The notes under the pieces are model-generated. The model was not told the origin of the DNA, searched no databases, and was given only the letters and a program-made list of their open reading frames with translations. Below, piece after piece: positions 1 to 64,000 of a stretch of DNA of 64,000 nt. The translations under genes were made by a program, and so were the position numbers. The stretch is from positions 90,786 through 154,785 of the forward strand of contig CAZPCY010000004.1 in NCBI GenBank assembly GCA_964585295.1, in the 5' to 3' direction. How positions within the stretch are numbered: position 1 is the stretch's first letter; every line of letters begins with the position of its first letter. The stretch is from an uncultured Candidatus Poseidoniales archaeon. GTDB taxonomy: Archaea; Thermoplasmatota; Poseidoniia; Poseidoniales; Thalassarchaeaceae.

Positions 1-1227
1 GAGTACCCTCTCGATTGCACCACACTCTTCGAGGGAGTATCTCAGGTTGCTGCTGGGACCGTGGAGACATGGTCGCTCGATGCGGCAGGCCGTGCGGTCT
101 GCACCGGAGTCGCTAGTCACTCCCGCGACATCATTTCTCCGGCTTCCCATTGGGACCCCGTAGTTGGAGCCGAGCATCTGTTGGAATCACTCCGACTCGA
201 TGTTGCCGACCGCTTGATGTCGGATGTCCCGGTCGGCATCGTGCTCTCAGGTGGGCTGGATTCTAGCCTCATCGCCGCTCTGGCGCACGAGGCTGCGGAG
301 ATCGCTGGAAAGCCGATTCCAGGATGCTATACGGTCACCGAGAGCGAGGACAATCCCGATCATATGGCCGCTCAGGAGGTCGCATCTTCACTCGATCTGG
401 AACATAGCTCCTGGAAGTTGGATGAAAGCGTCTTCCATAATCGATTGCCAGATCTCGGATGGCACGGTGAGGACCTCGATGTGACGGTGGTGTTCTTCCA
501 ACCACTATTCGATCGGATGTCGGAGGATGTGACTGTAGGCCTCTGCGGCCAGGGTGCTGATGAGTTGCACGCCGGATATCCTAGGTATCTCGACCCGAGC
601 GCACATGCATCGCTGGTCCGCAAACGACTTGATTCGGTCGAAGATGCGACTCCGACAAAAGTCTGCATTGGTCCTGTCCAACCGTGGCAGGAGCGACCGC
701 CTGAACCGGAGATTGCGTTCGCCGACCTCACCTCCATGCTACAGTTCGAACTCGACCGCGGTCAACTTTCCAATTTCCAATTGCGCCTCGTCGACAGACA
801 CAGCATGGCGCATGGATTGGAGGTCAGGGTCCCATTCCTCGGCTACCGTCACCGTACAGCGGCACATTGCCTACCCAATCGTTGGCGCCTCGACCGTGGT
901 CTCGAGAAGATCGCCCTCAGGAAGGCTGCTGCATTGACTGACCTACCTTCCTCGATTGTCGATCGGCCGAAGCTCCCAGCCGGTACGGCGACTGCCCCTC
1001 GTCTATTGGCTGAATTCCTCGAAGAGATGCGCCCGAGAGCGATGGAGTGGGCCGAGGATACACCAATTCTCGCTCCGGTGCTTAGAGACCAGCCAGAGAT
1101 GGCAATCGGTCTACGCCTCTTCTCGGCTCTACATCTGTCGGGCGCAGAGCCTCGACAATCCTCTTCCTTGCTAGATATTCTGGATGATGCCGATCCTGTG
1201 GCCGTCCCAGCCCAAGGTGGTGTCTGA
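1..1227 (+). CDS. asnB: Asparagine synthetase-like amidotransferase (PP-loop synthetase domain); 5' end runs off the window
   Basis: Frame 1 is open from base 1, with no stop before the listed start at 61. PP-loop motif SGGLDSSLIAALA. AsnB-like C-terminal region LRLVDRHSMAHGLEVRVPFL. Confidence 0.65.
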   Translation, partial: EYPLDCTTLFEGVSQVAAGTVETWSLDAAGRAVCTGVASHSRDIISPASHWDPVVGAEHLLESLRLDVADRLMSDVPVGIVLSGGLDSSLIAALAHEAAEIAGKPIPGCYTVTESEDNPDHMAAQEVASSLDLEHSSWKLDESVFHNRLPDLGWHGEDLDVTVVFFQPLFDRMSEDVTVGLCGQGADELHAGYPRYLDPSAHASLVRKRLDSVEDATPTKVCIGPVQPWQERPPEPEIAFADLTSMLQFELDRGQLSNFQLRLVDRHSMAHGLEVRVPFLGYRHRTAAHCLPNRWRLDRGLEKIALRKAAALTDLPSSIVDRPKLPAGTATAPRLLAEFLEEMRPRAMEWAEDTPILAPVLRDQPEMAIGLRLFSALHLSGAEPRQSSSLLDILDDADPVAVPAQGGV

Positions 1228-2452
1228 AGTGGAGGTCAACGGACTCGACCATCCCATAGCAGGATTTCTGGAGAGACGATTGAGCGAATGCATCGAAGAA
1301 GTTGATCGCTGGCTTGGTGGATTACGTTCTCTACATGGAACTCCGCTCCACTGTTCCTTCGATGTAAGAGACGCCGGTTGGAAGGTCGCGACGGTTGATG
1401 CCAATGCATTCCCTGCGGGATCGAACAATCCCCCCTTGGCTGATCGCAAGGCTCTGGGTTCACAGATGAAGTCCAACATTGAGAGACATCATCCAGAGGC
1501 TGAGAGGATCCTTCTCCTGCCGGAATCAAACACCCGCAACATCGGTTATGGGGAGAATGTACGGATTCTGCACAACCTGCTATCAAGCGGCGGCTACGAG
1601 GTCGTCGTGGGTTCTCCTAGATTGAATGGCGTGGAGAGACTCGTTGGAATCGATGGCTCGGTGGAACTCGTCGAAGTCGATCTCCAGGGAGATGATGCCA
1701 TCGCAGGTGGCTCACCGGTGGACCTGATTATCCTCAATGACGATCTAACCAGCGGCTCTCTTCCGATGGTGTCAACTCCGGTGCTTCCTCCAACGACTCT
1801 TGGGTGGTATCAGAGGCGAAAGTCGGGTCATTTCCGTTCGTTGCAACCCCTGATAGGAGAACTGGCAGAAATCCTGGGGGTTGATCCATGGCTTCTAGGA
1901 ACGCACTGGTTCGTCAGCGAGGATAAGTGCTTGGAGAAGGAGGTGTGCCGGATTGAACTGGCTGCGGAGGTCGACCGATGCTTGGAAGCCATATCCACAA
2001 AGCATCGCGAACACGGAATCGATCGCGAACCGGCGATGTTCGTGAAGAACGACCAAGGTACCTACGGGTTGGGGATTCTCAGGATAACCTCGGGTGAGGA
2101 GTTGCTACATCTATCAAATCGGAGGATGAATCGACTCACCTATGGGAAGGGTGGGTCAGATGTCGCCGACTTCCTGCTTCAGGAGTCGGTGCCGACGGCT
2201 CTATTCGACGAAGGCAAGGTGCTGGAACCTTGCGGCTATGCTGCCGATGGCCTCGCGGTTGGATGGTTCCTGCGATCCAACAGCAAGCGAGGTGATGAGG
2301 ACAACCTGAACACTCCCTCCAGCGGATATGTACATGTCGAAGATCTCAATCACGAGTCCAGATTTGCAGTCCTTCGTCGCCGGCAACTGCACCGCATCGT
2401 CTGCGAGGTCGGATCGGTAGCGATTGCCATCGAGGCGAATCACGATGGTTAA
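1184..2452 (+). CDS. ATP-grasp-like ligase, possibly the rare GshA (Thiobacillus ferrooxidans-type) glutamate-cysteine ligase family
   Basis: 422-aa ORF overlapping the asnB-like stop; an alternative GTG start at 1229 lies just after that stop. Segments FDVRDAGWKVATVDANAFPAGSNN and MFVKNDQGTYGLGI resemble my recollection of that family. The family assignment is from memory only. Confidence 0.45.
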   Translation: MMPILWPSQPKVVSEVEVNGLDHPIAGFLERRLSECIEEVDRWLGGLRSLHGTPLHCSFDVRDAGWKVATVDANAFPAGSNNPPLADRKALGSQMKSNIERHHPEAERILLLPESNTRNIGYGENVRILHNLLSSGGYEVVVGSPRLNGVERLVGIDGSVELVEVDLQGDDAIAGGSPVDLIILNDDLTSGSLPMVSTPVLPPTTLGWYQRRKSGHFRSLQPLIGELAEILGVDPWLLGTHWFVSEDKCLEKEVCRIELAAEVDRCLEAISTKHREHGIDREPAMFVKNDQGTYGLGILRITSGEELLHLSNRRMNRLTYGKGGSDVADFLLQESVPTALFDEGKVLEPCGYAADGLAVGWFLRSNSKRGDEDNLNTPSSGYVHVEDLNHESRFAVLRRRQLHRIVCEVGSVAIAIEANHDG

Positions 2453-2557
2453 GGAATCGAAGGTTGATTGAATCCCAAGGTACCAGTCGACCTCATCTGA
2501 GAATCTATGCCTTTGATATCGGGGCTGGTTCGGAATTTCATCGCCCGACCGTCTCGA

Positions 2558-2899
2558 TCAGACGTTCTCCCCTGATTGAGATGTTGTTGACTCGCCAGCC
2601 GAATCTTCACCGGATTCGGAACTACCCGGAGCATCCGAATGATTGGCTTGTCCCATTCCGACTATCTCGTAATTGGATGGGAATAGCGCAACTCCCACAC
2701 CGGCCACGAAGCAGAGCAGTGCCCAACCGAACGCGTTGCGGGTGATTAGAAGTTCCAATCCGATGGCGACTAGCACCAATCCACCTATGTTGGAGGTCCA
2801 AACCAAGGTCTTGAACGTGGAGAGTGAAACTCCCGTGGACTTGCTCGATCTGTATGGGCCGAACTCCGCACCGAATCGGACGGGGTCGTCTTTCGACAT
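2558..2899 (-). CDS. Small membrane protein, unknown function
   Basis: 113-aa ORF with two hydrophobic helices (GGLVLVAIGLELLI, WALLCFVAGVGVALF) and an acidic Ser-rich tail. Confidence 0.4.
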   Translation of the reverse strand: MSKDDPVRFGAEFGPYRSSKSTGVSLSTFKTLVWTSNIGGLVLVAIGLELLITRNAFGWALLCFVAGVGVALFPSNYEIVGMGQANHSDAPGSSESGEDSAGESTTSQSGENV

Positions 2900-2948
2900 C
2901 CGACTGAGGCGTGGGCTATCTCCGTTTGAACCTCGCGTGGCAGGTGCC

Positions 2949-3281
2949 TCAACGATCGATCATGATGATCGCATCGGTGGGACATGCTAGAACACAGAGT
3001 CGACAACCAGTGCATGGGTCGCGAAGCACCTTCGCCTTCCTGTTCACTTCGATGTCCATAATCGGGCTAGCGAGAGGGGTATCGTAGAGCTCAATGGCGT
3101 CGTCGTCGCATGCCAATGTACATTGATCACAACCGATACAGAGTTCCTCCTTGACCCAAGCCACGGTCCCCTCCCCACCTTTGAGAGATTCGAGTTCCTC
3201 TGCCTTGGCGGCATTCAGTGCCGTTCGGATACGACGCTGTTCGGCGGCCCTTCGGATTGCCACGTCCTCCTTCGACGTCAT
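2949..3281 (-). CDS. 2x[4Fe-4S] ferredoxin-domain protein with helical N-terminal extension
   Basis: Two cluster motifs: CIGCDQCTLAC and CTGCRLCVLACP. Confidence 0.75.
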   Translation of the reverse strand: MTSKEDVAIRRAAEQRRIRTALNAAKAEELESLKGGEGTVAWVKEELCIGCDQCTLACDDDAIELYDTPLASPIMDIEVNRKAKVLRDPCTGCRLCVLACPTDAIIMIDR

Positions 3282-3423
3282 CGCACCTTCGAATGGTGCG
3301 CTTCTCTCAAGCCTACCGCTTTGGGGACATCGCGAGCGATTGGGAATTTCCTCTAGCCAGAGCCATTGTGTTCAATCCGGTCGGTCACCTAGACTAGAAT
3401 CCGATTCGTCCGCTGCTTGATAG

Positions 3424-3813
3424 ATGCTCGACTCGATTCCCATTCGATTCAGCCGAACCATCAAGGAGGAATCGGTGGGGTGGGGGTACATGGTTGGTGA
3501 GGACATACACGAAGATGACCGAGCCGGCAGCCTGAATGAGTTCATCGATGGAAAGGTGGAGGCGATTCTTGAGCCGTCCTCATGGCAAGATGACCGAATG
3601 GCGATATTCTTCGCATCGATCGGCCCCTTGATCTGGATGATTATGGCCCTCCAGTCATTCGATTTCGCAGCCATCGCAATCGTCTGCCACGCTCAGGTCG
3701 GCTTTTTTCTCTGTCTCATCGCTCTAGGATATCGTCGTCCACGTGCGTTCAAGGGGTCGTTAATCGGCATAGCCATCTGCGCTGTGCTCAGCTCATTTTC
3801 CTGGATTCTGTGA
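3424..3813 (+). CDS. Hypothetical membrane protein
   Basis: 129-aa ORF with three hydrophobic segments in its C-terminal half. No recognisable motif. Confidence 0.35.
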   Translation: MLDSIPIRFSRTIKEESVGWGYMVGEDIHEDDRAGSLNEFIDGKVEAILEPSSWQDDRMAIFFASIGPLIWMIMALQSFDFAAIAIVCHAQVGFFLCLIALGYRRPRAFKGSLIGIAICAVLSSFSWIL

Positions 3814-3874
3814 TAGGAAGGTCCTCTTCTTAGCGGACTAGAAAGCGAAACGACTGTCCGGCGACGCTGCAGGA

Positions 3875-6751
3875 TTAAGTCTGCGCCGCTTCAACCGGAT
3901 TCGCGCCGCCCGCATCGGTCAGCATCGATCCCTCATCCAGTGCAGCTCTCCGCTCTTCGACCTGTCTTGCTAGGAAGCTTACGACGTCGAGAATCTCAAA
4001 GTCATGCTTCGGGTCGCCTTCGAACTTCAGGCATTCGAAGTGACTAACGCACTTAGGACAGGATGTGAGCATAATCTCGGCACCTGTCGAGCGCACCTCT
4101 TCGAACCGCTGGATTCGAAGTGCACGGCTGTTCTCATTGCATCCCATCATGCTGGAGACGCCGCAGCAGAGAGCGTCCTCACCGTGGTGCTCCATCTCGA
4201 CGAGATCGACGTTCTCGACGTTCCGGACGAGGTCGCGCGGCTGCTCGTACATGTTCATCTGACGCCCGAGCCGGCACGGATCGTGGTAGGTGACCTTGGT
4301 TCCCTCCGCGGCTTCCAATCGGAAGTCGTGGCCGGATTCCAGAAGATACTCCGCCGTGTGCATGACCTTCATGTCATCCAGTTCGTAGTCCATTGCGAAG
4401 GTACGGAAGCACTCTGCGCATGATGTGACCAAGGTATCGATGCCACTCTTGGTGAGTTTCTTCTGGTTGTACGACTTCAGCTTCTCAAAGACCTCGGTCA
4501 TTCCTTGCCACTTCTGATCGTGACCGCAACACTTCAGGAAATCTCGACCGAGGTAGGCGACGTCGAGCCCGGCTTCTTCGAAGAGTGTGAAGGCAGCCGT
4601 CGTAGTGTCGCCGAGATCCATAGTTCCCTCGTTGACATGACTGAAGACCATCTCCTGATCGATGTAATCGACGCATCCAGGATAGTAACCGACCGTCGAA
4701 TCAATCGGATACTCGTCGATTGGGATGAAGAGGCCGTCGGCCTCCTCCTCCGCCTCGGCAGCGAGAACGGCCTGCAGGACCGTGTGGGGAATCTCAGCGG
4801 CGGGCGGTCCACCGACGATCAGGTTTCTGCGGATGTCTACGTAGGAGTCGTAGTCGACTAACTGTGGGCAAGCGTTCGTGCAGGCGGAGCAAGTCAGGCA
4901 TGTGTACATCGGTACTCCGTCATCTTCGTTGTTCCATGTGTTGTAGATGATGTTGAGCTTGTCACCCGCATTGAAGAGTCTGACAGGACACGCGTCATCG
5001 CACAGGTCACAGCCGTAGCACTTGTTCATCTCCCATTCGTAACCCCGCGCCATCCTTCGCATCAGCATGTAGACCAACGCACCGACGCCCAAGCAAGGTG
5101 CGAATAGGGAGTAGGTCAACTTCGCATCGAGGCTCTTGGGGTTCTTCTGGTAGGTCGGATTGTCGACCGTATATGATGAGAGTGAAGCGGTTGTTATCCC
5201 AGCGGCAGCCATCGCAGTAGCATCGCTTCGATCGATTGCCATCCCGTCAGCGCCGATGAGGAGCGGCTGGAAGGCAATCACCTGAATGTCGCTCGGAACA
5301 TACATCGTATCGTTGATGCCGGTGGCAGTGATTGAGTAATCGACCGTGTAGGTCGCACCGGAGGCGAGATACACCATATCGACTCCGCACTCGGAGAGCG
5401 ATGCGACGGTCGCTCCAGATGAGTCCTTGACTGTGAGAGTGGTGTCTATCATACCGACTCCACGCTCGCTCGTTCTCGCGTTGCAGGCGATGTCGGCCGG
5501 CACACTCGCGACACCAAGGTCCTCGACGGTCATAGTTGCAGAGTGTGTCGTAGAGACGGCAGCTCCGGATGCGAGTCCGCTTAGGTTGAAATCCGCCGTG
5601 ACGGTGTTGCGACCGCTAGCGGGGTCGCCGTGAGCATTCTCTCCAGCGTAGTCGATGACGGTCGCCTGCGTTGGTTGGGTTATCCCCCAATTCAGCCAAT
5701 GCGTAGCGGGTATCAGACACCAATCCTCCCGGAGTTGATCGCCGCTGAGGAAATCCTTGTGCTGCCAAGAATCAGCTCCGCTAGAATCCGTGTATGGGAG
5801 GCAATGCTGTTCCATGTGTTCCCAATGGTGGTTCTCGCCGAGATGGATGACGGTGTCGATTGGCTGGCCCCGTAGGCCGTCCAACTCCTCCACCTCATCC
5901 ATGGCGCCGAGTCCGCCGAGATCCCAGAACCCGTTCTCGTAGATTGGCCAAGTGAAGGCGCACAGTAGGGTGGCGGCCAGAATCGAGCCAATCGCGAGAT
6001 TCCTGCTGCGCTCAGGCGTGACTAGTGCTCCTTGCGCTCGGACGAGCATCCATCTGCCACCGTAGTAGAAAAGCGCGAAGAGGAATATCCCGGTCAACAC
6101 CCATGGTATCGAGTTGAACACCTCCGCCAGCCAAGGTTGTCTGACTCCGCAAGAGAGTCCGGCATGCGAATTCAACTGGCAGAAGTCGGTCCGGTTCTTG
6201 CCGTATAGGTCTAGGAAGATGTTGATTGAGTAGACCGAGATGAACCAGACATGGGCGAGGTAGACCGCCCCGGCAGTGGCGAACCAAGGGTCTTCGACCC
6301 CCCGCTTCTCTCGTCCGCCAAGGAAGGGGGGGAGGGCGAGGATTCCGACTGGAATTCCCGTCAGGACGCTCCCCCACCAAGCTGCGTTCCAAGAGATGAC
6401 CGGGGTGCCGAAGAACGCTCCAATCGCTTCGGGGAGCGGGATGTCGAATTGCGGCAGGTATTCGCCCCAGCGTAGATAGCCGTACGAGAAAAGGACATAC
6501 CAGTCGGGGAAGACGAATCCTGCTTGGGCGAACGGATCAGCTGCTGAGTGGAGAGGTGGGGGAATCAGCCAGCAGTAGAAAGCCAGAACCATCAGGATGG
6601 CTGCTAGGATGATGGTGTCCCTGAGCGCCTCTTGTGGCCAGAAAGGCGCACCTAGATGCAGCCTCTTCCGCTCCTTCTCAGCAACTTGCAACTTGTCGCG
6701 CTCCGTTACGTACGTGTCGGCTATTCGACCAAATCTCTCAAGGATGCCCAA
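3875..6751 (-). CDS. Fusion protein: cytochrome b C-terminal/subunit-IV-like membrane domain, extracytoplasmic S/T/A-rich domain, TM helix, then HdrD/GlpC-type Fe-S module (2x[4Fe-4S] plus two CCG domains)
   Basis: N-terminal ADPFAQAGFVFPDWYVLFSYGYLRW is the PEWY-box equivalent of cytochrome b / PetD. Multiple TM helices follow. The C-terminal part carries CYGCDLCDDACP, CLTCSACTNACP, YYPGC...KCCGHD, and YHDPC...LCCGVS...SCPKC. Confidence 0.75.
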   Translation of the reverse strand: MGILERFGRIADTYVTERDKLQVAEKERKRLHLGAPFWPQEALRDTIILAAILMVLAFYCWLIPPPLHSAADPFAQAGFVFPDWYVLFSYGYLRWGEYLPQFDIPLPEAIGAFFGTPVISWNAAWWGSVLTGIPVGILALPPFLGGREKRGVEDPWFATAGAVYLAHVWFISVYSINIFLDLYGKNRTDFCQLNSHAGLSCGVRQPWLAEVFNSIPWVLTGIFLFALFYYGGRWMLVRAQGALVTPERSRNLAIGSILAATLLCAFTWPIYENGFWDLGGLGAMDEVEELDGLRGQPIDTVIHLGENHHWEHMEQHCLPYTDSSGADSWQHKDFLSGDQLREDWCLIPATHWLNWGITQPTQATVIDYAGENAHGDPASGRNTVTADFNLSGLASGAAVSTTHSATMTVEDLGVASVPADIACNARTSERGVGMIDTTLTVKDSSGATVASLSECGVDMVYLASGATYTVDYSITATGINDTMYVPSDIQVIAFQPLLIGADGMAIDRSDATAMAAAGITTASLSSYTVDNPTYQKNPKSLDAKLTYSLFAPCLGVGALVYMLMRRMARGYEWEMNKCYGCDLCDDACPVRLFNAGDKLNIIYNTWNNEDDGVPMYTCLTCSACTNACPQLVDYDSYVDIRRNLIVGGPPAAEIPHTVLQAVLAAEAEEEADGLFIPIDEYPIDSTVGYYPGCVDYIDQEMVFSHVNEGTMDLGDTTTAAFTLFEEAGLDVAYLGRDFLKCCGHDQKWQGMTEVFEKLKSYNQKKLTKSGIDTLVTSCAECFRTFAMDYELDDMKVMHTAEYLLESGHDFRLEAAEGTKVTYHDPCRLGRQMNMYEQPRDLVRNVENVDLVEMEHHGEDALCCGVSSMMGCNENSRALRIQRFEEVRSTGAEIMLTSCPKCVSHFECLKFEGDPKHDFEILDVVSFLARQVEERRAALDEGSMLTDAGGANPVEAAQT

Positions 6752-6769
6752 CTTTCTTCACCCCCTCGA

Positions 6770-7633
6770 TCAATGTGGCTCCGCTATGCCCTGCACCCAG
6801 ACGATGAACAGATGGATGATGATGAGTAGTGTGACGACGACGGGTAGCACGAATACATGGATGAAGTACATCCTAGTGACTGTCTGTCCGGAGAGGCTCG
6901 AGCCAGCGAACATCGCGGTGGCTATCCACTTCCCTACCAAGGGCGTCGAATTGGCCATGTTGATCCCAATGGTAGCAGCTCCGAACGCCAAGGCATCCCA
7001 AGGAAGCAAGTATCCCGAGTAGCCGAAGAAGATTGTGAAGAACATCAGGGCGACTCCGATTAGCCAGTTCAACTCGCGAGGATTCCGGTAGGCTCCGGTG
7101 AAGTACACCCGGCACATGTGGAGGAATACCGCGGCGACCATGAAGTGGGTCGTCCAATGGTGGATGGACCGCATGATGTAGCCGAACGGCAGTTGCGTCA
7201 TGATGTACTCCATGCTGGAGTAGGCGGGCGTCGGATCACCATCGCCACCTGGGACGTAGTAGAATCCGAGGATGGTGCCGGTAATCACTAGGATGATGAA
7301 GGCTAGGAACGAGATTCCTCCTAGGCAGTAAAGTGGATACCAGTACCAGATTATCCGCAACTTGTACTTCTCCGCGTGGGTCAGCGGCATCTGACGGTGC
7401 ATGCTCGTGTATGCCTCACGACTCATCGCCCAGTAGTCTTGCACCCGGAAGCGTGTGTCCATCCATGAGAAGACCCAGAGGAAGGATTTCTCCAACAGCC
7501 CCATGTTGCCGCTGGACTCGACTGCTCGGAGTATCTCCTTGCGAGGCATCTCCTCGCGCTCCTTGCGGAGCGTCATCGCGATTAGCACCAGCACGAAGAC
7601 GAGGAAGAGCCAGAGCAGCGTGAACTCGATCAT
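6770..7633 (-). CDS. Cytochrome b, N-terminal (b6-like) di-heme subunit
   Basis: MRSIHHWTTHFMVAAVFLHMCRVYFTGAYRNPRELNW and FIHVFVLPVVVTLLIIIHLF give two His pairs with 13 and 14 intervening residues (b6-type spacing). GYLLPWDALAFGAATIG is the cd-loop signature. Confidence 0.88.
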   Translation of the reverse strand: MIEFTLLWLFLVFVLVLIAMTLRKEREEMPRKEILRAVESSGNMGLLEKSFLWVFSWMDTRFRVQDYWAMSREAYTSMHRQMPLTHAEKYKLRIIWYWYPLYCLGGISFLAFIILVITGTILGFYYVPGGDGDPTPAYSSMEYIMTQLPFGYIMRSIHHWTTHFMVAAVFLHMCRVYFTGAYRNPRELNWLIGVALMFFTIFFGYSGYLLPWDALAFGAATIGINMANSTPLVGKWIATAMFAGSSLSGQTVTRMYFIHVFVLPVVVTLLIIIHLFIVWVQGIAEPH

Positions 7634-7644
7634 CTTCTATCTCC

Positions 7645-8502
7645 TCAGTCGCAGAACGTGTACCAGTCAGCGAATTCGTCGAGAGCCTCGATCGTGCCGC
7701 CATTGACGGTGAAGGGGATTAGGGGCATGCCGACCGGAGCCGGACCTCCAGTCAATTTGATACCGATATAGTCGAACTCCTTCCCCGTGCTCCGGTTCCG
7801 ATTCCGATTCATCTCGATTACAGTGGGGTCGTATCTGCTCGAGTGGCATATGCAGAACAACTTGTTGCCTCCAGAGTCGACGCCTCCCGGAAGCCATGTG
7901 TCGGCCGTGAAGTCATTGGCCACTAATTGCCAGCCTGGGATGCAGCAGAGGTGAGGGCAGCGACTGAAGACAATCATCAGGTCGTCATGCATGGCGAGCG
8001 AGGCATATGCCGGATCTTCGTTGACCTCCCCCCCCCATCCGATCACCTTGCCGGTCGCATCCTGCCCCTCCATGTACTGGAACCTAGGGTTGCCCTCGAC
8101 CGTAGGGGTGCCCGCGTTCTTTGAGTCGGGGATGTGCAGGACGTTCACAGGCAGCCCACTCCAGACCCCCTGCGCTCCAGCCATACCAGTATCCGACTTC
8201 CCAGCCTCAGTCACGAAGTCTGGTTTCGTCATCGTCTGCATATGCATGGATCCGTACCAGACGCTGTCCTCTTGTCCCTTCGGTACCCAGTATCTGACGG
8301 CGTTGTCAGTACCGGAGCCGCTGGATGAGCCCATCAGCATCGAGGCGAAGCCAATGGTGCCTAGACACGCGGTGGTGATGACTCCGGCCGCGCTGTTGAA
8401 GGAGTGGCGAACGAAGTCGCGGCGATCGATGAGTCTTTTTCCACCCGCTGTAACCTCCTCCTCGGCCCCAGGAGCCGGGCGAAGTCGGAAATTGCGATTC
8501 AT
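7645..8502 (-). CDS. Rieske [2Fe-2S] protein with twin-arginine signal
   Basis: Rieske boxes CPHLCC and CICHSSRYD; Tat-like RRDFVRHSF followed by a hydrophobic helix. Start chosen at the internal ATG (MNRNFRL), 10 nt after the upstream gene's stop. The listed ORF extends to 8583. Confidence 0.85.
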   Translation of the reverse strand: MNRNFRLRPAPGAEEEVTAGGKRLIDRRDFVRHSFNSAAGVITTACLGTIGFASMLMGSSSGSGTDNAVRYWVPKGQEDSVWYGSMHMQTMTKPDFVTEAGKSDTGMAGAQGVWSGLPVNVLHIPDSKNAGTPTVEGNPRFQYMEGQDATGKVIGWGGEVNEDPAYASLAMHDDLMIVFSRCPHLCCIPGWQLVANDFTADTWLPGGVDSGGNKLFCICHSSRYDPTVIEMNRNRNRSTGKEFDYIGIKLTGGPAPVGMPLIPFTVNGGTIEALDEFADWYTFCD

Positions 8503-8512
8503 CCAGTTCACC

Positions 8513-8962
8513 TCAACTCTTGTAATCGTGCCAACCCATCGTGTCCTTAGGTGGGATGAATTTGTTGCGGCGATGCTTGACAATCACCAAGTCGGGCATG
8601 ACGAACCGAAGGTGAAGAATTCCTAGGATGATGACGGTTAGAAGGGTCATCGCGAGGTGGAAGGATAGTTGCTGCTGGTCCCAGCCGTTCATCAGGCCAT
8701 AAGAGAGGGTGAAAGCCCAGTAGAGGGTGAAGAACAGGCCCCAAAGAGCGAATGCCATGACGAGCCAAGATGCTCCGCTGGGACGTATGCTGGCGCGGAC
8801 GATGGTTCCCGGTGCGACCTCGTTGAACACCCCGTGGTCAATCGCCTGCTCGTACTGCTCCTCGGAGAGACTAACCCCTTCGAGCGCTGCCCTCGCATCC
8901 TCAACGCTGACTTCTCCGCGCTTGACCTCGCGCAGGAGTTGGAGGATGACATCGTCCTTCAC
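8513..8962 (-). CDS. Small membrane protein of the Rieske/cyt b operon, with a SHOCT-like N-terminal helix pair
   Basis: GTG start in a GTGA overlap with the upstream stop. N-terminus LLREVKRGEVSVEDARAALEGV, then 2-3 TM helices. Confidence 0.5.
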   Translation of the reverse strand: MKDDVILQLLREVKRGEVSVEDARAALEGVSLSEEQYEQAIDHGVFNEVAPGTIVRASIRPSGASWLVMAFALWGLFFTLYWAFTLSYGLMNGWDQQQLSFHLAMTLLTVIILGILHLRFVMPDLVIVKHRRNKFIPPKDTMGWHDYKS

Positions 8963-9768
8963 AACTGGTCCCCCCTTCGCAGGTGCTTGATCCTTAGGCG
9001 GAGAAGGTTGCTTCTGCCCTCATAGTGTCGTGAGAATCCGTAGCGTAGGAAGAATCCGCAGAAGAGCAACACTAGGATGACGGCGCCGAAGCCGAGCAGG
9101 CCGAGCCAGTGCGCCCGGAACGCCGCTCCCATGTGGTGCAAGTCGACATGCCCGCTCTCCGGTGCGGGCGGCTCGACATTACCATCACCAGCGAAGAGCA
9201 AGCGGTGGTTGCCATCGTCGACACCTTCGACCATGACTCCGGTGAGCCGGTTCCAAGCGTCACCCTGGTTCCCATCAGCACCGTTGACTGAGTTGCCTAC
9301 GAGTTGGATGGAGATGCTGCCTGAACCTTCTGCCGGGGCAGTCCAGATGACGTTCCAAGTGCGGTCAGCGACCTTCGCTCCGGCAGTGGTGTGACTCAGA
9401 GTCGTTAGGTCCGATTTCCAGTTCTGCACATCGGATTCGGATTCGACACCGGCAGCGAGTGCACCATCGCTGACCTTCATCGAGAATCCCCCGGTGTTGG
9501 ACGCAGAGTCGATGTCCGGGCCGCCTATGATTTGGATGGTCCACGCGTACTCGGATCCGGGCTCGTAGATAGTGGGGACTCCATCGAGTAGGAGTTGCAC
9601 CTCATTCGATGGTTCTGGAGCGTGGCATGTGCATCCGGCAATGGAGACATCACCGCTCCCTTCGTCACCACCGATTCCCGATGGAAGAGCAGTGACTAGG
9701 CCGGATGCCAGCGAGGCTGTGAACAGCAGCATTGACGCGGCCACGAATCGTCCTCTTCGAGCCCTCAT
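8959..9768 (-). CDS. Secreted, C-terminally membrane-anchored beta-rich protein; first gene of the Rieske/cyt b operon
   Basis: Signal-like N-terminus MRARRGRFVAASMLLFTASLASG; C-terminal TM WLGLLGFGAVILVLLFCGFFL plus a basic tail. Single GCTCH motif; GNSVNGADGNQGDAWN segment. Confidence 0.55.
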   Translation of the reverse strand: MRARRGRFVAASMLLFTASLASGLVTALPSGIGGDEGSGDVSIAGCTCHAPEPSNEVQLLLDGVPTIYEPGSEYAWTIQIIGGPDIDSASNTGGFSMKVSDGALAAGVESESDVQNWKSDLTTLSHTTAGAKVADRTWNVIWTAPAEGSGSISIQLVGNSVNGADGNQGDAWNRLTGVMVEGVDDGNHRLLFAGDGNVEPPAPESGHVDLHHMGAAFRAHWLGLLGFGAVILVLLFCGFFLRYGFSRHYEGRSNLLRLRIKHLRRGDQL

Positions 9769-9900
9769 ATCGAGTCCTCTCGGTCAGCGATTCGCGCCAC
9801 CTGAATTGGGGCTATCAAGTTATCCGCCCGCCAACCACAGTAGCGTGCGACGTAAAGGCATCCAAGCGGTTGATGAAGAGCGGTATCGACACCATTTGAG

Positions 9901-10326
9901 ATGACCAACACAGACTCTCTAATAGATGGCATCCAAGATGGTCCTGACAACGGATTGTTCGGGTGTTCACTAGACCACGCCAGCGTGGGGTTGAAGCGAG
10001 CCGCGCCACTCGACGGCGTGATGGCCGATCGAGCGTGGGAGAACATCTACGACCTATCGGATGAACAGATTACGAATCTCGATTTGGCTGAGGAGAAGAT
10101 GGAGGCGCATGATCTGAACGAGGCGGAGAGGATCCTCCTCAGCATGCTCGACGAGGACCCACACTGCGTACCGGTGCTCTCGAATCTAGGTCACCTAAAC
10201 GGTCGCTATCTCAGTGATTTCGAGACCGCTGTCGAATACTACGGAAAGGTTCTCGCCATCGAGCCTGACAACGCTTGGGCACGGGATGAGAGGCGGCGCT
10301 ACAAGCGATATTCCACCTACGACTGA
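9901..10326 (+). CDS. TPR-repeat protein
   Basis: TPR-like helices: AERILLSMLDEDPHCVPVLSNLGHL and FETAVEYYGKVLAIEPDNAWA. Confidence 0.5.
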   Translation: MTNTDSLIDGIQDGPDNGLFGCSLDHASVGLKRAAPLDGVMADRAWENIYDLSDEQITNLDLAEEKMEAHDLNEAERILLSMLDEDPHCVPVLSNLGHLNGRYLSDFETAVEYYGKVLAIEPDNAWARDERRRYKRYSTYD

Positions 10327-10462
10327 AGGCACCTGCCGACGGTTCGAAGCGGGATGGTGAGCACCTCTCTAATGCATGGTTTCACGATTGGGTATTCTGT
10401 TCAGTATGGATGGGCTTCGCCCGGGCGAGAGAATGAAGGGGTGGCCACGCGCCAGACGGTAG

Positions 10463-11368
10463 GTGGACGATGGCGCTCTGCTCGTCGCCGGGGTCGGCGG
10501 CCTCGGTTGCTCTTGGGCGAGAGCGTCGCACGCGCGATGCGACGGCAACGCCGAACTATTGCTCATAGATGCGGACCGATCGAGCCTGAAGGATGCCGAG
10601 CACGCCAATTGCATTGAGCTCGGACCAGACGATGAATCCGTGGGTTGTGCTTCGATGCCCGAACTCGCACGCGGGTGGCTCGCAGAACGGACCGAGGCAC
10701 TTGTGAAGGTACTGGAGCCGGTAGAATTGGTGATAATCCTAACCGCACTAGGCGGTGGAGCAGGAACGGGAGCTGCCCACCTGCTGGCGCAACGGGCGAA
10801 GTCGAAGGGGGCCCTCGTCATCTCGGTGGTCGCCACTCCATTCGAGGAACAGGTCACTCGTCTCCGCACGGCCCGAGCTTGGCTCGGGCGACTCGAGGAT
10901 GCGAGCCATGCCTGCATCCGATTGTCATTGCCGAGACTCGCATGGCGAGCGCGTGAACGCGGAGCCGATTGGCGATTGGGTGGAGGTTGGATTGAAGATC
11001 TGGTCGATGGTTTGGTTAGGACCCAGTCACAGGTAGGACTGATCAATCTCGATCTCATGGACCTTAGAGCAATCCTCCTCCGCCCCGGTCGTTCGACGAT
11101 GCTCGTGGCCCAAGGCAGGGCGAGTGATGCTCAGAGGCTAGTCCGTAACGCGTTGGCGGCACCGCTGGAGAATGTGGCCCTCGATGGTGCTGCGGGATGC
11201 CTGCTGCAGATCGAAGGCGGGATGGACCTTAGCCTCGGTGAGGTGAATGAGGTCGCGGAGGCGTTCACCGACAGACTCCATCCGGATTCGCAGGTTATCT
11301 TCGGGGCCCGGATGACCGATTCCCTAGATGGTGAGGTGCGGGTCGTGGCGGTTCTCGCTGGGCTATAA
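10463..11368 (+). CDS. Divergent short FtsZ/tubulin-superfamily GTPase
   Basis: GTG start. Ordered signature elements: VAGVGGLGCSW (T1), ALGGGAGTGAA (T4), ATPFEEQ, INLDLMDL (T7-like NxDxxD), and a C-terminal domain ending EVRVVAVLAGL. Confidence 0.7.
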   Translation: MDDGALLVAGVGGLGCSWARASHARCDGNAELLLIDADRSSLKDAEHANCIELGPDDESVGCASMPELARGWLAERTEALVKVLEPVELVIILTALGGGAGTGAAHLLAQRAKSKGALVISVVATPFEEQVTRLRTARAWLGRLEDASHACIRLSLPRLAWRARERGADWRLGGGWIEDLVDGLVRTQSQVGLINLDLMDLRAILLRPGRSTMLVAQGRASDAQRLVRNALAAPLENVALDGAAGCLLQIEGGMDLSLGEVNEVAEAFTDRLHPDSQVIFGARMTDSLDGEVRVVAVLAGL

Positions 11369-12727
11369 TCAATCGATCAGTTCCACCGCGTCATCATCAT
11401 CCATCAGCTCGACATAATCCTCGGATTCGGGAGTATCGACCAAATCTATGGATTCTACCGCTTCTTCAGCATCTGCTTCGGCAGCTTCAGATGCTTCTTC
11501 GGCAGCTTCAGATGCTTCTTCAGCAACTGATTCAGCTGCGGTTTGTGCTTCAGAGGATGATTCTTCAGCTCCTCCCTCATCCTCTGAATCAGAATCGTCA
11601 TTCTTCTTTTCTACCGAAACAATGGCGCCTCGTACGACTGGCCCGGAATATGCGAGGATGAGAGTTGCGACCGTTACCGCATGCCCAATGCCCAAGGTTG
11701 CTGGCAGGGTGCCGAAGAAGGGCATGGCGCCGCTCAGGTCCGTGAGTACGATGATGCTACCAGCGTATGCGTACCCGAATGCGAGGGCCCAGAACAGTGC
11801 ATTCCGTTGGGTCAGCAGGGTACCACCGGAGCGCACCGTCCTACTGGATAGGGCCCAGACAGCAGCGAATACGGTGAGCACCATCAGTAGCGCTTCCTCA
11901 ATCAGCATCAGGACATCGTCGGGATTGGTAAACAACCTCCTCCATGTGCTCGCAAGATGCCAAGCGGCGAACCCGAAGCATAGAAATCCCCAACGATGAG
12001 CTAGAGCTCGTCCACCGACGGTTTTGATCGCACTGCCAACCCTCCTCTTGGCTAGGGTGATGGAGATGAGAGGGATGGCGATGGCGGCCGGGATATAGAT
12101 TGCCCAGATGCCAGGATCGGGAGGCCGATCGAGCCACATCGGTAGGAAGTGACCGAACAAGGCGGCGATCGTTCCCGCCAATATCGCTTGCTCAAAGAGC
12201 ATCAGGGCAGCGAATCCGGGTAACTCCGAACCACTCGGAGACGAGTCGGCGCATCGAGAACCTCCGGCGACCCAACGGGAAACGGCTGATCTGAACGATA
12301 GGGCCTGACCGGCGGACCAAGCGATGAAGAGAGAAGCCAACACCAATGCCCAATCATCTCGCACATCTGGTTCCGAAGCAATCGTTCCGAGCAGAGCTCC
12401 GGCAATCAAGCCGGTCGCGATTATAGGCAGTAGTATGGATTTGAATGAGGCCCTGATCCTCTTTCCGAAGGGTAGTCCAACGGGCACGGAGACGAGGGCG
12501 CATCCACTCTCTGACCTCGCCACAATCGCTGTCAGAATCTGCGCCCCCACCAAAGCGGTGAAGATGACCGCAACCAGCCCGGCGCCATCCGACGCCGATC
12601 TCGTCACCCCTAACAGAGCGACAGAAGAGATAACGAGCAGCACGATGTGAGACAGAGTCGCTGGTGACAACAGGGCGCTGATTAACTGCCTGACCCCGAA
12701 GGCCCCCTCTCCGCCTGCGTCGCCCAC
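11369..12727 (-). CDS. Polytopic membrane protein with poly-acidic C-terminal tail
   Basis: 452-aa ORF with about 10 hydrophobic segments and the tail EDEGGAEESSSEAQTAAESVAEEASEAAEEASEAAEADAEEA. Tail-to-tail with the FtsZ-like gene, with no spacer. Confidence 0.6.
   Translation of the reverse strand: MGDAGGEGAFGVRQLISALLSPATLSHIVLLVISSVALLGVTRSASDGAGLVAVIFTALVGAQILTAIVARSESGCALVSVPVGLPFGKRIRASFKSILLPIIATGLIAGALLGTIASEPDVRDDWALVLASLFIAWSAGQALSFRSAVSRWVAGGSRCADSSPSGSELPGFAALMLFEQAILAGTIAALFGHFLPMWLDRPPDPGIWAIYIPAAIAIPLISITLAKRRVGSAIKTVGGRALAHRWGFLCFGFAAWHLASTWRRLFTNPDDVLMLIEEALLMVLTVFAAVWALSSRTVRSGGTLLTQRNALFWALAFGYAYAGSIIVLTDLSGAMPFFGTLPATLGIGHAVTVATLILAYSGPVVRGAIVSVEKKNDDSDSEDEGGAEESSSEAQTAAESVAEEASEAAEEASEAAEADAEEAVESIDLVDTPESEDYVELMDDDDAVELID
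11479..11520. repeat. Perfect 21-bp tandem duplication (2 copies) inside the acidic tail coding region
   Basis: cggcagcttcagatgcttctt occurs at 11479-11499 and again at 11500-11520, encoding EEASEAA twice on the minus strand. Confidence 0.9.
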
Positions 12728-12778
12728 GTACCCGCTCTTCTAGACGGACTCCATTAAGTCGCGCCCCCTCGCCCGTCC

Positions 12779-13102
12779 ATGGCCAAGCGCGGCAAGGCTT
12801 CGCGCGGTAAGCGGCGATGGCTGGGAATTGAGGTCTCCCCTAAATTGAGAGACAGGGAATCGGTCGAAGCATCGATCGATGCTGCCAATTCTCTGCAGGG
12901 CTCTCGGCTCTACGACTTCGTCCCCGGTGAGGATGGAAATGCCGGTCTAGCGATCCTCAGGATTCCGTTGGATGGGGCCGCCGTCGCTAGATATGCTCTC
13001 GACGGCGTATCGACACCATTCACCTCAATCACCACTTCGGGAAAGATCAACTTGGTCCGGAAGCGGCTCGGGTTGGAACGCAGTCGACGGCGGCCTAGGT
13101 GA
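12779..13102 (+). CDS. rnp2: RNase P protein component 2 (Pop5/Rpp14 family)
   Basis: KRRWLGIEV near the N-terminus, AILRIPLDGAAVARYAL in the middle and TTSGKINLVRKRL at the C-terminus parallel archaeal Pop5 (KKRYIAFKV ... VSGTIKRLKRKF). Confidence 0.55.
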   Translation: MAKRGKASRGKRRWLGIEVSPKLRDRESVEASIDAANSLQGSRLYDFVPGEDGNAGLAILRIPLDGAAVARYALDGVSTPFTSITTSGKINLVRKRLGLERSRRRPR

Positions 13103-13151
13103 GATCCTCCATAGCCGTGACTTTCAATTCGCAACGTCCTCTGGCGGTAGT

Positions 13152-13640
13152 ATGGCTGGGGGAGGCGAGGCACCTTCTGTCGAGCCGTGGGACCTCAGCG
13201 CGCTCGTCGGGGCGATCCTCCTCACTTCGACGATACTCATGCTCACTTGGCCGCCTAGCCATGATGTCGGATTGACCGGGGATCGAATCGGTCTCACCGA
13301 GGTTGGCGTGGGCGCTCTAGGTTCAGCGGATTCGATTGAGGTGACGCTTCGGAACGCCACCGCATGCGAGGTCGAGAACTCTACCTGTACAGGAGCTGTG
13401 ATACATGTTTCATCTCCTAATGGGGATGAGATTACGCAGTTCCGCCTCTCGGATGGAGAATCCCACACGACGGATAGGATGACGAACGGTCCCGTGACGG
13501 TCGAAGCCTCTGGTGAGGGCCAGTATAGAATCACGGTGAAGGTTCATCGACAACTGCCGTTGGAATTCGTTCCCGCGATGCTCGGAATCGTGCTTCTGGC
13601 ATGGGGAGAATGGCGTAGACGTCAAGGCCCATCGCCATGA
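13152..13640 (+). CDS. Hypothetical protein anchored by N- and C-terminal TM helices
   Basis: Internal ATG at 13152 chosen to avoid overlapping the Pop5 gene. TM helices LSALVGAILLTSTILML and FVPAMLGIVLLAW. Confidence 0.4.
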   Translation: MAGGGEAPSVEPWDLSALVGAILLTSTILMLTWPPSHDVGLTGDRIGLTEVGVGALGSADSIEVTLRNATACEVENSTCTGAVIHVSSPNGDEITQFRLSDGESHTTDRMTNGPVTVEASGEGQYRITVKVHRQLPLEFVPAMLGIVLLAWGEWRRRQGPSP

Positions 13641-15085
13641 TCCATATCCAGTTGGGTTTCTGAGCGAACGAACGCTGAATCCGCCACCATCAGAGCTCCC
13701 TCTTCGCTGATTCCTACCGGTCGCTCGTCAGCCTCGAATCCAAGTGAAGCGCCACCCCTAGAGAATCTCGCTGAGAAGAGGGACCACCATGCTCTCGATC
13801 TAGTGACGACATCGCTCCGCGGAAGCCTCGGGTGTGCCTCCAATCTACCCCCTAGACAGGCGGCAAGTGCAGTGAAGATGGTGTTGGCATCGGAACCAAG
13901 CCCGATATCATCGAATCCAGCCACCCGTTCTCCGTCCTGGATCCTTCCGCGACCGTTGATCCCGACTCCTAGGTCGAAGGTCGTTGATTCTCCAAATGTC
14001 CGACCCCTCAACAGGATTCCACCCAATTTTCCGACGTCTTCCACCATGATGTCGTTCGGCCATTTCAGTTGCACCCCCATTCTGGAGACTCGGATGCCTC
14101 CCGACCAAGAAAGGAGTGGAGGAACTTGCTGCAATCTCGAGGCGATTGCATCAGCGACTGCTAGCCCAGCCTCCAACTGCATACCGCCCCCACTATGCAT
14201 GATGTTACCGTCACGATTGGAGACCCTCCAGGTCGCGGTTAGATCGCCCTCCTCGCTATTCCAGATTCTTCCTCTCCTACCTTGGCCACGATCCTGCATC
14301 CTAGCGATTACGGCAGAACCTGTTGCAGCCTCATCAGGCATATCCTCCATCGTACTGGCGGAGCGTTCGAGGCGTACTGGCTCAATACGGCCCCAGCCCC
14401 GCCAAAGGGCGAGTGCTACCAACCTCTCGTCCCCGAACATGGTGCTGGCGAGAGGTCGGATCGACCACCCAGACTCGATCCACGATTCGAGGGTCGGACC
14501 CGAACGCTCCCCCAACCTATGGATGATGATCACGACTCCGTCATCCGCGAGGATGGAGGATTCTTCGATGAAGATGCGGAGCAACCCCGCCCACCCTCCT
14601 CCTTCCTCGATGTCAGTCAGGGCTCCCTCCTCAAGCGGCCCAAGCCTCTGCTCATCTAGGGTGACCGGATCCAGGTAGGGTGGGTTCCAGCATATGATGT
14701 CGAACGCACCCGGACCTGCCCACGCTCCATCATCCGATTCTTCGGCTAGACCACCTTCCCAGAAACTCGTTCTCTCCGAAACTCCCTGTTCCTCTGCTAA
14801 CCCCCTAGCCACTGCGATTGCGAGCGGGTGGACATCGCACCCATCAACATTCCAACCGCGGAGTGCGGCAGAGACTGATACCACTCCAGTTCCACAACCA
14901 ATCTCGAGCATCCTACCTGGTGGTCCACAGATTCGCATCAAGGCTAGGTCTAGAAGCGCCGAGTCCTCTCGAGGTGGATACACCGTGGGCGGTACGGAAA
15001 ACTGCCATTCCTTCCCTCGGCCATCGAACCAAATGTGTGCGGCGGCTGCCCCCCTACTCCTGGCCGCCTCTTCTTCTGCATCCAC
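13622..15085 (-). CDS. Fusion: class I SAM methyltransferase (PrmC/Mtq2-like, NPPY) plus biotin-protein ligase (BirA catalytic domain)
   Basis: N-terminal half has LEIGCGTGVVS (motif I) and ICWNPPYLD (motif IV). C-terminal half has GQGRRGRIWNSEEGDL and LKWPNDIMV, both BPL signatures. Confidence 0.7.
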   Translation of the reverse strand: MDAEEEAARSRGAAAAHIWFDGRGKEWQFSVPPTVYPPREDSALLDLALMRICGPPGRMLEIGCGTGVVSVSAALRGWNVDGCDVHPLAIAVARGLAEEQGVSERTSFWEGGLAEESDDGAWAGPGAFDIICWNPPYLDPVTLDEQRLGPLEEGALTDIEEGGGWAGLLRIFIEESSILADDGVVIIIHRLGERSGPTLESWIESGWSIRPLASTMFGDERLVALALWRGWGRIEPVRLERSASTMEDMPDEAATGSAVIARMQDRGQGRRGRIWNSEEGDLTATWRVSNRDGNIMHSGGGMQLEAGLAVADAIASRLQQVPPLLSWSGGIRVSRMGVQLKWPNDIMVEDVGKLGGILLRGRTFGESTTFDLGVGINGRGRIQDGERVAGFDDIGLGSDANTIFTALAACLGGRLEAHPRLPRSDVVTRSRAWWSLFSARFSRGGASLGFEADERPVGISEEGALMVADSAFVRSETQLDMDHGDGP

Positions 15086-15128
15086 TTGGAGAACACCCCC
15101 CGCCCGCTCTCGGATTCCGCGCCAAACC

Positions 15129-15134
15129 TTTATT
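15129..15134 (-). promoter_or_regulatory. Candidate TATA box for the methyltransferase-BirA gene
   Basis: AATAAA on the minus strand, 44-49 nt upstream of the ATG at 15085, in an otherwise GC-rich spacer. Confidence 0.25.
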
Positions 15135-15268
15135 CACACCGGAGGATAGGGTTCTGTTGCACCCGGGAAGCATATCGATGCTGGGTCCCCGGGCGTTTGG
15201 CCCCGAGATGCGTGGCCGATAGGTTCAATAAGCCCCCCTCGGTCCGCGGAGAGCCCAGCATCAGCCAT

Positions 15269-15345
15269 GGGCCTGTAGCTCAGTCAGGTAGAGCGTCCGG
15301 CTTTTAACCGGGTGGCCGCGGGTTCGAACCCCGTCAGGCCCTCCA
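15269..15345 (+). tRNA. tRNA-Lys (anticodon TTT), CCA encoded
   Basis: Manual cloverleaf: acceptor GGGCCTG/CAGGCCC, D stem GCTC/GAGC, anticodon stem TCCGG/CCGGG with loop CTTTTAA, T arm GCGGG-TTCGAAC-CCCGT, discriminator T plus CCA. Confidence 0.9.
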
Positions 15346-15396
15346 CCTGATGAGCGAGCAGGTTCGCGGCCGCAGGGCAAGGCGGGGGCCTGCGGC

Positions 15397-15987
15397 ATGG
15401 TGGTTAAGAGTTCGACGAAGAAGCGACTGATTGAGCTTGGCGTTCCAGAGAACCACGCCCATCGTCTGGCTGACGATGCCAACATGGACGCAATCAAGCG
15501 CATGTCGGTCGAAGAAGTCTCGGAGAAGCTGGAATTAGAGATTGGAGATGAGATTCTCGAGAAGATAATGGGGATTGTTCGCGAGCAGGCCGCCTCTCGC
15601 CGACGCCGATCCCGAAGCGTTCGCATGACCATATCTTCCAGGACCGTCGACATAGACGACTTCCAGCGCGGAGAGGACAGGTTCAACGTCCTCAACCACG
15701 AATTGGTACCGCACCACGAGTTGGTTCCGATTGGAGATGAGGATGAGGTCCTCGCTCCTTGGGGCCTGACGGTTAAGGAGGACAATGGCGAGACCCGTCT
15801 TGCGAAGGAGTTGCTTCCAAAGATTGTCATCAGCGATGCTGCCGTACAGGCCATCAAGGAGATGGAGGAAGCGGAAGACGAGGAATTGCCGGCTGGCTGG
15901 CTCACCAACCGGGTAGTCCGCGTGATTCGATACAGTCAGTCAGCTGGTACCACGGTCGCGTATCGATTGGTCGTCGAGGGGCAGTGA
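15397..15987 (+). CDS. rpoH: RNA polymerase subunit H (Rpb5 C-domain homolog) with ~95-aa N-terminal extension
   Basis: Core HELVPHHELV ... LPKIVISDAAVQ ... RVVRVIRYSQSAGTTVAYRLV sits directly upstream of rpoB. The N-terminal 95 aa are extra. Confidence 0.85.
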   Translation: MVVKSSTKKRLIELGVPENHAHRLADDANMDAIKRMSVEEVSEKLELEIGDEILEKIMGIVREQAASRRRRSRSVRMTISSRTVDIDDFQRGEDRFNVLNHELVPHHELVPIGDEDEVLAPWGLTVKEDNGETRLAKELLPKIVISDAAVQAIKEMEEAEDEELPAGWLTNRVVRVIRYSQSAGTTVAYRLVVEGQ

Positions 15988-15999
15988 GGAGAGAGAAAT

Positions 16000-18900
16000 A
16001 TGCGTGAGATTATTGAATCATTCTTCCAACAGCGTAGTCTGGTCAACCATCAATTGGCCTCGTACGACGATTGCATCCCTTCAGCGGAAGGTTCGGAGGG
16101 CCGCATGGAAAGAATCGTCCAAGCGATTAGGATCGGGACTGACGAGCCGCCCGAGGACGATCTCGGCGGAATGATCAAACTCGATGTTCTCGACAAGGAG
16201 ATCACTGTCCGGATGCGAAACATCCGCCTCGGTCAACCGACGATTCGGGAAGCGAATGGGGCCGAACATCCAGCCACTCCTCTGGAGTGCCGCCTGCGCA
16301 AGTTAACCTACTACTCACCAGTCTATCTCGACTTCACGATAATCAGGGACGACCTTCCGCAACCCATTGTCGAGGAGAGCGTCCACATCGGGAACCTCCC
16401 AATCATGGTGCGTTCGCGACGATGCAATCTACACCCTACGCACATCGACCCAAATCGACATCTTTCACCTTCAACCTCACAAGAGGATTTGGATCACTAC
16501 CACCGCCTGCTGGAGAAGATGGGCGAGGACCCCCTGGATCCGGGTGGCTACTTCATCATCAACGGCACCGAGCGGGTCCTAATCTCGATGGAGGATTTGG
16601 CCCCTAACCGGGTAACGGTCGAGAAGAACCGTCGTTACACCCACGAGACCGAGGTGGCCAAGATATTCTCTCAGAAGGATGGCAGCCGTAAACCTCTGAC
16701 AGTCGAGAAGCGGCGCGATGGCATGTTGATGACGAAAATCCCGTCAGCTGGCAGCACACCCATACCAGTCGTGCTTTTGATGCGCGCTCTAGGAATCGAG
16801 AACGATCAGGACATCTTCCAGGCGATCGCCGGTCCGGTTGAATCGATGAAGTACACCGTAGCCAACATAAACGAGGTCAAGGACAATGAGGAGTACGGCG
16901 TTCACACCCAGATAGAGGCTACGCAGTGGCTGGAGAAGAAGTTCGCAGCCGGGCAGCAGAAGGAGTACCGGGAGCAGCGTATCCAGAACATGCTCGACCG
17001 CGAGTTGTTGCCCCACCTTGGCGGGGCTCCCGAGCAGCGTGAGAAGAAGGCGATCTTCCTCGGGAGAATCGTCCGACAGGTCCTCGAGATGGCGATCACC
17101 AATCGTGATCCCAACGACAAGGATCACTACGCGAACAAGCGCGTTCGGCTCGCCGGCGACCTGATGGAGGACCTCTATCGAGTCAGCATGCAGCAACTCG
17201 CTCGCGACCTGAAGTACCAACTGGAGAGGCACCACAATCGCAAGCGCGACCTGAAGATTAACAGCTGTCTACGCCCCGATGTCCTGACTTCCAAGATAAT
17301 GCATGCCTTGGCAACCGGAAATTGGGTCGGAAGTAGAAGCGGCGTGAGTCAACTGCTCGACCGAACGACCTACCTCGCAGCGTTGAGTCACATGCGTCGC
17401 GTCACGAGTCCGCTCGTGCGTAGTCAGCCACACTTTGAGGCGAGAGACCTACACCCTACCCAATGGGGTAGGCTATGCCCCAACGAGACTCCGGAGGGTC
17501 AGAACTGCGGCCTAGTCAAGAACGCCGCTCAGATGATCGATGTAAGCGAAGCCGTGCACGAGTCATCGGTCAAGGAACTGCTAATCGAAGCGGGAGTGGA
17601 TGACTCTCCTGCGGGTTGGTCCGAGGGCGCGCGTGTGCACGTTAACGGAGACATCTTCGGTCTTCACATGAATCCACACAAGTTGGTCGAGCACTTCAAG
17701 CGGCGACGACGCAGCGGCAGGATTCGATCAGAGGTAACGATTCGACACGATGTCTTGAACCGTGACATTTTCATCAACACGGATAAGGGCCGCATCCTGC
17801 GGCCGTTGCTCGTCATCGATAGCGGTTCACTCAACCTCAGCAAGGAAGTCCTTGACGGTCTTAAGAGCCGAGAGATGACCTTCACTGATCTCGTCAACCA
17901 AGGAGTCGTTGAGTGGGTCGATGCCGAGGAGGAGGAGGATCTCCTAATCGCGGCTAGACCATACGACCTCCCGTCTCGGTCGCCGAAGTTCGATCGCCCT
18001 CTTAACCCAGCGATGATCGAGTGGTTGAACCTCGGTGAGATAGACGAGGATGGCCGTCAGAGAGCAGCCAAACTCCGAGCCACCGTCATAATGCCGAACG
18101 GTGAGGAGAAGCAGGAAGATTTCGAGGTCCCGCTGAATTACTATCAGGAGGATTACGACCGACTGAAGAGACAGCAGCGCAAGAGTGGCAATGTGATGCT
18201 CTACACTCATGTTGAGATTGATCCACAACTGATTCTAGGAGTGTGCGCGAGTCTGGTCCCGTACCCGGAACACAACTCGACGCCTCGCGTAACCGGAGGA
18301 ACCGCGATGGTGAAGCAGAGCCTCGGACTTCCATCGTCGAACTACCGGCTTCGACCCGACACGCGCTTGCACAAGTTGCACTACCCGCAGCAGTCGATAG
18401 TGGGAACTCGGGCTATGGAAGCGACGAACTACCTCCGCCGCCCAGGTGGGCAGAACTTCGTCGTCGCCATCCTCAGCCATCACGGCTACAACATGCAGGA
18501 CGCGGTCATCATGAATCGCGCTTCGGTCGAGAGAGCCTTGGCTCGCTCGACCTTCGTGCGCACATACAATTCAGAGAACCGTCGCTATCCTGGTGGTCAA
18601 GAAGAGAGAATCGAGATACCTGGGACCGGACTCGATGAGGTCAAGGGACTCAAGGCCCCTGAATCCTACGCTCACTTGGAATCCGACGGATTGCCTTCGC
18701 CGGAGACCTATCTTGAGGGCGGCGAGGTTCTTGTTGGCAAGACTAGCCCACCTAGATTCCTCGAGGAGTCACATGGCGCATTCCTACAAGCCCCGGAGCG
18801 TCGCGAATCCTCGATGACCGTTCGTCATGGTGAGCGTGGCTTCGTTGACCATGTATTCGTCACCGAGAGTCTCGACTCCGGTCGCTTGGTCCGAACCACG

Positions 18901-19665
18901 CTTCGAACCAATCGGACACCTGAGTTGGGTGACAAGTTCGCAAGCCGACACGGACAGAAGGGCGTGATTGGGCGACTCGTCGCCCCGGAAGACATGCCGT
19001 TCACGGTCGATGGTGTGATTCCAGACCTACTGATCAACCCGCACGCGATCCCCAGCCGGATGACGGTCGCTCACGTCCTCGAGATGATTGGCGGCAAGGT
19101 CGGTAGCCTTGAGGCTCGCAAGATCGATGGCACCGCATTCAACGGCGAGAAGGAGGCATCTCTCCGAGAAGGGCTGACTAGGAACGGCTTCGCCCACACC
19201 GGTCGCGAAGCCATGATCAGCGGCGAGACTGGAGAGCAGTACCCCGCCGAGATCTTCGTCGGAGTCATCTACTATCAGAAGCTTCACCACATGGTCAGCG
19301 GCAAGATGCACGCTCGGAGCCGCGGTAGGGTTCAGATTCTGACGCGCCAGCCGACCGAGGGTCGAGCCCGTCAGGGCGGGCTGAGATTTGGTGAGATGGA
19401 GCGTGATTGCCTAATCGCCCACGGTGCGTCAATGGTCATCAAAGACAGGCTCCTAGACGAATCCGACGGCTGGACCCTGCAGGTCTGCGCGGGCAGCGGC
19501 CACATCGCCTACTGGGATTGGCGGAAGAGATGCTATGTCAGTCCGATACACGGCGAGAGGGCCGAGGTGTTCCCGGTCCAGACGTCGTACGCGTTCAAAC
19601 TGCTGCTGGACGAGATGAAATCGTTAGGCGTTGCCATGAGGATTGAACTGGAGGACCGAAGATGA
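16000..19665 (+). CDS. rpoB: RNA polymerase subunit B (unsplit)
   Basis: 1221 aa. Signatures include GGYFIINGTERV, RQPTEGRARQGGLRFGEMERDCLIAHGAS and SRHGQKGV. Confidence 0.95.
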   Translation: MREIIESFFQQRSLVNHQLASYDDCIPSAEGSEGRMERIVQAIRIGTDEPPEDDLGGMIKLDVLDKEITVRMRNIRLGQPTIREANGAEHPATPLECRLRKLTYYSPVYLDFTIIRDDLPQPIVEESVHIGNLPIMVRSRRCNLHPTHIDPNRHLSPSTSQEDLDHYHRLLEKMGEDPLDPGGYFIINGTERVLISMEDLAPNRVTVEKNRRYTHETEVAKIFSQKDGSRKPLTVEKRRDGMLMTKIPSAGSTPIPVVLLMRALGIENDQDIFQAIAGPVESMKYTVANINEVKDNEEYGVHTQIEATQWLEKKFAAGQQKEYREQRIQNMLDRELLPHLGGAPEQREKKAIFLGRIVRQVLEMAITNRDPNDKDHYANKRVRLAGDLMEDLYRVSMQQLARDLKYQLERHHNRKRDLKINSCLRPDVLTSKIMHALATGNWVGSRSGVSQLLDRTTYLAALSHMRRVTSPLVRSQPHFEARDLHPTQWGRLCPNETPEGQNCGLVKNAAQMIDVSEAVHESSVKELLIEAGVDDSPAGWSEGARVHVNGDIFGLHMNPHKLVEHFKRRRRSGRIRSEVTIRHDVLNRDIFINTDKGRILRPLLVIDSGSLNLSKEVLDGLKSREMTFTDLVNQGVVEWVDAEEEEDLLIAARPYDLPSRSPKFDRPLNPAMIEWLNLGEIDEDGRQRAAKLRATVIMPNGEEKQEDFEVPLNYYQEDYDRLKRQQRKSGNVMLYTHVEIDPQLILGVCASLVPYPEHNSTPRVTGGTAMVKQSLGLPSSNYRLRPDTRLHKLHYPQQSIVGTRAMEATNYLRRPGGQNFVVAILSHHGYNMQDAVIMNRASVERALARSTFVRTYNSENRRYPGGQEERIEIPGTGLDEVKGLKAPESYAHLESDGLPSPETYLEGGEVLVGKTSPPRFLEESHGAFLQAPERRESSMTVRHGERGFVDHVFVTESLDSGRLVRTTLRTNRTPELGDKFASRHGQKGVIGRLVAPEDMPFTVDGVIPDLLINPHAIPSRMTVAHVLEMIGGKVGSLEARKIDGTAFNGEKEASLREGLTRNGFAHTGREAMISGETGEQYPAEIFVGVIYYQKLHHMVSGKMHARSRGRVQILTRQPTEGRARQGGLRFGEMERDCLIAHGASMVIKDRLLDESDGWTLQVCAGSGHIAYWDWRKRCYVSPIHGERAEVFPVQTSYAFKLLLDEMKSLGVAMRIELEDRR

Positions 19666-22600
19666 ATCATTTGAATCATAGAGATGTTGCGAAGATTCCG
19701 AAGAGAATCGGTTCAATCAAGTTCAGCCTGATGGATCCGAATGAGATCCGGAAGATGAGCGCGGTCGAGGTAAAGACAGCTGACACCTACAAGGACGACG
19801 GACACGCCTTCCGCCAAGGTCTGATGGACCCTAAGATGGGAGTTATCGACCCAGGAATCCGCTGTGAGACTTGCGGCAACAAGCACGAGGAGTGCCCGAG
19901 CCACTTCGGTCACATACAACTCGAACTGCCGGTCATTCACATCGGATTTGCCCAGTTGATCAAGAGGTCACTGAAGTCGACCTGCAACGAGTGCAGTAGA
20001 ATCCTCCTGCATGACAAGAAAGGAACCCACCCTCACGATCCTGAGAAGTCCGAACAGGACCACTACCGCGACCGCGTGTTGGATGTGAAGCAGAAGCACG
20101 GCGTTGGCGGTAGCCAGTTCAAGAAGATGATCAAGGACATCGAGAAGGAGTGCAGCAGCGCGAAGCGTGCAATTTGCATGCACTGCGGTAACGAACAGGG
20201 TAAGATAATCCTTGACAAGCCGACCACCTTCAAGGAGAAGAAGGCGGACAAGGGTGAGCACAAGCTGAATCCCCGTGACATTAGGGAATGGCTGGAGAGG
20301 ATTCCAGACAGCGACTTGATTTTCCTAGGTATGGAATCACAATCGAGCCGGCCCGAATGGATCATCATGAAGGTCCTGCCGGTACCGCCAATCACGGTCC
20401 GACCCTCGATAACCTTGGACAGTGGCGATCGGTCTGAGGACGATTTGACCCACAAGTTGGTCGACGTCCTGAGGATCAACCAGCGCTTGCGGGAGAATCG
20501 CGATTCGGGGGCCCCCCAACTAATCGTCGAGGACCTCTGGGAGTTGCTCCAATACCACATCACCACCTATTTCGACAACCAGACCAGCGGCATCCCGCCG
20601 GCTAGGCACAGATCAGGTAGAACCCTGAAGACGCTGACTCAGAGGTTGAAGGGCAAGGAGGGTCGATTCCGCAGCAACTTGTCAGGCAAGCGAGTGAACT
20701 TCTGCGCCCGCACCGTCATCAGTCCCGATCCGAATCTCGGCATCAACGAGGTGGGTGTACCGGTTCCGACGGCCAAGGAACTGACCGTGCCAATCAGAGT
20801 GACTGGAAGGAACCGAGAGCAGATGAGGCAGATGATTCTGAGAGGTCCCGATTACCACCCTGGAGTCAATTACATCGTCCGCGGCGACAACTTCAGAGTC
20901 AGAATTACCGATCGCACGAAGTACATCTGGGCCGGATTCCGATGTCTGAATGGAGAGTGCCACTGCGGTTCCGACGAGGAACCGTACAATGGCCACAGAC
21001 CCGATCTGAACACCGTTCTTCCTGCACCGAACTTCCTTCCCGGGTTGGAACTAGGGGTCGAGAAGCGACGGCTGATGGATGGCACCGAGGAGGAGTCGTT
21101 CGTAGTCGATCTAGAGGGTACGCTGCGCAACCTCCGTGGCGAGGACGAGAAGGGAGTTTTGCTTCCGGATGGCGATCGACGAGCCTTGATTCATCAGCGT
21201 TGGGTCTGGGAGCGAGAGAATCCGCAAGAAGACTACCCAGAGGAACTCGATGTCTACTGTCCACATTGCGGATCTCCGCAGACCGAAGAGGGCTTCAGAA
21301 CCCTATGCGAGGATCGCCTGTCCACAGTCGACATCGATGGAAACCCGAAGCCAGGGATGGTCGTGGAGCGCCACCTCATCGATGGTGATGTTGCGATCTT
21401 CAACCGGCAGCCTTCGCTGCACCGGATGTCTATGTTGGTCCACGAAGTTCGGGTGATGCCAGGCAAGACCTTCCGATTCAATCTCGCTGACTGCACGCCA
21501 TACAATGCGGACTTCGATGGAGACGAGATGAATCTGCACGTCATCCAGTCTGAGGAGGCGAGGGCGGAAGCGAAGATACTGATGCGAGTCCAAGAGCACA
21601 TCATCACGCCCCGCTACGGTGGAAGCGTCATCGGTGGAATCCATGACCACATCTCAGGAGCTTTCCTACTGACCCACGGCGAACGCATCATCCCGAAGCG
21701 GATCGCGCTTGAGGTTCTAGGTGCCATCGGATGGGATGGCGAACTGCCGAAGGAGACGACGAAGGGTGGCCAGACCGGCTATCTCGGATGCGATATTCTC
21801 AGCCTGATTGTTCCCGGGGGATTCAATCTCCAATACACGAGCCGATCGAACGTTGACGTCAATATCTCTGGTGGAAATGTCAGTGGCACTATCGACAAGC
21901 GTGGTGTGGGCGCGGAAGACGGTCGTCTGCTGGATGCTGTGGTCCAGACCCACGGCACCACCGAGGGGGCGAAGTTCCTGAATCGGATGACCAAGATGAC
22001 GATTGCCATCTGTACGTCCCTCGGATTCACCACCGGTATCGATGATGAGGATCTGCCGCCGGAGGCAAGGGCCGAGATCAGGAGCATCAACGCCAAGGCT
22101 AGCGATGAGGTCGACGAGGAACTCCGAAAGTTCGGCAAGGACGGATCGAAGTACGAGACCAGACCCGGGCGTACTCCATTAGAGACGCTCGAGGAGAACA
22201 TTCTGGGCATATTGGATCGTTGCAAGTCCGGTACCGGTGATGTGGCGAAGAGCCACCTTGGAGAAGACAACGCCGCGGTCGTGATGGCGGTATCAGGAGC
22301 TCGCGGTTCGATGGACAACCTAGCGATGATGGCGGGATCCATAGGTCAGCCAAAGGTGCGTGGAAAGCGACTCGAGAGAGGCTACCACGAGCGCGTTTTG
22401 ACCCACTTCCCGAGGCAGGCGAAGGGGGCTGAGGAGAAGGGCTTCGTCGGTTCGTCGTTCAAGCGTGGATTGGAGCCGACCGAGTTCTTCATGCTCTCCG
22501 TCTCCGGGCGCGAGTCTCTGGTCGACACTGCAGTGAGGACCGCGAAGTCGGGTTACATGCAGCGACGACTGATCAACGCGATGGACGACCTGAAGGTGTG

Positions 22601-22748
22601 GAGCGACGAGCCGGCTTCGGTTCGGAACACGGCTAACAGGATCATCCAGTTCCACTATGGAGAGGACGGGGTCGATCCCTGCCGGTCCAAGCATGGAGCT
22701 CCGCTGGACGTCGATCGAATTCTGGAAGATGTGTTGGGGGGTGCTTGA
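19662..22748 (+). CDS. rpoA1: RNA polymerase subunit A'
   Basis: ATGA overlap with rpoB. Zn motif [17 protein letters not shown]; catalytic [13 protein letters not shown]; [12 protein letters not shown]. Confidence 0.95.
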
Positions 22749-22749
22749 G

Positions 22750-24324
22750 ATGACGGTCAAGAGCGCGACGAAGAAGAAGCTCATGGACATGGGTATAGAG
22801 GAGAGTTACGCCCACGCCCTTGCAGATGATCGGAAGTGGGACGATGTCAAGGTCCTGAGTTCCGGAGAGATTGCCAAGATCTGTGGGCTCGACTCGCAAG
22901 CTGGTGAGAAGATTCACACCCTAATCTCACAGACCGGCCGCCGTAGCCGAGACGATAGCCCTAAGGCGGAGACAATCAGGGTTCGCAGACGCGCTGCGCC
23001 AAGGCGATCCCGTTCGATAACCGCTCAACCTCTGCAGGAATACGACCTTGAGAACAAGATGACTCAGATTGGTCGCGATGTCGCGACCGACGACCCTCTG
23101 TACAAGAAGGTGAGTGAGGCTACGAAAGAGCATGGTTTGATGCTAAGCCCGAGGATGATCGATGACATCGTAGAGGGTCTCCGAGAGAGGGGCGTCAAAA
23201 GGCTCACTCCAAAGCGTCTGGAGGCACTCTTGAAGAGCACGGAGAACGAGTTGCAGCGCAGCCGCGTAGATCCCTTCGAAGCTATCGGTATCACCACGGC
23301 CCAGTCGATAGGAGAACCGGGGACACAGATGACGATGCGGACTTTCCACTACGCAGGTGTGGCGACTGTGAACGTCACTCAAGGTCTACCGCGCATCATC
23401 GAGATCGTCGATGCACGCAAGAAGCCTAACACTCCTACCATGCGGGTCTACCTGAATTCCGAGGACGGGAAGGGGAAGCCGCTTCGAACGGATGAGAAGA
23501 AGGTGCAGGCTATCGCCGCTTCCTTGGAGACGACGACCACGCAGGACATCGCTGACATCGATGTCAATGTCGCCCAGAGGTACATCTCTCTCAACCTGAA
23601 TCGACGCCATCTCAAGTTGAAGGGAATGAGTGGTGCGGAGGTCAGAGACAAACTCCAGCGGGCGCTCCGACTGTTCATCCAAGCAGACAACGACAAGAAT
23701 CCCAAGACGCTTCAGATAGTCCCAGGTGTGACCAAGGAGGAGGACCTTGCTGACCTAGCTGGGAATCCGCCAACCTACACCGATCTTCTGCAACTTGAGG
23801 AGAAGACGAAGAAACTGCGGTTGAAGGGTGTCAAGGACATCTCGCGGGCGAATGTTCAGGGGCCGGCACAGGACACCGGAGAGTACTACATCGCCACCAT
23901 CGGCAGCAATCTCGCCAAGGTTAGTGAGTTCGCGGGCGTCGACCGCGCTCGGACCTACACGAACAACATCATGGAGATCCACAAGTACCTCGGAGTTGAG
24001 GCGGCTAGACAGGCGATTATCAACGAGATGATTCTGACTCTGGAGGGCGCCGGGCTAGAGGTGGACGTACGTCACCTGCTGACGGTTGCGGATGTGATGA
24101 CGAGCGAGGGTGAAGTGCGGGCCATCGGCCGGCATGGAGTCAGCGGCAACAAGCACAGCATACTGGCTAGAGCTGCATTCGAGGTCACAGTGAACCACCT
24201 TCTGCGTGCCGGAGTGATTGGCGAGAAGGATCATCTGACCGGTGTGGCGGAGAACATCATCGTCGGTCAGCCGGTCGCGCTCGGCACCGGCAGTGTCGAG
24301 TTGTACTACGTGCCGAACGAGTGA
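22750..24324 (+). CDS. rpoA2: RNA polymerase subunit A'' with ~130-aa N-terminal extension
   Basis: ATG lies 2 nt after the rpoA1 stop. Core [17 protein letters not shown] and [18 protein letters not shown]. The listed ORF start at 22657 overlaps rpoA1 and is unlikely. Confidence 0.9.
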
Positions 24325-24364
24325 GTTCGGATCCTGAGAAGCATAGAAGTGGAGGATTGGTGAA

Positions 24365-24664
24365 ATGGACATCGGAAAGGAATTGAAGAACGCGATGAGC
24401 AGTGGTACGCTGCTGTTTGGCATGAAGCAGAGCGTCAAGGCGTGTGCCAATGGCGATGCTAGGATGGTTATTCTAGCGGCTAACTGCCCTCGGGATCACA
24501 TCGAAGCGATTCGGAGCCGCCATCCAGATGTTCCTCTCCATCAGGCGATTCTGGTGAATCGGGAACTCGGTGCGGCTTGTGCTAGACCTTTCCCGGTGTC
24601 TTCCATCTGCGTCGTTGACGCAGGATCCTCGGACTTGCTGACATTGCGACCTAATGTGGACTGA
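24365..24664 (+). CDS. rpl30e: Ribosomal protein L30e
   Basis: 99 aa in the conserved position after rpoA2. GTLLFGMKQSVKACANGDARMVILAANCP matches the L30e pattern. Confidence 0.75.
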   Translation: MDIGKELKNAMSSGTLLFGMKQSVKACANGDARMVILAANCPRDHIEAIRSRHPDVPLHQAILVNRELGAACARPFPVSSICVVDAGSSDLLTLRPNVD

Positions 24665-24697
24665 TGATCATCGTCGAACGGCGGTATTCAATACCGG

Positions 24698-25822
24698 TTG
24701 CGCTTGCTCGCTTCCCGCATGGACGATTTGATTCGCGGATTGCTGGAGCAACGAGGGGCGACCCTCGTTCCAGCAGATGATGCGATTGGCACCGCCCGCA
24801 TCAGGTGTCTAGGACGCCTCCTCGAGCCACCCATTGGGATGGTCGACGAGCCAGCCGTCGTGGATGCGCATGTATGGCATGCAGCGGATGGTTGGTCGCC
24901 TCTCGACCGGATTGAAATCGAACGCTGGATGGTGGACGCTCCTTCCGGCAGCCATTGGCTGCTCTCGGAACGGGCCATAGAGAGGGTTGGCAGAATGCCT
25001 GAGAGGGATGATTTGAGATTAACCATCTGGGACCCGAGGCGCCTCGCCGGCTGGATTGGCGAAGCGGTCCTAGCCGGCGACCTATCCGCCTCTCCGACAG
25101 GTTTCGTCGAGCCTGATTCCCAGCTGAAGGGTACACTGATGCCCGAATCTCCCCAACCGGAATCGGGGAATGGATTCATCCAAGAACTCCATCCCTCGAA
25201 ATCATCTGCGCCTACCGATTTGGAGCATTCCAATTTCTCTGGGACCTCTCTTCGTAGTGATTCAAATGCTTCTAACTCGGATGGTGTGCCAATCGAGGCA
25301 CTCCGGCCCACCGTCGACATCGATAGCTGGCTCGAACGACATGGATGGGGTTCCATCCAAACGACACCAGTACTGCTGCCGGCCAGGATTTGGCATGTCA
25401 GTGGGATATTGAGAGGTCCGGAGGAGGCAGCGGAGCGCCGATGGTGGCGCATCCTCGAGGATCCAATCGCTGAGCGGGTCGTCAGAATCGATGATGCCGA
25501 GATCCTGCCGAGCATTCCAAGGCTGGTCGTCATCGACGATGTGCGTTGGATCGGTCGTGATGGAGTTAGGCTTCATCTGCCGGGCCTGTGTGAGGTCAGG
25601 AGGCAATGGGCAGATGACCCAGCATCCGGATCGAGGTTGCTGCACTGGTGGCGCTTGGACCCTTCATCATGCGAGATGCGGTCCAGTCGTTCTTTGCTCC
25701 CAGCATGGATCGTCAAGATTCCGTTCGAGGGCCCCCACCTGCTGCACGGCTTGGTGGGGGAACTGTTCCAAGCCCCTCCTTCTATCTCTCAAGAACTGAT
25801 TCATCCGACCGTTGAGCGGTGA
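24698..25822 (+). CDS. Hypothetical protein
   Basis: 374-aa ORF co-directional with the RNAP/L30e cluster. Its composition looks protein-like, unlike the S/R-rich antisense ORF 24688-25533. No motif recognised. Confidence 0.45.
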   Translation: MRLLASRMDDLIRGLLEQRGATLVPADDAIGTARIRCLGRLLEPPIGMVDEPAVVDAHVWHAADGWSPLDRIEIERWMVDAPSGSHWLLSERAIERVGRMPERDDLRLTIWDPRRLAGWIGEAVLAGDLSASPTGFVEPDSQLKGTLMPESPQPESGNGFIQELHPSKSSAPTDLEHSNFSGTSLRSDSNASNSDGVPIEALRPTVDIDSWLERHGWGSIQTTPVLLPARIWHVSGILRGPEEAAERRWWRILEDPIAERVVRIDDAEILPSIPRLVVIDDVRWIGRDGVRLHLPGLCEVRRQWADDPASGSRLLHWWRLDPSSCEMRSSRSLLPAWIVKIPFEGPHLLHGLVGELFQAPPSISQELIHPTVER

Positions 25823-25892
25823 ATTTGTTGGTATCCCCATCTAGGCAAACGGAAATGAGATTCGATGCGAAGCGAGGATGGTCCGTTACAAC

Positions 25893-27053
25893 TCAGGTTA
25901 GTACCTCGAGCAATCGGTCCTGTTCCGCGGCAATCCTAATCTCCCTTGCGATTCTGCGACCGCTGCTCATCTCACGGCGCCACAATGCGTTCCCGTACGG
26001 ATGACCGACGCTGACATGCACATTGGTACCGCCACCCAGTCGAGGTGCGACATCGTAGATCCAGTAGTTCATGTCCTTGTCGATGCATGTTTGCAGGCAG
26101 AATGGTCCGATGATGCCTGGGGAATAGTGCTCTTTGCTCGCTTCCACGAAACGCTCTCCGAGTTCGAAAGCCCGTTCAAGCAGACTCTCTCTGATGGTGG
26201 CCGTGTTGTGACCGACGACGGTCATCTCCGGAATCATTTGGTGTTCAGGCAGAGTCATCTGCTGAGGTGCCGGTAGCCGGACATGCCCGTCGAGACTGGA
26301 TTCAAATCGCCAATCGACTCCTAGCAACTCCAGTTTCGACATCTCCTCTTCCATCGGGCTGTAGAAGAAGTTCAGATTGAACACTGGGCCCATGACATAA
26401 CGTTCGATTCGGGCAGTTCGGAGGCTCTCCTCGTCGATCACTCCATCCTTGAGCAGGTTCTGTGACTTCTCTGCGTATTCCTCAGGGGAAGCGCAGGTGA
26501 AGAAGCCACGCTCTAACTTCTTCTGGGCGTGGTGTAACTTGACAATCGCTAGGCAGTCGATGTCCTCTGGATTGTCGATTGGTTCGGGATATGGGAGGCC
26601 TGCCTTCTCCAACAACCAGTAGTAGTCGAACTCCTCCGTCCTTTCTTCCATCCTGAGCATCGATCGAGTGCCGAACATCGGAATCCTGAAGTCGTTCTCG
26701 ACCGCATCGATTGTGCAGTAAGAAGTGAAGGCTCGGTTCGGAACGAAGATGATGTTCCGGTCCCTCATTCCTTGCTGGAAGTTAGGATCGAGAATGTCGT
26801 CGAAGCGGTCGAGGACGACCGCTTTGTCGACCATACCCCTGACCACCCTTCCTTGGCTGTTCCTCTTGGTGCGGAAGTACTCTCCATACAATTTGTCTCG
26901 CCCCTTCTGGCAGAAAGCGACCGTCGGAAAGCCCTCTTCAATCGCCCCGTCGCAGATGTCGAGGGCCGAGTGGCTGGCTGATACTCCAATCCGGAGTTTC
27001 AGCTGATCATATTCGGCGAGGATGGCCGAGATCTCGTCGTGTGGGATCGGCAT
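25893..27053 (-). CDS. purP: 5-formaminoimidazole-4-carboxamide ribonucleotide (FAICAR) synthetase, archaeal ATP-grasp PurP
   Basis: Close match along its length to M. jannaschii PurP as I recall it: SASHSALDICDGAIEEGF, LGVDWRFESSLDGHVRLPA, VVGHNTATIRESLL, GIIGPFCLQ, SGRRIAREIRIA. Confidence 0.85.
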   Translation of the reverse strand: MPIPHDEISAILAEYDQLKLRIGVSASHSALDICDGAIEEGFPTVAFCQKGRDKLYGEYFRTKRNSQGRVVRGMVDKAVVLDRFDDILDPNFQQGMRDRNIIFVPNRAFTSYCTIDAVENDFRIPMFGTRSMLRMEERTEEFDYYWLLEKAGLPYPEPIDNPEDIDCLAIVKLHHAQKKLERGFFTCASPEEYAEKSQNLLKDGVIDEESLRTARIERYVMGPVFNLNFFYSPMEEEMSKLELLGVDWRFESSLDGHVRLPAPQQMTLPEHQMIPEMTVVGHNTATIRESLLERAFELGERFVEASKEHYSPGIIGPFCLQTCIDKDMNYWIYDVAPRLGGGTNVHVSVGHPYGNALWRREMSSGRRIAREIRIAAEQDRLLEVLT

Positions 27054-27066
27054 CGCTCTCGCTCCG

Positions 27067-28005
27067 TCAGCCTTCCGTGCGACGAAGGGCCATCAAGTCG
27101 TCGATGCCCACAGTCTCACCGCTCATGAGGAGATCCATGAGGTCCTTGACCTCGACGCGCTCATCAACCCCTTGGAGCCCTTTTCCTCGGTTCTCGCTCG
27201 CCCTGACTAGGTCTTGGATTGAGTGTAGGCAGCGTAGCGAGACGACGTACCTCTGGTGGTGTTGATCAGCGACCCGACGGAAGCGCTCGACCTTGCGATG
27301 GGCACGCTGTGCCTCGTCGCGGAGCCGATCAACTTCGCGTGAGATTTCCCCCATGAGGTCGTGCGCCGATTGAGCAGCCTCGGCGGCTGCCCCTACCGCC
27401 TGGTGCGCCTCCTCGTGTGCTTCGGATGCTTCTCCTACCGCCTTCTTCGCAGCACCAATCGCGGTGTTTCCAGAATCGGCCTTCTCAGCCTCCTTCAGTT
27501 CCCGAAACAGTCGCTTGAGGCGATCCATGGTCTCACGCTCCTTGTTCGGACCGATTGAACCGGTCTCGAGACTCCACTCAAGACGCTGGATCTCCTTGCG
27601 CAAGCGGGCCGGATTCGATCTCTTACCCTCGGATCCACCCGATTCTTCAATCAGATCCTTGAGGTTGTCTCGCACCTCTCGCAATTCGGTGGTCCTAGTT
27701 CGTCGTGCATCCTTCAGTTCTCGGACCCGAGCGTTCTCTCCATCTCGAATCTCACGCTGCTTCTGCATCTCGTCGATTAGTTCACGGACCTTGCTGCTCG
27801 CTTCCCTCCTCGTCTTGAGGTGGGTCTGCGTCTCGCCGTTGTTCCGGTCTCTCTCCTCGCGAGCGTCGTTCGCCTTCCGGTCGACGACCTCCCGCTTTGC
27901 GAGCAGCGTCTTCTTCACTGTCGACCACCCGTCATTCGGAGTCCCATCAGGGCGCGATGAGCGATATGCCGGCCGGTTATAAGTGCGATGCTGAATGGAC
28001 GTCAC
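27067..28005 (-). CDS. Archaeal coiled-coil protein (COG1340-like), paralog 1
   Basis: Heptad-rich K/R/E sequence. Central KEIQRLEWSLETGSIGPNKERETMDRLKRL motif; C-terminal LMSGETVGIDDLMAL. Confidence 0.6.
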   Translation of the reverse strand: MTSIQHRTYNRPAYRSSRPDGTPNDGWSTVKKTLLAKREVVDRKANDAREERDRNNGETQTHLKTRREASSKVRELIDEMQKQREIRDGENARVRELKDARRTRTTELREVRDNLKDLIEESGGSEGKRSNPARLRKEIQRLEWSLETGSIGPNKERETMDRLKRLFRELKEAEKADSGNTAIGAAKKAVGEASEAHEEAHQAVGAAAEAAQSAHDLMGEISREVDRLRDEAQRAHRKVERFRRVADQHHQRYVVSLRCLHSIQDLVRASENRGKGLQGVDERVEVKDLMDLLMSGETVGIDDLMALRRTEG

Positions 28006-28111
28006 ACATCTCTCTGGTCCTTTCCCTAATCGGAGATTACAGTATGTGCATCGGAGTCTTAGGCCGAAGGTTCATTCAGTTGGTCCGACGCGGCTTGGAC
28101 GAGGTATTAGC

Positions 28112-28795
28112 ATGTTCCTGACCGGCATAGCAGGCATGAATCGAGTCATGGAGAGAGACGCGCAGTCACCCTACCTGACTTTGTTGACCGGGCCGCCCGG
28201 GGCGATGAAATCTAGTTACGCCCTCAGCATGATGTCGAACCATCTTCGATCGCAGGGTGGTTTCGGACTCTATTGCACCGTGGAGGAGACTGTTGATTCT
28301 TTGATGCGATCGGCCCATTCGCTCGGCCTTCATCTCCCATCGAATCTGCAGTTGACTGATTTCACCGAACTTCGCAAGGAGAACCAGTCGATGGATTACC
28401 TCAAGTTCACTCGTCGTATGATTGAGCACTTCAAGGCGGAACGAGGCGATCAGTTCTCGGCCTTCGTGCTCGACTCCCTAGGTGCGATTTACAGTCTAAC
28501 GACGGTTGACGAGGAGATGCGGGTTAGGATGTTCAACTTCTTCGACTTCCTCCGGGCTCAGGATCTCTACACATTCATCATCACAGAGCGTCAATCTGGC
28601 CAGCACGCAGAGTTGGAAGGCAACGAAGGATTCCTAGCTGACGCGATTCTGAACCTCGGCGTTGACTTCCGAAATGGCCAGATCGTTCGGACTCTTCAGG
28701 TTGAGAAGTTGCGTCACATCAGGCATTCGATGGAGAAGCAGGCTCTGCATGTCGGACATACCGGTGTCGAAATCATAGGTCCGCTCTTCGACTGA
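28112..28795 (+). CDS. Single-domain KaiC/RecA-superfamily ATPase with atypical P-loop
   Basis: TGIAGMNRVM ... LLTGPPGAMKS (Walker A with Met where Gly is expected), TVEE, Walker B FVLDSLG, EKLRHIRH. Start taken at the internal ATG 28112. Confidence 0.6.
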   Translation: MFLTGIAGMNRVMERDAQSPYLTLLTGPPGAMKSSYALSMMSNHLRSQGGFGLYCTVEETVDSLMRSAHSLGLHLPSNLQLTDFTELRKENQSMDYLKFTRRMIEHFKAERGDQFSAFVLDSLGAIYSLTTVDEEMRVRMFNFFDFLRAQDLYTFIITERQSGQHAELEGNEGFLADAILNLGVDFRNGQIVRTLQVEKLRHIRHSMEKQALHVGHTGVEIIGPLFD

Positions 28796-28822
28796 GGCAC
28801 AGCCTCCGTAATTGCGGGCCAA

Positions 28823-29167
28823 TCAGATGCGTGGCATCAAGGGAGACAATCGCGCCGCCGCATCAATCGCCGCAGCCCGGACGGATCCATGATTAGGAGT
28901 TCTTTCCATGGCGACCAACAATCGATGATTTTGGTCGACTCTGATGACAATCAGGATTCCGTCCGAGCCAATCAGAGTCACTCTCTCAATCTCCTCGCCG
29001 AGGTCGTTGGCGCCCGCTTCCAGCAACGAGGCCGAGACGGCAGCGCCCGCCTCTGTGGTGGCGACTCCTTCTGGTGCGGTGATCAGAGGCAGCCCGTCAC
29101 CGCCAGAGAGACACGCCCACCGCACGTCAGGAGAGGAGGCGAGATCGCCGACTATCCTCTCCCTCAT
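28823..29167 (-). CDS. Roadblock/LC7 (MglB-like) domain protein
   Basis: 114 aa with the pattern VRWACLSGGDGLPLIT ... AAVSASLLEAG ... VTLIGSDGILIVIRVDQNHRLLVAM, typical of Roadblock/LC7. Confidence 0.5.
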   Translation of the reverse strand: MRERIVGDLASSPDVRWACLSGGDGLPLITAPEGVATTEAGAAVSASLLEAGANDLGEEIERVTLIGSDGILIVIRVDQNHRLLVAMERTPNHGSVRAAAIDAAARLSPLMPRI

Positions 29168-29260
29168 CGTCGCTGCGAGTTGCGAGTCCGTTCATCATCG
29201 TGCCGTCTTGGTATCGCCTCATCCCGGGACTACAGGCGGGGCCAAGTACTGGCCAAGCCG

Positions 29261-30184
29261 TCAATAGAGCCCGCCGCCGAGGAAAATAATACCAAAGCAG
29301 GCGATGATGAAGATGACCGGCAAGGAGAGGAATCCTGCACCGATGCCCATAGCCATTGCCTTGTTCGTCTGTGCGGCCTTCACAATGAGTGCTATGCACA
29401 TTATCGGCACACCGAAACATAAGAAGGTAAACATCAATCCTTCATCAATCGGTGGCTCGTAGTAGAAATCGATGTACAAGATGAAGTCGATTCTCATCTC
29501 TGGATCCACAATGTCGAACCAAATGGTCTGATTCGCTCCATTCCAGCCGCCGACGACGGTCATGTTCTCCTCCCAGTAGCCATCCTGATCATCAGTAAAT
29601 CGTTTTTCATGGTAGATGAAAACACCTCGAGAGAATTCGCTATCGTAATCGGAATAATCCTCTCCCGGATGGTCAAGGACATCGGTGCCCATATCGGTGT
29701 ATTTCTGAGGAATATCGGAGTGGTTGACCGCGTCCATGCCCATCCAGTCAACCGCACTCCAATCGATTTCAGGAAGGAAGATCTCGTGGTGCCCATCGGC
29801 TAGGTCCTCGGCACTCACCATACGCTCAAAATGATCATCGTGTGGTTCTCCCATTGTTTCGCCAATGGCGGCGATGACTGGCATCAGGATGAGTATCCCG
29901 AATCCGATTGCCAAGCCCTTGATGAAGGACTTCTGATCGCTTCGTTCCTTCTCTGGTAGGGGTTGACCAAGCGCCACCAATCCACCACCAGCCGGTTGGC
30001 CACTTATCATGCCACTTAGTTGGCCAGACGCTGGATTGGCAACCGCCTCACTTGGAGTCAAGGCCGCATCTGCAAGATTAATCTGGGCGTTTCCTTGGAG
30101 GCCCCCTTCGGTTGGAGTTGCAAACGAATCATCCGGATTCGTGGAGTCCTCCATCGGCGATCCCCCATCCTCTCCGTTCATCAT
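29261..30184 (-). CDS. Membrane protein (acidic extracytoplasmic domain between TM helices), coupled to the radical SAM gene
   Basis: ATGA overlap with the upstream stop. TM helices LAIGFGILILMPVIAAI and, at the C-terminus, FLCFGVPIMCIALIV and GAGFLSLPVIFIIACFGIIFL. Confidence 0.55.
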   Translation of the reverse strand: MMNGEDGGSPMEDSTNPDDSFATPTEGGLQGNAQINLADAALTPSEAVANPASGQLSGMISGQPAGGGLVALGQPLPEKERSDQKSFIKGLAIGFGILILMPVIAAIGETMGEPHDDHFERMVSAEDLADGHHEIFLPEIDWSAVDWMGMDAVNHSDIPQKYTDMGTDVLDHPGEDYSDYDSEFSRGVFIYHEKRFTDDQDGYWEENMTVVGGWNGANQTIWFDIVDPEMRIDFILYIDFYYEPPIDEGLMFTFLCFGVPIMCIALIVKAAQTNKAMAMGIGAGFLSLPVIFIIACFGIIFLGGGLY

Positions 30185-31707
30185 CGTGCCGCCTCCAATC
30201 CACTGCCATCATCGGATTCAGAAATCGGTAGCCGCACCCCATCAGAGGTTCGTGCAGCAATGTCATGATGTGATAGCAGAGCGAGTCCGGCCGCCTCCAA
30301 TTCGCGCCTTATCGGATCGAGTACGGTCTCTTCGAGATTCCCTCGGTAGAACAGGTTGTAGGTGTCGAAAGGGATGATTCGCAGATCTGGAGAGACGATG
30401 TGCACGCACGATTTCTTCACGCTGCGGACATCGAATCCATGTGCGTCTATGAACTCCATGATGATGATCCTGAACACATTGTCGTAAGTCAGGGAATCTG
30501 GAATCTCCAGCGCCGGCAGACAGCACAGCAACTGTGAGATGGCGTTGGTGGCGCTGTTTGGGGAATGCGCCGTCGATAGCAGCCCGAGGACGCTTTTTCG
30601 GAGTTCTGGGTCCTGTTCGAATTGGATCGTCGAGCGAGGTCCAGCGAGCAGCGTCTCATCGTCGATGTGTCTGGTTATCGGCAACACCTCGTCTCCGAGT
30701 CGCAGGGCGTACGCCATGGCGATGCAGTCGGGGTGGCATGGGACCGGAAGCATATCGTCCAGTTCGAACAGTTTGGATTGCTCAGCGATCATCCGGCGGA
30801 CCTCGGATAGCGTGAGCCGATCGGTGGCTGGATTGTAGTCGTCGGTCCGCCCGGCGTCTTGAATCGGCTGGAAGGTCACACCACGAACATGTGGCTGGGA
30901 GAGAGCATAGTCAAGCAGGTTCCCAATCCCTTCGTCATTGACACCCTTCGCGACCGTGCAGACCAGAGTGGTCGAGACCGAATGAGCTGCGAGGTTCGCC
31001 ATCGCCTTCTCTCGGACGCTGCGCAGGTCAGCGCCGCGGAGTTTCATCAGCGGCCCCCGCTCCAGACTGTCGAACTGCAGGTATACTTCGAATCCCGGCA
31101 TGTAAGAAGCCAGCCGCTCGGCGAACTCGGGCTCATTGGCGATTCTTATGCCATTGGTGTTGAGCATCAGATGCTGGATTGGCCTTTCCTTAGCAGCATC
31201 TAGGATGGCGAAAAATTCGGGGTGGAGGGTCGGCTCTCCACCCGAGATCTGGACTACGTCCGGCTCGCCTTCGTTGTCCACCACGGCATCGAGCATCTCG
31301 ATAACATGTTCCAAGGTGCGGTATGAATCCACATGCTCCGGGCCGGATCCGGCGTAGCAGATTGGACATCGCAAATCACAGTGATCAGTCACTTCTACTA
31401 TGGTAAGGCAGGAGTGCTGTTCGTGGGATGGGCAGAGGCCACAGTCATATGGGCAGCCGTGCTTCATCGGAGTGTTCCATCGCTCCGGCATCTCGCTCGG
31501 CTTGACGAACACCTCGCGGCATCGCCGATAGTAATCCGCGTCGTCAGAGATGAGGACCTCAGAGCGCTTGCCGCAGCCGTAGCAGAGCTTGTCCATGAAG
31601 ACCGAATCATCCCGGATGAGGACCTTCGCTTCAGCCCTCCGAAGGCAGGAACCGCAGACGGAGGTCGCGGTATCGTAGAATAGGTAGTCCCTGATCTTGC
31701 CGCTCAC
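30181..31707 (-). CDS. Radical SAM enzyme with N-terminal rubredoxin-like Cys pairs and an auxiliary Cys cluster (COG1964-like; possibly tetraether-synthase-like)
   Basis: CDLRCPICYAG (CxxxCxxC); upstream CGSC...CYGC and GCPYDCGLCPSHEQHSC; ISGGEPTLHP. A GTG start at 31707 forms a GTGA overlap with the Lgt-like stop. The listed ATG at 31806 would overlap that gene by 100 nt. Confidence 0.75.
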   Translation of the reverse strand: MSGKIRDYLFYDTATSVCGSCLRRAEAKVLIRDDSVFMDKLCYGCGKRSEVLISDDADYYRRCREVFVKPSEMPERWNTPMKHGCPYDCGLCPSHEQHSCLTIVEVTDHCDLRCPICYAGSGPEHVDSYRTLEHVIEMLDAVVDNEGEPDVVQISGGEPTLHPEFFAILDAAKERPIQHLMLNTNGIRIANEPEFAERLASYMPGFEVYLQFDSLERGPLMKLRGADLRSVREKAMANLAAHSVSTTLVCTVAKGVNDEGIGNLLDYALSQPHVRGVTFQPIQDAGRTDDYNPATDRLTLSEVRRMIAEQSKLFELDDMLPVPCHPDCIAMAYALRLGDEVLPITRHIDDETLLAGPRSTIQFEQDPELRKSVLGLLSTAHSPNSATNAISQLLCCLPALEIPDSLTYDNVFRIIIMEFIDAHGFDVRSVKKSCVHIVSPDLRIIPFDTYNLFYRGNLEETVLDPIRRELEAAGLALLSHHDIAARTSDGVRLPISESDDGSGLEAAR

Positions 31708-32507
31708 GCCTCTTCGACGGAGTCGGAGGGCAATGAAGCATCGCCATCCAAGACTTCGATTCTTCCAGGACCCGAATACCAAGCGAGAGCGATTAAGCAT
31801 ACCCATTGGATCGGAGACAACCAGAGCAATTCAGTGTCATGCGGTTTAATCGAATCGATGGCGAGTCGCCAGGCAAGGTATCCCATCATGAACCAGCGGA
31901 ATCGTTGACCAGTGGGCATTCTAGGTGCGAACCGAGGAATATTCTTGGCTCGCCGTTCAGCGAGATTGAGCATCAGCAACAGAACTCCTAGGAATACAAT
32001 CTCGTACAGTTGTGTGGGGTGGCGGAACCCATCTCCGAAATCGACGGCCCAAGGCAAGTTGGTGTGGACACCATGCGTCATGTCGGACATTCCTGAGAGG
32101 AAGCATCCTATCCTGCCGATGGCTATCGACACGATGATTGGGGTTGCGTAGACATCACCGGTCCGCACCTTGATTCCAAGATACCATTTCACAGTCTCGA
32201 CAGCAATCATTCCACCGAGAAGTGCGCCTACCACGGTCTTGCCACCGATTAGAAGGGCAGGGTCGTTCGACAATGCCTCGGCAGTTTGAGGAAGATGTTC
32301 GACCCAGACCAGTATTTTGGCTCCGATGATTGCTCCAATCAATGCTCCGAGGATTAGCCAACCACGTACCTCCATACTGATAGAATCGCCACGCTGCTCC
32401 CTCTCGCGCATGATGAGTAAGAATCCGACGATAAAGGCGAGGCTCTCAAACAGCGGATGTGGATGGATCCGGAACGGCCCGAGGGTAAACCAGACCGGGA
32501 ACTGCAT
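31704..32507 (-). CDS. Prolipoprotein diacylglyceryl transferase (Lgt)-family membrane enzyme
   Basis: GKTVVGALLGGMIAVE and GRIGCFLSGMSDMTHGVHTNLPWAVDFGDGFRHPTQLYE parallel the Lgt signatures (GRxGNF ... RHPxQLYE). Seven hydrophobic segments. Confidence 0.7.
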   Translation of the reverse strand: MQFPVWFTLGPFRIHPHPLFESLAFIVGFLLIMREREQRGDSISMEVRGWLILGALIGAIIGAKILVWVEHLPQTAEALSNDPALLIGGKTVVGALLGGMIAVETVKWYLGIKVRTGDVYATPIIVSIAIGRIGCFLSGMSDMTHGVHTNLPWAVDFGDGFRHPTQLYEIVFLGVLLLMLNLAERRAKNIPRFAPRMPTGQRFRWFMMGYLAWRLAIDSIKPHDTELLWLSPIQWVCLIALAWYSGPGRIEVLDGDASLPSDSVEEA

Positions 32508-32537
32508 GGTCCGACGAGGCGTCCCTCGTCCTTCATC

Positions 32538-33722
32538 TCAGCGGACTTCTTCTCGCTCTCTTCCGAGCGCGTGCCGCCTCGGACCACCCCTTCTCGGGGT
32601 TGAACGGCTACGCTTGCGCGGCTTCCCAACGTCGCTTTCCTGCTTATGCCCCTCAGGTTCTTTGGACGGCTGTGGGCCAGTTGCATCTTCTCCACCAGTC
32701 TCTCCGTCATCTCCCGCCAACGCACCTAGGCCACCTCGATCGAGAAGCGCTCCTAGGTCGTCAAGGGTCAACGACCCACCCTCAAGAGCCCTCTCCTGAA
32801 CCTCCTCAAACGACTCTTCTCTAGTCAGCAGTCGTCCGCTTTCCTGCAACCTGAGGAAAGCCTCCAAACGCCCGCGCTCCCTTCTCATGCCTCGAAGATT
32901 CCTTCGTTGCTCCTTTGAGAGCGAATCTATCTCTTCGATCCTGTTGCTGATTCTTTGCACCGCTTTCCAACCGGCATCTTCGCTGTTTGCGTGAGGCACA
33001 TCCGCCAATCCATCTTCGACCACCTTCTCGCTAGCTTCCTTGGATGAATCGAGCAACTTGCCTATCTCTCGCATCCGAAGGCTGCAATCTCGTTGAGTTT
33101 GGTGAGCGTCCTCGGCCTTCTTCTTCCTCAGGTACATCTGCTGATGTTCGAAGAATCGACGGAACATCTCCCTCTCAAGTCCGAATCTGGGAATTTCCCT
33201 CAGATCGTTGTGCATCTGGGTTAATCCTCGATGCAGATGGTGCATCTGTTCCACAATCTGCTCCAGCAGGGGTGGGATGTCCCGATTGATTGAATCTCGG
33301 ATACGCCGCGCTGCCTCCGCCTCTTTCCGAGTCTTGGTCATCTCATCTATGAGCGCTCGTCTCTCAGCGCTCATATCGCTCCTGTTTCGGAGTGCGGCGC
33401 GCATCGCCGTAACAATCTCGACCTGCTGTCGGCGTTCGTCCTTAATCGATGAGTGCTGTTGCTCCATCGCGCGGAGATTGGCCTTCACCTCTCGTAGCAT
33501 CTCCTCGATCATGTGGGAATCCATCTTCTCTAGATCATCGAAGAGACCGGATCCACCGTTGTCAACAGATTTCTTGCGGGAGCGTTTCCTCCTGCCACGA
33601 GACGATCCTCCCCGGGATGCCCGCCCTGAATCTCTGCCATCTCCGCGATGGCCCTTCCGTCCGCTGCCGCGCCCACCTCCGCTCCGGGGGGAGGACTTGC
33701 GAGGACGTCTCTCGTCGCTCAT
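32538..33722 (-). CDS. Coiled-coil protein (COG1340-like), paralog 2, with Arg/Gly-rich termini
   Basis: ATGA overlap with paralog 3. RGG-like N-terminus, long heptad region, C-terminal ALEGGSLTLDDLGALLDRGG. Confidence 0.6.
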   Translation of the reverse strand: MSDERRPRKSSPRSGGGRGSGRKGHRGDGRDSGRASRGGSSRGRRKRSRKKSVDNGGSGLFDDLEKMDSHMIEEMLREVKANLRAMEQQHSSIKDERRQQVEIVTAMRAALRNRSDMSAERRALIDEMTKTRKEAEAARRIRDSINRDIPPLLEQIVEQMHHLHRGLTQMHNDLREIPRFGLEREMFRRFFEHQQMYLRKKKAEDAHQTQRDCSLRMREIGKLLDSSKEASEKVVEDGLADVPHANSEDAGWKAVQRISNRIEEIDSLSKEQRRNLRGMRRERGRLEAFLRLQESGRLLTREESFEEVQERALEGGSLTLDDLGALLDRGGLGALAGDDGETGGEDATGPQPSKEPEGHKQESDVGKPRKRSRSTPRRGGPRRHALGREREEVR

Positions 33723-34540
33723 TCCTCCTCACCTCTGACTGACAATCTTTCGTCGCGCCGGATGGCGCTAGTCGATATGCCACCAGATGCCACGCGGTTA
33801 GCGTCCTCCAGCAGATCCTCGTAGTCACCTTCCATACGACCGAAACCGTCCTGCAGTCGTCGCTCCCAGTACTCGACGGCGCGCTCAGCGTTGCCGAGGA
33901 TAGCCTTCGCTCGGTGGAGTTGCCGATCGGTGTCGACGCGCTCCTTTCTAATCAATCTGAATCGGCTCGATATCGGATCTGCTCTCTTGATTGCCTCAAT
34001 CATCCGCTGGTGCGCCTTGTTCCCGGTTTTGTAGAGGGCATTCATTCTACGCCTCGCATCGATGTAAGCAGCCATCTGGGGGTTCTCTGCCCTGCGTTCC
34101 TTGAGCCACACCTCGTTCTGTTCGACGAGCCGCTGCCTTTCCTTCAGCATCTTGGCCTCTTGTCGATGATCGTAAGCCTCCGTCTCGATTCTCTCGTCTA
34201 TCGATTGCAAATTCTCAATCAGTCGGTCCTTCTTCCACTTCGGATCTAGGCTGACCAGGCCGCCCCCCCCCTCCAGTGAGGAGCGCGCCCTCTCCGCCTC
34301 CTCTCTGAGCGCCTTCGCCTCGGTATGTGCCTCATCGCGCACGACCTTGTGGTCGGCTATGCGATGTTGCGCTTCCCGGTGCGCTTTCGTCGCCTTCTCA
34401 AGTTGTGGCCCGAGTTGATCAGCCGATTCCTCGAGTGTCCTGATGATGTACGGGAGCTGTTCAGACAGCAACCTCCGCCTCAGAAGGACAGCCTCCGCTA
34501 CCTGTTCGGGAGTGAGTTCAAGCAGGGCATCGATCTCCAT
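33719..34540 (-). CDS. Coiled-coil protein (COG1340-like), paralog 3
   Basis: Start placed at the internal ATG 34540 (MEIDALLELTPEQ). The upstream part of the listed ORF is low-complexity and antisense to the next gene. LQSIDERIETEAYDHRQEAKMLKERQRL motif. Confidence 0.55.
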   Translation of the reverse strand: MEIDALLELTPEQVAEAVLLRRRLLSEQLPYIIRTLEESADQLGPQLEKATKAHREAQHRIADHKVVRDEAHTEAKALREEAERARSSLEGGGGLVSLDPKWKKDRLIENLQSIDERIETEAYDHRQEAKMLKERQRLVEQNEVWLKERRAENPQMAAYIDARRRMNALYKTGNKAHQRMIEAIKRADPISSRFRLIRKERVDTDRQLHRAKAILGNAERAVEYWERRLQDGFGRMEGDYEDLLEDANRVASGGISTSAIRRDERLSVRGEEE

Positions 34541-34649
34541 GGAGGCATCGACGGCCACCGTAGAGGCTGCAATAAAGGGTTCCAACCACTTCCGACCGGC
34601 AGCAACGCCTATGCGTCCTTCGCATCGCATCCCGGGCGTGGTCGTGCGT

Positions 34650-37274
34650 ATGCGTCGTCGCGCCCTGATGCTCACCCTTCTTGCTGTGTGCGCTCCAATG
34701 GTGTCCTTAGACGTCACTGGCTCGGCTGGCGGGATGCTGATGATCACCGAAACGGTCACCCTGTCCGGCGATGGTGGAGTCGGAACGGGGGATATAGTGG
34801 TCACATTCGATGTCATAGAGGTTGAGGGTGGGCCTGCGAATGCCACTGTTCGCGCCAGCATAGTGTCAGGAGAGGGCGAGGAATTATCGGTTACCAATCT
34901 CAGCGTCAGCCTCAACGCCAGCGAGATGAGAGGAGTCTCGCTGACTCTGCAATCGGTTCCCCCTGGCCTGCACCAATTGCGCATGGTTCTAACCGGAGAG
35001 GTCGCGATACCTACCGCTGTGGGCTCTGACAACGGAACCGATCTGCATGAGCTGTTCATCAGACGCCATTTGCCACTCTCGCTGTCGCTCGCCGCACCTT
35101 TCACGATCGTCCCGCTTGATGGTCAAACCGGATTGCCGAGTGGTAATACAACCCTGCGCGATGGGGATTCAGCGAACATCTCCGTCGCCGTGACCAATGA
35201 GGGCGAGGTTGCTTGGAACGGCTCATGGGTCTTCGAGATAGATGATGGAGAGGGTGGCTGGATCCAAGTATCTTCAGGGGATGTCTCAATCTCCTGGGAT
35301 GATGATGGCCTCATCCAGGGGGCCTTGGGACCCCTGTCAGAGGGAGTCCTTCAGGTGCGGGCTAGGTTAATCGGCTTGGCAGATGCCGACCCTTCGGACA
35401 ACAGCGCCATCGATAACCTCACCACCGGCCCTCCTGCCGGCCCGAGGCCGCATATCTCTCTAATCGGGGATGTTGCGAATGCATCAGTCGGTGATCAGGT
35501 CGTCATCACGGCGATGGTGACCAACGATGGTGATCTCTCACATTTCGGCAATTGGTCATGTGGATGGGTCGATGGAACTCCTATCACGAATGGGAGCGGG
35601 TCGCTCTCCGTTGATGTTGGATCAGCGACTAACCTCACGATAATCGTCGAGGCAAGACCAGGTACGCTGAGATGTACCTTAGAATCTGCGAGAAGCCATG
35701 CGGATGCCACCTTAGAAGGGGAGATCGTATTCGACCTCGCCGCTGCTTCCTTCACCATCGCTGGCAGCGCCGGAATAGCCCTCACCGGATCTCCCGCGCA
35801 TGTAGGGGATACTCTGGAAGCGAGCGTTCTGGTGCACAATTCAGGGGAAGCGAGCGGATCCGCGTTCCTAGTGTTGACTCGGGGGGCAGATGGCGTCGCG
35901 ATTTCGACGGGGGCTCCCGTGACCATTGACCCTGGATCAAGTCGGGAGGTTACCACCATGATGACTCTGACCGAAAACGGCTCCCAGTCGATCGATTGGC
36001 GAATCGGTAGCCAAGACGGTTTCAGAGATGGGACTCTCAATGGAACCTCGTCCTTCGACGCCCAGGAATCGCAGTCACTCGATGTCTCGATTGCACCTGG
36101 ATCGTGGACCCTAGACACCGGCCTTTCGGCTACTGTGACCACCACACTCTCCGAGGGTCGCGATCGATTGGTCACCATCGAGACAGGTCACCTGGCCGGA
36201 GGTTCCCGAACCGCTGGCCTCACCTTCGCCGTGCTTCTCTCACCGGGCTCACGCACCTTCGAACTCGATCTTGACCACCCGGCTTCCTCATCGCTGTACG
36301 TGGAGGCGGAACCGGTTGGATGGACAGCCTCTGCCAATGCATATCATGAGGCTGCAGCGGTGATGCCGACGATTGCACCGTCGGTCGAATCACTGTCTTG
36401 GAGCACTCCTACACCCAATGGTCGCGTCACTCTGACCTTCGATCTAGTGAACGGCGGAAATAGCGATACCCTAGCTGGAGAAGTCGTCGTCGTCGACGCA
36501 GGGGATGGAGCGATACTTGCTGAGGTCGCCGTCGAACCTGTCGGTTCAAGAGCAGAGGAGATGTCAATCGTCGTCGATCCATGGCCGACCGGTTCCACCG
36601 TCGATCTACGCATCGAGTGGAGGTGCGGCGACGGTCGGGCGGAACTAGTCGAGACGATCAGCAATGCAATCATCGAGGAATCTCTCTCCGCGACATTGCC
36701 GGTCGAGGCTCTCGCGGTCGGCATCATCGGAGGTCTAGCATTAGGATTAGCAGCCAGACTCCTCCTTCGTCGCGATGAACAACCGAAGGGCAGGGAGGGG
36801 GAATCGTTGGGCCGAAGTAGAAGTTCGGGTCGTTCCCTTACGGCCGACGAGGACGACAAGCGAGAGGTGACTTGTCCTTCGTGCTCACAGGCTCTCAGGG
36901 TTCCATCGGCATACGCCGGCAGGGCTAGGTGTCCAGCGTGCAGCACTGAGTTCTCGGCAGCTAGAATGGATGATTCGGAGGGGGGTCAATCAGTCGAGAA
37001 GGTGGATGAGGAATTCGAAGGTTCGGAAACCACCCAGCCCTTCTCATCCCCGGAAGAGGAATCCGAACCTCCGGAGGCAAGTGAGTCCGATGCGAGCCGA
37101 TTGAATGCTTCTCAAGCTGACTCATCAGATGCGGAAGAATCGGTCGCCAGATCGAAGGACGATCTCCTATCCTGTCCGGAGTGTAGTCAGAGACTACGCA
37201 TCACGATTGACAAGAGGCCGACCAGAGCGAGATGTCCTGCCTGTCGGGCGGAATTCAGGGCAGAGGTGGGATGA
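34650..37274 (+). CDS. Large cell-surface protein with CARDB-like repeats, a C-terminal TM helix and a cytoplasmic tail carrying two MJ0042-type zinc ribbons
   Basis: Signal-like start MRRRALMLTLLAVCAPMVS at 34650. Repeated V-x-N-x-G modules (VAVTNEGEVAW, AMVTNDGDLSH, VLVHNSGEASG, FDLVNGGNSDT). TM helix ALAVGIIGGLALGLAARLLL. Zinc ribbons CPSCSQALRVP...RCPACSTEF and CPECSQRLRIT...RCPACRAEF. Confidence 0.65.
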   Translation: MRRRALMLTLLAVCAPMVSLDVTGSAGGMLMITETVTLSGDGGVGTGDIVVTFDVIEVEGGPANATVRASIVSGEGEELSVTNLSVSLNASEMRGVSLTLQSVPPGLHQLRMVLTGEVAIPTAVGSDNGTDLHELFIRRHLPLSLSLAAPFTIVPLDGQTGLPSGNTTLRDGDSANISVAVTNEGEVAWNGSWVFEIDDGEGGWIQVSSGDVSISWDDDGLIQGALGPLSEGVLQVRARLIGLADADPSDNSAIDNLTTGPPAGPRPHISLIGDVANASVGDQVVITAMVTNDGDLSHFGNWSCGWVDGTPITNGSGSLSVDVGSATNLTIIVEARPGTLRCTLESARSHADATLEGEIVFDLAAASFTIAGSAGIALTGSPAHVGDTLEASVLVHNSGEASGSAFLVLTRGADGVAISTGAPVTIDPGSSREVTTMMTLTENGSQSIDWRIGSQDGFRDGTLNGTSSFDAQESQSLDVSIAPGSWTLDTGLSATVTTTLSEGRDRLVTIETGHLAGGSRTAGLTFAVLLSPGSRTFELDLDHPASSSLYVEAEPVGWTASANAYHEAAAVMPTIAPSVESLSWSTPTPNGRVTLTFDLVNGGNSDTLAGEVVVVDAGDGAILAEVAVEPVGSRAEEMSIVVDPWPTGSTVDLRIEWRCGDGRAELVETISNAIIEESLSATLPVEALAVGIIGGLALGLAARLLLRRDEQPKGREGESLGRSRSSGRSLTADEDDKREVTCPSCSQALRVPSAYAGRARCPACSTEFSAARMDDSEGGQSVEKVDEEFEGSETTQPFSSPEEESEPPEASESDASRLNASQADSSDAEESVARSKDDLLSCPECSQRLRITIDKRPTRARCPACRAEFRAEVG

Positions 37275-37924
37275 TGAGCGGGTCCAACGAATATGTGGAG
37301 ATGTACCTCAAGCGCCTGTATGAATTACATCTGTCTGCTCCTGATCAACCCGTCCGAACCGGACAGATTGCCGCGGTCATGGAAGTCAGCGACCAATCTG
37401 CCTCAGAGATGCTCGCTCGACTCGGGGATCGAGGATTGGTCGATCGGGTGCCGTACAAGGGGGCCACCCTGAACGATGAGGGCCTTCGAATCGCGGCCGG
37501 GGTAAAACGGCGCGAATTGCTGCTCGAGGTTTTCCTCGATAGGATGCTCGGCTACGACGGCGACCTGAATGAGGCAGCATGTCGGCTGGAGCACGCCCTG
37601 AGTCCCGATTTGGAGCGACTAATCGATCGGTTGCTGGGATACCCCGAGAGGGGTATGGACGGCATCTGTATCCCCTCTGAGGGCAGGGCCATCGAACCCT
37701 TCCCTCCTGAAGTCCTAATTCCATTGCGGGCGCTACCTGATGGCGCCTCGGGAGTGATCTCTATCATCCTCTTTGATGGGGCGGTCAACCGGACGTTGGA
37801 ATCGAGCGGCATCGAGATAGATGCCAGAATCCAACGGGATGGCCCATCCTTCGCGCTCGGAGAGTCGTCATTGATTCTCTCCAACGATGTAGCTGATCGG
37901 ATCCTCGTCCGACTTGCGCCCTGA
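37271..37924 (+). CDS. DtxR/MntR-family metal-dependent transcriptional repressor with FeoA-like C-terminal domain
   Basis: ATGA overlap with the surface-protein stop. VEMYLKRLYEL ... VRTGQIAAVMEVSDQSASEMLARLGDRGLVDRVPYKGATLNDEG. Confidence 0.8.
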   Translation: MMSGSNEYVEMYLKRLYELHLSAPDQPVRTGQIAAVMEVSDQSASEMLARLGDRGLVDRVPYKGATLNDEGLRIAAGVKRRELLLEVFLDRMLGYDGDLNEAACRLEHALSPDLERLIDRLLGYPERGMDGICIPSEGRAIEPFPPEVLIPLRALPDGASGVISIILFDGAVNRTLESSGIEIDARIQRDGPSFALGESSLILSNDVADRILVRLAP

Positions 37925-37978
37925 AGGAGTCTTGATTCTGACGCTTAGAAATAAGTTCGGAATAGAGGCATAATGTCC

Positions 37979-37986
37979 TTTTTATC
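37979..37986 (+). promoter_or_regulatory. Candidate TATA box (TTTTTATC), with a GGTGA Shine-Dalgarno-like element at 38016-38020, for the DNase I-like gene
   Basis: AT-rich island in a GC-rich background. The TATA-like element lies about 40 nt upstream of ATG 38025, and GGTGA lies 5-9 nt upstream of it. Confidence 0.35.
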
Positions 37987-38024
37987 ACGAATCATTGAAA
38001 CTCGTTTGATGCCCGGGTGAATAT

Positions 38025-38960
38025 ATGGCCATAGATTTACGAGGAATCACGGCGATCTCCATCTGCCTCAATCTCGTGCTCGCAGGTTTGCTCCTGCATT
38101 CCATCCTTGAAGAGGAGGATGAACCAGTGATTGTCTTCTTCGATCGTTCGGATGAAGATCTCCAGCCGTTCGATCGAGATAAGACCATGAGGCTGGCCAC
38201 ATTCAACATCCGAACTTTCGGGGTCACGAAGATGGGGAAATCAGCCGTCGTTTCAGAGTTGGTCACAATCTTCGATCGATTCGATGTTGTCACCGTTCAA
38301 GAGATTAAGGATGTCAATCAGGAGGTGCCTTACAGGTTCCTTGACGAACTGAGGAATGGGTCGTCACCTGATTGGGACATGTTGCTCTCACCGCGAAGCG
38401 GCCAGCAGGATGATGATTTGTCCAGTCAGGAGCAGTATGCGGTCTACTTCCGCAGTTCATCGGCAAGGCCGGAATCTGAACCGTTCCTGCACAATGACAG
38501 TGCTCGGGATGAGTTCCAATATGAGCCGTTCGTGACCACTATCACCGCTCTCGGACCCACTGGGGAGGATACAAATCTGACCTTCACGATGATTTCAATT
38601 CACACCTCTCCGGGTTCAGCACCTCAAGAGCTTCGATCCTTGTCGAATCTCTCGGGAGTCCATTCAGATGTCGAGAATTTGATCTTCATCGGTGACATGA
38701 ACGCTGATTGCGACTATGTGTCATTGAACGAACTCGACGAATTGGAAATCCGAGGTGAGGACTACACATGGGTCGTCCCCGACAACGCTGACACCACGGT
38801 ATCCTCCACGAGGTGCGCGTACGATAGAATCGTCCTAAACGCTGGCATGGATCGATACTACACAGGTTGGTGGGGCATCGATCGTGACATGAGTGGACCG
38901 GATGTTTCCGACCATTATCCTGTTTGGGTGGAGTTCCACTTGCCAAACGGTTCCGATTGA
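38025..38960 (+). CDS. DNase I-family endonuclease (EEP fold) with N-terminal membrane anchor/signal
   Basis: Motif-by-motif match to bovine DNase I as I recall it: ATFNIRTFGVTKMGK vs AAFNIRTFGETKMSN; VTVQEIKD vs VLIQEVRD; GDMNADCDYV vs GDFNADCSYV; WVVPDNADTTVSSTRCAYDRIVL vs WLIPDSADTTATSTNCAYDRIVV; SDHYPVWVEF vs SDHYPVEVTL. Confidence 0.85.
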   Translation: MAIDLRGITAISICLNLVLAGLLLHSILEEEDEPVIVFFDRSDEDLQPFDRDKTMRLATFNIRTFGVTKMGKSAVVSELVTIFDRFDVVTVQEIKDVNQEVPYRFLDELRNGSSPDWDMLLSPRSGQQDDDLSSQEQYAVYFRSSSARPESEPFLHNDSARDEFQYEPFVTTITALGPTGEDTNLTFTMISIHTSPGSAPQELRSLSNLSGVHSDVENLIFIGDMNADCDYVSLNELDELEIRGEDYTWVVPDNADTTVSSTRCAYDRIVLNAGMDRYYTGWWGIDRDMSGPDVSDHYPVWVEFHLPNGSD

Positions 38961-39033
38961 TGGTACTGGTATTGGGATTCTAATCCTCGGCCACCACGAA
39001 TCTTCTTCATCCGATGCCCCGCGATGGCCCACC

Positions 39034-40686
39034 ATGAGTGGCGTCGAGGAGGCAGATGAAGCCTCAGCCGACGAATCCGAGGTCCCATCTGATTTGGGTG
39101 AGGCCGAGGATGCGGGAGATGCTGACTCCGACATCATGCCAGATCTAGACGAGGCGATGGCCCTCTTGGGAGCCGATCCCTCAGACGCCGAAGAAGCGAT
39201 GGCGGAGCCGATTGAGAACTCGGACCGCAGATTGATGCTCCGAGATCGGGAGGAGAATCTGATTGATCTGGATGAGAAGCTGATCTCAAGTGGGTTGCGG
39301 CTGATCCACGCGCTGCCGATTATCGCCCTTGTTCTGCTCGGCGTCGGCCGAACCTTCGGAGACCAATCTCCCGGCTGGTGGGATGCTCATGTCAGACCGT
39401 CCTTGGGCGCATCCTTCACCTTCGCAATAGGGGCGCTTGCGATTCTAGTCCTAGTAGCACACCTGTCAGCGCTGACCTTGCTCCTGCGGACCATTTGGCT
39501 TACCCGAGAGGGGATTAGGTTGGAGACCGCGGTCAGAGAGGAAGATGGACAGAGATTCAGGAGCGTGCACGGGCACGCGAGGATGCGCGCCATCGTGGAA
39601 TCAGCATACAGACAGAACCTCGTTATCGCGATGATGGTTGCTGCCGCCGTAGTGTTGCAGGTGCTGGCCCTCCTGCCCAATCTAGGCACTGACTCGTCGA
39701 TGACGATGCTCGCCTTGGGAAGCGCCGCTCTGATGGTCGGCTACGGGTTGCAACTCCTGTCGATGAGAAAGAGATTCAATTCGGCTCATATTTGCGGGAT
39801 GCTGAATGCGTATGAATCTCCGGTTCATCCAGCGCTTCCGGAGCACCCCTTTACTGGCGTGATAGGGAGTCATATGGACCCAATTCTCCGAGCGAGGGTG
39901 AACGAGTTCGTCCATGGACTCTCAGACCACCTGACTGGGGATTTCGACCTCGCAGTAGTCCAGGAGAGGCTCCTGCACGCGCTATCTCTTGGGAGCAGGA
40001 GCAGGTCTTCCGATGAGGATTTGCTCAAGCGAGCGCTCGGAGATCTAATCGATGATGATGGAATGGCGAAGATTAGCAGCGATTCCGAAGTCATCAATAG
40101 ATATGTTTTGTACGACATCCTCGAAAATTCAAGGACGAAGGCGAGACCCTTCTTCCGGCTGTACGACAGGGTTCGACATCGCTCGCATGAAGTGGCTTCT
40201 GGTTCTAGGCCCCCGGGTGGCATTTGGTTCGATGTTGACATGGAGAACCTAGTCACAGGTGAGGCTAACCTGTTCGTTTTCGTCCATAACGGAACTCCAG
40301 AGGAGAAGGACCTAGTCGTCCGTGTTCTAACTCCCGATTTCCGTCCATCGGAGACAACCTACTCGATTCGACTGGTGCCGGGTCAGCACCACGCCATGGT
40401 GGAGGTTGATTCTGAGGAGGTCGATGCCGCCCTAGTCGATCTCTACGCTGAGGCCAGTCTGGTCTGGCAAACTCTCCTTCCAGCCCGCATCGGCGAGGGC
40501 ACAGTGACTGCACGGCTCGAGGATCCCGAGGGTAATCTGGTCACCGGACGCATCATCACGGTAAAATCTCGGTATGATCTGATGGAGCGCGTCAGGACGT
40601 GGGCGTCGATGATTCTGATGGCTAGCGGAGGAATAGCGGTCTTGTCTAGGTTGGTGCCATCGGTTCTCGAATTCCTCACGCTCTGA
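39034..40686 (+). CDS. Membrane protein with acidic N-terminus and beta-rich C-terminal domain, unknown function
   Basis: Start at the internal ATG 39034 (MSGVEEADEA), after the DNase gene. At least four TM helices; the last is at the extreme C-terminus. Confidence 0.5.
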   Translation: MSGVEEADEASADESEVPSDLGEAEDAGDADSDIMPDLDEAMALLGADPSDAEEAMAEPIENSDRRLMLRDREENLIDLDEKLISSGLRLIHALPIIALVLLGVGRTFGDQSPGWWDAHVRPSLGASFTFAIGALAILVLVAHLSALTLLLRTIWLTREGIRLETAVREEDGQRFRSVHGHARMRAIVESAYRQNLVIAMMVAAAVVLQVLALLPNLGTDSSMTMLALGSAALMVGYGLQLLSMRKRFNSAHICGMLNAYESPVHPALPEHPFTGVIGSHMDPILRARVNEFVHGLSDHLTGDFDLAVVQERLLHALSLGSRSRSSDEDLLKRALGDLIDDDGMAKISSDSEVINRYVLYDILENSRTKARPFFRLYDRVRHRSHEVASGSRPPGGIWFDVDMENLVTGEANLFVFVHNGTPEEKDLVVRVLTPDFRPSETTYSIRLVPGQHHAMVEVDSEEVDAALVDLYAEASLVWQTLLPARIGEGTVTARLEDPEGNLVTGRIITVKSRYDLMERVRTWASMILMASGGIAVLSRLVPSVLEFLTL

Positions 40687-40705
40687 TGCGACAATACAGT
40701 GACGA

Positions 40706-41752
40706 TTGTCTGAAGGAGCGTATTCAAGACCTCCGCGAGGGTGCGGCGGTGGGATGAGTGACACGCAGGGAGGCCGTGACGCCGACCTGAAGACGAGACT
40801 GCATGCGATGGAGACCAAACTCTCTAGGATGCGCGATCAACGCAACCAGCACAATGAGCAGGCGAAGAGGGCGGCGGAACAGAGGAACGCCCTGCATGGG
40901 CAGAGAAGGGAACTGCAGTCTAGCATCGATGAACGGATGGAGGAGCAGAACGGAATCCGCGAGAGGGCGCGAGGCAAGAAGGCAATCCGCGATGGCATTC
41001 AAGAGCAACTCAAGGCGCTTTTCGATCGGCAGCGTTCCGGTAAGGGAGACCAGCGCCAAGCGAAGTCGATTATCGTGCGACTGTCGGAGACAGTGGGTGA
41101 GATGGACCGGATTCAGACACGTCTAGAGACCGATGGCAGTCTCTCCTTGGATGCCGAAAACGGGATGGTAAAGCGACTTCGAGAACTCGCCAGCGTGAGG
41201 GACGAGCTCGCCCCTCACGTACAGGAGGAAGCGCAAATCCAGATCGACCTCGATGACATCGATGGCTCGATTCAGAGGCTTAAGGGAGAGGCTGACGAAG
41301 CGCATCAGGCGATGGTTTCTCTGCACGAGGAGGCGGATGCTCTCTGGGAGACTCTCAAGTCGTCACTGGAGGAGCGTGACCAATTACGCGCCGAAGGTGA
41401 TCGACTACATCAGGCGTTCATCACATCGAGGGAGCAGGCAGATTCGATACATGAGTCGGTCGTCGAATTGATCGACGAGGTCAACGGAATCCGTGACCAG
41501 TTGAACCAACAGCGTCTCGACCGGAAGAAACTGATCGACGATCACAACGAGTCGGTGCGCAGGATGCTCTCTACCCCTGATGAGGACGAGGGGCTCGCCT
41601 CATCGCTAACTGAGAGGCTGATGTCTCAGGGCAACATCACCCTCGGTGGCGGAGTAGCCGAGAAGGAACAACGAGGCGGTGGTGCACACCGGAAGCGCGG
41701 CACCGGAGCGAGGCGAAGTCGCGTCGTACGAGGCGGTCCACGCCGCTCTTGA
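40706..41752 (+). CDS. Coiled-coil protein (COG1340-like), paralog 4
   Basis: Heptad-rich. IVRLSETVGEMDRIQTRLETDGSLSLDAENGMVKRLREL motif; C-terminal LMSQGNITLGG plus a basic tail. Alternative start ATG 40754. Confidence 0.6.
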   Translation: MSEGAYSRPPRGCGGGMSDTQGGRDADLKTRLHAMETKLSRMRDQRNQHNEQAKRAAEQRNALHGQRRELQSSIDERMEEQNGIRERARGKKAIRDGIQEQLKALFDRQRSGKGDQRQAKSIIVRLSETVGEMDRIQTRLETDGSLSLDAENGMVKRLRELASVRDELAPHVQEEAQIQIDLDDIDGSIQRLKGEADEAHQAMVSLHEEADALWETLKSSLEERDQLRAEGDRLHQAFITSREQADSIHESVVELIDEVNGIRDQLNQQRLDRKKLIDDHNESVRRMLSTPDEDEGLASSLTERLMSQGNITLGGGVAEKEQRGGGAHRKRGTGARRSRVVRGGPRRS

Positions 41753-41820
41753 ACGGCTTGGGAGAGTCGGGTCGCCGTGCTACTCAAATACCCCCGTGGG
41801 ACGGCGACGGAACGACTACC

Positions 41821-42051
41821 ATGACGGCGCCGGTACGGAGCTACAACCGCAGCTGGGACGAGATAGAGGCGATGTTGGATGCAGCGGAGGATCGAGTCCG
41901 GGAATGGAAGGACTGGTTCGAGCAGTGCAAAGAGGTGCACGACCGAGACGGCATGAAGGAGGCTGCACGCAATTACAAGGCTCTTGAAGGCGTCGTCAAG
42001 ACTCTGAAGTGGGTTCTCGGAGAGAAGGGTATCGACCACCCACTAGAGTGA
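41821..42051 (+). CDS. Small helical protein, unknown function
   Basis: ATG at 41821 (MTAPVRSYNRSWDEIEAMLDAAEDRVREWKDWFEQ). The listed ORF begins with TTG at 41749, overlapping the upstream stop. Confidence 0.35.
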   Translation: MTAPVRSYNRSWDEIEAMLDAAEDRVREWKDWFEQCKEVHDRDGMKEAARNYKALEGVVKTLKWVLGEKGIDHPLE

Positions 42052-42120
42052 GCCGACCCTCATCCTATCGATTGCCCCGGCTAGTGGTCACCGACTTCTT
42101 TTCCGGTCTCCAGACCCCGC

Positions 42121-43110
42121 TCACCAGCCACGGGATTCGAGCCGGACTTCCAGAGTCTCAATATCGAGTCCAGGCATCGCCTCACCGGTCATCTCGCACG
42201 CCTCGACTACCTTCTCGGCATCGTCGAAGTGATGGGTGGCGAGGACGATTGCCTCAGCTGTTCTCTCAGGGTCATCTGACTTGAAAATCCCCGAGCCGAC
42301 GAATATCCCATCCATCCCATGATGCATCATCAGAGCGGCATCTGCCGGGGTGGCAATCCCTCCGGCGGAGAAGGTGACCACCGGAAGCCTGTGCATATCG
42401 ACGACATCGCGCATGACCGATTCGACTTCGGTACGAACCTCCTCGATCGTTCCATGAGGAGTGTCGGTGACGGCCAGATCGAACCCGGATGCTCCCTCAA
42501 GACGATGGAAACCAGCCATCACCTGCGTGACGGCTTGATCGAATCCAGCGTCGTCCAAACGTGACAGATGTTCCATCTCTGCGGCGACCACCCGAGCGTG
42601 CTGGACGGCGCTGACGACATTCCCCGTTCCAGCCTCACCCTTGGTTCGCATCATAGCAGCGCCTTCCGCGATTCGCCTGACTGCCTCACCCATGTCGGTG
42701 CAGCCGCAGACGAATGGGACTGTGAACCGCTTCTTCGCGATGTGATGGAATGGGTCTGCGGGAGTCAACACCTCGCTCTCGTCGATCATGTCCACACCAA
42801 GGCTCTCAAGCACCCTAGCCTCCTCGTCGTGACCGATTCGAGCCTTGGCCATCACCGGGATTGAGGTGGTGTCGATTATCCCCCGAATCATGTCAGGGTG
42901 GCTCATCCGAGCGACCCCGCCATCTGACCTGATGTCTGCCGGAACCCGCTCCAGAGCCATGACGCTGGTCGCTCCAGAATCCTCCGCCACCTGTGCTTCC
43001 TCAGGGGTGACGACGTCCATGATGACGCCTCCTTCCTGCATACGGGCGAAGCCTCGCTTCAGCAGGTCGGTGCCGTGTCTCAGGCTTTCCATGTCGATGC
43101 GTCGGGCCAT
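42121..43110 (-). CDS. pdxS: Pyridoxal 5'-phosphate synthase, lyase subunit PdxS
   Basis: [43 protein letters not shown] and further PdxS/SNZ signatures along the full length. Confidence 0.95.
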
Positions 43111-43273
43111 CGGTATAACCGAGCCGAGAGGCTGACATGAATGTTCGTTAATCCAAGAGTCTGATTATCGAGGACGGAGTCGCAAGATGTGCATGGTCCG
43201 GAACGGTGTTCTCTCATCGGACGGTGACGTCTGACTGAGGTGGCTGGACCAGCCGCGGCCGAAAGTTGAGGAT

Positions 43274-43549
43274 TCAGTCTCCAAGGACGGGGGAGTCGCC
43301 CATAGCGAGTGGTAGATTTGGCGACTCGTTCTCGTTCCGGTCGATCCACTCCTCTTCCTCTGGCGGCACGTCAGTGTCAGCGAAGATTGCCTCGACTGGA
43401 CACTCCGCGACGCAGGCGGCGCAGTCGATGCACTCGTCGGGGTCGATGACGAGATATGTATCGGCTTCCTTGAACGCCTCCACGGGGCAGACGGCGACGC
43501 AATCCTGGTACTTGTGGTCAACACAGGCGCTGGTGACTACATGTGTCAT
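43274..43549 (-). CDS. fdxA: 7Fe-type ferredoxin (FdxA-like)
   Basis: [26 protein letters not shown] ... [18 protein letters not shown]. Confidence 0.88.
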
Positions 43550-43750
43550 GTCGCGTCGTGTGCACCGGACGCATTTGAATCCTCTTTCGGACTTCTTTCC
43601 CGTTCGACAGTATCGGATGGGGTCAGAATCGGACTATTTCTCGACGAATGGTAATCCTGAGGTGATTCCATTCAGCACTAGCCGTCTCGAATGGGAGTTT
43701 GACGCAAAGCCCCGATCAGTCATCGAATCTGGATGGCGAATGAACGCGAA

Positions 43751-44239
43751 TCACTTCCCGGCGTCGTCGTGGATGCCAATCCATCCCCGGTTCTCTGCAA
43801 TGGCGATGGATGCGTTGAGGAGTTCACGAGCGATGTCGATTGGGGACTGGGTCGGATAGACCTCTAATTTAATCCGCCCCTTCACTGCAGCACCTGAACC
43901 TACAGACTCCAGCAACTGCATCTTACCGCAAGCGAGTGCTCCAAGATCGAGTCTTAGGTGCAGGACTCGCTCTTCGTCGATTCTTCCAGTCAAAGCCCCC
44001 TCGTCTTCGGTGAGGCTTGAAAGGAGAGGTGTTCCGAGCCTGGCAATCACCTCAGTGGATGCTCGTCGCTTCTCGATTCTGACCTTGAGAAGACGCTGCG
44101 TTGCTCCGTGGTGAGAGCGGCTCACCTCCTCCTCGATGACTGCGTCCTCACCCACCAACCAAGACAGCGCATCCTTGACGATGTCTTCGTCGTCGATTGC
44201 GCTGCAGTTGATTCGCCAAGCGACGCTGTGAACGCTCAC
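43751..44239 (-). CDS. Hypothetical protein, possibly a DUF54/COG1931-type RNA-binding protein
   Basis: 162-aa ORF. The N-terminal pattern VAWRINCSAIDDEDIVKDALSWLVG weakly recalls that family. Assignment is weak. Confidence 0.35.
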   Translation of the reverse strand: MSVHSVAWRINCSAIDDEDIVKDALSWLVGEDAVIEEEVSRSHHGATQRLLKVRIEKRRASTEVIARLGTPLLSSLTEDEGALTGRIDEERVLHLRLDLGALACGKMQLLESVGSGAAVKGRIKLEVYPTQSPIDIARELLNASIAIAENRGWIGIHDDAGK

Positions 44240-44360
44240 GCACCCACCCCATCATGACGTGTTCTTCAGCCTGTCCCGCGCTTCCCCCCGAAGGGGGGCG
44301 TTCAAATACGGGTCCCATGTCGGCGGACCTGCTCAGGCGGATGTCCGGGAGAGGGTGCGA

Positions 44361-45383
44361 ATGGCGAGCAAGGGTGCTTCGGCTAGGGCAGCGGCCCGCA
44401 AGCAGCGGGACAAGTGGAAGTCGAAGCGCTGGTACGACATCCGTGCTCCTCGTAACCCTTGGTCATACCGCGTAATCGGCGAGACCTTGGGAGAAGAGGA
44501 TGAGATTGTCGTTGGCCGCATCTTCGAGATGACCCAGCACGAGTTAGACGGCGATTTCAGTCGAATGCATGTCAAACTCCGATTTCGAATCACCGAGACC
44601 CTGAACTCCGACGCACTCACCGAGTTCATCGGACATTCGATGATGAAGGACCACATGCGTCGACAGGTCCGTCGCTACCGAGGAAAGGTGGACGATGTCA
44701 TCGATGTGGTAACCGTCGATGGATACCACATCAGGATTAAGCCGTTGATTATCAGCCAGCGAAGAATCAACACGAGTCGAAAGGCGGCAATGCGGGAAGC
44801 GACGCGAGACGTCATTCTCCAGATGTCGGGAACTAGCACATGGGTGGACCTGCAGCGAGTGATACTGGATGGAACCATGGAACGTTCGATCAACGACGCC
44901 GCCGGCAAGATCCACCCCGTGCGCAATGTGATGATTCGCAAGTCCGAACTATGCCAGAGCGGTGTGGTCGTCGATGACGGCCCGAGCCTCGACGAGATAG
45001 TCGCTGAGGAAGAGCGCGCTCGTGCGGCCGAAGCAGTCGCAGCAGAAGCGTCCTCTCAATCAGATGTCCTCGCAGCCGCCGAGGCGAGCGAGGCGATTAG
45101 TGAGACGGTCGCGGATGACGCCGAAGAGGTATCCGACCCCGAGAAGGATGGCGACCTCCTAGAGGCGGAAGCCGAGATAGCTCCTGAAGATGAGGGGGAG
45201 TCAGAGGCCGATGCACCGGCGGAGGATGATGGGGGAGAGGCGGTCGAGGAATCCGAGATAGAATCCTCTAGCGAAGAGGACCTAGGATCATTGACGGTCG
45301 CCGAGTTGAAGGAGAGGTTGAAGGCTGCTGGGAAGCCAGTCTCCGGAAAGAAGGCCGAACTCATCGCGAGACTGCTTGAGTGA
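44361..45383 (+). CDS. rps3ae: Ribosomal protein eS1 (S3Ae) with acidic C-terminal extension ending in a SAP-like motif
   Basis: KSKRWYDIRAPRNPW ... VGRIFEMTQHEL ... KLRFRI core. The extra tail is Glu/Ala-rich and ends LTVAELKERLKAAGKPVSGKKAELIARLLE. Confidence 0.85.
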   Translation: MASKGASARAAARKQRDKWKSKRWYDIRAPRNPWSYRVIGETLGEEDEIVVGRIFEMTQHELDGDFSRMHVKLRFRITETLNSDALTEFIGHSMMKDHMRRQVRRYRGKVDDVIDVVTVDGYHIRIKPLIISQRRINTSRKAAMREATRDVILQMSGTSTWVDLQRVILDGTMERSINDAAGKIHPVRNVMIRKSELCQSGVVVDDGPSLDEIVAEEERARAAEAVAAEASSQSDVLAAAEASEAISETVADDAEEVSDPEKDGDLLEAEAEIAPEDEGESEADAPAEDDGGEAVEESEIESSSEEDLGSLTVAELKERLKAAGKPVSGKKAELIARLLE

Positions 45384-45425
45384 ACGCGACAGCCTGAAGG
45401 TCGCTCCCCTACCCCGGCCATCCAG

Positions 45426-46253
45426 ATGCGTCGCCTAGGTGTGCTATGTGGAACCGGCATGAGCGATTTGCAAGCCGCCTTCCCAAGCGATTCGGATTTG
45501 TTGGTGACCTCGACCGAATCAGTCCGAGTCGAATCACCTTGGGGCATCGTCCCACTCGATCTCGTGACCATCAAAGAAGGTGATACAGAGGCCAAACTGG
45601 GATTCGTGCAGAGGCACCATTCGCCTGATGGAAAGACCACGCCACCGCACGTCATCGAGCATCGGGCGAACGTGCATGCGATTCTCTCGATGGCCCCTGA
45701 AGCAATCGTCAGCATCAACGCCGTAGGATCGATGCATCCAGATCTGCCACCCGGATCCATCGGCCTCGCGACACAGGTTCTCGATTTGACTGGCAGAGTG
45801 TGGACCTTCAACGATCTCGATGCCATCCATGCTGACATGACATCGCACTTCGACCGGGCCCTGTCGGATGTCTGCCGTGCAGCCATCATCTCATGTGGTC
45901 AAACCAAGGTGGCAGATGCAGTCGTCGCGCAGATGGTCGGCCCACAGTTCGAGAGCAGCGCCGACATCGTGGCACTGAAATCGCTCGGTGCTGATGCCGT
46001 CGGGATGACCTTGGCTGGTGAGGTCCGTCTCCTAGCCGAGGCGAAGCATCACCCTGATCGAGTACCTGTCTGCAAATCCGAGTCACCAGCGGTTCGTCAT
46101 GTGGGCCTCTCGATATCATCGAATTGGGCGGCTGGCGAGGTCGACGCCGACATCGATCACGATTCTGCAGAGGCGACAGCTGCGAATCAGCATGGCAGGA
46201 TATGGAGCGCGCTTCTCGCCATCCTTGACGACCTCAATCATCCCGAAGGTTGA
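45426..46253 (+). CDS. mtnP: Purine nucleoside / 5'-methylthioadenosine phosphorylase family
   Basis: FVQRHHSPDGKTTPPHVIEHRANVHAIL and GPQFESSADIVALKSLGADAVGMTLAGEV. Confidence 0.7.
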   Translation: MRRLGVLCGTGMSDLQAAFPSDSDLLVTSTESVRVESPWGIVPLDLVTIKEGDTEAKLGFVQRHHSPDGKTTPPHVIEHRANVHAILSMAPEAIVSINAVGSMHPDLPPGSIGLATQVLDLTGRVWTFNDLDAIHADMTSHFDRALSDVCRAAIISCGQTKVADAVVAQMVGPQFESSADIVALKSLGADAVGMTLAGEVRLLAEAKHHPDRVPVCKSESPAVRHVGLSISSNWAAGEVDADIDHDSAEATAANQHGRIWSALLAILDDLNHPEG

Positions 46254-46279
46254 ACGAGCGCGAATCACGCCGCCTTACC

Positions 46280-46705
46280 ATGACATCGAGGACCACCGGC
46301 GTGGTTGATTGGATGGATCACCCCGCCCAATCGCGAGTGCCGGATGAGGGAGAGGCGGGAAAGGCAGACGGTTCGTTCGATACGATGATGGCCAGAGTGG
46401 CGAGATTCCACGCCAAGCACGACTTCGCCTCTCCGGAGAACAACGGACATGACATGAGATATCGAATCGCTCTTTGCATTGAGGAGTTGGGTGAGCTCTC
46501 AGCAGCCATCACGAAGGGAAAGCCAGCCGAGGAAGCAGCAGAGGAACTCACTGACCTATTCATCCTGCTGCTTGGCAATGCACTTGCGATGGAGGTCGAC
46601 CTAGAGAGCGAGTTCCATCACAAGATGGACCGGATAATGCTCCGTCCATCGAAGCGAGGTGGGATGGGCATCCGAGTCACTGAATATACTGGGGACGAGT
46701 CATGA
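46280..46705 (+). CDS. MazG-like nucleotide pyrophosphohydrolase
   Basis: EELGELSAAITKG ... EELTDLFILLLGNA (EExxE ... ExxD helices). Start ATG 46280 chosen; the listed TTG start at 46250 overlaps the upstream stop. Confidence 0.55.
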   Translation: MTSRTTGVVDWMDHPAQSRVPDEGEAGKADGSFDTMMARVARFHAKHDFASPENNGHDMRYRIALCIEELGELSAAITKGKPAEEAAEELTDLFILLLGNALAMEVDLESEFHHKMDRIMLRPSKRGGMGIRVTEYTGDES

Positions 46706-47188
46706 TTCAGGCTTACTAAACAAATCATCCACGGAGGGTCGCACTCCCAGCCTCCATTCGGCAATCCACAGGCTGAGACAGACGCCTCCAATCTGTGCGA
46801 ACATCCTGAATACATGTCCGGTGGGCGAAAGAGATGCACCGTCTCCCAGCTTTACATCGTATATCCACATGTACAGATTGGCCGGATACAGCGCCACTAG
46901 CAGAGCAGCGCTGGCATAACCACCGAGTTTCCTCGTCCTTGGCAGCATCAAACCGATCCCTACTACTATCTCTACTACTCCGCTAACTATCACCCAGAAA
47001 GCCGCAGAGCCAAGAATAGGGGGTACTATTGGCTCAAACCAACTGGTATCGGTGAAGTGGAGAACTCCGACATACGTGAAGAACAGCCCACCTGCTATGG
47101 CGAATAGGCCACGCCCATTCATCTCATTCCAGAGCCCAGATCGAAGAATTGGAGGCATACTTGTCGTTCTCGGTAGCCATCGGGTCAA
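46700..47188 (-). CDS. DoxX-like four-helix membrane protein
   Basis: Four TM helices. LLVALYPANLYMW and VVEIVVGIGLMLPRTR resemble DoxX-like proteins. Confidence 0.5.
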   Translation of the reverse strand: MTRWLPRTTSMPPILRSGLWNEMNGRGLFAIAGGLFFTYVGVLHFTDTSWFEPIVPPILGSAAFWVIVSGVVEIVVGIGLMLPRTRKLGGYASAALLVALYPANLYMWIYDVKLGDGASLSPTGHVFRMFAQIGGVCLSLWIAEWRLGVRPSVDDLFSKPES

Positions 47189-47715
47189 GAGCGCCTGAGA
47201 ACCACATGGGTGGATGGGAATTCGTCATCCTCACCGGCTGGCAGTTCGGCGACAACTTCCCTATCCCATTCATCGCCTAGTTCGCAGAATAGGGCGTCGT
47301 CTGGTTTCAGTGAAGCATCATCATGGACGATGGTCATGATGATCTCATCGACTCGTTCAAGGAATAGTTCGTAGATTGATGCGCCGCCGATTATCCAGCA
47401 CTCCTCGCAGCCGTATGCGAAGGCTATCTCCAACGCTCGCCCTGGATATAGGGCAACCTCAGCATCCTCGCCGTCCGATGGCCTCCAATCGGTGTCCCTG
47501 CTCATCACCACATTCACGCGCTCGGGCAGCGGCCGGAACGAATCCGGAAGACTACCCCATGTCTTGCGCCCCATGATCACCGCGCTCGTATCGTCTCCAT
47601 CTCCGAGTGTAAGCCGCTTGAATCGGGCCATGTCGGTGGCCAGCCTCCACGGCAAGCCACCGCCTCGACCAATCACTCGCGCCTCGTTCATCGCGACTAT
47701 CATCCGGATGCGCAT
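47185..47715 (-). CDS. folA: Dihydrofolate reductase
   Basis: MIVAMNEARVIGRGGGLPWRLATDMARFKRLT ... VIMGRKTWGSLP ... WIIGGASIYE. Confidence 0.88.
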   Translation of the reverse strand: MRIRMIVAMNEARVIGRGGGLPWRLATDMARFKRLTLGDGDDTSAVIMGRKTWGSLPDSFRPLPERVNVVMSRDTDWRPSDGEDAEVALYPGRALEIAFAYGCEECWIIGGASIYELFLERVDEIIMTIVHDDASLKPDDALFCELGDEWDREVVAELPAGEDDEFPSTHVVLRRS

Positions 47716-47721
47716 CTTGGA

Positions 47722-48516
47722 TCACACCGAGATTGGGGCTGGGATGTGGGTGTGGCTGACATAGTCGACGATGGTGATGTCGTCGTAGGTGAAGTCGTCA
47801 ATCAAGCGGCAATGCGGTGATAGCAACACCTTGGGTGGCTCGAGTGGCGTTCTAGAGACCTGCTCTCGAGCTTGGTCGAGATGGTTGAGGTAGAGGTGTG
47901 CATCGCCGATGGAGTGGACGAAGTCACCGGGTCGCAGATCGCATACGCTCGCCATCATGCAGAGGAGCAGGCTGTAGGAGGAGATGTTGAACGGCACTCC
48001 TAGGAAGACATCGGCAGAACGCTGGTAGAGATGGAGTGAGAGTTCTCCGTTGGCCACGTGGAACTGGAAGAAAGCATGGCAGGGCATTAGGGCCATCTCG
48101 TCCAATTCACCAACATTCCAAGCGCTAACGATTATCCTGCGGCTCTCAGGTTCGTTCCTAATCAGATCGATGGCCCTCTCGAACTGGTCGATTACGCGAC
48201 CGTCCGAGCATTCCCATCGACGCCATTGCTTACCATACACCGGCCCCAGATCACCAGCCTCATCGGCCCACTCGTTCCAGATCCTAACACCGTTGTCCCT
48301 CAGGTATCGGACATTAGTGTCGCCACTGATGAACCAGAGTAATTCGTGGATTATGCTCGGCCAATGCACCCGCTTGGTGGTGATGGCTGGAAGGTGCCTT
48401 CGCACATCGAATCTCATCTGATGACCGAACACTCCGATGGTACCAGTTCCCGTGCGATCGTCGCGCTCGACCCCCTCCGAGAGGATGCGCTTGATCAGGT
48501 GCAGGTATTGGTCCAT
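47722..48516 (-). CDS. thyA: Thymidylate synthase (ThyA type)
   Basis: [48 protein letters not shown]. Confidence 0.95.
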
Positions 48517-48612
48517 GCCGACGCCGGGACTCGCGGCACGCGTGACGGTTCATCAACGAGTCGGCGCAGACGACTCTGGTTCATCGGTGCAAATCTAGAC
48601 CCAGAGTCTTCT

Positions 48613-49389
48613 TCAAGGCGCACCCAATGCTCTCAGGCTCTCGATGAACTGGTCGGTGAACGATCGATACAGCTTGCTCATCGATGCCCTTCTCTCCTCT
48701 TCCGATGCGGCCAGTATTGACGATATCTTCTCATCATCGAATGCCCCACCTCTCGGATGACGAAGCCATTCCCTCCAAGTGATCGACTCCCCGACATGTA
48801 TGTCGATTCGCGCGAAAGGCCTGAATCTCGACGAACCGGGAGCGAGCATGTCACGCGCACCCACCAATGCAACTGGGTGGACCGGCATGTCGGGGAAGGT
48901 CGCAGCGAGCCTTGCTACGCCGGTCTTACCGCGTTGCAGGTACGGTGCCTCTTGACTCCGTGACCTAGTCCCCTCGGGGAACAGTCCCATCGGAGATCCA
49001 GCGGAGAGGATGTCGGAGGCGCGGGCGAGGGCATCGGATGCACCCGCTTGCCGATCGGTCTCCAACTGCCCAGTCCAGAGCATCACCTGTCGGATTCCCG
49101 GTACTGAGAAGTGTTCCTTCTTGGAGAGAAAGCGGAGTGGCCTGCGAACCCCGATTATCTCGATCAACGGATCGACGTGTGATGTGTGGTTGCCAGCGAT
49201 GATTACCGCTCCACGCTTGGGAACGCGTTCGAGGCCGGTGAATCTCAGCCGCAGAAACGATCGCACGGTGCAAGGAAGGAGTCGTACGAGGAACGGGAAC
49301 ATCGGAGTGAAAGGAACCCCACGACCAGTTCCCTCGACCCCCACTTCATCGGCGAGCCGCTGCACCATGTCGACACTCATAGGCAACAT
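48613..49389 (-). CDS. plsC: 1-acyl-sn-glycerol-3-phosphate acyltransferase-like (PlsC family)
   Basis: Acyltransferase motifs AGNHTSHVDP (HX4D) and GLFPEGTRS. Confidence 0.75.
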   Translation of the reverse strand: MLPMSVDMVQRLADEVGVEGTGRGVPFTPMFPFLVRLLPCTVRSFLRLRFTGLERVPKRGAVIIAGNHTSHVDPLIEIIGVRRPLRFLSKKEHFSVPGIRQVMLWTGQLETDRQAGASDALARASDILSAGSPMGLFPEGTRSRSQEAPYLQRGKTGVARLAATFPDMPVHPVALVGARDMLAPGSSRFRPFARIDIHVGESITWREWLRHPRGGAFDDEKISSILAASEEERRASMSKLYRSFTDQFIESLRALGAP

Positions 49390-49448
49390 CCTTGCTGCGT
49401 TGCGGATCCCACTTCATACTGCCGCAGGGGCGTGGCACGAAGCCTTGA

Positions 49449-50750
49449 TTGAAGCGTTCGGGCGCGGTCGGGGGGATGCAAGCGCGAGCAGCCTCCGCCA
49501 TGACGACGCTGCTTCTGTCTGCGCTGTTTGCGTCCTTCTGCTCCGAGATCACTTTGGCGTCCGTGGATGATGGATTCGATTCCAGCGAATGGGATGCTGA
49601 CGGGTGGTTGGGTGCCATCATAGGGCCCGAACTTCTCGCACGTGGTGACGAATTCGGATGTCACGGAATACCTAGGGTTGACCCAAGGGAGGACCACAGC
49701 GTATTCAGCCAGTGCACCGCTTATCTCGGGATGCACACCGAAGCATCGAGGTGGGGTGCTGACCCGCTCTCGTTCGGATTTGAATCCGGCAACCTTGCCG
49801 CCGATGATTCGAGCGCTGCGTACGATGCCGGCTTCCGTGTCATAGGCCCTGGAGTCGAGCTGGAGATTGGCTCTCGCCTTACAGCGGTGACCGAGGATGG
49901 TGGTACTCTAGAGAGGAACATTGCCGACACTGATACAATGCAGGCAGCCATCTTCGCGGCGCAGGGAGGTGGCTTGGTTTCGATTTCTTGGCAGGATCGA
50001 ATCGGCGACCTGAATGTCCGCAAAGATTCCGAGGCAATCGAGTGGCTGGAGGCTCAATCAGTTTGGTTCACCACCTGGGGTGAGTGGTGGAGTCACTCGC
50101 AGGCGAGTCGGCGAATCGCCCCGATTGATGGAATCGAAGGGAATCAAATTAGGTTCCATCACCCCATGGCAATCGACCACTCATGGTCGACTCCGGGCAC
50201 CATACGGGTCGAGGTCATCGATACCGGCGTAACCATCGTCGATGTCATCTGGTCGAACGGAACCAGCCTTCCATCGATATCCATCGATGAACGTCATCTG
50301 AGAGTCGGCTGGCGCTCCTTGGATGATGATGCTGCAGTGATAACCTCTCCACCGGGAGTAAACTTCACTATCGAGTTGTCAGATACATCCGCTTCGTCCT
50401 ATGCCAATGCCTCGTTCAATGGCATAGAGACCGCCGTCTCTATCGTGGGTCTACACACCACCGACTTGATGGAGTGGTCGTCCGGTTTCTCGAATTCCCC
50501 CATGAGATTCACATGGCTTGTCGAGCCGGGTGTGAAGGAAGGGCTCGATGCCGGATTGCTTGTATTGGCGGGAGTCACCCTTGTGGCCACAGTGGCGACG
50601 ATGCTCCATTTGGTTCAACGTGAGGAGAGGGCCAATGAGCATGACTCCCGTTTGGAACATGCGCATAGTGGAGAGATGCTCGATGGTCCCGCACCACCGC
50701 TTAGGGGCGTATCCGTGCGCGACCAGGTTCCGGCCGACGATGAGGAATGA
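49449..50750 (+). CDS. Secreted protein with C-terminal TM anchor, unknown function
   Basis: Signal-like TTLLLSALFASFCSEITLA; C-terminal LLVLAGVTLVATVATMLHL followed by a charged tail. Confidence 0.5.
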   Translation: MKRSGAVGGMQARAASAMTTLLLSALFASFCSEITLASVDDGFDSSEWDADGWLGAIIGPELLARGDEFGCHGIPRVDPREDHSVFSQCTAYLGMHTEASRWGADPLSFGFESGNLAADDSSAAYDAGFRVIGPGVELEIGSRLTAVTEDGGTLERNIADTDTMQAAIFAAQGGGLVSISWQDRIGDLNVRKDSEAIEWLEAQSVWFTTWGEWWSHSQASRRIAPIDGIEGNQIRFHHPMAIDHSWSTPGTIRVEVIDTGVTIVDVIWSNGTSLPSISIDERHLRVGWRSLDDDAAVITSPPGVNFTIELSDTSASSYANASFNGIETAVSIVGLHTTDLMEWSSGFSNSPMRFTWLVEPGVKEGLDAGLLVLAGVTLVATVATMLHLVQREERANEHDSRLEHAHSGEMLDGPAPPLRGVSVRDQVPADDEE

Positions 50751-50816
50751 GCACCCACCGCCTTCGCACGCCGTAGGGTTGATGCCCCCGAGTCCGGCGG
50801 ATATGGAGCGAGAGAG

Positions 50817-52199
50817 ATGGCGGACGAAGTTTCCATCGACCCTTGGTCTTCCTCTCAGTCGACCGACTACGATGCAATCCGAACGAAATTCGGACTGAGC
50901 GATATTGATGCATCCACACTCCCCTCGCCCTCCACCCTGCACAGGCGTGGAATCGTCTTCGCCCACCGGGATCTAGACATCGTCCTCGATGCCCAGCGTT
51001 GTGGTGATCCGTTCGGTGTGCTAACTGGTCTCATGCCTTCCGGGAGGATGCACCTAGGACACAGCATGGTCATTGAACAGGTGCGTTGGTTCCAGTCTAT
51101 CGGCGCCGATGTCACAATCGCTGTCGCCGATCTTGAAGCGCATGCGACCAGAGGGATGTCACTCGACGATTGTCGAAGGAATGCTCTACAGGAATATGTC
51201 CTGAACTACGCCGCTTTGGGACTGGATCCAGAACGGACCGAGGTATATTTCCAGAGCACACGGCATTTGGTTCAGAGGATGGGATTCACCCTCGGGAAGA
51301 AGACCAATCTGTCGGAGTTTGAGGCAATCTATGGATTCCAAGGTGAGACAAATCTGGCACATGTGCAAGCACCCTTGGTTCAAGCGGGGGACATCCTCCA
51401 TCCTCAACTTGAGGAGTATGGCGGCCTCCGCCCGATTGTAGTTCCAGTGGGTGTTGATCAGGACCCTCATCTCCGGCTGACGAGGGGGCTGGCGGCGAAG
51501 ACGAACTGGTTCAATGTCAAGCCAAGGAAATCCGGCGGTCTATCCATTGGCCTCTCGGTTCAGGATGACAACGCTTCGGCTCTGGGAGTCGAGGAAAGAG
51601 GGCGCATCAATCGCGATCGACGAGGCGAGGTAATCGGCCGACTCACCTCTGCTCTCTCCGACTTGGGATTCGCAGACCTAATACCCAACCCAAAGCATGG
51701 ATTGGTCGAGATTCCCGCCGCCACCAGCGAAGACAGAGATCGTATACGAATGGCAACCTTGAGCCTCGAGCGGGAAATGGGTGGCCTCGGACTGCTGCAG
51801 CCGTCGTCCACCTACCATCGCTTCGCCATCGGGATGACGGGCGACAAGATGAGCAGCAGCCAGCCCGAGACCACGATCTTCCTCGACGATGATTCGGCCG
51901 CGGTGGAACGGAAGGTCAAGCGGGCCGTCAGCGGTGGGAGGACCACAGTCGAAGAGCATCGAAGAGAAGGCGGGGATTGCGAGCGAGATGTAGCGTTCCA
52001 GTACCTTCGGTTCTTCTTCGAGAGCGATGACGAAGCATTGGCGGAGATTCGATCCGGCTATGAGAGCGGCCGCCTTCTCTCGGGGGATGTGAAGAGGATC
52101 TGTACCGAAGCAGCGACCGCGTGGCTCGAGGATCTAGCAGAAAAGAGGGATGCGATGGCCGATTCGTTGGATCTATTTCTTGCCGAGGACGCTCGCTGA
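50817..52199 (+). CDS. trpS: Tryptophanyl-tRNA synthetase (archaeal/eukaryotic type) with internal insertion
   Basis: IDPWSSSQSTDYDAIRTKFG N-terminus, HIGH-type GRMHLGH, KMSKS-type DKMSSS, VGVDQDPHLRL. Confidence 0.8.
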   Translation: MADEVSIDPWSSSQSTDYDAIRTKFGLSDIDASTLPSPSTLHRRGIVFAHRDLDIVLDAQRCGDPFGVLTGLMPSGRMHLGHSMVIEQVRWFQSIGADVTIAVADLEAHATRGMSLDDCRRNALQEYVLNYAALGLDPERTEVYFQSTRHLVQRMGFTLGKKTNLSEFEAIYGFQGETNLAHVQAPLVQAGDILHPQLEEYGGLRPIVVPVGVDQDPHLRLTRGLAAKTNWFNVKPRKSGGLSIGLSVQDDNASALGVEERGRINRDRRGEVIGRLTSALSDLGFADLIPNPKHGLVEIPAATSEDRDRIRMATLSLEREMGGLGLLQPSSTYHRFAIGMTGDKMSSSQPETTIFLDDDSAAVERKVKRAVSGGRTTVEEHRREGGDCERDVAFQYLRFFFESDDEALAEIRSGYESGRLLSGDVKRICTEAATAWLEDLAEKRDAMADSLDLFLAEDAR

Positions 52200-52219
52200 T
52201 TCCAATTGAGCCTCTATCC

Positions 52220-52837
52220 TTAATCCACACGTTCTGCTTCGTCAACGTCCATAATCGGGATCTCGGGTCCAACGGCTAATCCACATCTCTCATCTTCGGT
52301 CAATTCACGTGGCTTAGCATCTTCGTGGAGAATCTGACTGTGCCCTGCCGGATCGAGAATGGTGAGAGTGGCGCTGGAATCATTCTCAACGGATTTGATT
52401 GCTTGGAGCGATGCGATAATCCGAGTGATCCGTACTATCGAATCTGGATCGGCATCCAGATCCCCTTCTAGGTCCCGCTTCACCATCTCGCATATACCCT
52501 TGAATCTCTCAAGGACGCCCTCCACATTGCTCACATAACCACTAGAATGGCTGCCCGGCTCCACCTCCAGCCCCAATTCCTCCAGCCGGACGGTTGCGTG
52601 CGCACCCCGAACGACCCTCGCTCGCAGGTGTGATGAGTCTTCGATCACCAAGGTCCAGACTCCTGGTTTGCTGCCTTCGGACGGAATGAAGTCGGTGTGC
52701 TTCCAGCCGCATCCGTCGCAGGAGATGGTTAGTTGCGTATGCTCTCCGAAGTACGGGATTCCGTCGCTGTGGACGATCATGCTCAGAACACCTTCGTCTT
52801 GACAAATCGGACACGGTTGCTCGATTGTGGACTCCAT
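52220..52837 (-). CDS. ZPR1-type zinc-finger protein
   Basis: CPICQDEG ... IPYFGEHTQLTISCDGCGWKHTD, then a beta-rich domain of the COG1779 pattern. Confidence 0.7.
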   Translation of the reverse strand: MESTIEQPCPICQDEGVLSMIVHSDGIPYFGEHTQLTISCDGCGWKHTDFIPSEGSKPGVWTLVIEDSSHLRARVVRGAHATVRLEELGLEVEPGSHSSGYVSNVEGVLERFKGICEMVKRDLEGDLDADPDSIVRITRIIASLQAIKSVENDSSATLTILDPAGHSQILHEDAKPRELTEDERCGLAVGPEIPIMDVDEAERVD

Positions 52838-52854
52838 GCGCGCACCTCCGCGCC

Positions 52855-53250
52855 TCAGGGCTCCGCTTCGACTCCGGAGACACCGCGGAACGATGGCGGT
52901 AGTAGAAGGATCCTCGAATCGCCGAGTTGCACGATCTCTCCTCCAAGGTCGGATTCGATGAAGGTCTGCAACCTAGCGATTGCCTCCTTGAACTCCGTAC
53001 CTCGATTCATCAGGCGTCGCATCTCAACGATCACCATATCTCCTTGGGCTAGCCAATCGAGCAGGTGATCAATCCCGGTCAGGTCATGGAGCAACGCTCT
53101 GTGTATCAGGACATCCCCCACGCCTCTGGGAACCGGAGCAAGAGGGTGTCTGAGTCCGAGATCGTGGTAGATCTCTCCAGGGGTTGGGGAATCGTGGTCG
53201 CGTTGCAGGCTCGGGACATCGATCCAACGAGGTCCGCCGCGCTCCTCCAT
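52855..53250 (-). CDS. sepF: Archaeal SepF-like cell-division protein
   Basis: C-terminal LAQGDMVIVEMRRLMNRGTEFKEAIARLQTFIESDLGGEIVQLGDSRILLLPPSF parallels Haloferax SepF (GNLVIADITRH ... VDGDIVQKGDDQIIITP). Start at the internal ATG 53250. Confidence 0.6.
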   Translation of the reverse strand: MEERGGPRWIDVPSLQRDHDSPTPGEIYHDLGLRHPLAPVPRGVGDVLIHRALLHDLTGIDHLLDWLAQGDMVIVEMRRLMNRGTEFKEAIARLQTFIESDLGGEIVQLGDSRILLLPPSFRGVSGVEAEP

Positions 53251-53472
53251 GAAGGACGCTCGCAGCCGTCGCCCCTCAAGATTCCGATGTCCTGTTCGCA
53301 AGGATGCATGAATGATGCACATGATTCAAAGAGCGATTCAGCATCCAACCGAAGGACATCGAGGAATCGAGGTTCGAGGCCGTCCGAATGCGCACCTTCG
53401 GCGGATTGATAAGGGGCCGTCGAATGGTCATGGGCGTCAAGACCGAAGTCCGGTCTAGGCGGTGAGTTGGAG

Positions 53473-54099
53473 ATGGAACAAGGCATGGACGCGGTGAAGA
53501 CCGGCACCAGCACGATTGGTATCACGTACAACGGTGGGGTCATCGTTGGAGCCGACCATCGTGCCACCATGGGACACTTCGTCGCTAACAAGAGCGTACA
53601 GAAGTTGTTCCGCATCGGCGACAATATCGCGCTCACTACCGCTGGCCTCGTCGGTCATGCACAGTCCCTGTCGAGGACACTCGCCGCGGAACTCAACCTG
53701 TTCACACTGAAGAGAGACAGGCAGATGACCGTGAAGGGTGCAGCGACTCTGACCGCGAACATCCTCGTGGGCAGGCCTCACTGGGTTCAACTTCTGATTG
53801 CCGGAGTGGATGGCGAGGGCAGCCATGTCTACAGCATCGACTCGGCGGGTGGCTCGATTCCAGATCTCTACTGCGCGACCGGATCCGGATCGCCTTACAT
53901 GTATGGTGTCCTAGAGGACCAGTTCAAAGAGGGCATGAAGGAGCGGGAAGCGCTGACCGTTGCCGCCAAGGCCCTGCTGGCCAGCGCGCAACGAGACGCC
54001 GCGAGCGGCAATGGCATGGATCTAGCGATAATCAGCGAGAAGAACGGCTTCGACATGCTCTCGAAGGATGCAATCGAGAAGCTGCTCGCAAGCCTGTGA
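53473..54099 (+). CDS. psmB: Proteasome subunit beta
   Basis: Propeptide followed by GTSTIGITYNGGVIVGADHRAT. The listed ORF begins with TTG at 53467. Confidence 0.9.
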   Translation: MEQGMDAVKTGTSTIGITYNGGVIVGADHRATMGHFVANKSVQKLFRIGDNIALTTAGLVGHAQSLSRTLAAELNLFTLKRDRQMTVKGAATLTANILVGRPHWVQLLIAGVDGEGSHVYSIDSAGGSIPDLYCATGSGSPYMYGVLEDQFKEGMKEREALTVAAKALLASAQRDAASGNGMDLAIISEKNGFDMLSKDAIEKLLASL

Positions 54100-54195
54100 C
54101 ATCACTTTCCCCACCGTTGGTCCTTGTGGCCAACGATGTGCTCGGCCGATGCCGAGCCCTTGCGGGGGAGGCACCATCAGAAGGAGTTCGATGAG

Positions 54196-56109
54196 ATGCG
54201 ACTGACATTGGCCGAGATCAAGAAGACCGCGAAGAAGGTGATACCGGACGGGATACCGTACGAGATTGACCTAGAGGCTGGAACGATAGCCGTCGTAACC
54301 CAGACTCCAGAGGCGTTCGCAGGCAGGGACAACCTGACCGTGAAGCTGGCGAAGGCGGTGCGGAGGCGCATCGTCGTAAGACCGGCACCGTCTTTGCTCA
54401 AGAGTGAGGAGGAGGTTATGGAGGCGATCCAGAGAATCGTTCCAGAGAGCGCTCAGTTGCAGAAGGTATCGTTCGACCCGGCCCTCTCCGAGGTAATTCT
54501 GGAGTGCAAAAATCCCGCTGAGGCGGTAGGTCCGAAGGGAGCCAACATCTCAGCGCTGCGGGATGATGTCGGTTGGTTGTTCAGGGTTGAGCGCGCTCCC
54601 GCATTCGAATCGCGGACCAGGAACGACATCCGTCGCTTCAGGAAGGAGATGGCTACCGAGCGCCGCTCCCTTCTGCGGAAGTTCGGGACCCGCATCTATC
54701 GTCCGCCTCGACCAACCGTTCCTTGGATCCGCCTCACCGCGCTCGGGTCGTATCGTGAGGTTGGCCGTGCGATGCACCTTGTGACCACGAATGAGAGTAG
54801 GGTGTTGGTCGATTGTGGTGCGAAGCCGACGAACAAACTGGACGAGGTGCAGCCTTTCTTCGATGCTCCCGAACTAATGCCTCTAGAGAACTTGGATGCG
54901 ATCGTGATTACCCACGCCCACGTCGACCACATCGGCATGCTGCCTGTGCTGTTCAGGTACGGTTACTCAGGTCCGGTGTATTGCACACCACCGACTAGGG
55001 ACCTGATGACTCTCCTGCAGATGGATTACATCAAGGTGGCCAAAGCCGAGGGGCGAGAGCCTCCGTATTCAAAGCAGGATATCCAGAATTGCGTCAAGCA
55101 CTGCATAGATGTGGCATGGGGAGAGAAAATCGACATCGCTCCCGATGTGAAGATGACGATGGAGAACGCCGGACATATCCTAGGTTCATCCTCGGTCTAC
55201 ATGCAGATTGGAGACGGGCGAAGCGAGCACCGTCTGCTGTTCTCAGGTGACATCAAGTACGAACGGTCTTGGCTATTCGATGCGGCGACGGTGAGATTCC
55301 CGAAGGTCGAGACATTAGTGATTGAGTCGACCTACGGTGGCCGTAAGTCGTTCCAGCCGACCCGCATGGAGGCTACTGAGGAGCTGCAGGACCTCATCCT
55401 TAGGATGCTGGCCAAGGGAGGGCGGATGTTCTGCCCTGTCTTCGCGGTCGGCCGCAGTCAAGAGGTGATGATTGCAATCGACCAGCTGTTCAAATCGGGA
55501 GATGTGGAACCTTGCCCCGTCTGGATCGACGGGATGATATCGGAGGCAACCGCCATCCACGCTAGCCATCCCGAATTCCTCAATCGGGATCTTCGCAAAT
55601 TGGTCCTAAAAGGAGGCGAGAACAACCCGTTCAACTCCCCATGGTTCAAACCGGTCGGAGGCCGTGAGAAGCGGGAGCAGGTCGTCCTCGATCCATCGCC
55701 ATGTATCGTACTGGCGACTAGTGGCATGATGACCGGAGGCCCAATCATGGAGTACTTCAAGCACTGGGCCCCCGATTCATCGGCCACACTCTGTTTCGTT
55801 GGATACCAAGCCTCTGGAACGATGGGTAGGAGGCTGCAAGCGGGATATTCCGAGGTGCCGATATCGGACGACGGTCAGACTAACATGATTCCAGTGAACT
55901 GCGATATGGTGACCATAGACGGATTCAGCGGCCACTCAGATCGTCGTCAGTTGATGGATTACGTCGGAGCCTTCCATCCGAAGCCTCGAAGGGTCATCTG
56001 CCATCATGGTGACGATTCCGTATGCAATGAGTTCAGACAAGCGTTGAGGGAGACTCACAGGGTTCGTTCACAGGCTCCCGAGAACCTAGAGACGATCCGC
56101 CTTCTATAG
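54196..56109 (+). CDS. aCPSF1 (beta-CASP/metallo-beta-lactamase RNase with N-terminal KH domains)
   Basis: KH-like N-terminus; VITHAHVDHIGMLP (HxHxDH); beta-CASP region; C-terminal FSGHSDRRQL and CHHGD. Start at ATG 54196. Confidence 0.9.
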   Translation: MRLTLAEIKKTAKKVIPDGIPYEIDLEAGTIAVVTQTPEAFAGRDNLTVKLAKAVRRRIVVRPAPSLLKSEEEVMEAIQRIVPESAQLQKVSFDPALSEVILECKNPAEAVGPKGANISALRDDVGWLFRVERAPAFESRTRNDIRRFRKEMATERRSLLRKFGTRIYRPPRPTVPWIRLTALGSYREVGRAMHLVTTNESRVLVDCGAKPTNKLDEVQPFFDAPELMPLENLDAIVITHAHVDHIGMLPVLFRYGYSGPVYCTPPTRDLMTLLQMDYIKVAKAEGREPPYSKQDIQNCVKHCIDVAWGEKIDIAPDVKMTMENAGHILGSSSVYMQIGDGRSEHRLLFSGDIKYERSWLFDAATVRFPKVETLVIESTYGGRKSFQPTRMEATEELQDLILRMLAKGGRMFCPVFAVGRSQEVMIAIDQLFKSGDVEPCPVWIDGMISEATAIHASHPEFLNRDLRKLVLKGGENNPFNSPWFKPVGGREKREQVVLDPSPCIVLATSGMMTGGPIMEYFKHWAPDSSATLCFVGYQASGTMGRRLQAGYSEVPISDDGQTNMIPVNCDMVTIDGFSGHSDRRQLMDYVGAFHPKPRRVICHHGDDSVCNEFRQALRETHRVRSQAPENLETIRLL

Positions 56110-56129
56110 ATGCCTGGTGATTCCAAGCA

Positions 56130-56429
56130 TCAGATTGGCGAATCGAAGCCATGCTCGATGGGATCAGGTAGAGGCTCTCTCTTCGCTTCTGCTTCACCTC
56201 CGGGACCCCCGGCTTCCCTCTTTCCTTGGATAGTCCCTGTATCGGTTTTTTTTCTGCCATCGATGACAGATAGGATCAGAGATGCCGCGAAGATCGCCGA
56301 AGCGGTTGCTAGGATGATGGTTAGCGATGCTGCTGGTGGCAGGTCGAAGAACGGGATCACTGCGATAGCCATCAGACCGAGGATGGCCGCGATCGCCCTC
56401 CAGTCGACCCGGTTGCGTTCATCCGTCAT
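56130..56429 (-). CDS. Small two-TM membrane protein (tentative)
   Basis: Internal ATG 56429 (MTDERNRVDWRAIAAILGLMAIAVIPFF...). The longer listed ORF would overlap the PdaD-like gene. Confidence 0.3.
   Translation of the reverse strand: MTDERNRVDWRAIAAILGLMAIAVIPFFDLPPAASLTIILATASAIFAASLILSVIDGRKKTDTGTIQGKREAGGPGGEAEAKREPLPDPIEHGFDSPI
56246..56253 (+). terminator. Oligo-T (T8) tract downstream of aCPSF1, candidate archaeal termination signal
   Basis: Run of eight T on the plus strand about 140 nt after the aCPSF1 stop. Oligo-T tracts are the known archaeal intrinsic termination signal. The tract lies inside a low-confidence minus-strand ORF. Confidence 0.25.
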
Positions 56430-56552
56430 CGAGTCGTGACGGACCCGCCCGTTGATGAACCCCGACGCCTTCGCCAGTCCGTGGACTTCGACATCAGTGG
56501 CGGAGTTGTCCGCAAACCTAGAGCAACGCCGAAGCGAGATCCTTCGGAGGGC

Positions 56553-57149
56553 ATGGGAGGTTCCATCGCACCTACCAGTGGATGGCTTCTGACCGCAGTC
56601 GCGCCATGGGGTGAGTCCGAGGAGGACGCCTATGACCAATGCCTCGTCGAACTGGGTCTTGGGGATGCTCGAATCGTTCAGGTCAGAGGCGCGATGCTCC
56701 CACTCGGCTTCACTGCTGGATCACCCCAGTTGCTACCCATGGGGAGTCTGGTCGAATGCCACATGGCTGTCGCTACCGCATTCGATGGCGCCTCTGCGTG
56801 CGCCGCCGTCGCTTGGGCACAAGCGCAGACCCCAGAGGGAGAGGAGTGCGCCATAGTCGCGACTCTGGAGAGCGACCTCGATCCAGAGGAGTGCGAGTTG
56901 ACGTTGAAGCGGGTGCTGCAGAGGAAGTTGGCGAGCCGCGATCTCGAAGTTATCGATCACGACGTCGCAGTCGATGAGGTCACCGCTGCCGATGGCCACC
57001 ACGGAACCGCAATCGCTGCCCTGATTCTCCCCAACAGTCTCGGTGGAATAGGCGGGCCGACCGGCAGGACGCGAGAGATCACGAAGCCGGTCTCTCCGAC
57101 TGGTGGAGTCAGGACAGCCGACATGTCAGGAAGCGACTTCTCCCTCTGA
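56553..57149 (+). CDS. Pyruvoyl-dependent arginine decarboxylase (PdaD)-like protein lacking the self-processing serine
   Basis: WGESEEDAYDQCLVELGLGDARIVQVRGAMLP aligns with M. jannaschii PdaD [33 protein letters not shown], and LPMGSLV matches LPMGALV. Start at the internal ATG 56553. Confidence 0.45.
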   Translation: MGGSIAPTSGWLLTAVAPWGESEEDAYDQCLVELGLGDARIVQVRGAMLPLGFTAGSPQLLPMGSLVECHMAVATAFDGASACAAVAWAQAQTPEGEECAIVATLESDLDPEECELTLKRVLQRKLASRDLEVIDHDVAVDEVTAADGHHGTAIAALILPNSLGGIGGPTGRTREITKPVSPTGGVRTADMSGSDFSL

Positions 57150-57162
57150 TTTTGAACCGATC

Positions 57163-57345
57163 TCATCTGAGAATTACTCTGGTGGTTCCATTGACCCGAT
57201 GGCGCGGGCCGTCACCGTTGAACTCGATGTAGATGTGTAGTTCGCAGCCATCTGCCCCGACAATGTCGCAGATTTGCTCCCCGTTCTCCTCGATAATGAG
57301 TATCTCGTCTTGCCCCCAAACTTCGGGATCTTCATCTGCCTGCAT
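57163..57345 (-). CDS. Small acidic protein (tentative)
   Basis: 60-aa ORF in an otherwise unassigned gap. No motif. Confidence 0.2.
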   Translation of the reverse strand: MQADEDPEVWGQDEILIIEENGEQICDIVGADGCELHIYIEFNGDGPRHRVNGTTRVILR

Positions 57346-57365
57346 ACCAACAATTCATCTCGGAG

Positions 57366-57372
57366 ATAAATA
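57366..57372 (+). promoter_or_regulatory. Candidate TATA box (ATAAATA) for the small membrane-protein gene
   Basis: AT-rich element 28-34 nt upstream of ATG 57400, spacing consistent with a leaderless transcript. Confidence 0.3.
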
Positions 57373-57399
57373 GAAGAAGAACCCTATTATCGATTGAAT

Positions 57400-57642
57400 A
57401 TGGAAAAACAGGTCGCCGAAGATGGAAATAAGATCTGGTTCATCAGGATGTGGGGGTTCAAATTCCCATTCATCGATCTCAGATTAGCAGGCTTGGTGGG
57501 ATTCTCCGCCGCGATGTTGATCGCAACGCTATGGCCGCCGATTCTTTCCGTTGATTGGTATTGGTGGGTGATTCTCTTCTTGTTGGCCGCTGTTAAACCA
57601 ATTTCCACGTTTCTCAAGCAACTTTCCGAACCTGCCGAATGA
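57400..57642 (+). CDS. Small two-TM membrane protein (tentative)
   Basis: ORF with helices LAGLVGFSAAMLIATLW and WYWWVILFLLAAV. The listed start is TTG 57394. Confidence 0.3.
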   Translation: MEKQVAEDGNKIWFIRMWGFKFPFIDLRLAGLVGFSAAMLIATLWPPILSVDWYWWVILFLLAAVKPISTFLKQLSEPAE

Positions 57643-57657
57643 GAACCTAGCCTCGGA

Positions 57658-57735
57658 TGGTGGGCCCGCTCAGATTCGAACTGAGGTCTATGGCTCCCAA
57701 AGCCACAAGCATAAGCCAAGCTAACCCACGGGCCC
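57658..57735 (-). tRNA. tRNA-Pro (anticodon TGG), CCA encoded
   Basis: Reverse complement folds as acceptor GGGCCCG/CGGGCCC, anticodon stem GTGGC/GCCAT with loop TTTGGGA, T arm CTCAG-TTCGAAT-CTGAG, discriminator A plus CCA. Confidence 0.9.
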
Positions 57736-57771
57736 TATGAGCCGGCGGGCGAGGTCTCTTGCCCATGAACC

Positions 57772-58275
57772 TCACTGCTCGAGCAGCCGCCAGCGCCCGT
57801 CTCCGATCTGCATCAGTACACCCTCCATAGCGGCCATCTCTAGGATTCCCTGCACTTCCTCCTTCGTCACCCCATATCGACCGGCGATTCGAACCGCTCT
57901 GTCGAGTGTAACTTCACCTTCCACGGTCGAATCACGAACCAGACGTCGAGGATCGAAAGAATCGGATTTCCTCACGCCCGGAACCAAGTGTGACCTCGAT
58001 GCGATAGCCTCCTCGAACTCCGCTCGAATCGACTTGGGTAGGTTGGAGGAGGCAACGGAGGCGGCGAGGGCAGCGGCATCATCGAACGATTCTACGACAC
58101 CAGTGGAATCACTGCCGCAATGCTTGCACCTCCGGTCCTTGGCCGCACCACTTACTCCCATTGAGAGCCTGCAGACATTGCAGACTAGTCGTTGCCATGG
58201 GTCGGACATGTCCAATTCGCTCAATCGGACGTCCATGATTCCGTCGGTGATAATCGGAATCGAGCCGCCATGCAT
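57772..58275 (-). CDS. Zinc-ribbon protein with C-terminal winged-helix-like domain, unknown function
   Basis: CNVC ... CKHC pair. C-terminal VTLDRAVRIAGRYGVTKEEVQGILEMAAMEGVLMQIGDGRWRLL looks like a wHTH. The antisense ORF 57737-58369 is S/R/P-rich. Confidence 0.5.
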   Translation of the reverse strand: MHGGSIPIITDGIMDVRLSELDMSDPWQRLVCNVCRLSMGVSGAAKDRRCKHCGSDSTGVVESFDDAAALAASVASSNLPKSIRAEFEEAIASRSHLVPGVRKSDSFDPRRLVRDSTVEGEVTLDRAVRIAGRYGVTKEEVQGILEMAAMEGVLMQIGDGRWRLLEQ

Positions 58276-58365
58276 CTTGACTCAGGCATCATCCCCTCGC
58301 GAGAGATCCGAACCGATTCCTCTGCGAGCGGAAGGATATCATGCAAGACCCTTCCTCCGAGCAGT

Positions 58366-58686
58366 ATGAATGAGGAAAAGAAGGGCGGATTCATCGGTCG
58401 CGCAGTTAAGGGAGCGGCTGGCAAGGCAACCGGAGCGGCGAGCGACGCTGTGAAAGGAGCGGTGAAGGAGACTGCAGCGAAGGCGACCAAGCCCGCTCGC
58501 GACGCCGTCTCCGCAAAGGTTGGCGAGGCTATGGGGGCTGCGACCGATGCGGTCTCATCGAAGGTCGAGGAGGTCGCCTCCAAGGTCACCGAAGCAGCCG
58601 AGAATAAGGCGAAGGAGATCGCCCGGGAGGCGGCCAAGGAAGCGGCTAAGGAATCAGTGAAGGGCATCTTCCGGGGTAAGCGTTGA
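58366..58686 (+). CDS. LEA-like / amphipathic 11-mer repeat protein
   Basis: From ATG 58366, about eight Ala/Lys/Glu-rich 11-residue repeats (AVKGAAGKATG, AASDAVKGAVK, ETAAKATKPAR, DAVSAKVGEAM ...). Confidence 0.45.
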   Translation: MNEEKKGGFIGRAVKGAAGKATGAASDAVKGAVKETAAKATKPARDAVSAKVGEAMGAATDAVSSKVEEVASKVTEAAENKAKEIAREAAKEAAKESVKGIFRGKR

Positions 58687-58757
58687 TTATCCAATCAATA
58701 GTCCGACTACCATACTGAAGAGGATAACTTCATTCGCTCATAGTTTGAGAGTCGTGC

Positions 58758-60173
58758 ATGCAGGATGTAGGCCCTCTCGGCGCGTACTACTGGCGAGTCA
58801 TCACAGGCATCGATCTCTCGACGGGCATGACGATTGGCCTGACCCACATCGTCTCGTTCCTCTCGCTAATCACATGCATCGCCCTGATTTTCCTCTCGAT
58901 GCTCATCATCCGGGCACGTCCGAAGGCGGCGGAGAACCGATTCATGTGCGTGCTGCTTCTCGCAGAGGCGTGGCGGGTGATAGCGAATTGGTACAATCTG
59001 TTGCCCTTAGGACCAGAGTACCTTCCAGCAGTTCAGGCTTACCGCGTCGTCTGGTACTTCTGTGGCATACTCTGCATCATGCTCTACCTCTCCACGGTCG
59101 CCTTCTATCCGACCAAGAGGACGCGCTTCATGACAAAGGATGCGATCAAGAACAACCTCTGGTGGGCCTTGCCGGTCATCAGCGCCACTCTACTTGCATT
59201 GATGATTTCAAGCAGTGGGAGTCTCGCATCGACTATCGGTGGCACCGCCCATGTGGACTGCACCGGTTTGACGGATGCTGACTATACCGATGGGCTCGCA
59301 CCGGCGACAATGAGCTACTCTCCTGGGACCGAGGAGATCAAGGGCAGTTGCGACAATCAATACGCTCCCTTCTCCTACTTCTTACCCGAGGCGGGCACAG
59401 GATTGGGGACCCTGTTGCTAATCATCCCGGTCTTCTCCGCAACGATCGCAGTTTTCCTCATGCGGAGCGCTTGGAAGGATCTGCGGAATCAGGAGGGCCA
59501 GGAGGATGCGGCCAACGAGGCCCGTGCCCTGTTCATCGGATTCAGCGGGAAGGCGGTACTCAAGGGCACCTTGGTACTATCGATCATATTCACAACAATC
59601 AAGTTCGGACGATTCAATCTGGCCGATAGTGCCTCGATCGAGGACACTACCCAGTTGGCGATTTACTACGCCTGCTTGTATGGATTCCTATTCAGTATCC
59701 TGCTCACAGGGATGTTCGAGGGATTCATGTTCAGCTATGCGATTCTGAAGAACGATATCCTCGGCATCGACCGACGACTTCGGCAGACCTTCTCCGCGGC
59801 CAGCTTTGCTGGCGTTGGTGCTATACTGGTGCTGATATCAACTGAGATAATGGAGTCTATTTCTGGGTTCGGTTGGATCGGCGGAGTTCTAATCGGCTTG
59901 CCATTGATCTTGCTTCGCAAACCTATCTATGGAGTAATCGACGGCTTCTCCAGCCGAATCATGCCCGAATCCCTCACGGGGCCTCAGAGGAGTTACCTAG
60001 AAGCATACGAGACCGTCGCCGAGGACGGAGTGATAACCGATGGGGAAAGGAAATTGCTCGAACTACAAGCGAAGAATCTGGGTCTTAGCGCCACTCAAGT
60101 AGCCAGTTTGGAATCGTTGTACGATTCTCATGGATTGGTTGAGGAGTCGCTGGGAAATGACGAATCGGAATGA
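58758..60173 (+). CDS. Polytopic membrane protein with cytoplasmic TerB-like C-terminal motif
   Basis: About 8-9 hydrophobic helices. Tail AEDGVITDGERKLLELQAKNLGLSATQVASLESLY. Confidence 0.6.
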   Translation: MQDVGPLGAYYWRVITGIDLSTGMTIGLTHIVSFLSLITCIALIFLSMLIIRARPKAAENRFMCVLLLAEAWRVIANWYNLLPLGPEYLPAVQAYRVVWYFCGILCIMLYLSTVAFYPTKRTRFMTKDAIKNNLWWALPVISATLLALMISSSGSLASTIGGTAHVDCTGLTDADYTDGLAPATMSYSPGTEEIKGSCDNQYAPFSYFLPEAGTGLGTLLLIIPVFSATIAVFLMRSAWKDLRNQEGQEDAANEARALFIGFSGKAVLKGTLVLSIIFTTIKFGRFNLADSASIEDTTQLAIYYACLYGFLFSILLTGMFEGFMFSYAILKNDILGIDRRLRQTFSAASFAGVGAILVLISTEIMESISGFGWIGGVLIGLPLILLRKPIYGVIDGFSSRIMPESLTGPQRSYLEAYETVAEDGVITDGERKLLELQAKNLGLSATQVASLESLYDSHGLVEESLGNDESE

Positions 60174-60242
60174 TAATCCCGTCGTTTCCAATCAGGTTGC
60201 GGGTCGAGTCACTAGTAGCGCGGATGATTGAAAATTGCGAGG

Positions 60243-60317
60243 TGCTCGTGCCGGGATTTGAACCCGGGTCGACGGATCGAGAGTCCGTCATGATGGACCG
60301 AACTACACCACACGAGC
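60243..60317 (-). tRNA. tRNA-Glu (anticodon CTC), CCA not encoded
   Basis: Reverse complement folds as acceptor GCTCGTG/CACGAGC, anticodon stem ACGGA/TCCGT with loop CTCTCGA, T arm CCGGG-TTCAAAT-CCCGG, discriminator A. Confidence 0.9.
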
Positions 60318-60344
60318 GTGGACGGCGCGGGGGTGCATCATCCC

Positions 60345-60350
60345 ATATTT
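60345..60350 (-). promoter_or_regulatory. Candidate TATA box (AAATAT) for tRNA-Glu
   Basis: AT-rich hexamer on the minus strand, 28-33 nt upstream of the tRNA 5' end (60317), flanked by GC-rich sequence. Confidence 0.35.
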
Positions 60351-60817
60351 CAATGGACCTGCGGCGCCGATGATACCGACTCTCAACCGCTCCGAATCGA
60401 TTCTTAGACTACCAGCGCGGAATAGTTCCATTGCCTTCACTTTCAGTTTTTATTCAGCCGCAGTGTAGCGTTCTCACATTCACTTTCAACACCCCCTCTC
60501 CATCTCTGGTTGATATGCTGGTCGGCATTGCTCGAACCGGTGAACGGGATGCTGAGCCAAGAGAACATGAACACGAATGAAACTGAAGTGCGAGATGACG
60601 ATCGACGGGCGATGCGAATTGTCCCTCTATCGACGCTCCGAATGACGAGGAACAGAGTAGCGGTGAGTTCGCACCATCCAGCGATCGTCGCAGAGCGAGG
60701 GATGTCGGAGATGGTCGATTGGGTGCCGCTCCGTCGGCGTCTAGGGGTTAATCGGATGCCCATTGGATGGAAGTCATTGCACAACCGCGCCTTGGTCGCG
60801 ATGACGGAGGCGGTCTG

Positions 60818-61084
60818 ATGTCGAGGACTAAGCGTCTTCGAAAAGAGGTGCGAACGCTTCTTTCCGAGAAGGGCGAGGCGAACACCGTCGAGATCTTCGA
60901 TCACCTCAACAACCGTTTCTCCTGGGGGGCGACGATGAACCAGGTAGGCAATATTCTCGCCAAGGACTCGCGATTCGTAAAGGTCGGCCATGTTCGGGAC
61001 TACTTCCGGCTCGGCCGCTACACTGTATGCGTGTGGGCCCTCGCCTCTGATGCGAGACCAACACTCACCACAGCACAAGGATGA
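60818..61084 (+). CDS. Small winged-helix-like protein (tentative)
   Basis: MSRTKRLRKEVRTLLSEKGEANTVEIFDHLNNRF... The start ATG overlaps by one base the TGA of an upstream small ORF (60510-60818). Confidence 0.35.
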   Translation: MSRTKRLRKEVRTLLSEKGEANTVEIFDHLNNRFSWGATMNQVGNILAKDSRFVKVGHVRDYFRLGRYTVCVWALASDARPTLTTAQG

Positions 61085-61150
61085 GTCCGTGTTTTCGCAA
61101 CACGACTTGGGCGCGAACGATGAAGTCCAGAAGACGACCGTCGCCGGTCA

Positions 61151-62056
61151 GTGACATCCACCTCTGTTCGATGGCGTCTGATTCGGGGCCTCAATTCCAC
61201 CGTGGGTGCTCTGACCGTGCCCGTCGGGGCTGTCGTAGTCGGAGCGACTGCCGATTTGACTTCTGTATTACTGGTGATCTTGCACGCTGCTTGCGTCTGG
61301 ATGTTCATGGGTGCGTGGAATGTCTTCAACGATGTGATGGACATCGATGGGGATCGCATCAATCATCCTGATCGCCCGATAGCATCCGGAGAGATATCCA
61401 TCGATGAGGCGAGAGCGCTGGGCAAGAACCTCCTCTTCGGATCGATAATGGCACTCCTAACTGCTGCTTCCGTAGCGGCTGCTAGGACTGGGGAAATAGT
61501 GTATTGGCTCCCCTCCTTACCAATATGGTTCGCAGCGTTCGGACTGATGTTCCATTACGAGTTTGAAGGTGATTCTAGTCTCCGTCTGAAGCACAAGGGG
61601 TTACCTGGCAACCTCGTCGTGAGCCTCTTGGTCGGCCTAGTCATAGTGTTCGGCGCAGCAGCGGTTGGTGGGGCGGGCGACCCACGCGTCTGGTCAGTTG
61701 GCCTCTCTGCGTTCGCAGTCAACAGCGCGCGTGAGGTGATTAAGGACGTCGAGGATATGGCCGGCGATGCTGACAGAGATACGCTGTCGAAGAGGATAGG
61801 TCCTGAGCGCGCAAGGACCATCGCCTGGGTTCTGACTCTCATCGGTTTGGCATCGATGTTCATGCCGTTCGTGCTACGTCTATTCAACCCTGACCTGATG
61901 CTATGCATGGTACCTGCTGTTTTCGCACTGTTCGCGGCCAAGCCTCGACTCTATAGAGGGGAGGATTACGCTGCTCAGCGAGGTCTCAGAATGGCGATGA
62001 TACTGGGTCTGGCCGGATTTCTAACGACAGCCTTGTTGGAGCGTTGGATAGCATAG
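61151..62056 (+). CDS. UbiA-family prenyltransferase, likely digeranylgeranylglyceryl phosphate (DGGGP) synthase
   Basis: NVFNDVMDIDGDRINHPDRPIASGEIS (NDxxDxxxD plus the RP-x-x-SG pattern) and a second Asp-rich motif KDVEDMAGD. Eight to nine TM helices. Confidence 0.65.
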   Translation: MTSTSVRWRLIRGLNSTVGALTVPVGAVVVGATADLTSVLLVILHAACVWMFMGAWNVFNDVMDIDGDRINHPDRPIASGEISIDEARALGKNLLFGSIMALLTAASVAAARTGEIVYWLPSLPIWFAAFGLMFHYEFEGDSSLRLKHKGLPGNLVVSLLVGLVIVFGAAAVGGAGDPRVWSVGLSAFAVNSAREVIKDVEDMAGDADRDTLSKRIGPERARTIAWVLTLIGLASMFMPFVLRLFNPDLMLCMVPAVFALFAAKPRLYRGEDYAAQRGLRMAMILGLAGFLTTALLERWIA

Positions 62057-62065
62057 TTGGAATGT

Positions 62066-63013
62066 TCAGAATAGTTCTCTATAAACTTCCCAAGCGGCCG
62101 GATTCAGCATTCTCGTCAACAGCGACATCTGGGCCCACATCCGGTTCTCAGCTTGTTCAAAGACAACGCTGTTCTCGCTATCGATTACTCCGTCCGTTAC
62201 CTCTTCTCCGCGATGGGCTGGCAGACAGTGCATGAAGATGTGATCATCATCTGCGTGGGCCACCAGATCCTCGTTCACTTGGAATCCCTCAAAGGCGCTC
62301 ATCTTGTCCTGCAATCCCTCCTCTCCCATGCTTACGAAGACATCCGTGTAGATTACGGTCCGGTTGCTGACCGCTTCAATCGGGTCGTGCGTCATCTCGA
62401 TCTTCGATCCTTCGCGAGACGCCATCTCCTTCGATCTCTCAACCACATCTTCAGCAGGCTCATATCCTTCGGGGACGGCATATGTGATGTCAATTCCTAG
62501 ACCTGCGCAAGCGAGCATCAGGTCGTGGAGTACATTGTTTCCGTCTCCAATCCAAGCTACTCTAGAATCCATTCCATCCTGATGTTCGATGACCGTCATG
62601 AGGTCCGCAGCCGCCTGACAAGGGTGGTGCTTGTCGGATAGCGCATTGATTACTGGAACCGTTGCTGCATCTGCTAGCATCTCCACATCAGAGTGTTCGA
62701 AGCATCGGTAGGTGATCCCATCCATGTACCTAGAAAGAACGGCAGCAGTGTCGCTGACACTCTCACTCTTTCCCAGTTGGATGTCGTTCTTCAGCAGAGT
62801 CAGAGGCTGCCCGCCAAGTCTGCTGATGCCCACCTCAAAGGATACTCTGGTCCTCGTTGAGGGCTTCTCGTAGATTGATCCCACAGTCATGCCATCCAAT
62901 GGCGCGAAACCGTCGGATAGATCATCATCCTGCTTCAGGAGTATGGCCCAGTCTATGATGTCACGCAACTCACCATCGAAGTCGTCAATCGCCAACAGGT
63001 CGATCTTCTCCAT
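62066..63013 (-). CDS. argF: Ornithine carbamoyltransferase
   Basis: YEKPSTRTRVSFE, HPCQAAADL, DVFVSMGEE, HCLPAHRGEEV. Start at the internal ATG 63013, just after the upstream stop. Confidence 0.85.
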   Translation of the reverse strand: MEKIDLLAIDDFDGELRDIIDWAILLKQDDDLSDGFAPLDGMTVGSIYEKPSTRTRVSFEVGISRLGGQPLTLLKNDIQLGKSESVSDTAAVLSRYMDGITYRCFEHSDVEMLADAATVPVINALSDKHHPCQAAADLMTVIEHQDGMDSRVAWIGDGNNVLHDLMLACAGLGIDITYAVPEGYEPAEDVVERSKEMASREGSKIEMTHDPIEAVSNRTVIYTDVFVSMGEEGLQDKMSAFEGFQVNEDLVAHADDDHIFMHCLPAHRGEEVTDGVIDSENSVVFEQAENRMWAQMSLLTRMLNPAAWEVYRELF

Positions 63014-63014
63014 C

Positions 63015-63860
63015 TCAGCCACGCTCCTCTTCGATGTCACCGGAGAATCCATCCCTGACGTCCGACATGCCTCCGAAGATCGTCTGGGCGAACGCAAGGA
63101 CATCTGCAAGACCCTCCTCCATCTCGCTCGAAAGGGGGATCAATGAAGGCATGAGAGAAGCCTCCTGCATCGTCCTCAGTTGGGCTATCGCGAACTCGAC
63201 CCGTTGAGCGGAGGCAGCATCCTCCTGCATTCTCTGCGAAGTCTCCTCGTAGAGAGCCGCTTCGAGAACATCCAATCTCTCCCCCCATTCTAGGATCCGC
63301 TCCAGATCGTCCGGTTCCAGCAGGTCAGCCTTCGACAGGAAGTTGGCGGTCGGAAGGCCGAGGCGGAAATGCACTATGTTGGACAACTGCATCTGGGCGA
63401 CGAATCCAGATGCGGTCCTCGAGAGCATCGGATCGAATAGGAAGATCAACGCGGCCTGTCCTCCACCTAGGACTTCTACGAGATGGTTAGATGCCTCGCG
63501 GAAGGCGAATAACTCGACCTGCCCGGGGGTGTCGATAACCAACAGATCCCCGGCCACACCATCAAGCTCATCCGCGATGTCGTATGCCTGCGCCGCTACC
63601 AGATCGGCTGCGAGAATCTGTGCTCCGTTAGGTCCAAGGTCATACTCGTCCATCACATCGCTAAGTGAGATTAGATCCCGCACATCAAACTCCGGGTCGT
63701 AGTGCACCCGTTCGGCCCCCGGGTCAAGATTAATCGTCAGGGCGTCGACCTCAAGGAATCGCGCCCAACGTTGCAATGCTGTCACGAGCGAACTCTTGCC
63801 AGCACCAGCGGTTCCGACGACGAACAGGACGGGGGGAGTGGTGGCATCGCTAACTGTCAC
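63015..63860 (-). CDS. GPN-loop GTPase (Npa3/XAB1 family)
   Basis: P-loop GTAGAGKSS, NLDPGAE, the diagnostic GPNGA motif, DTPGQVELF. Confidence 0.8.
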   Translation of the reverse strand: MTVSDATTPPVLFVVGTAGAGKSSLVTALQRWARFLEVDALTINLDPGAERVHYDPEFDVRDLISLSDVMDEYDLGPNGAQILAADLVAAQAYDIADELDGVAGDLLVIDTPGQVELFAFREASNHLVEVLGGGQAALIFLFDPMLSRTASGFVAQMQLSNIVHFRLGLPTANFLSKADLLEPDDLERILEWGERLDVLEAALYEETSQRMQEDAASAQRVEFAIAQLRTMQEASLMPSLIPLSSEMEEGLADVLAFAQTIFGGMSDVRDGFSGDIEEERG

Positions 63861-64000
63861 GTGATGAGTGCCTCTAGTAGGGGTTCATCAAGCATTTGGG
63901 CAGGAGGGGGGAATGCATGTGCTTGTTCGCGTATAGGCAACGTTCATACAATCGACAGCGCCGTTGTCGCGCAGCGATTCGCTGCATTAGGAGGTCAAAC

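What the first reader, a model, noticed from the sequence alone, without database searches (positions are those of the whole stretch)
38025..38960. Close homolog of animal DNase I, membrane-anchored, in an archaeal context
Seen: almost every catalytic and structural motif of bovine/human DNase I has a counterpart in the same order. Examples are FNIRTFG-TKM, QE(I/V)(K/R)D, GD(M/F)NADC-YV, PD-ADTT-S-T-CAYDRIV and SDHYPV. The protein is preceded by a hydrophobic N-terminal helix and has its own AT-rich promoter-like island. Established: DNase I-type (DNaseIc) enzymes are typical of animals and sporadic in prokaryotes. Generic EEP phosphatases do not share these specific motifs. Inference: this may be an extracellular DNA-scavenging nuclease, possibly acquired horizontally, which would be relevant to dissolved-DNA use by a planktonic heterotroph.
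Basis: partly seen in the sequence, partly recalled or inferred. Interest (0 to 1): 0.6.

Follow-up and report, generated by a model that had tools for sequence, protein, structure and literature searches.

The report
Surface-anchored DNase I homolog, marine archaea
An abundant planktonic archaeon (Marine Group II) encodes a true relative of the animal enzyme DNase I, tethered to the outside of its membrane and probably cutting DNA in seawater; the gene is old and shared with marine bacteria, not recently borrowed from animals.

Summary
ORF 38025-38960(+) encodes a 311-aa protein with an N-terminal hydrophobic helix, an acidic linker and a complete DNase I-type domain. By sequence, the only solved structures matched are DNase I and DNase1L3 (E 3e-30). 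The predicted fold (pLDDT 92.8) matches them first (TM up to 0.88), at least six orders of magnitude in E-value ahead of other EEP enzymes. All catalytic residues, both Ca2+ sites and the essential disulfide are kept.

The genome is a Ca. Poseidoniales MAG. The gene has orthologues in 66 of 201 sampled genomes of the order, common in one family and rare in the window's own. Those orthologues form one clade inside a large prokaryotic clade whose labelled members are Myxococcota/Polyangiales and Bacteroidales. Animal DNase I forms a separate clade. Third-codon-position GC (GC3) is normal, so there is no sign of recent transfer or contamination.

The most likely function is a surface-tethered Ca2+/Mg2+ endonuclease acting on extracellular DNA. 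A nutritional role is inferred, and the usual downstream genes were not found. This copy alone has Tyr in place of a near-invariant DNA-contact Arg.

First readers of this scan flagged similar ORFs in two other genomes. Verdict: a new member of a known kind, of moderate interest.

The parts
37925..38024 (+). Upstream intergenic region and putative promoter. It holds TTTTTA at 37979-37984 and a motif ATCATTGAAACTCGT at 37991-38005 that sits at the same distance from the ATG in orthologous loci of genus g11.
   Evidence: 39% GC against 57% for the window. An ungapped alignment with L003/L004/L012 shows conserved AAT..TT.AAA columns. The motif has 2 hits in the window against 0.33 expected. Promoter function was not tested.
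38025..38960 (+). Gene for the 311-aa membrane-anchored DNase I-family nuclease (P0001), stop codon included.
38037..38108 (+). Residues 5-28: a single hydrophobic helix, most likely an uncleaved signal-anchor (N-in, C-out).
   Evidence: Kyte-Doolittle 2.19. AF2 models a helix over residues 5-28. 117 of 118 Poseidoniales orthologues have such a segment. There is no lipobox and Cys14 is not conserved. No dedicated signal-peptide predictor was available.
38109..38183 (+). Residues 29-53: an acidic, low-confidence linker or stalk.
   Evidence: pLDDT is 57-69 over residues 31-50. Linkers in orthologues have a median length of 35 aa, with 34% D/E and 8% K/R.
38184..38939 (+). Residues 54-305: the DNase I catalytic domain (EEP fold).
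   Evidence: pLDDT is 94-98. The top 10 Foldseek hits are all DNase I/DNase1L3, E 1e-26 to 6e-23. Catalytic residues, Ca2+-site residues and the Cys229-Cys264 pair are conserved.

Best explanation
The gene encodes a type II (N-in, C-out) membrane-anchored ecto-enzyme of the DNase I family. A single N-terminal helix holds it in the cell membrane. An acidic stalk of about 25 residues presents a DNase I domain on the cell surface.

By homology, the domain should be a Ca2+-stabilised, Mg2+/Mn2+-dependent endonuclease. It should nick and cut double-stranded DNA through the His-Asp/Glu general acid-base mechanism of DNase I and leave 5'-phosphorylated oligonucleotides. Its substrate is DNA outside the cell, either dissolved or bound to particles.

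The most likely benefit is access to the phosphorus, nitrogen or nucleotides in that DNA. Clearing or loosening eDNA on particles is an alternative.

The gene is a long-standing component of Ca. Poseidoniales. It is common in one family and retained or regained in two genera of the window's family. It belongs to a prokaryotic branch of the DNase I family shared with marine Myxococcota and Bacteroidota.

Shown: family membership, residue conservation, architecture and phyletic pattern. Inferred: topology, activity and physiological role.
For: Family: the only PDB sequence hits are DNase I/DNase1L3. In the fold search DNase I ranks 1-10 (TM 0.80-0.88), and the next EEP fold, EEPD1, is at E 9e-17.

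Active site: N61, E93, E136, H193, D224, N226, D267, D296 and H297 align to bovine N7, E39, E78, H134, D168, N170, D212, D251 and H252. They are invariant or 117/118 in Poseidoniales orthologues.

Ca2+ sites: D256/T258/S260/T262 and D158/D162/F164/E167 match bovine D201/T203/T205/T207 and D99/D107/F109/E112.

Extracellular cues: exactly two domain Cys, equivalent to the essential C173-C209 disulfide, in 117/118 orthologues. There are 5 N-x-S/T sequons here and a median of 8 in orthologues. The stalk after the helix is acidic.

Anchor: conserved in 117/118.

Relatives fused to HhH DNA-binding or S1/P1 nuclease domains support a role on nucleic acids.

Antiquity: 66/201 genomes of the order carry the gene; genus-level congruence and conserved synteny are seen within family f3; GC3 is normal.

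Precedent: a surface-bound nuclease (Hvo_1477, SNase fold) is needed for growth of Haloferax volcanii on eDNA (PMC3929857). Extracellular nucleases mark DNA-degrading marine taxa (PMC8289736).

Possible downstream parts in this genome: one Phosphodiest/NPP-family ORF, three Metallophos ORFs and a PHO4 phosphate carrier.
Against: No activity, localisation or expression data exist. No RNA run holding the locus was listed.

The window's protein has Tyr166 where 117/118 orthologues, and at least 90% of the wider family, have Arg. That Arg corresponds to bovine R111, a DNA-phosphate contact, so this particular copy may bind DNA less well.

Bovine Y76 (minor-groove contact) is Ser or Gly throughout the clade, and R41 is Lys.

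Canonical eDNA-utilisation partners were not found in the genome: 5_nucleotid_C, Bmp, PhoD, Alk_phosphatase, PstS-type PBP_like_2 and Xan_ur_permease.

Neighbouring genes differ between lineages and give no consistent functional link.

Topology rests on hydropathy and charge distribution only.
Confidence: 0.65

Rival explanations
1. DNA-uptake processing nuclease. The anchored DNase would cut incoming DNA at the surface as part of a competence-like import machine, as EndA does in Streptococcus or NucA in Bacillus, rather than feeding the cell with mononucleotides.
For: The membrane-anchored nuclease architecture resembles EndA/NucA (own knowledge; discussed for Hvo_1477 in PMC3929857). In two g11 genomes the gene lies directly downstream of T2SSE/T2SSF (type IV pilus/archaellum-type ATPase and platform) genes.
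Against: That adjacency occurs only in one genus and may simply be the archaellum operon. Other lineages have unrelated neighbours. No DNA channel or competence protein was looked for or found. DNase I-type enzymes make double-strand nicks and cuts and are not known as uptake nucleases.
Confidence: 0.1
2. Matrix-clearing or defensive surface nuclease. It would degrade eDNA in marine-snow or biofilm matrices to allow detachment, movement or access to particles, or destroy foreign DNA at the surface, with nutrition secondary.
For: The gene is concentrated in family f3 (60/99 genomes) and rare in f1 (4/99). f3 is probably Ca. Poseidoniaceae, judging from NCBI names on the matching protein clusters. 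[quoted passage not shown] Bacterial surface and extracellular nucleases have such dual roles (discussion in PMC3929857).
Against: There is no direct evidence. The same data fit nutrition equally well, and the roles are not mutually exclusive.
Confidence: 0.15
3. This particular copy is a weakened or functionally shifted enzyme because of the R-to-Y change at the R111-equivalent position, even though the clade as a whole consists of active DNases.
For: Y166 is unique among 118 orthologues. The query also deviates at three other near-invariant columns (Y86F, Y142F, F173I), the second-highest count in the set. The query's terminal branch is long, 0.31-0.40.
Against: The reading frame is intact. 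All catalytic and metal-site residues are kept. Three of the four deviations are conservative. GC3 is normal, and an identical protein is on record from two contigs.
Confidence: 0.15
4. It is a generic EEP phosphoesterase (phosphatase, sphingomyelinase or AP endonuclease) rather than a DNase I-type nuclease, or it is a eukaryotic contaminant or a recent transfer from an animal.
For: Pfam recognises only the broad Exo_endo_phos family (E 1.4e-7). Public annotations read 'hypothetical' or 'EEP family', and one reads 'exonuclease III'. It is the only Exo_endo_phos hit in the genome.
Against: No non-DNase I structure is matched by sequence at E<=0.001. DNase I-specific Ca2+ sites and the disulfide are conserved. 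The membrane anchor is incompatible with a repair enzyme. The gene lies on a long archaeal contig with orthologues across the order. It sits in a clade with 100/100 support that is separate from the animal clade, and GC3 is normal.
Confidence: 0.03

Closest known systems
Vertebrate DNase I and DNase1L3 (bovine 1DNK/2DNJ, human 4AWN, human DNase1L3 7KIU)
   Same: Same fold (TM 0.80-0.88). It has the same nine catalytic and metal-ligand residues, both structural Ca2+ sites and the essential C173-C209 disulfide. It also keeps Y175, Y211 and R9.
   Different: Identity is only 26-29% over the structural alignment. It has an N-terminal membrane anchor and acidic stalk instead of a cleaved signal peptide. 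The C101-C104 disulfide loop is absent. There is a 4-residue insertion before the E78 equivalent. Y76 is Ser/Gly, R41 is Lys and R111 is Tyr (the last in this copy only). The actin-contact A114 is Phe/Tyr, so actin binding is not expected (last point from own knowledge of actin-resistant DNase I variants). It falls in a different clade of the family tree.
Prokaryotic DNase I-like proteins of marine Myxococcota/Polyangiales, 'Deltaproteobacteria' and Bacteroidales MAGs (for example clusters P0127, P0315, P0334, P0361)
   Same: These are the closest non-archaeal relatives, at 40-46% identity. They share a clade with 100/100 support, have a single domain of similar length and share conserved motifs.
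   Different: They are bacterial, uncharacterised and annotated only as EEP-family proteins. Some carry HhH or S1/P1 nuclease fusions that are absent here. N-terminal targeting signals were not compared.
Mycoplasma membrane nuclease MnuA (NCBIfam NF045851)
   Same: A membrane-associated nuclease of the DNase I/EEP lineage used for nucleotide salvage. It is the only NCBIfam model hit (background in PMC11729948 abstract).
   Different: The score is 29 bits against a cut-off of 185, and only the first half aligns. MnuA is a lipoprotein (PMC11729948 abstract), whereas this protein has no lipobox. It is not a member.
Haloferax volcanii Hvo_1477
   Same: An archaeal, surface-attached nuclease. Its deletion impairs growth on extracellular DNA as a phosphorus source (PMC3929857). 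It is the best experimental precedent for the proposed role.
   Different: It has an unrelated fold (staphylococcal thermonuclease, SNase), is a lipobox lipoprotein and shows no sequence relationship.
EEP-type extracellular nucleases of bacteria used on eDNA (Shewanella ExeM, Vibrio Xds)
   Same: Secreted or surface nucleases with an EEP domain, implicated in eDNA use and biofilm control (mentioned in PMC3929857; PMC6746945 abstract; their EEP domain content is from own knowledge).
   Different: They were not matched here by sequence. They are multi-domain proteins from other EEP subfamilies and lack the DNase I-specific Ca2+ sites and disulfide (not tested here).

Membership tests
DNase I family (SMART DNaseIc / CDD DNase1-type EEP subfamily) | EEP four-layer alpha/beta sandwich fold, closest to DNase I among EEP structures | tested here: met
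   AF2 pLDDT is 92.8. Foldseek ranks 1-10 are all DNase I/DNase1L3, E 1e-26 to 6e-23, TMt 0.80-0.88. The next EEP fold is at E 9e-17.
DNase I family (SMART DNaseIc / CDD DNase1-type EEP subfamily) | Sequence similarity specific to DNase I rather than to other EEP subfamilies | tested here: met
   phmmer against PDB gives five distinct sequences at E<=0.001, all DNase I or DNase1L3. In the family tree it groups with proteins that NCBI/JGI name deoxyribonuclease-1-like. The SMART and CDD models themselves were not available.
DNase I family (SMART DNaseIc / CDD DNase1-type EEP subfamily) | Catalytic and metal-ligand residues N7, E39, E78, H134, D168, N170, D212, D251, H252 (bovine numbering) | tested here: met
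   They map to N61, E93, E136, H193, D224, N226, D267, D296 and H297. They are 117-118 of 118 conserved in orthologues.
DNase I family (SMART DNaseIc / CDD DNase1-type EEP subfamily) | Two structural Ca2+ sites (D201/T203/T205/T207 and D99/D107/F109/E112) | tested here: met
   They map to D256/T258/S260/T262 and D158/D162/F164/E167. Assignment of these bovine residues to the Ca2+ sites is from own knowledge.
DNase I family (SMART DNaseIc / CDD DNase1-type EEP subfamily) | Essential disulfide C173-C209 | tested here: met
   C229 and C264 align to it and are the only Cys in the domain in 117/118 orthologues. Bond formation itself is not testable here.
DNase I family (SMART DNaseIc / CDD DNase1-type EEP subfamily) | DNA-contact residues R9, R41, Y76, R111, Y175, Y211 | tested here: inconclusive
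   R63, Y231 and Y266 are kept. R41 is K95 (conservative). Y76 is S134 (Ser/Gly in the whole clade). R111 is Y166 in this protein only and Arg in 117/118 orthologues.
DNase I family (SMART DNaseIc / CDD DNase1-type EEP subfamily) | Ca2+/Mg2+-dependent endonucleolytic cleavage of dsDNA | not testable with these tools
   This needs a biochemical assay of the expressed ectodomain.
MnuA family membrane nuclease (NCBIfam NF045851) | Score above the curated cut-off (185 bits) over the full model | tested here: not met
   29 bits, E 1e-6, with only model positions 2-132 of 317 aligned.
Pfam Exo_endo_phos (PF03372) | Score above the gathering threshold | tested here: met
   31.9 bits against a cut-off of 24.5, covering the full model 1-225. 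It is the only such hit in the genome.

The most novel reading that the evidence does not exclude
Surface-tethered DNase I is a lineage-defining trait. It would let one family of Marine Group II archaea (family f3, probably Ca. Poseidoniaceae) and a few genera of the other family harvest dissolved or particle-bound DNA. In that case these very abundant archaea would be unrecognised consumers of the oceanic eDNA pool. The trait would have come from an ancient exchange with marine Myxococcota- or Bacteroidota-like bacteria, within a DNase I family that is far more prokaryotic than textbooks imply.
Probability: 0.4. Interest if true: 0.55.

Novelty: new member of a known kind. Interest (0 to 1): 0.4.

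Why it matters
Marine Group II archaea are among the most abundant heterotrophs of the surface ocean and remain uncultured. Their substrates are inferred from genomes, and published accounts stress proteins, peptides, lipids and carbohydrates. The three main comparative and transcriptomic papers held in the library contain no word beginning 'nuclease' or 'DNase' in their main text.

A conserved, outward-facing DNase I-type enzyme would add dissolved DNA to that list. Dissolved DNA is a major pool of organic phosphorus and nitrogen. The enzyme would also separate the two families ecologically (60/99 against 4/99 genomes).

For enzymology, the finding adds an archaeal, membrane-anchored, highly acidic branch to a family known mainly from animals. 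It also shows that the family has thousands of prokaryotic members.

The claim is modest. The protein is a recognisable member of a known family, and its role is untested.

Tried and rejected
- **Genomic context of the nearest metagenomic relatives:** Cluster look-ups gave them no organism names. Labels came instead from a profile search.
- **Expression:** no RNA holder was listed for the locus.
- **Operon logic:** the upstream DtxR/MntR-type regulator (37232-37924) and the downstream 597-aa ORF are not neighbours of the gene in any other locus examined. An operon or metal-regulation link was dropped.
- **Nucleoside phosphorylase link:** a PNP_UDP_1 gene is adjacent in L012 but 6.5 kb away in the window, at 45426-46253. 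This is too loose to count.
- **Canonical eDNA pathway:** 5_nucleotid_C, Bmp, PhoD, Alk_phosphatase, PBP_like_2 and Xan_ur_permease were not found in the genome.
- **Viral carriage:** only three viral contigs hold distant relatives, at 28-30% identity. This gives no support for a Poseidoniales virus as a vector.
- **Recent HGT by composition:** rejected. The low GC (0.513, z -2.5) comes from codon positions 1 and 2, and GC3 is ordinary.
- **Lipoprotein anchoring:** rejected. There is no lipobox and Cys14 is not conserved.
- **Promoter scan:** the sigma-70 promoter/terminator scan was not run because it does not apply to archaea.
- **Origin of the window's sub-clade:** whether it was inherited vertically or came from family f3 stays unresolved. 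The node is a polytomy with 84/74 support, and no AU test was run.
Full report
**1. What is there.** The window holds an uninterrupted ORF at 38025-38960 on the + strand, 311 aa.
- **N-terminus:** a short N-terminus (MAIDLR) is followed by a hydrophobic stretch of about 22 residues. The best 19-residue Kyte-Doolittle mean is 2.19 at residues 10-28.
- **Linker:** next comes a strongly acidic linker (EEEDEP...DRSDEDLQPFDRD).
- **Domain:** from about residue 54 there is a globular domain.
- **Overall properties:** the protein is very acidic (56 D+E against 22 K+R, pI 4.2). It has three Cys (14, 229, 264) and five N-x-S/T sequons.

**2. Family assignment.**
- **Library models:** Pfam sees only the broad Exo_endo_phos family (E 1.4e-7). 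NCBIfam gives a sub-threshold hit to the Mycoplasma membrane nuclease MnuA (29 bits against a cut-off of 185).
- **Solved structures by sequence:** a search of all PDB chains is specific. The five sequences matched at E<=0.001 are bovine and human DNase I and human DNase1L3 (3.3e-30 to 2.2e-26).
- **Fold:** an AlphaFold2 model built on a 56-sequence alignment is confident (pLDDT 92.8, with 94-98 across the domain). It has a helix at residues 5-28 and a low-confidence linker. Foldseek against the PDB ranks DNase I/DNase1L3 structures 1-10 (E 1e-26 to 6e-23, TM 0.80-0.88). The next EEP fold, EEPD1, is at 9e-17, and CNOT6L, TDP2, nocturnin and LINE-1 endonuclease are at 1e-11 to 1e-13.

**3. Residue mapping.** The HMMER alignment to chain 1dnk_A carries the mature bovine numbering and gives the following.
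- **Catalytic and metal ligands:** N7, E39, E78, H134, D168, N170, D212, D251, H252 -> N61, E93, E136, H193, D224, N226, D267, D296, H297.
- **Ca2+ site I:** D201/T203/T205/T207 -> D256/T258/S260/T262.
- **Ca2+ site II:** D99/D107/F109/E112 -> D158/D162/F164/E167.
- **Essential disulfide:** C173-C209 -> C229-C264.
- **Missing loop:** the C101-C104 loop is absent.
- **DNA contacts:** R9, Y175 and Y211 are kept (R63, Y231, Y266). R41 is Lys95, Y76 is Ser134 and R111 is Tyr166.
- **Actin contact:** A114 is Phe169.

The assignment of these bovine residues to function is established knowledge of DNase I, recalled rather than tested here.

In an alignment of 118 Poseidoniales orthologues of at least 290 aa, the catalytic, Ca2+ and Cys positions are 117-118/118 conserved. 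Position 166 is Arg in 117, and Tyr only in the window's protein. The window's protein also deviates conservatively at three other near-invariant columns (Y86F, Y142F, F173I).

**4. Architecture is conserved.** Of the 118 orthologues, 117 have an N-terminal hydrophobic segment (median KD 2.37). It is followed by a linker with a median length of 35 aa, 34% D/E and 8% K/R. Exactly two Cys in the domain occur in 117/118, and the median number of sequons is 8.
- There is no lipobox, and Cys14 is not conserved.
- The long hydrophobic core, the lack of an obvious cleavage motif and the negative charge after the helix favour an uncleaved signal-anchor with the domain outside.
- The disulfide, Ca2+ sites and sequons fit an extracytoplasmic domain.
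- This topology is an inference, because no dedicated predictor was available.

**5. Organism and distribution.** The window is part of a 2.06-Mb, 40-contig assembly that is 96.7% complete and carries a single copy of the gene. The closest proteins carry names such as Candidatus Poseidoniales, Poseidoniaceae or Euryarchaeota archaeon.
- **Within the order:** among 201 sampled genomes, 66 have a match. In the window's own family f1, 4 of 99 have one, all in genera g1 and g11. In family f3, 60 of 99 have one (g15 32/34, g18 11/11).
- **Across the phylum:** only a few genomes of two other families have distant relatives at 28-36% identity.
- **Synteny:** within f3 the flanking genes are conserved across genera g15 and g18 (TPR protein, unknown protein, asparaginase II, aldehyde dehydrogenase). 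The f1 loci have different contexts.
- **Immediate neighbours:** the upstream DtxR/MntR-type gene and the downstream 597-aa ORF of the window are not neighbours of the gene anywhere else. The gene therefore looks like a stand-alone unit.

**6. Wider family and phylogeny.** An exhaustive HMMER search of 1.84 billion cluster representatives finds 2,060 clusters at E<=1e-3 and 97 at E<=1e-30.

Some high whole-protein scores belong to tandem two- or three-domain proteins of marine animals and a protist transcriptome (Owenia, Styela, an EukProt entry). Their individual domains score about as well as bovine DNase I.

A careful IQ-TREE analysis (92 domains, LG+C20+F+G4 PMSF) gives:
- **(a) Poseidoniales:** one clade (100/95).
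- **(b) Its position:** it is nested in a 44-row clade (100/100, stem 0.51). That clade holds a Myxococcota/'Deltaproteobacteria' MAG cluster (P0127/L013, 41-43% identity), many unlabelled metagenomic proteins, and a second divergent paralogue present in a few g15 genomes.
- **(c) Eukaryotes:** all labelled animal proteins (Haliotis, Diadema, Glandiceps, Penaeus, Owenia, Styela) and the protist fall in a separate clade (100/97). That clade also holds an Oligoflexaceae protein, another 'Deltaproteobacteria' MAG cluster and a viral-contig protein.
- **(d) Other Thermoplasmatota:** their homologues form a third, distant clade (100/97).

A profile built only from non-archaeal members of the 44-row clade retrieves proteins named from Polyangiaceae, Polyangiales and Bacteroidales MAGs. 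Some are fused to HhH motifs or to an S1/P1 nuclease domain.

The tree is unrooted, so the direction of transfer cannot be read. It does exclude a specific animal origin of the archaeal gene.

**7. Within the order.** A second tree of 43 rows shows genus-level coherence in f3. The window's sub-clade (g1 plus g11) is a long-stemmed lineage (100/100). It sits in an unresolved polytomy with the f3 sub-clades (84/74).
- The other genome of the window's genus (G139, 82% complete, 240 contigs) carries an f3-type copy (96/88). This indicates either transfer within the order or mis-binning.
- Ancestral presence with losses in most f1 genera, and transfer from f3 into f1, both remain possible.

**8. 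Composition.** The gene has the lowest GC of 51 long ORFs in the window (0.513, z -2.5). Its GC3 is 0.601 (z -0.86, rank 13 of 51). The deficit lies in codon positions 1 and 2 and so reflects amino-acid composition. There is no compositional sign of recent acquisition.

The 100-nt upstream spacer is 39% GC and contains TTTTTA at 37979-37984. A 15-nt motif at 37991-38005 lies at the same distance from the ATG in three g11 loci and is rare elsewhere in the window. A promoter or operator role is plausible but untested.

**9. Function.** The most likely mechanism is a surface-tethered, Ca2+-stabilised, Mg2+/Mn2+-dependent endonuclease acting on extracellular DNA.

The physiological role is inferred by analogy. 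Hvo_1477, a surface-bound SNase-fold nuclease, is required for growth of Haloferax volcanii on eDNA (PMC3929857). Extracellular nucleases characterise DNA-degrading marine sediment taxa, where nucleotidases and transporters complete the route (PMC8289736).

In this genome the usual partners were not found with Pfam models: 5'-nucleotidase C-terminal domain, Bmp, PhoD, PhoA, PstS-type binding protein and xanthine/uracil permease. One NPP-type phosphodiesterase domain inside a very long ORF, three Metallophos ORFs and a PHO4 phosphate carrier are present. A complete route can therefore be imagined but is not demonstrated.

Alternatives are a DNA-uptake nuclease, matrix clearing on particles, and a weakened enzyme in this particular genome because of Y166.

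**10. Literature.** Full-text searches found no paper describing a DNase I-type or extracellular nuclease in Marine Group II. The main text of Rinke 2018, Tully 2019 and Damashek 2021 contains no word beginning 'nuclease' or 'DNase'. Public annotations of the orthologues are 'hypothetical protein', 'EEP family protein' or, wrongly, 'exonuclease III'. JGI labels a few bacterial relatives 'deoxyribonuclease-1-like protein'.

First readers of this scan flagged similar membrane-anchored DNase I-like ORFs in two other genomes (e1-3177095, e1-732641). Neither note shows a follow-up.

**11. Verdict.** The protein is a true DNase I-family member with a conserved membrane anchor.

The evolutionary framing needs correcting. 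The protein belongs to a large prokaryotic branch of the family, is old in Poseidoniales and is not specifically animal-like. The ecological reading is reasonable but untested.

Novelty: a new member of a known kind. Interest: moderate.

Noticed in passing
window 37991-38005 (and 37979-37984): A 15-nt motif, ATCATTGAAACTCGT, lies 20-34 nt upstream of the ATG. It aligns without gaps to ...ATGATT(C/G)AAATCGTA... at the same distance in three g11 orthologous loci. There are only 2 hits with at most 1 mismatch in the window, against 0.33 expected. A TTTTTA lies just upstream. It may be a core promoter or an operator.
   Followed up: partly
window 38520-38522 (codon 166, TAT): Tyr166 replaces an Arg that is present in 117 of 118 Poseidoniales orthologues and in at least 90% of the wider family. 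This is the position of bovine DNase I R111, a DNA-phosphate contact. The change is unique to this genome's protein.
   Followed up: partly
G139:C64:6985-7824 (locus L052): The other genome of the window's genus carries a DNase I gene of the family-f3 type (46-55% identity to the window's protein; grouped with f3 genera at 96/88 support) rather than the window's type. This points to transfer within the order or to a mis-binned 8-kb contig.
   Followed up: partly
G048:C17:47734-48612 (L033) and G176:C56:7026-7754 (L034): Some g15 genomes have a divergent paralogue of the DNase I-like gene, at 33-34% identity to the window's protein. G048 carries it in addition to the main copy. In G176 it was the only hit. 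It groups with unlabelled metagenomic proteins (P0192, P0180, P0149) rather than with the main Poseidoniales clade.
   Followed up: partly
proteins P0145, P0136, P0354 (bacterial or metagenomic relatives): DNase I-like domains are fused to helix-hairpin-helix DNA-binding motifs (PF12836, PF00633) or to an S1/P1 nuclease domain (PF02265).
   Followed up: no
proteins P0123, P0126, P0124, P0129, P0134, P0146, P0151: Marine invertebrates (the annelid Owenia and the tunicate Styela) and a protist transcriptome encode proteins with two or three tandem DNase I domains. The two domains of one protein are usually each other's closest relatives.
   Followed up: partly
L015 (Oligoflexaceae MAG), P0245 ('Deltaproteobacteria' MAG cluster), L038 (viral contig): These bacterial and viral-contig proteins fall inside the otherwise animal and protist DNase I clade (100/97). 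This suggests exchange between eukaryotes and predatory or marine bacteria, in an unknown direction.
   Followed up: no
G000 whole genome: No hit was found to PstS-type PBP_like_2, PhoA, PhoD, 5_nucleotid_C, Bmp or Xan_ur_permease in a 96.7%-complete genome. A PHO4 carrier (C3:11871-13118), three Metallophos ORFs and a Phosphodiest/NPP domain are present. The NPP domain lies in an open frame of 1,426 aa at a contig end (C32:225-920). The DNase is the only Exo_endo_phos hit, so no ExoIII-type AP endonuclease was detected.
   Followed up: partly
L022:3568-7107 and L023:3291-6827; L012:3103-3870: In g11 genomes the DNase gene lies directly downstream of T2SSE- and T2SSF-family genes (type IV pilus/archaellum ATPase and platform protein). 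In another g11 locus it lies directly downstream of a PNP_UDP_1 nucleoside phosphorylase that follows the S3Ae gene. The window has the same S3Ae-PNP pair at 44259-46253, 5.3 kb downstream of the DNase.
   Followed up: partly
window 38893-40686: The downstream ORF of up to 597 aa overlaps the DNase stop if the GTG start is used. It has hydrophobic segments and no Pfam or NCBIfam match, and it is not a conserved neighbour of the DNase gene.
   Followed up: partly
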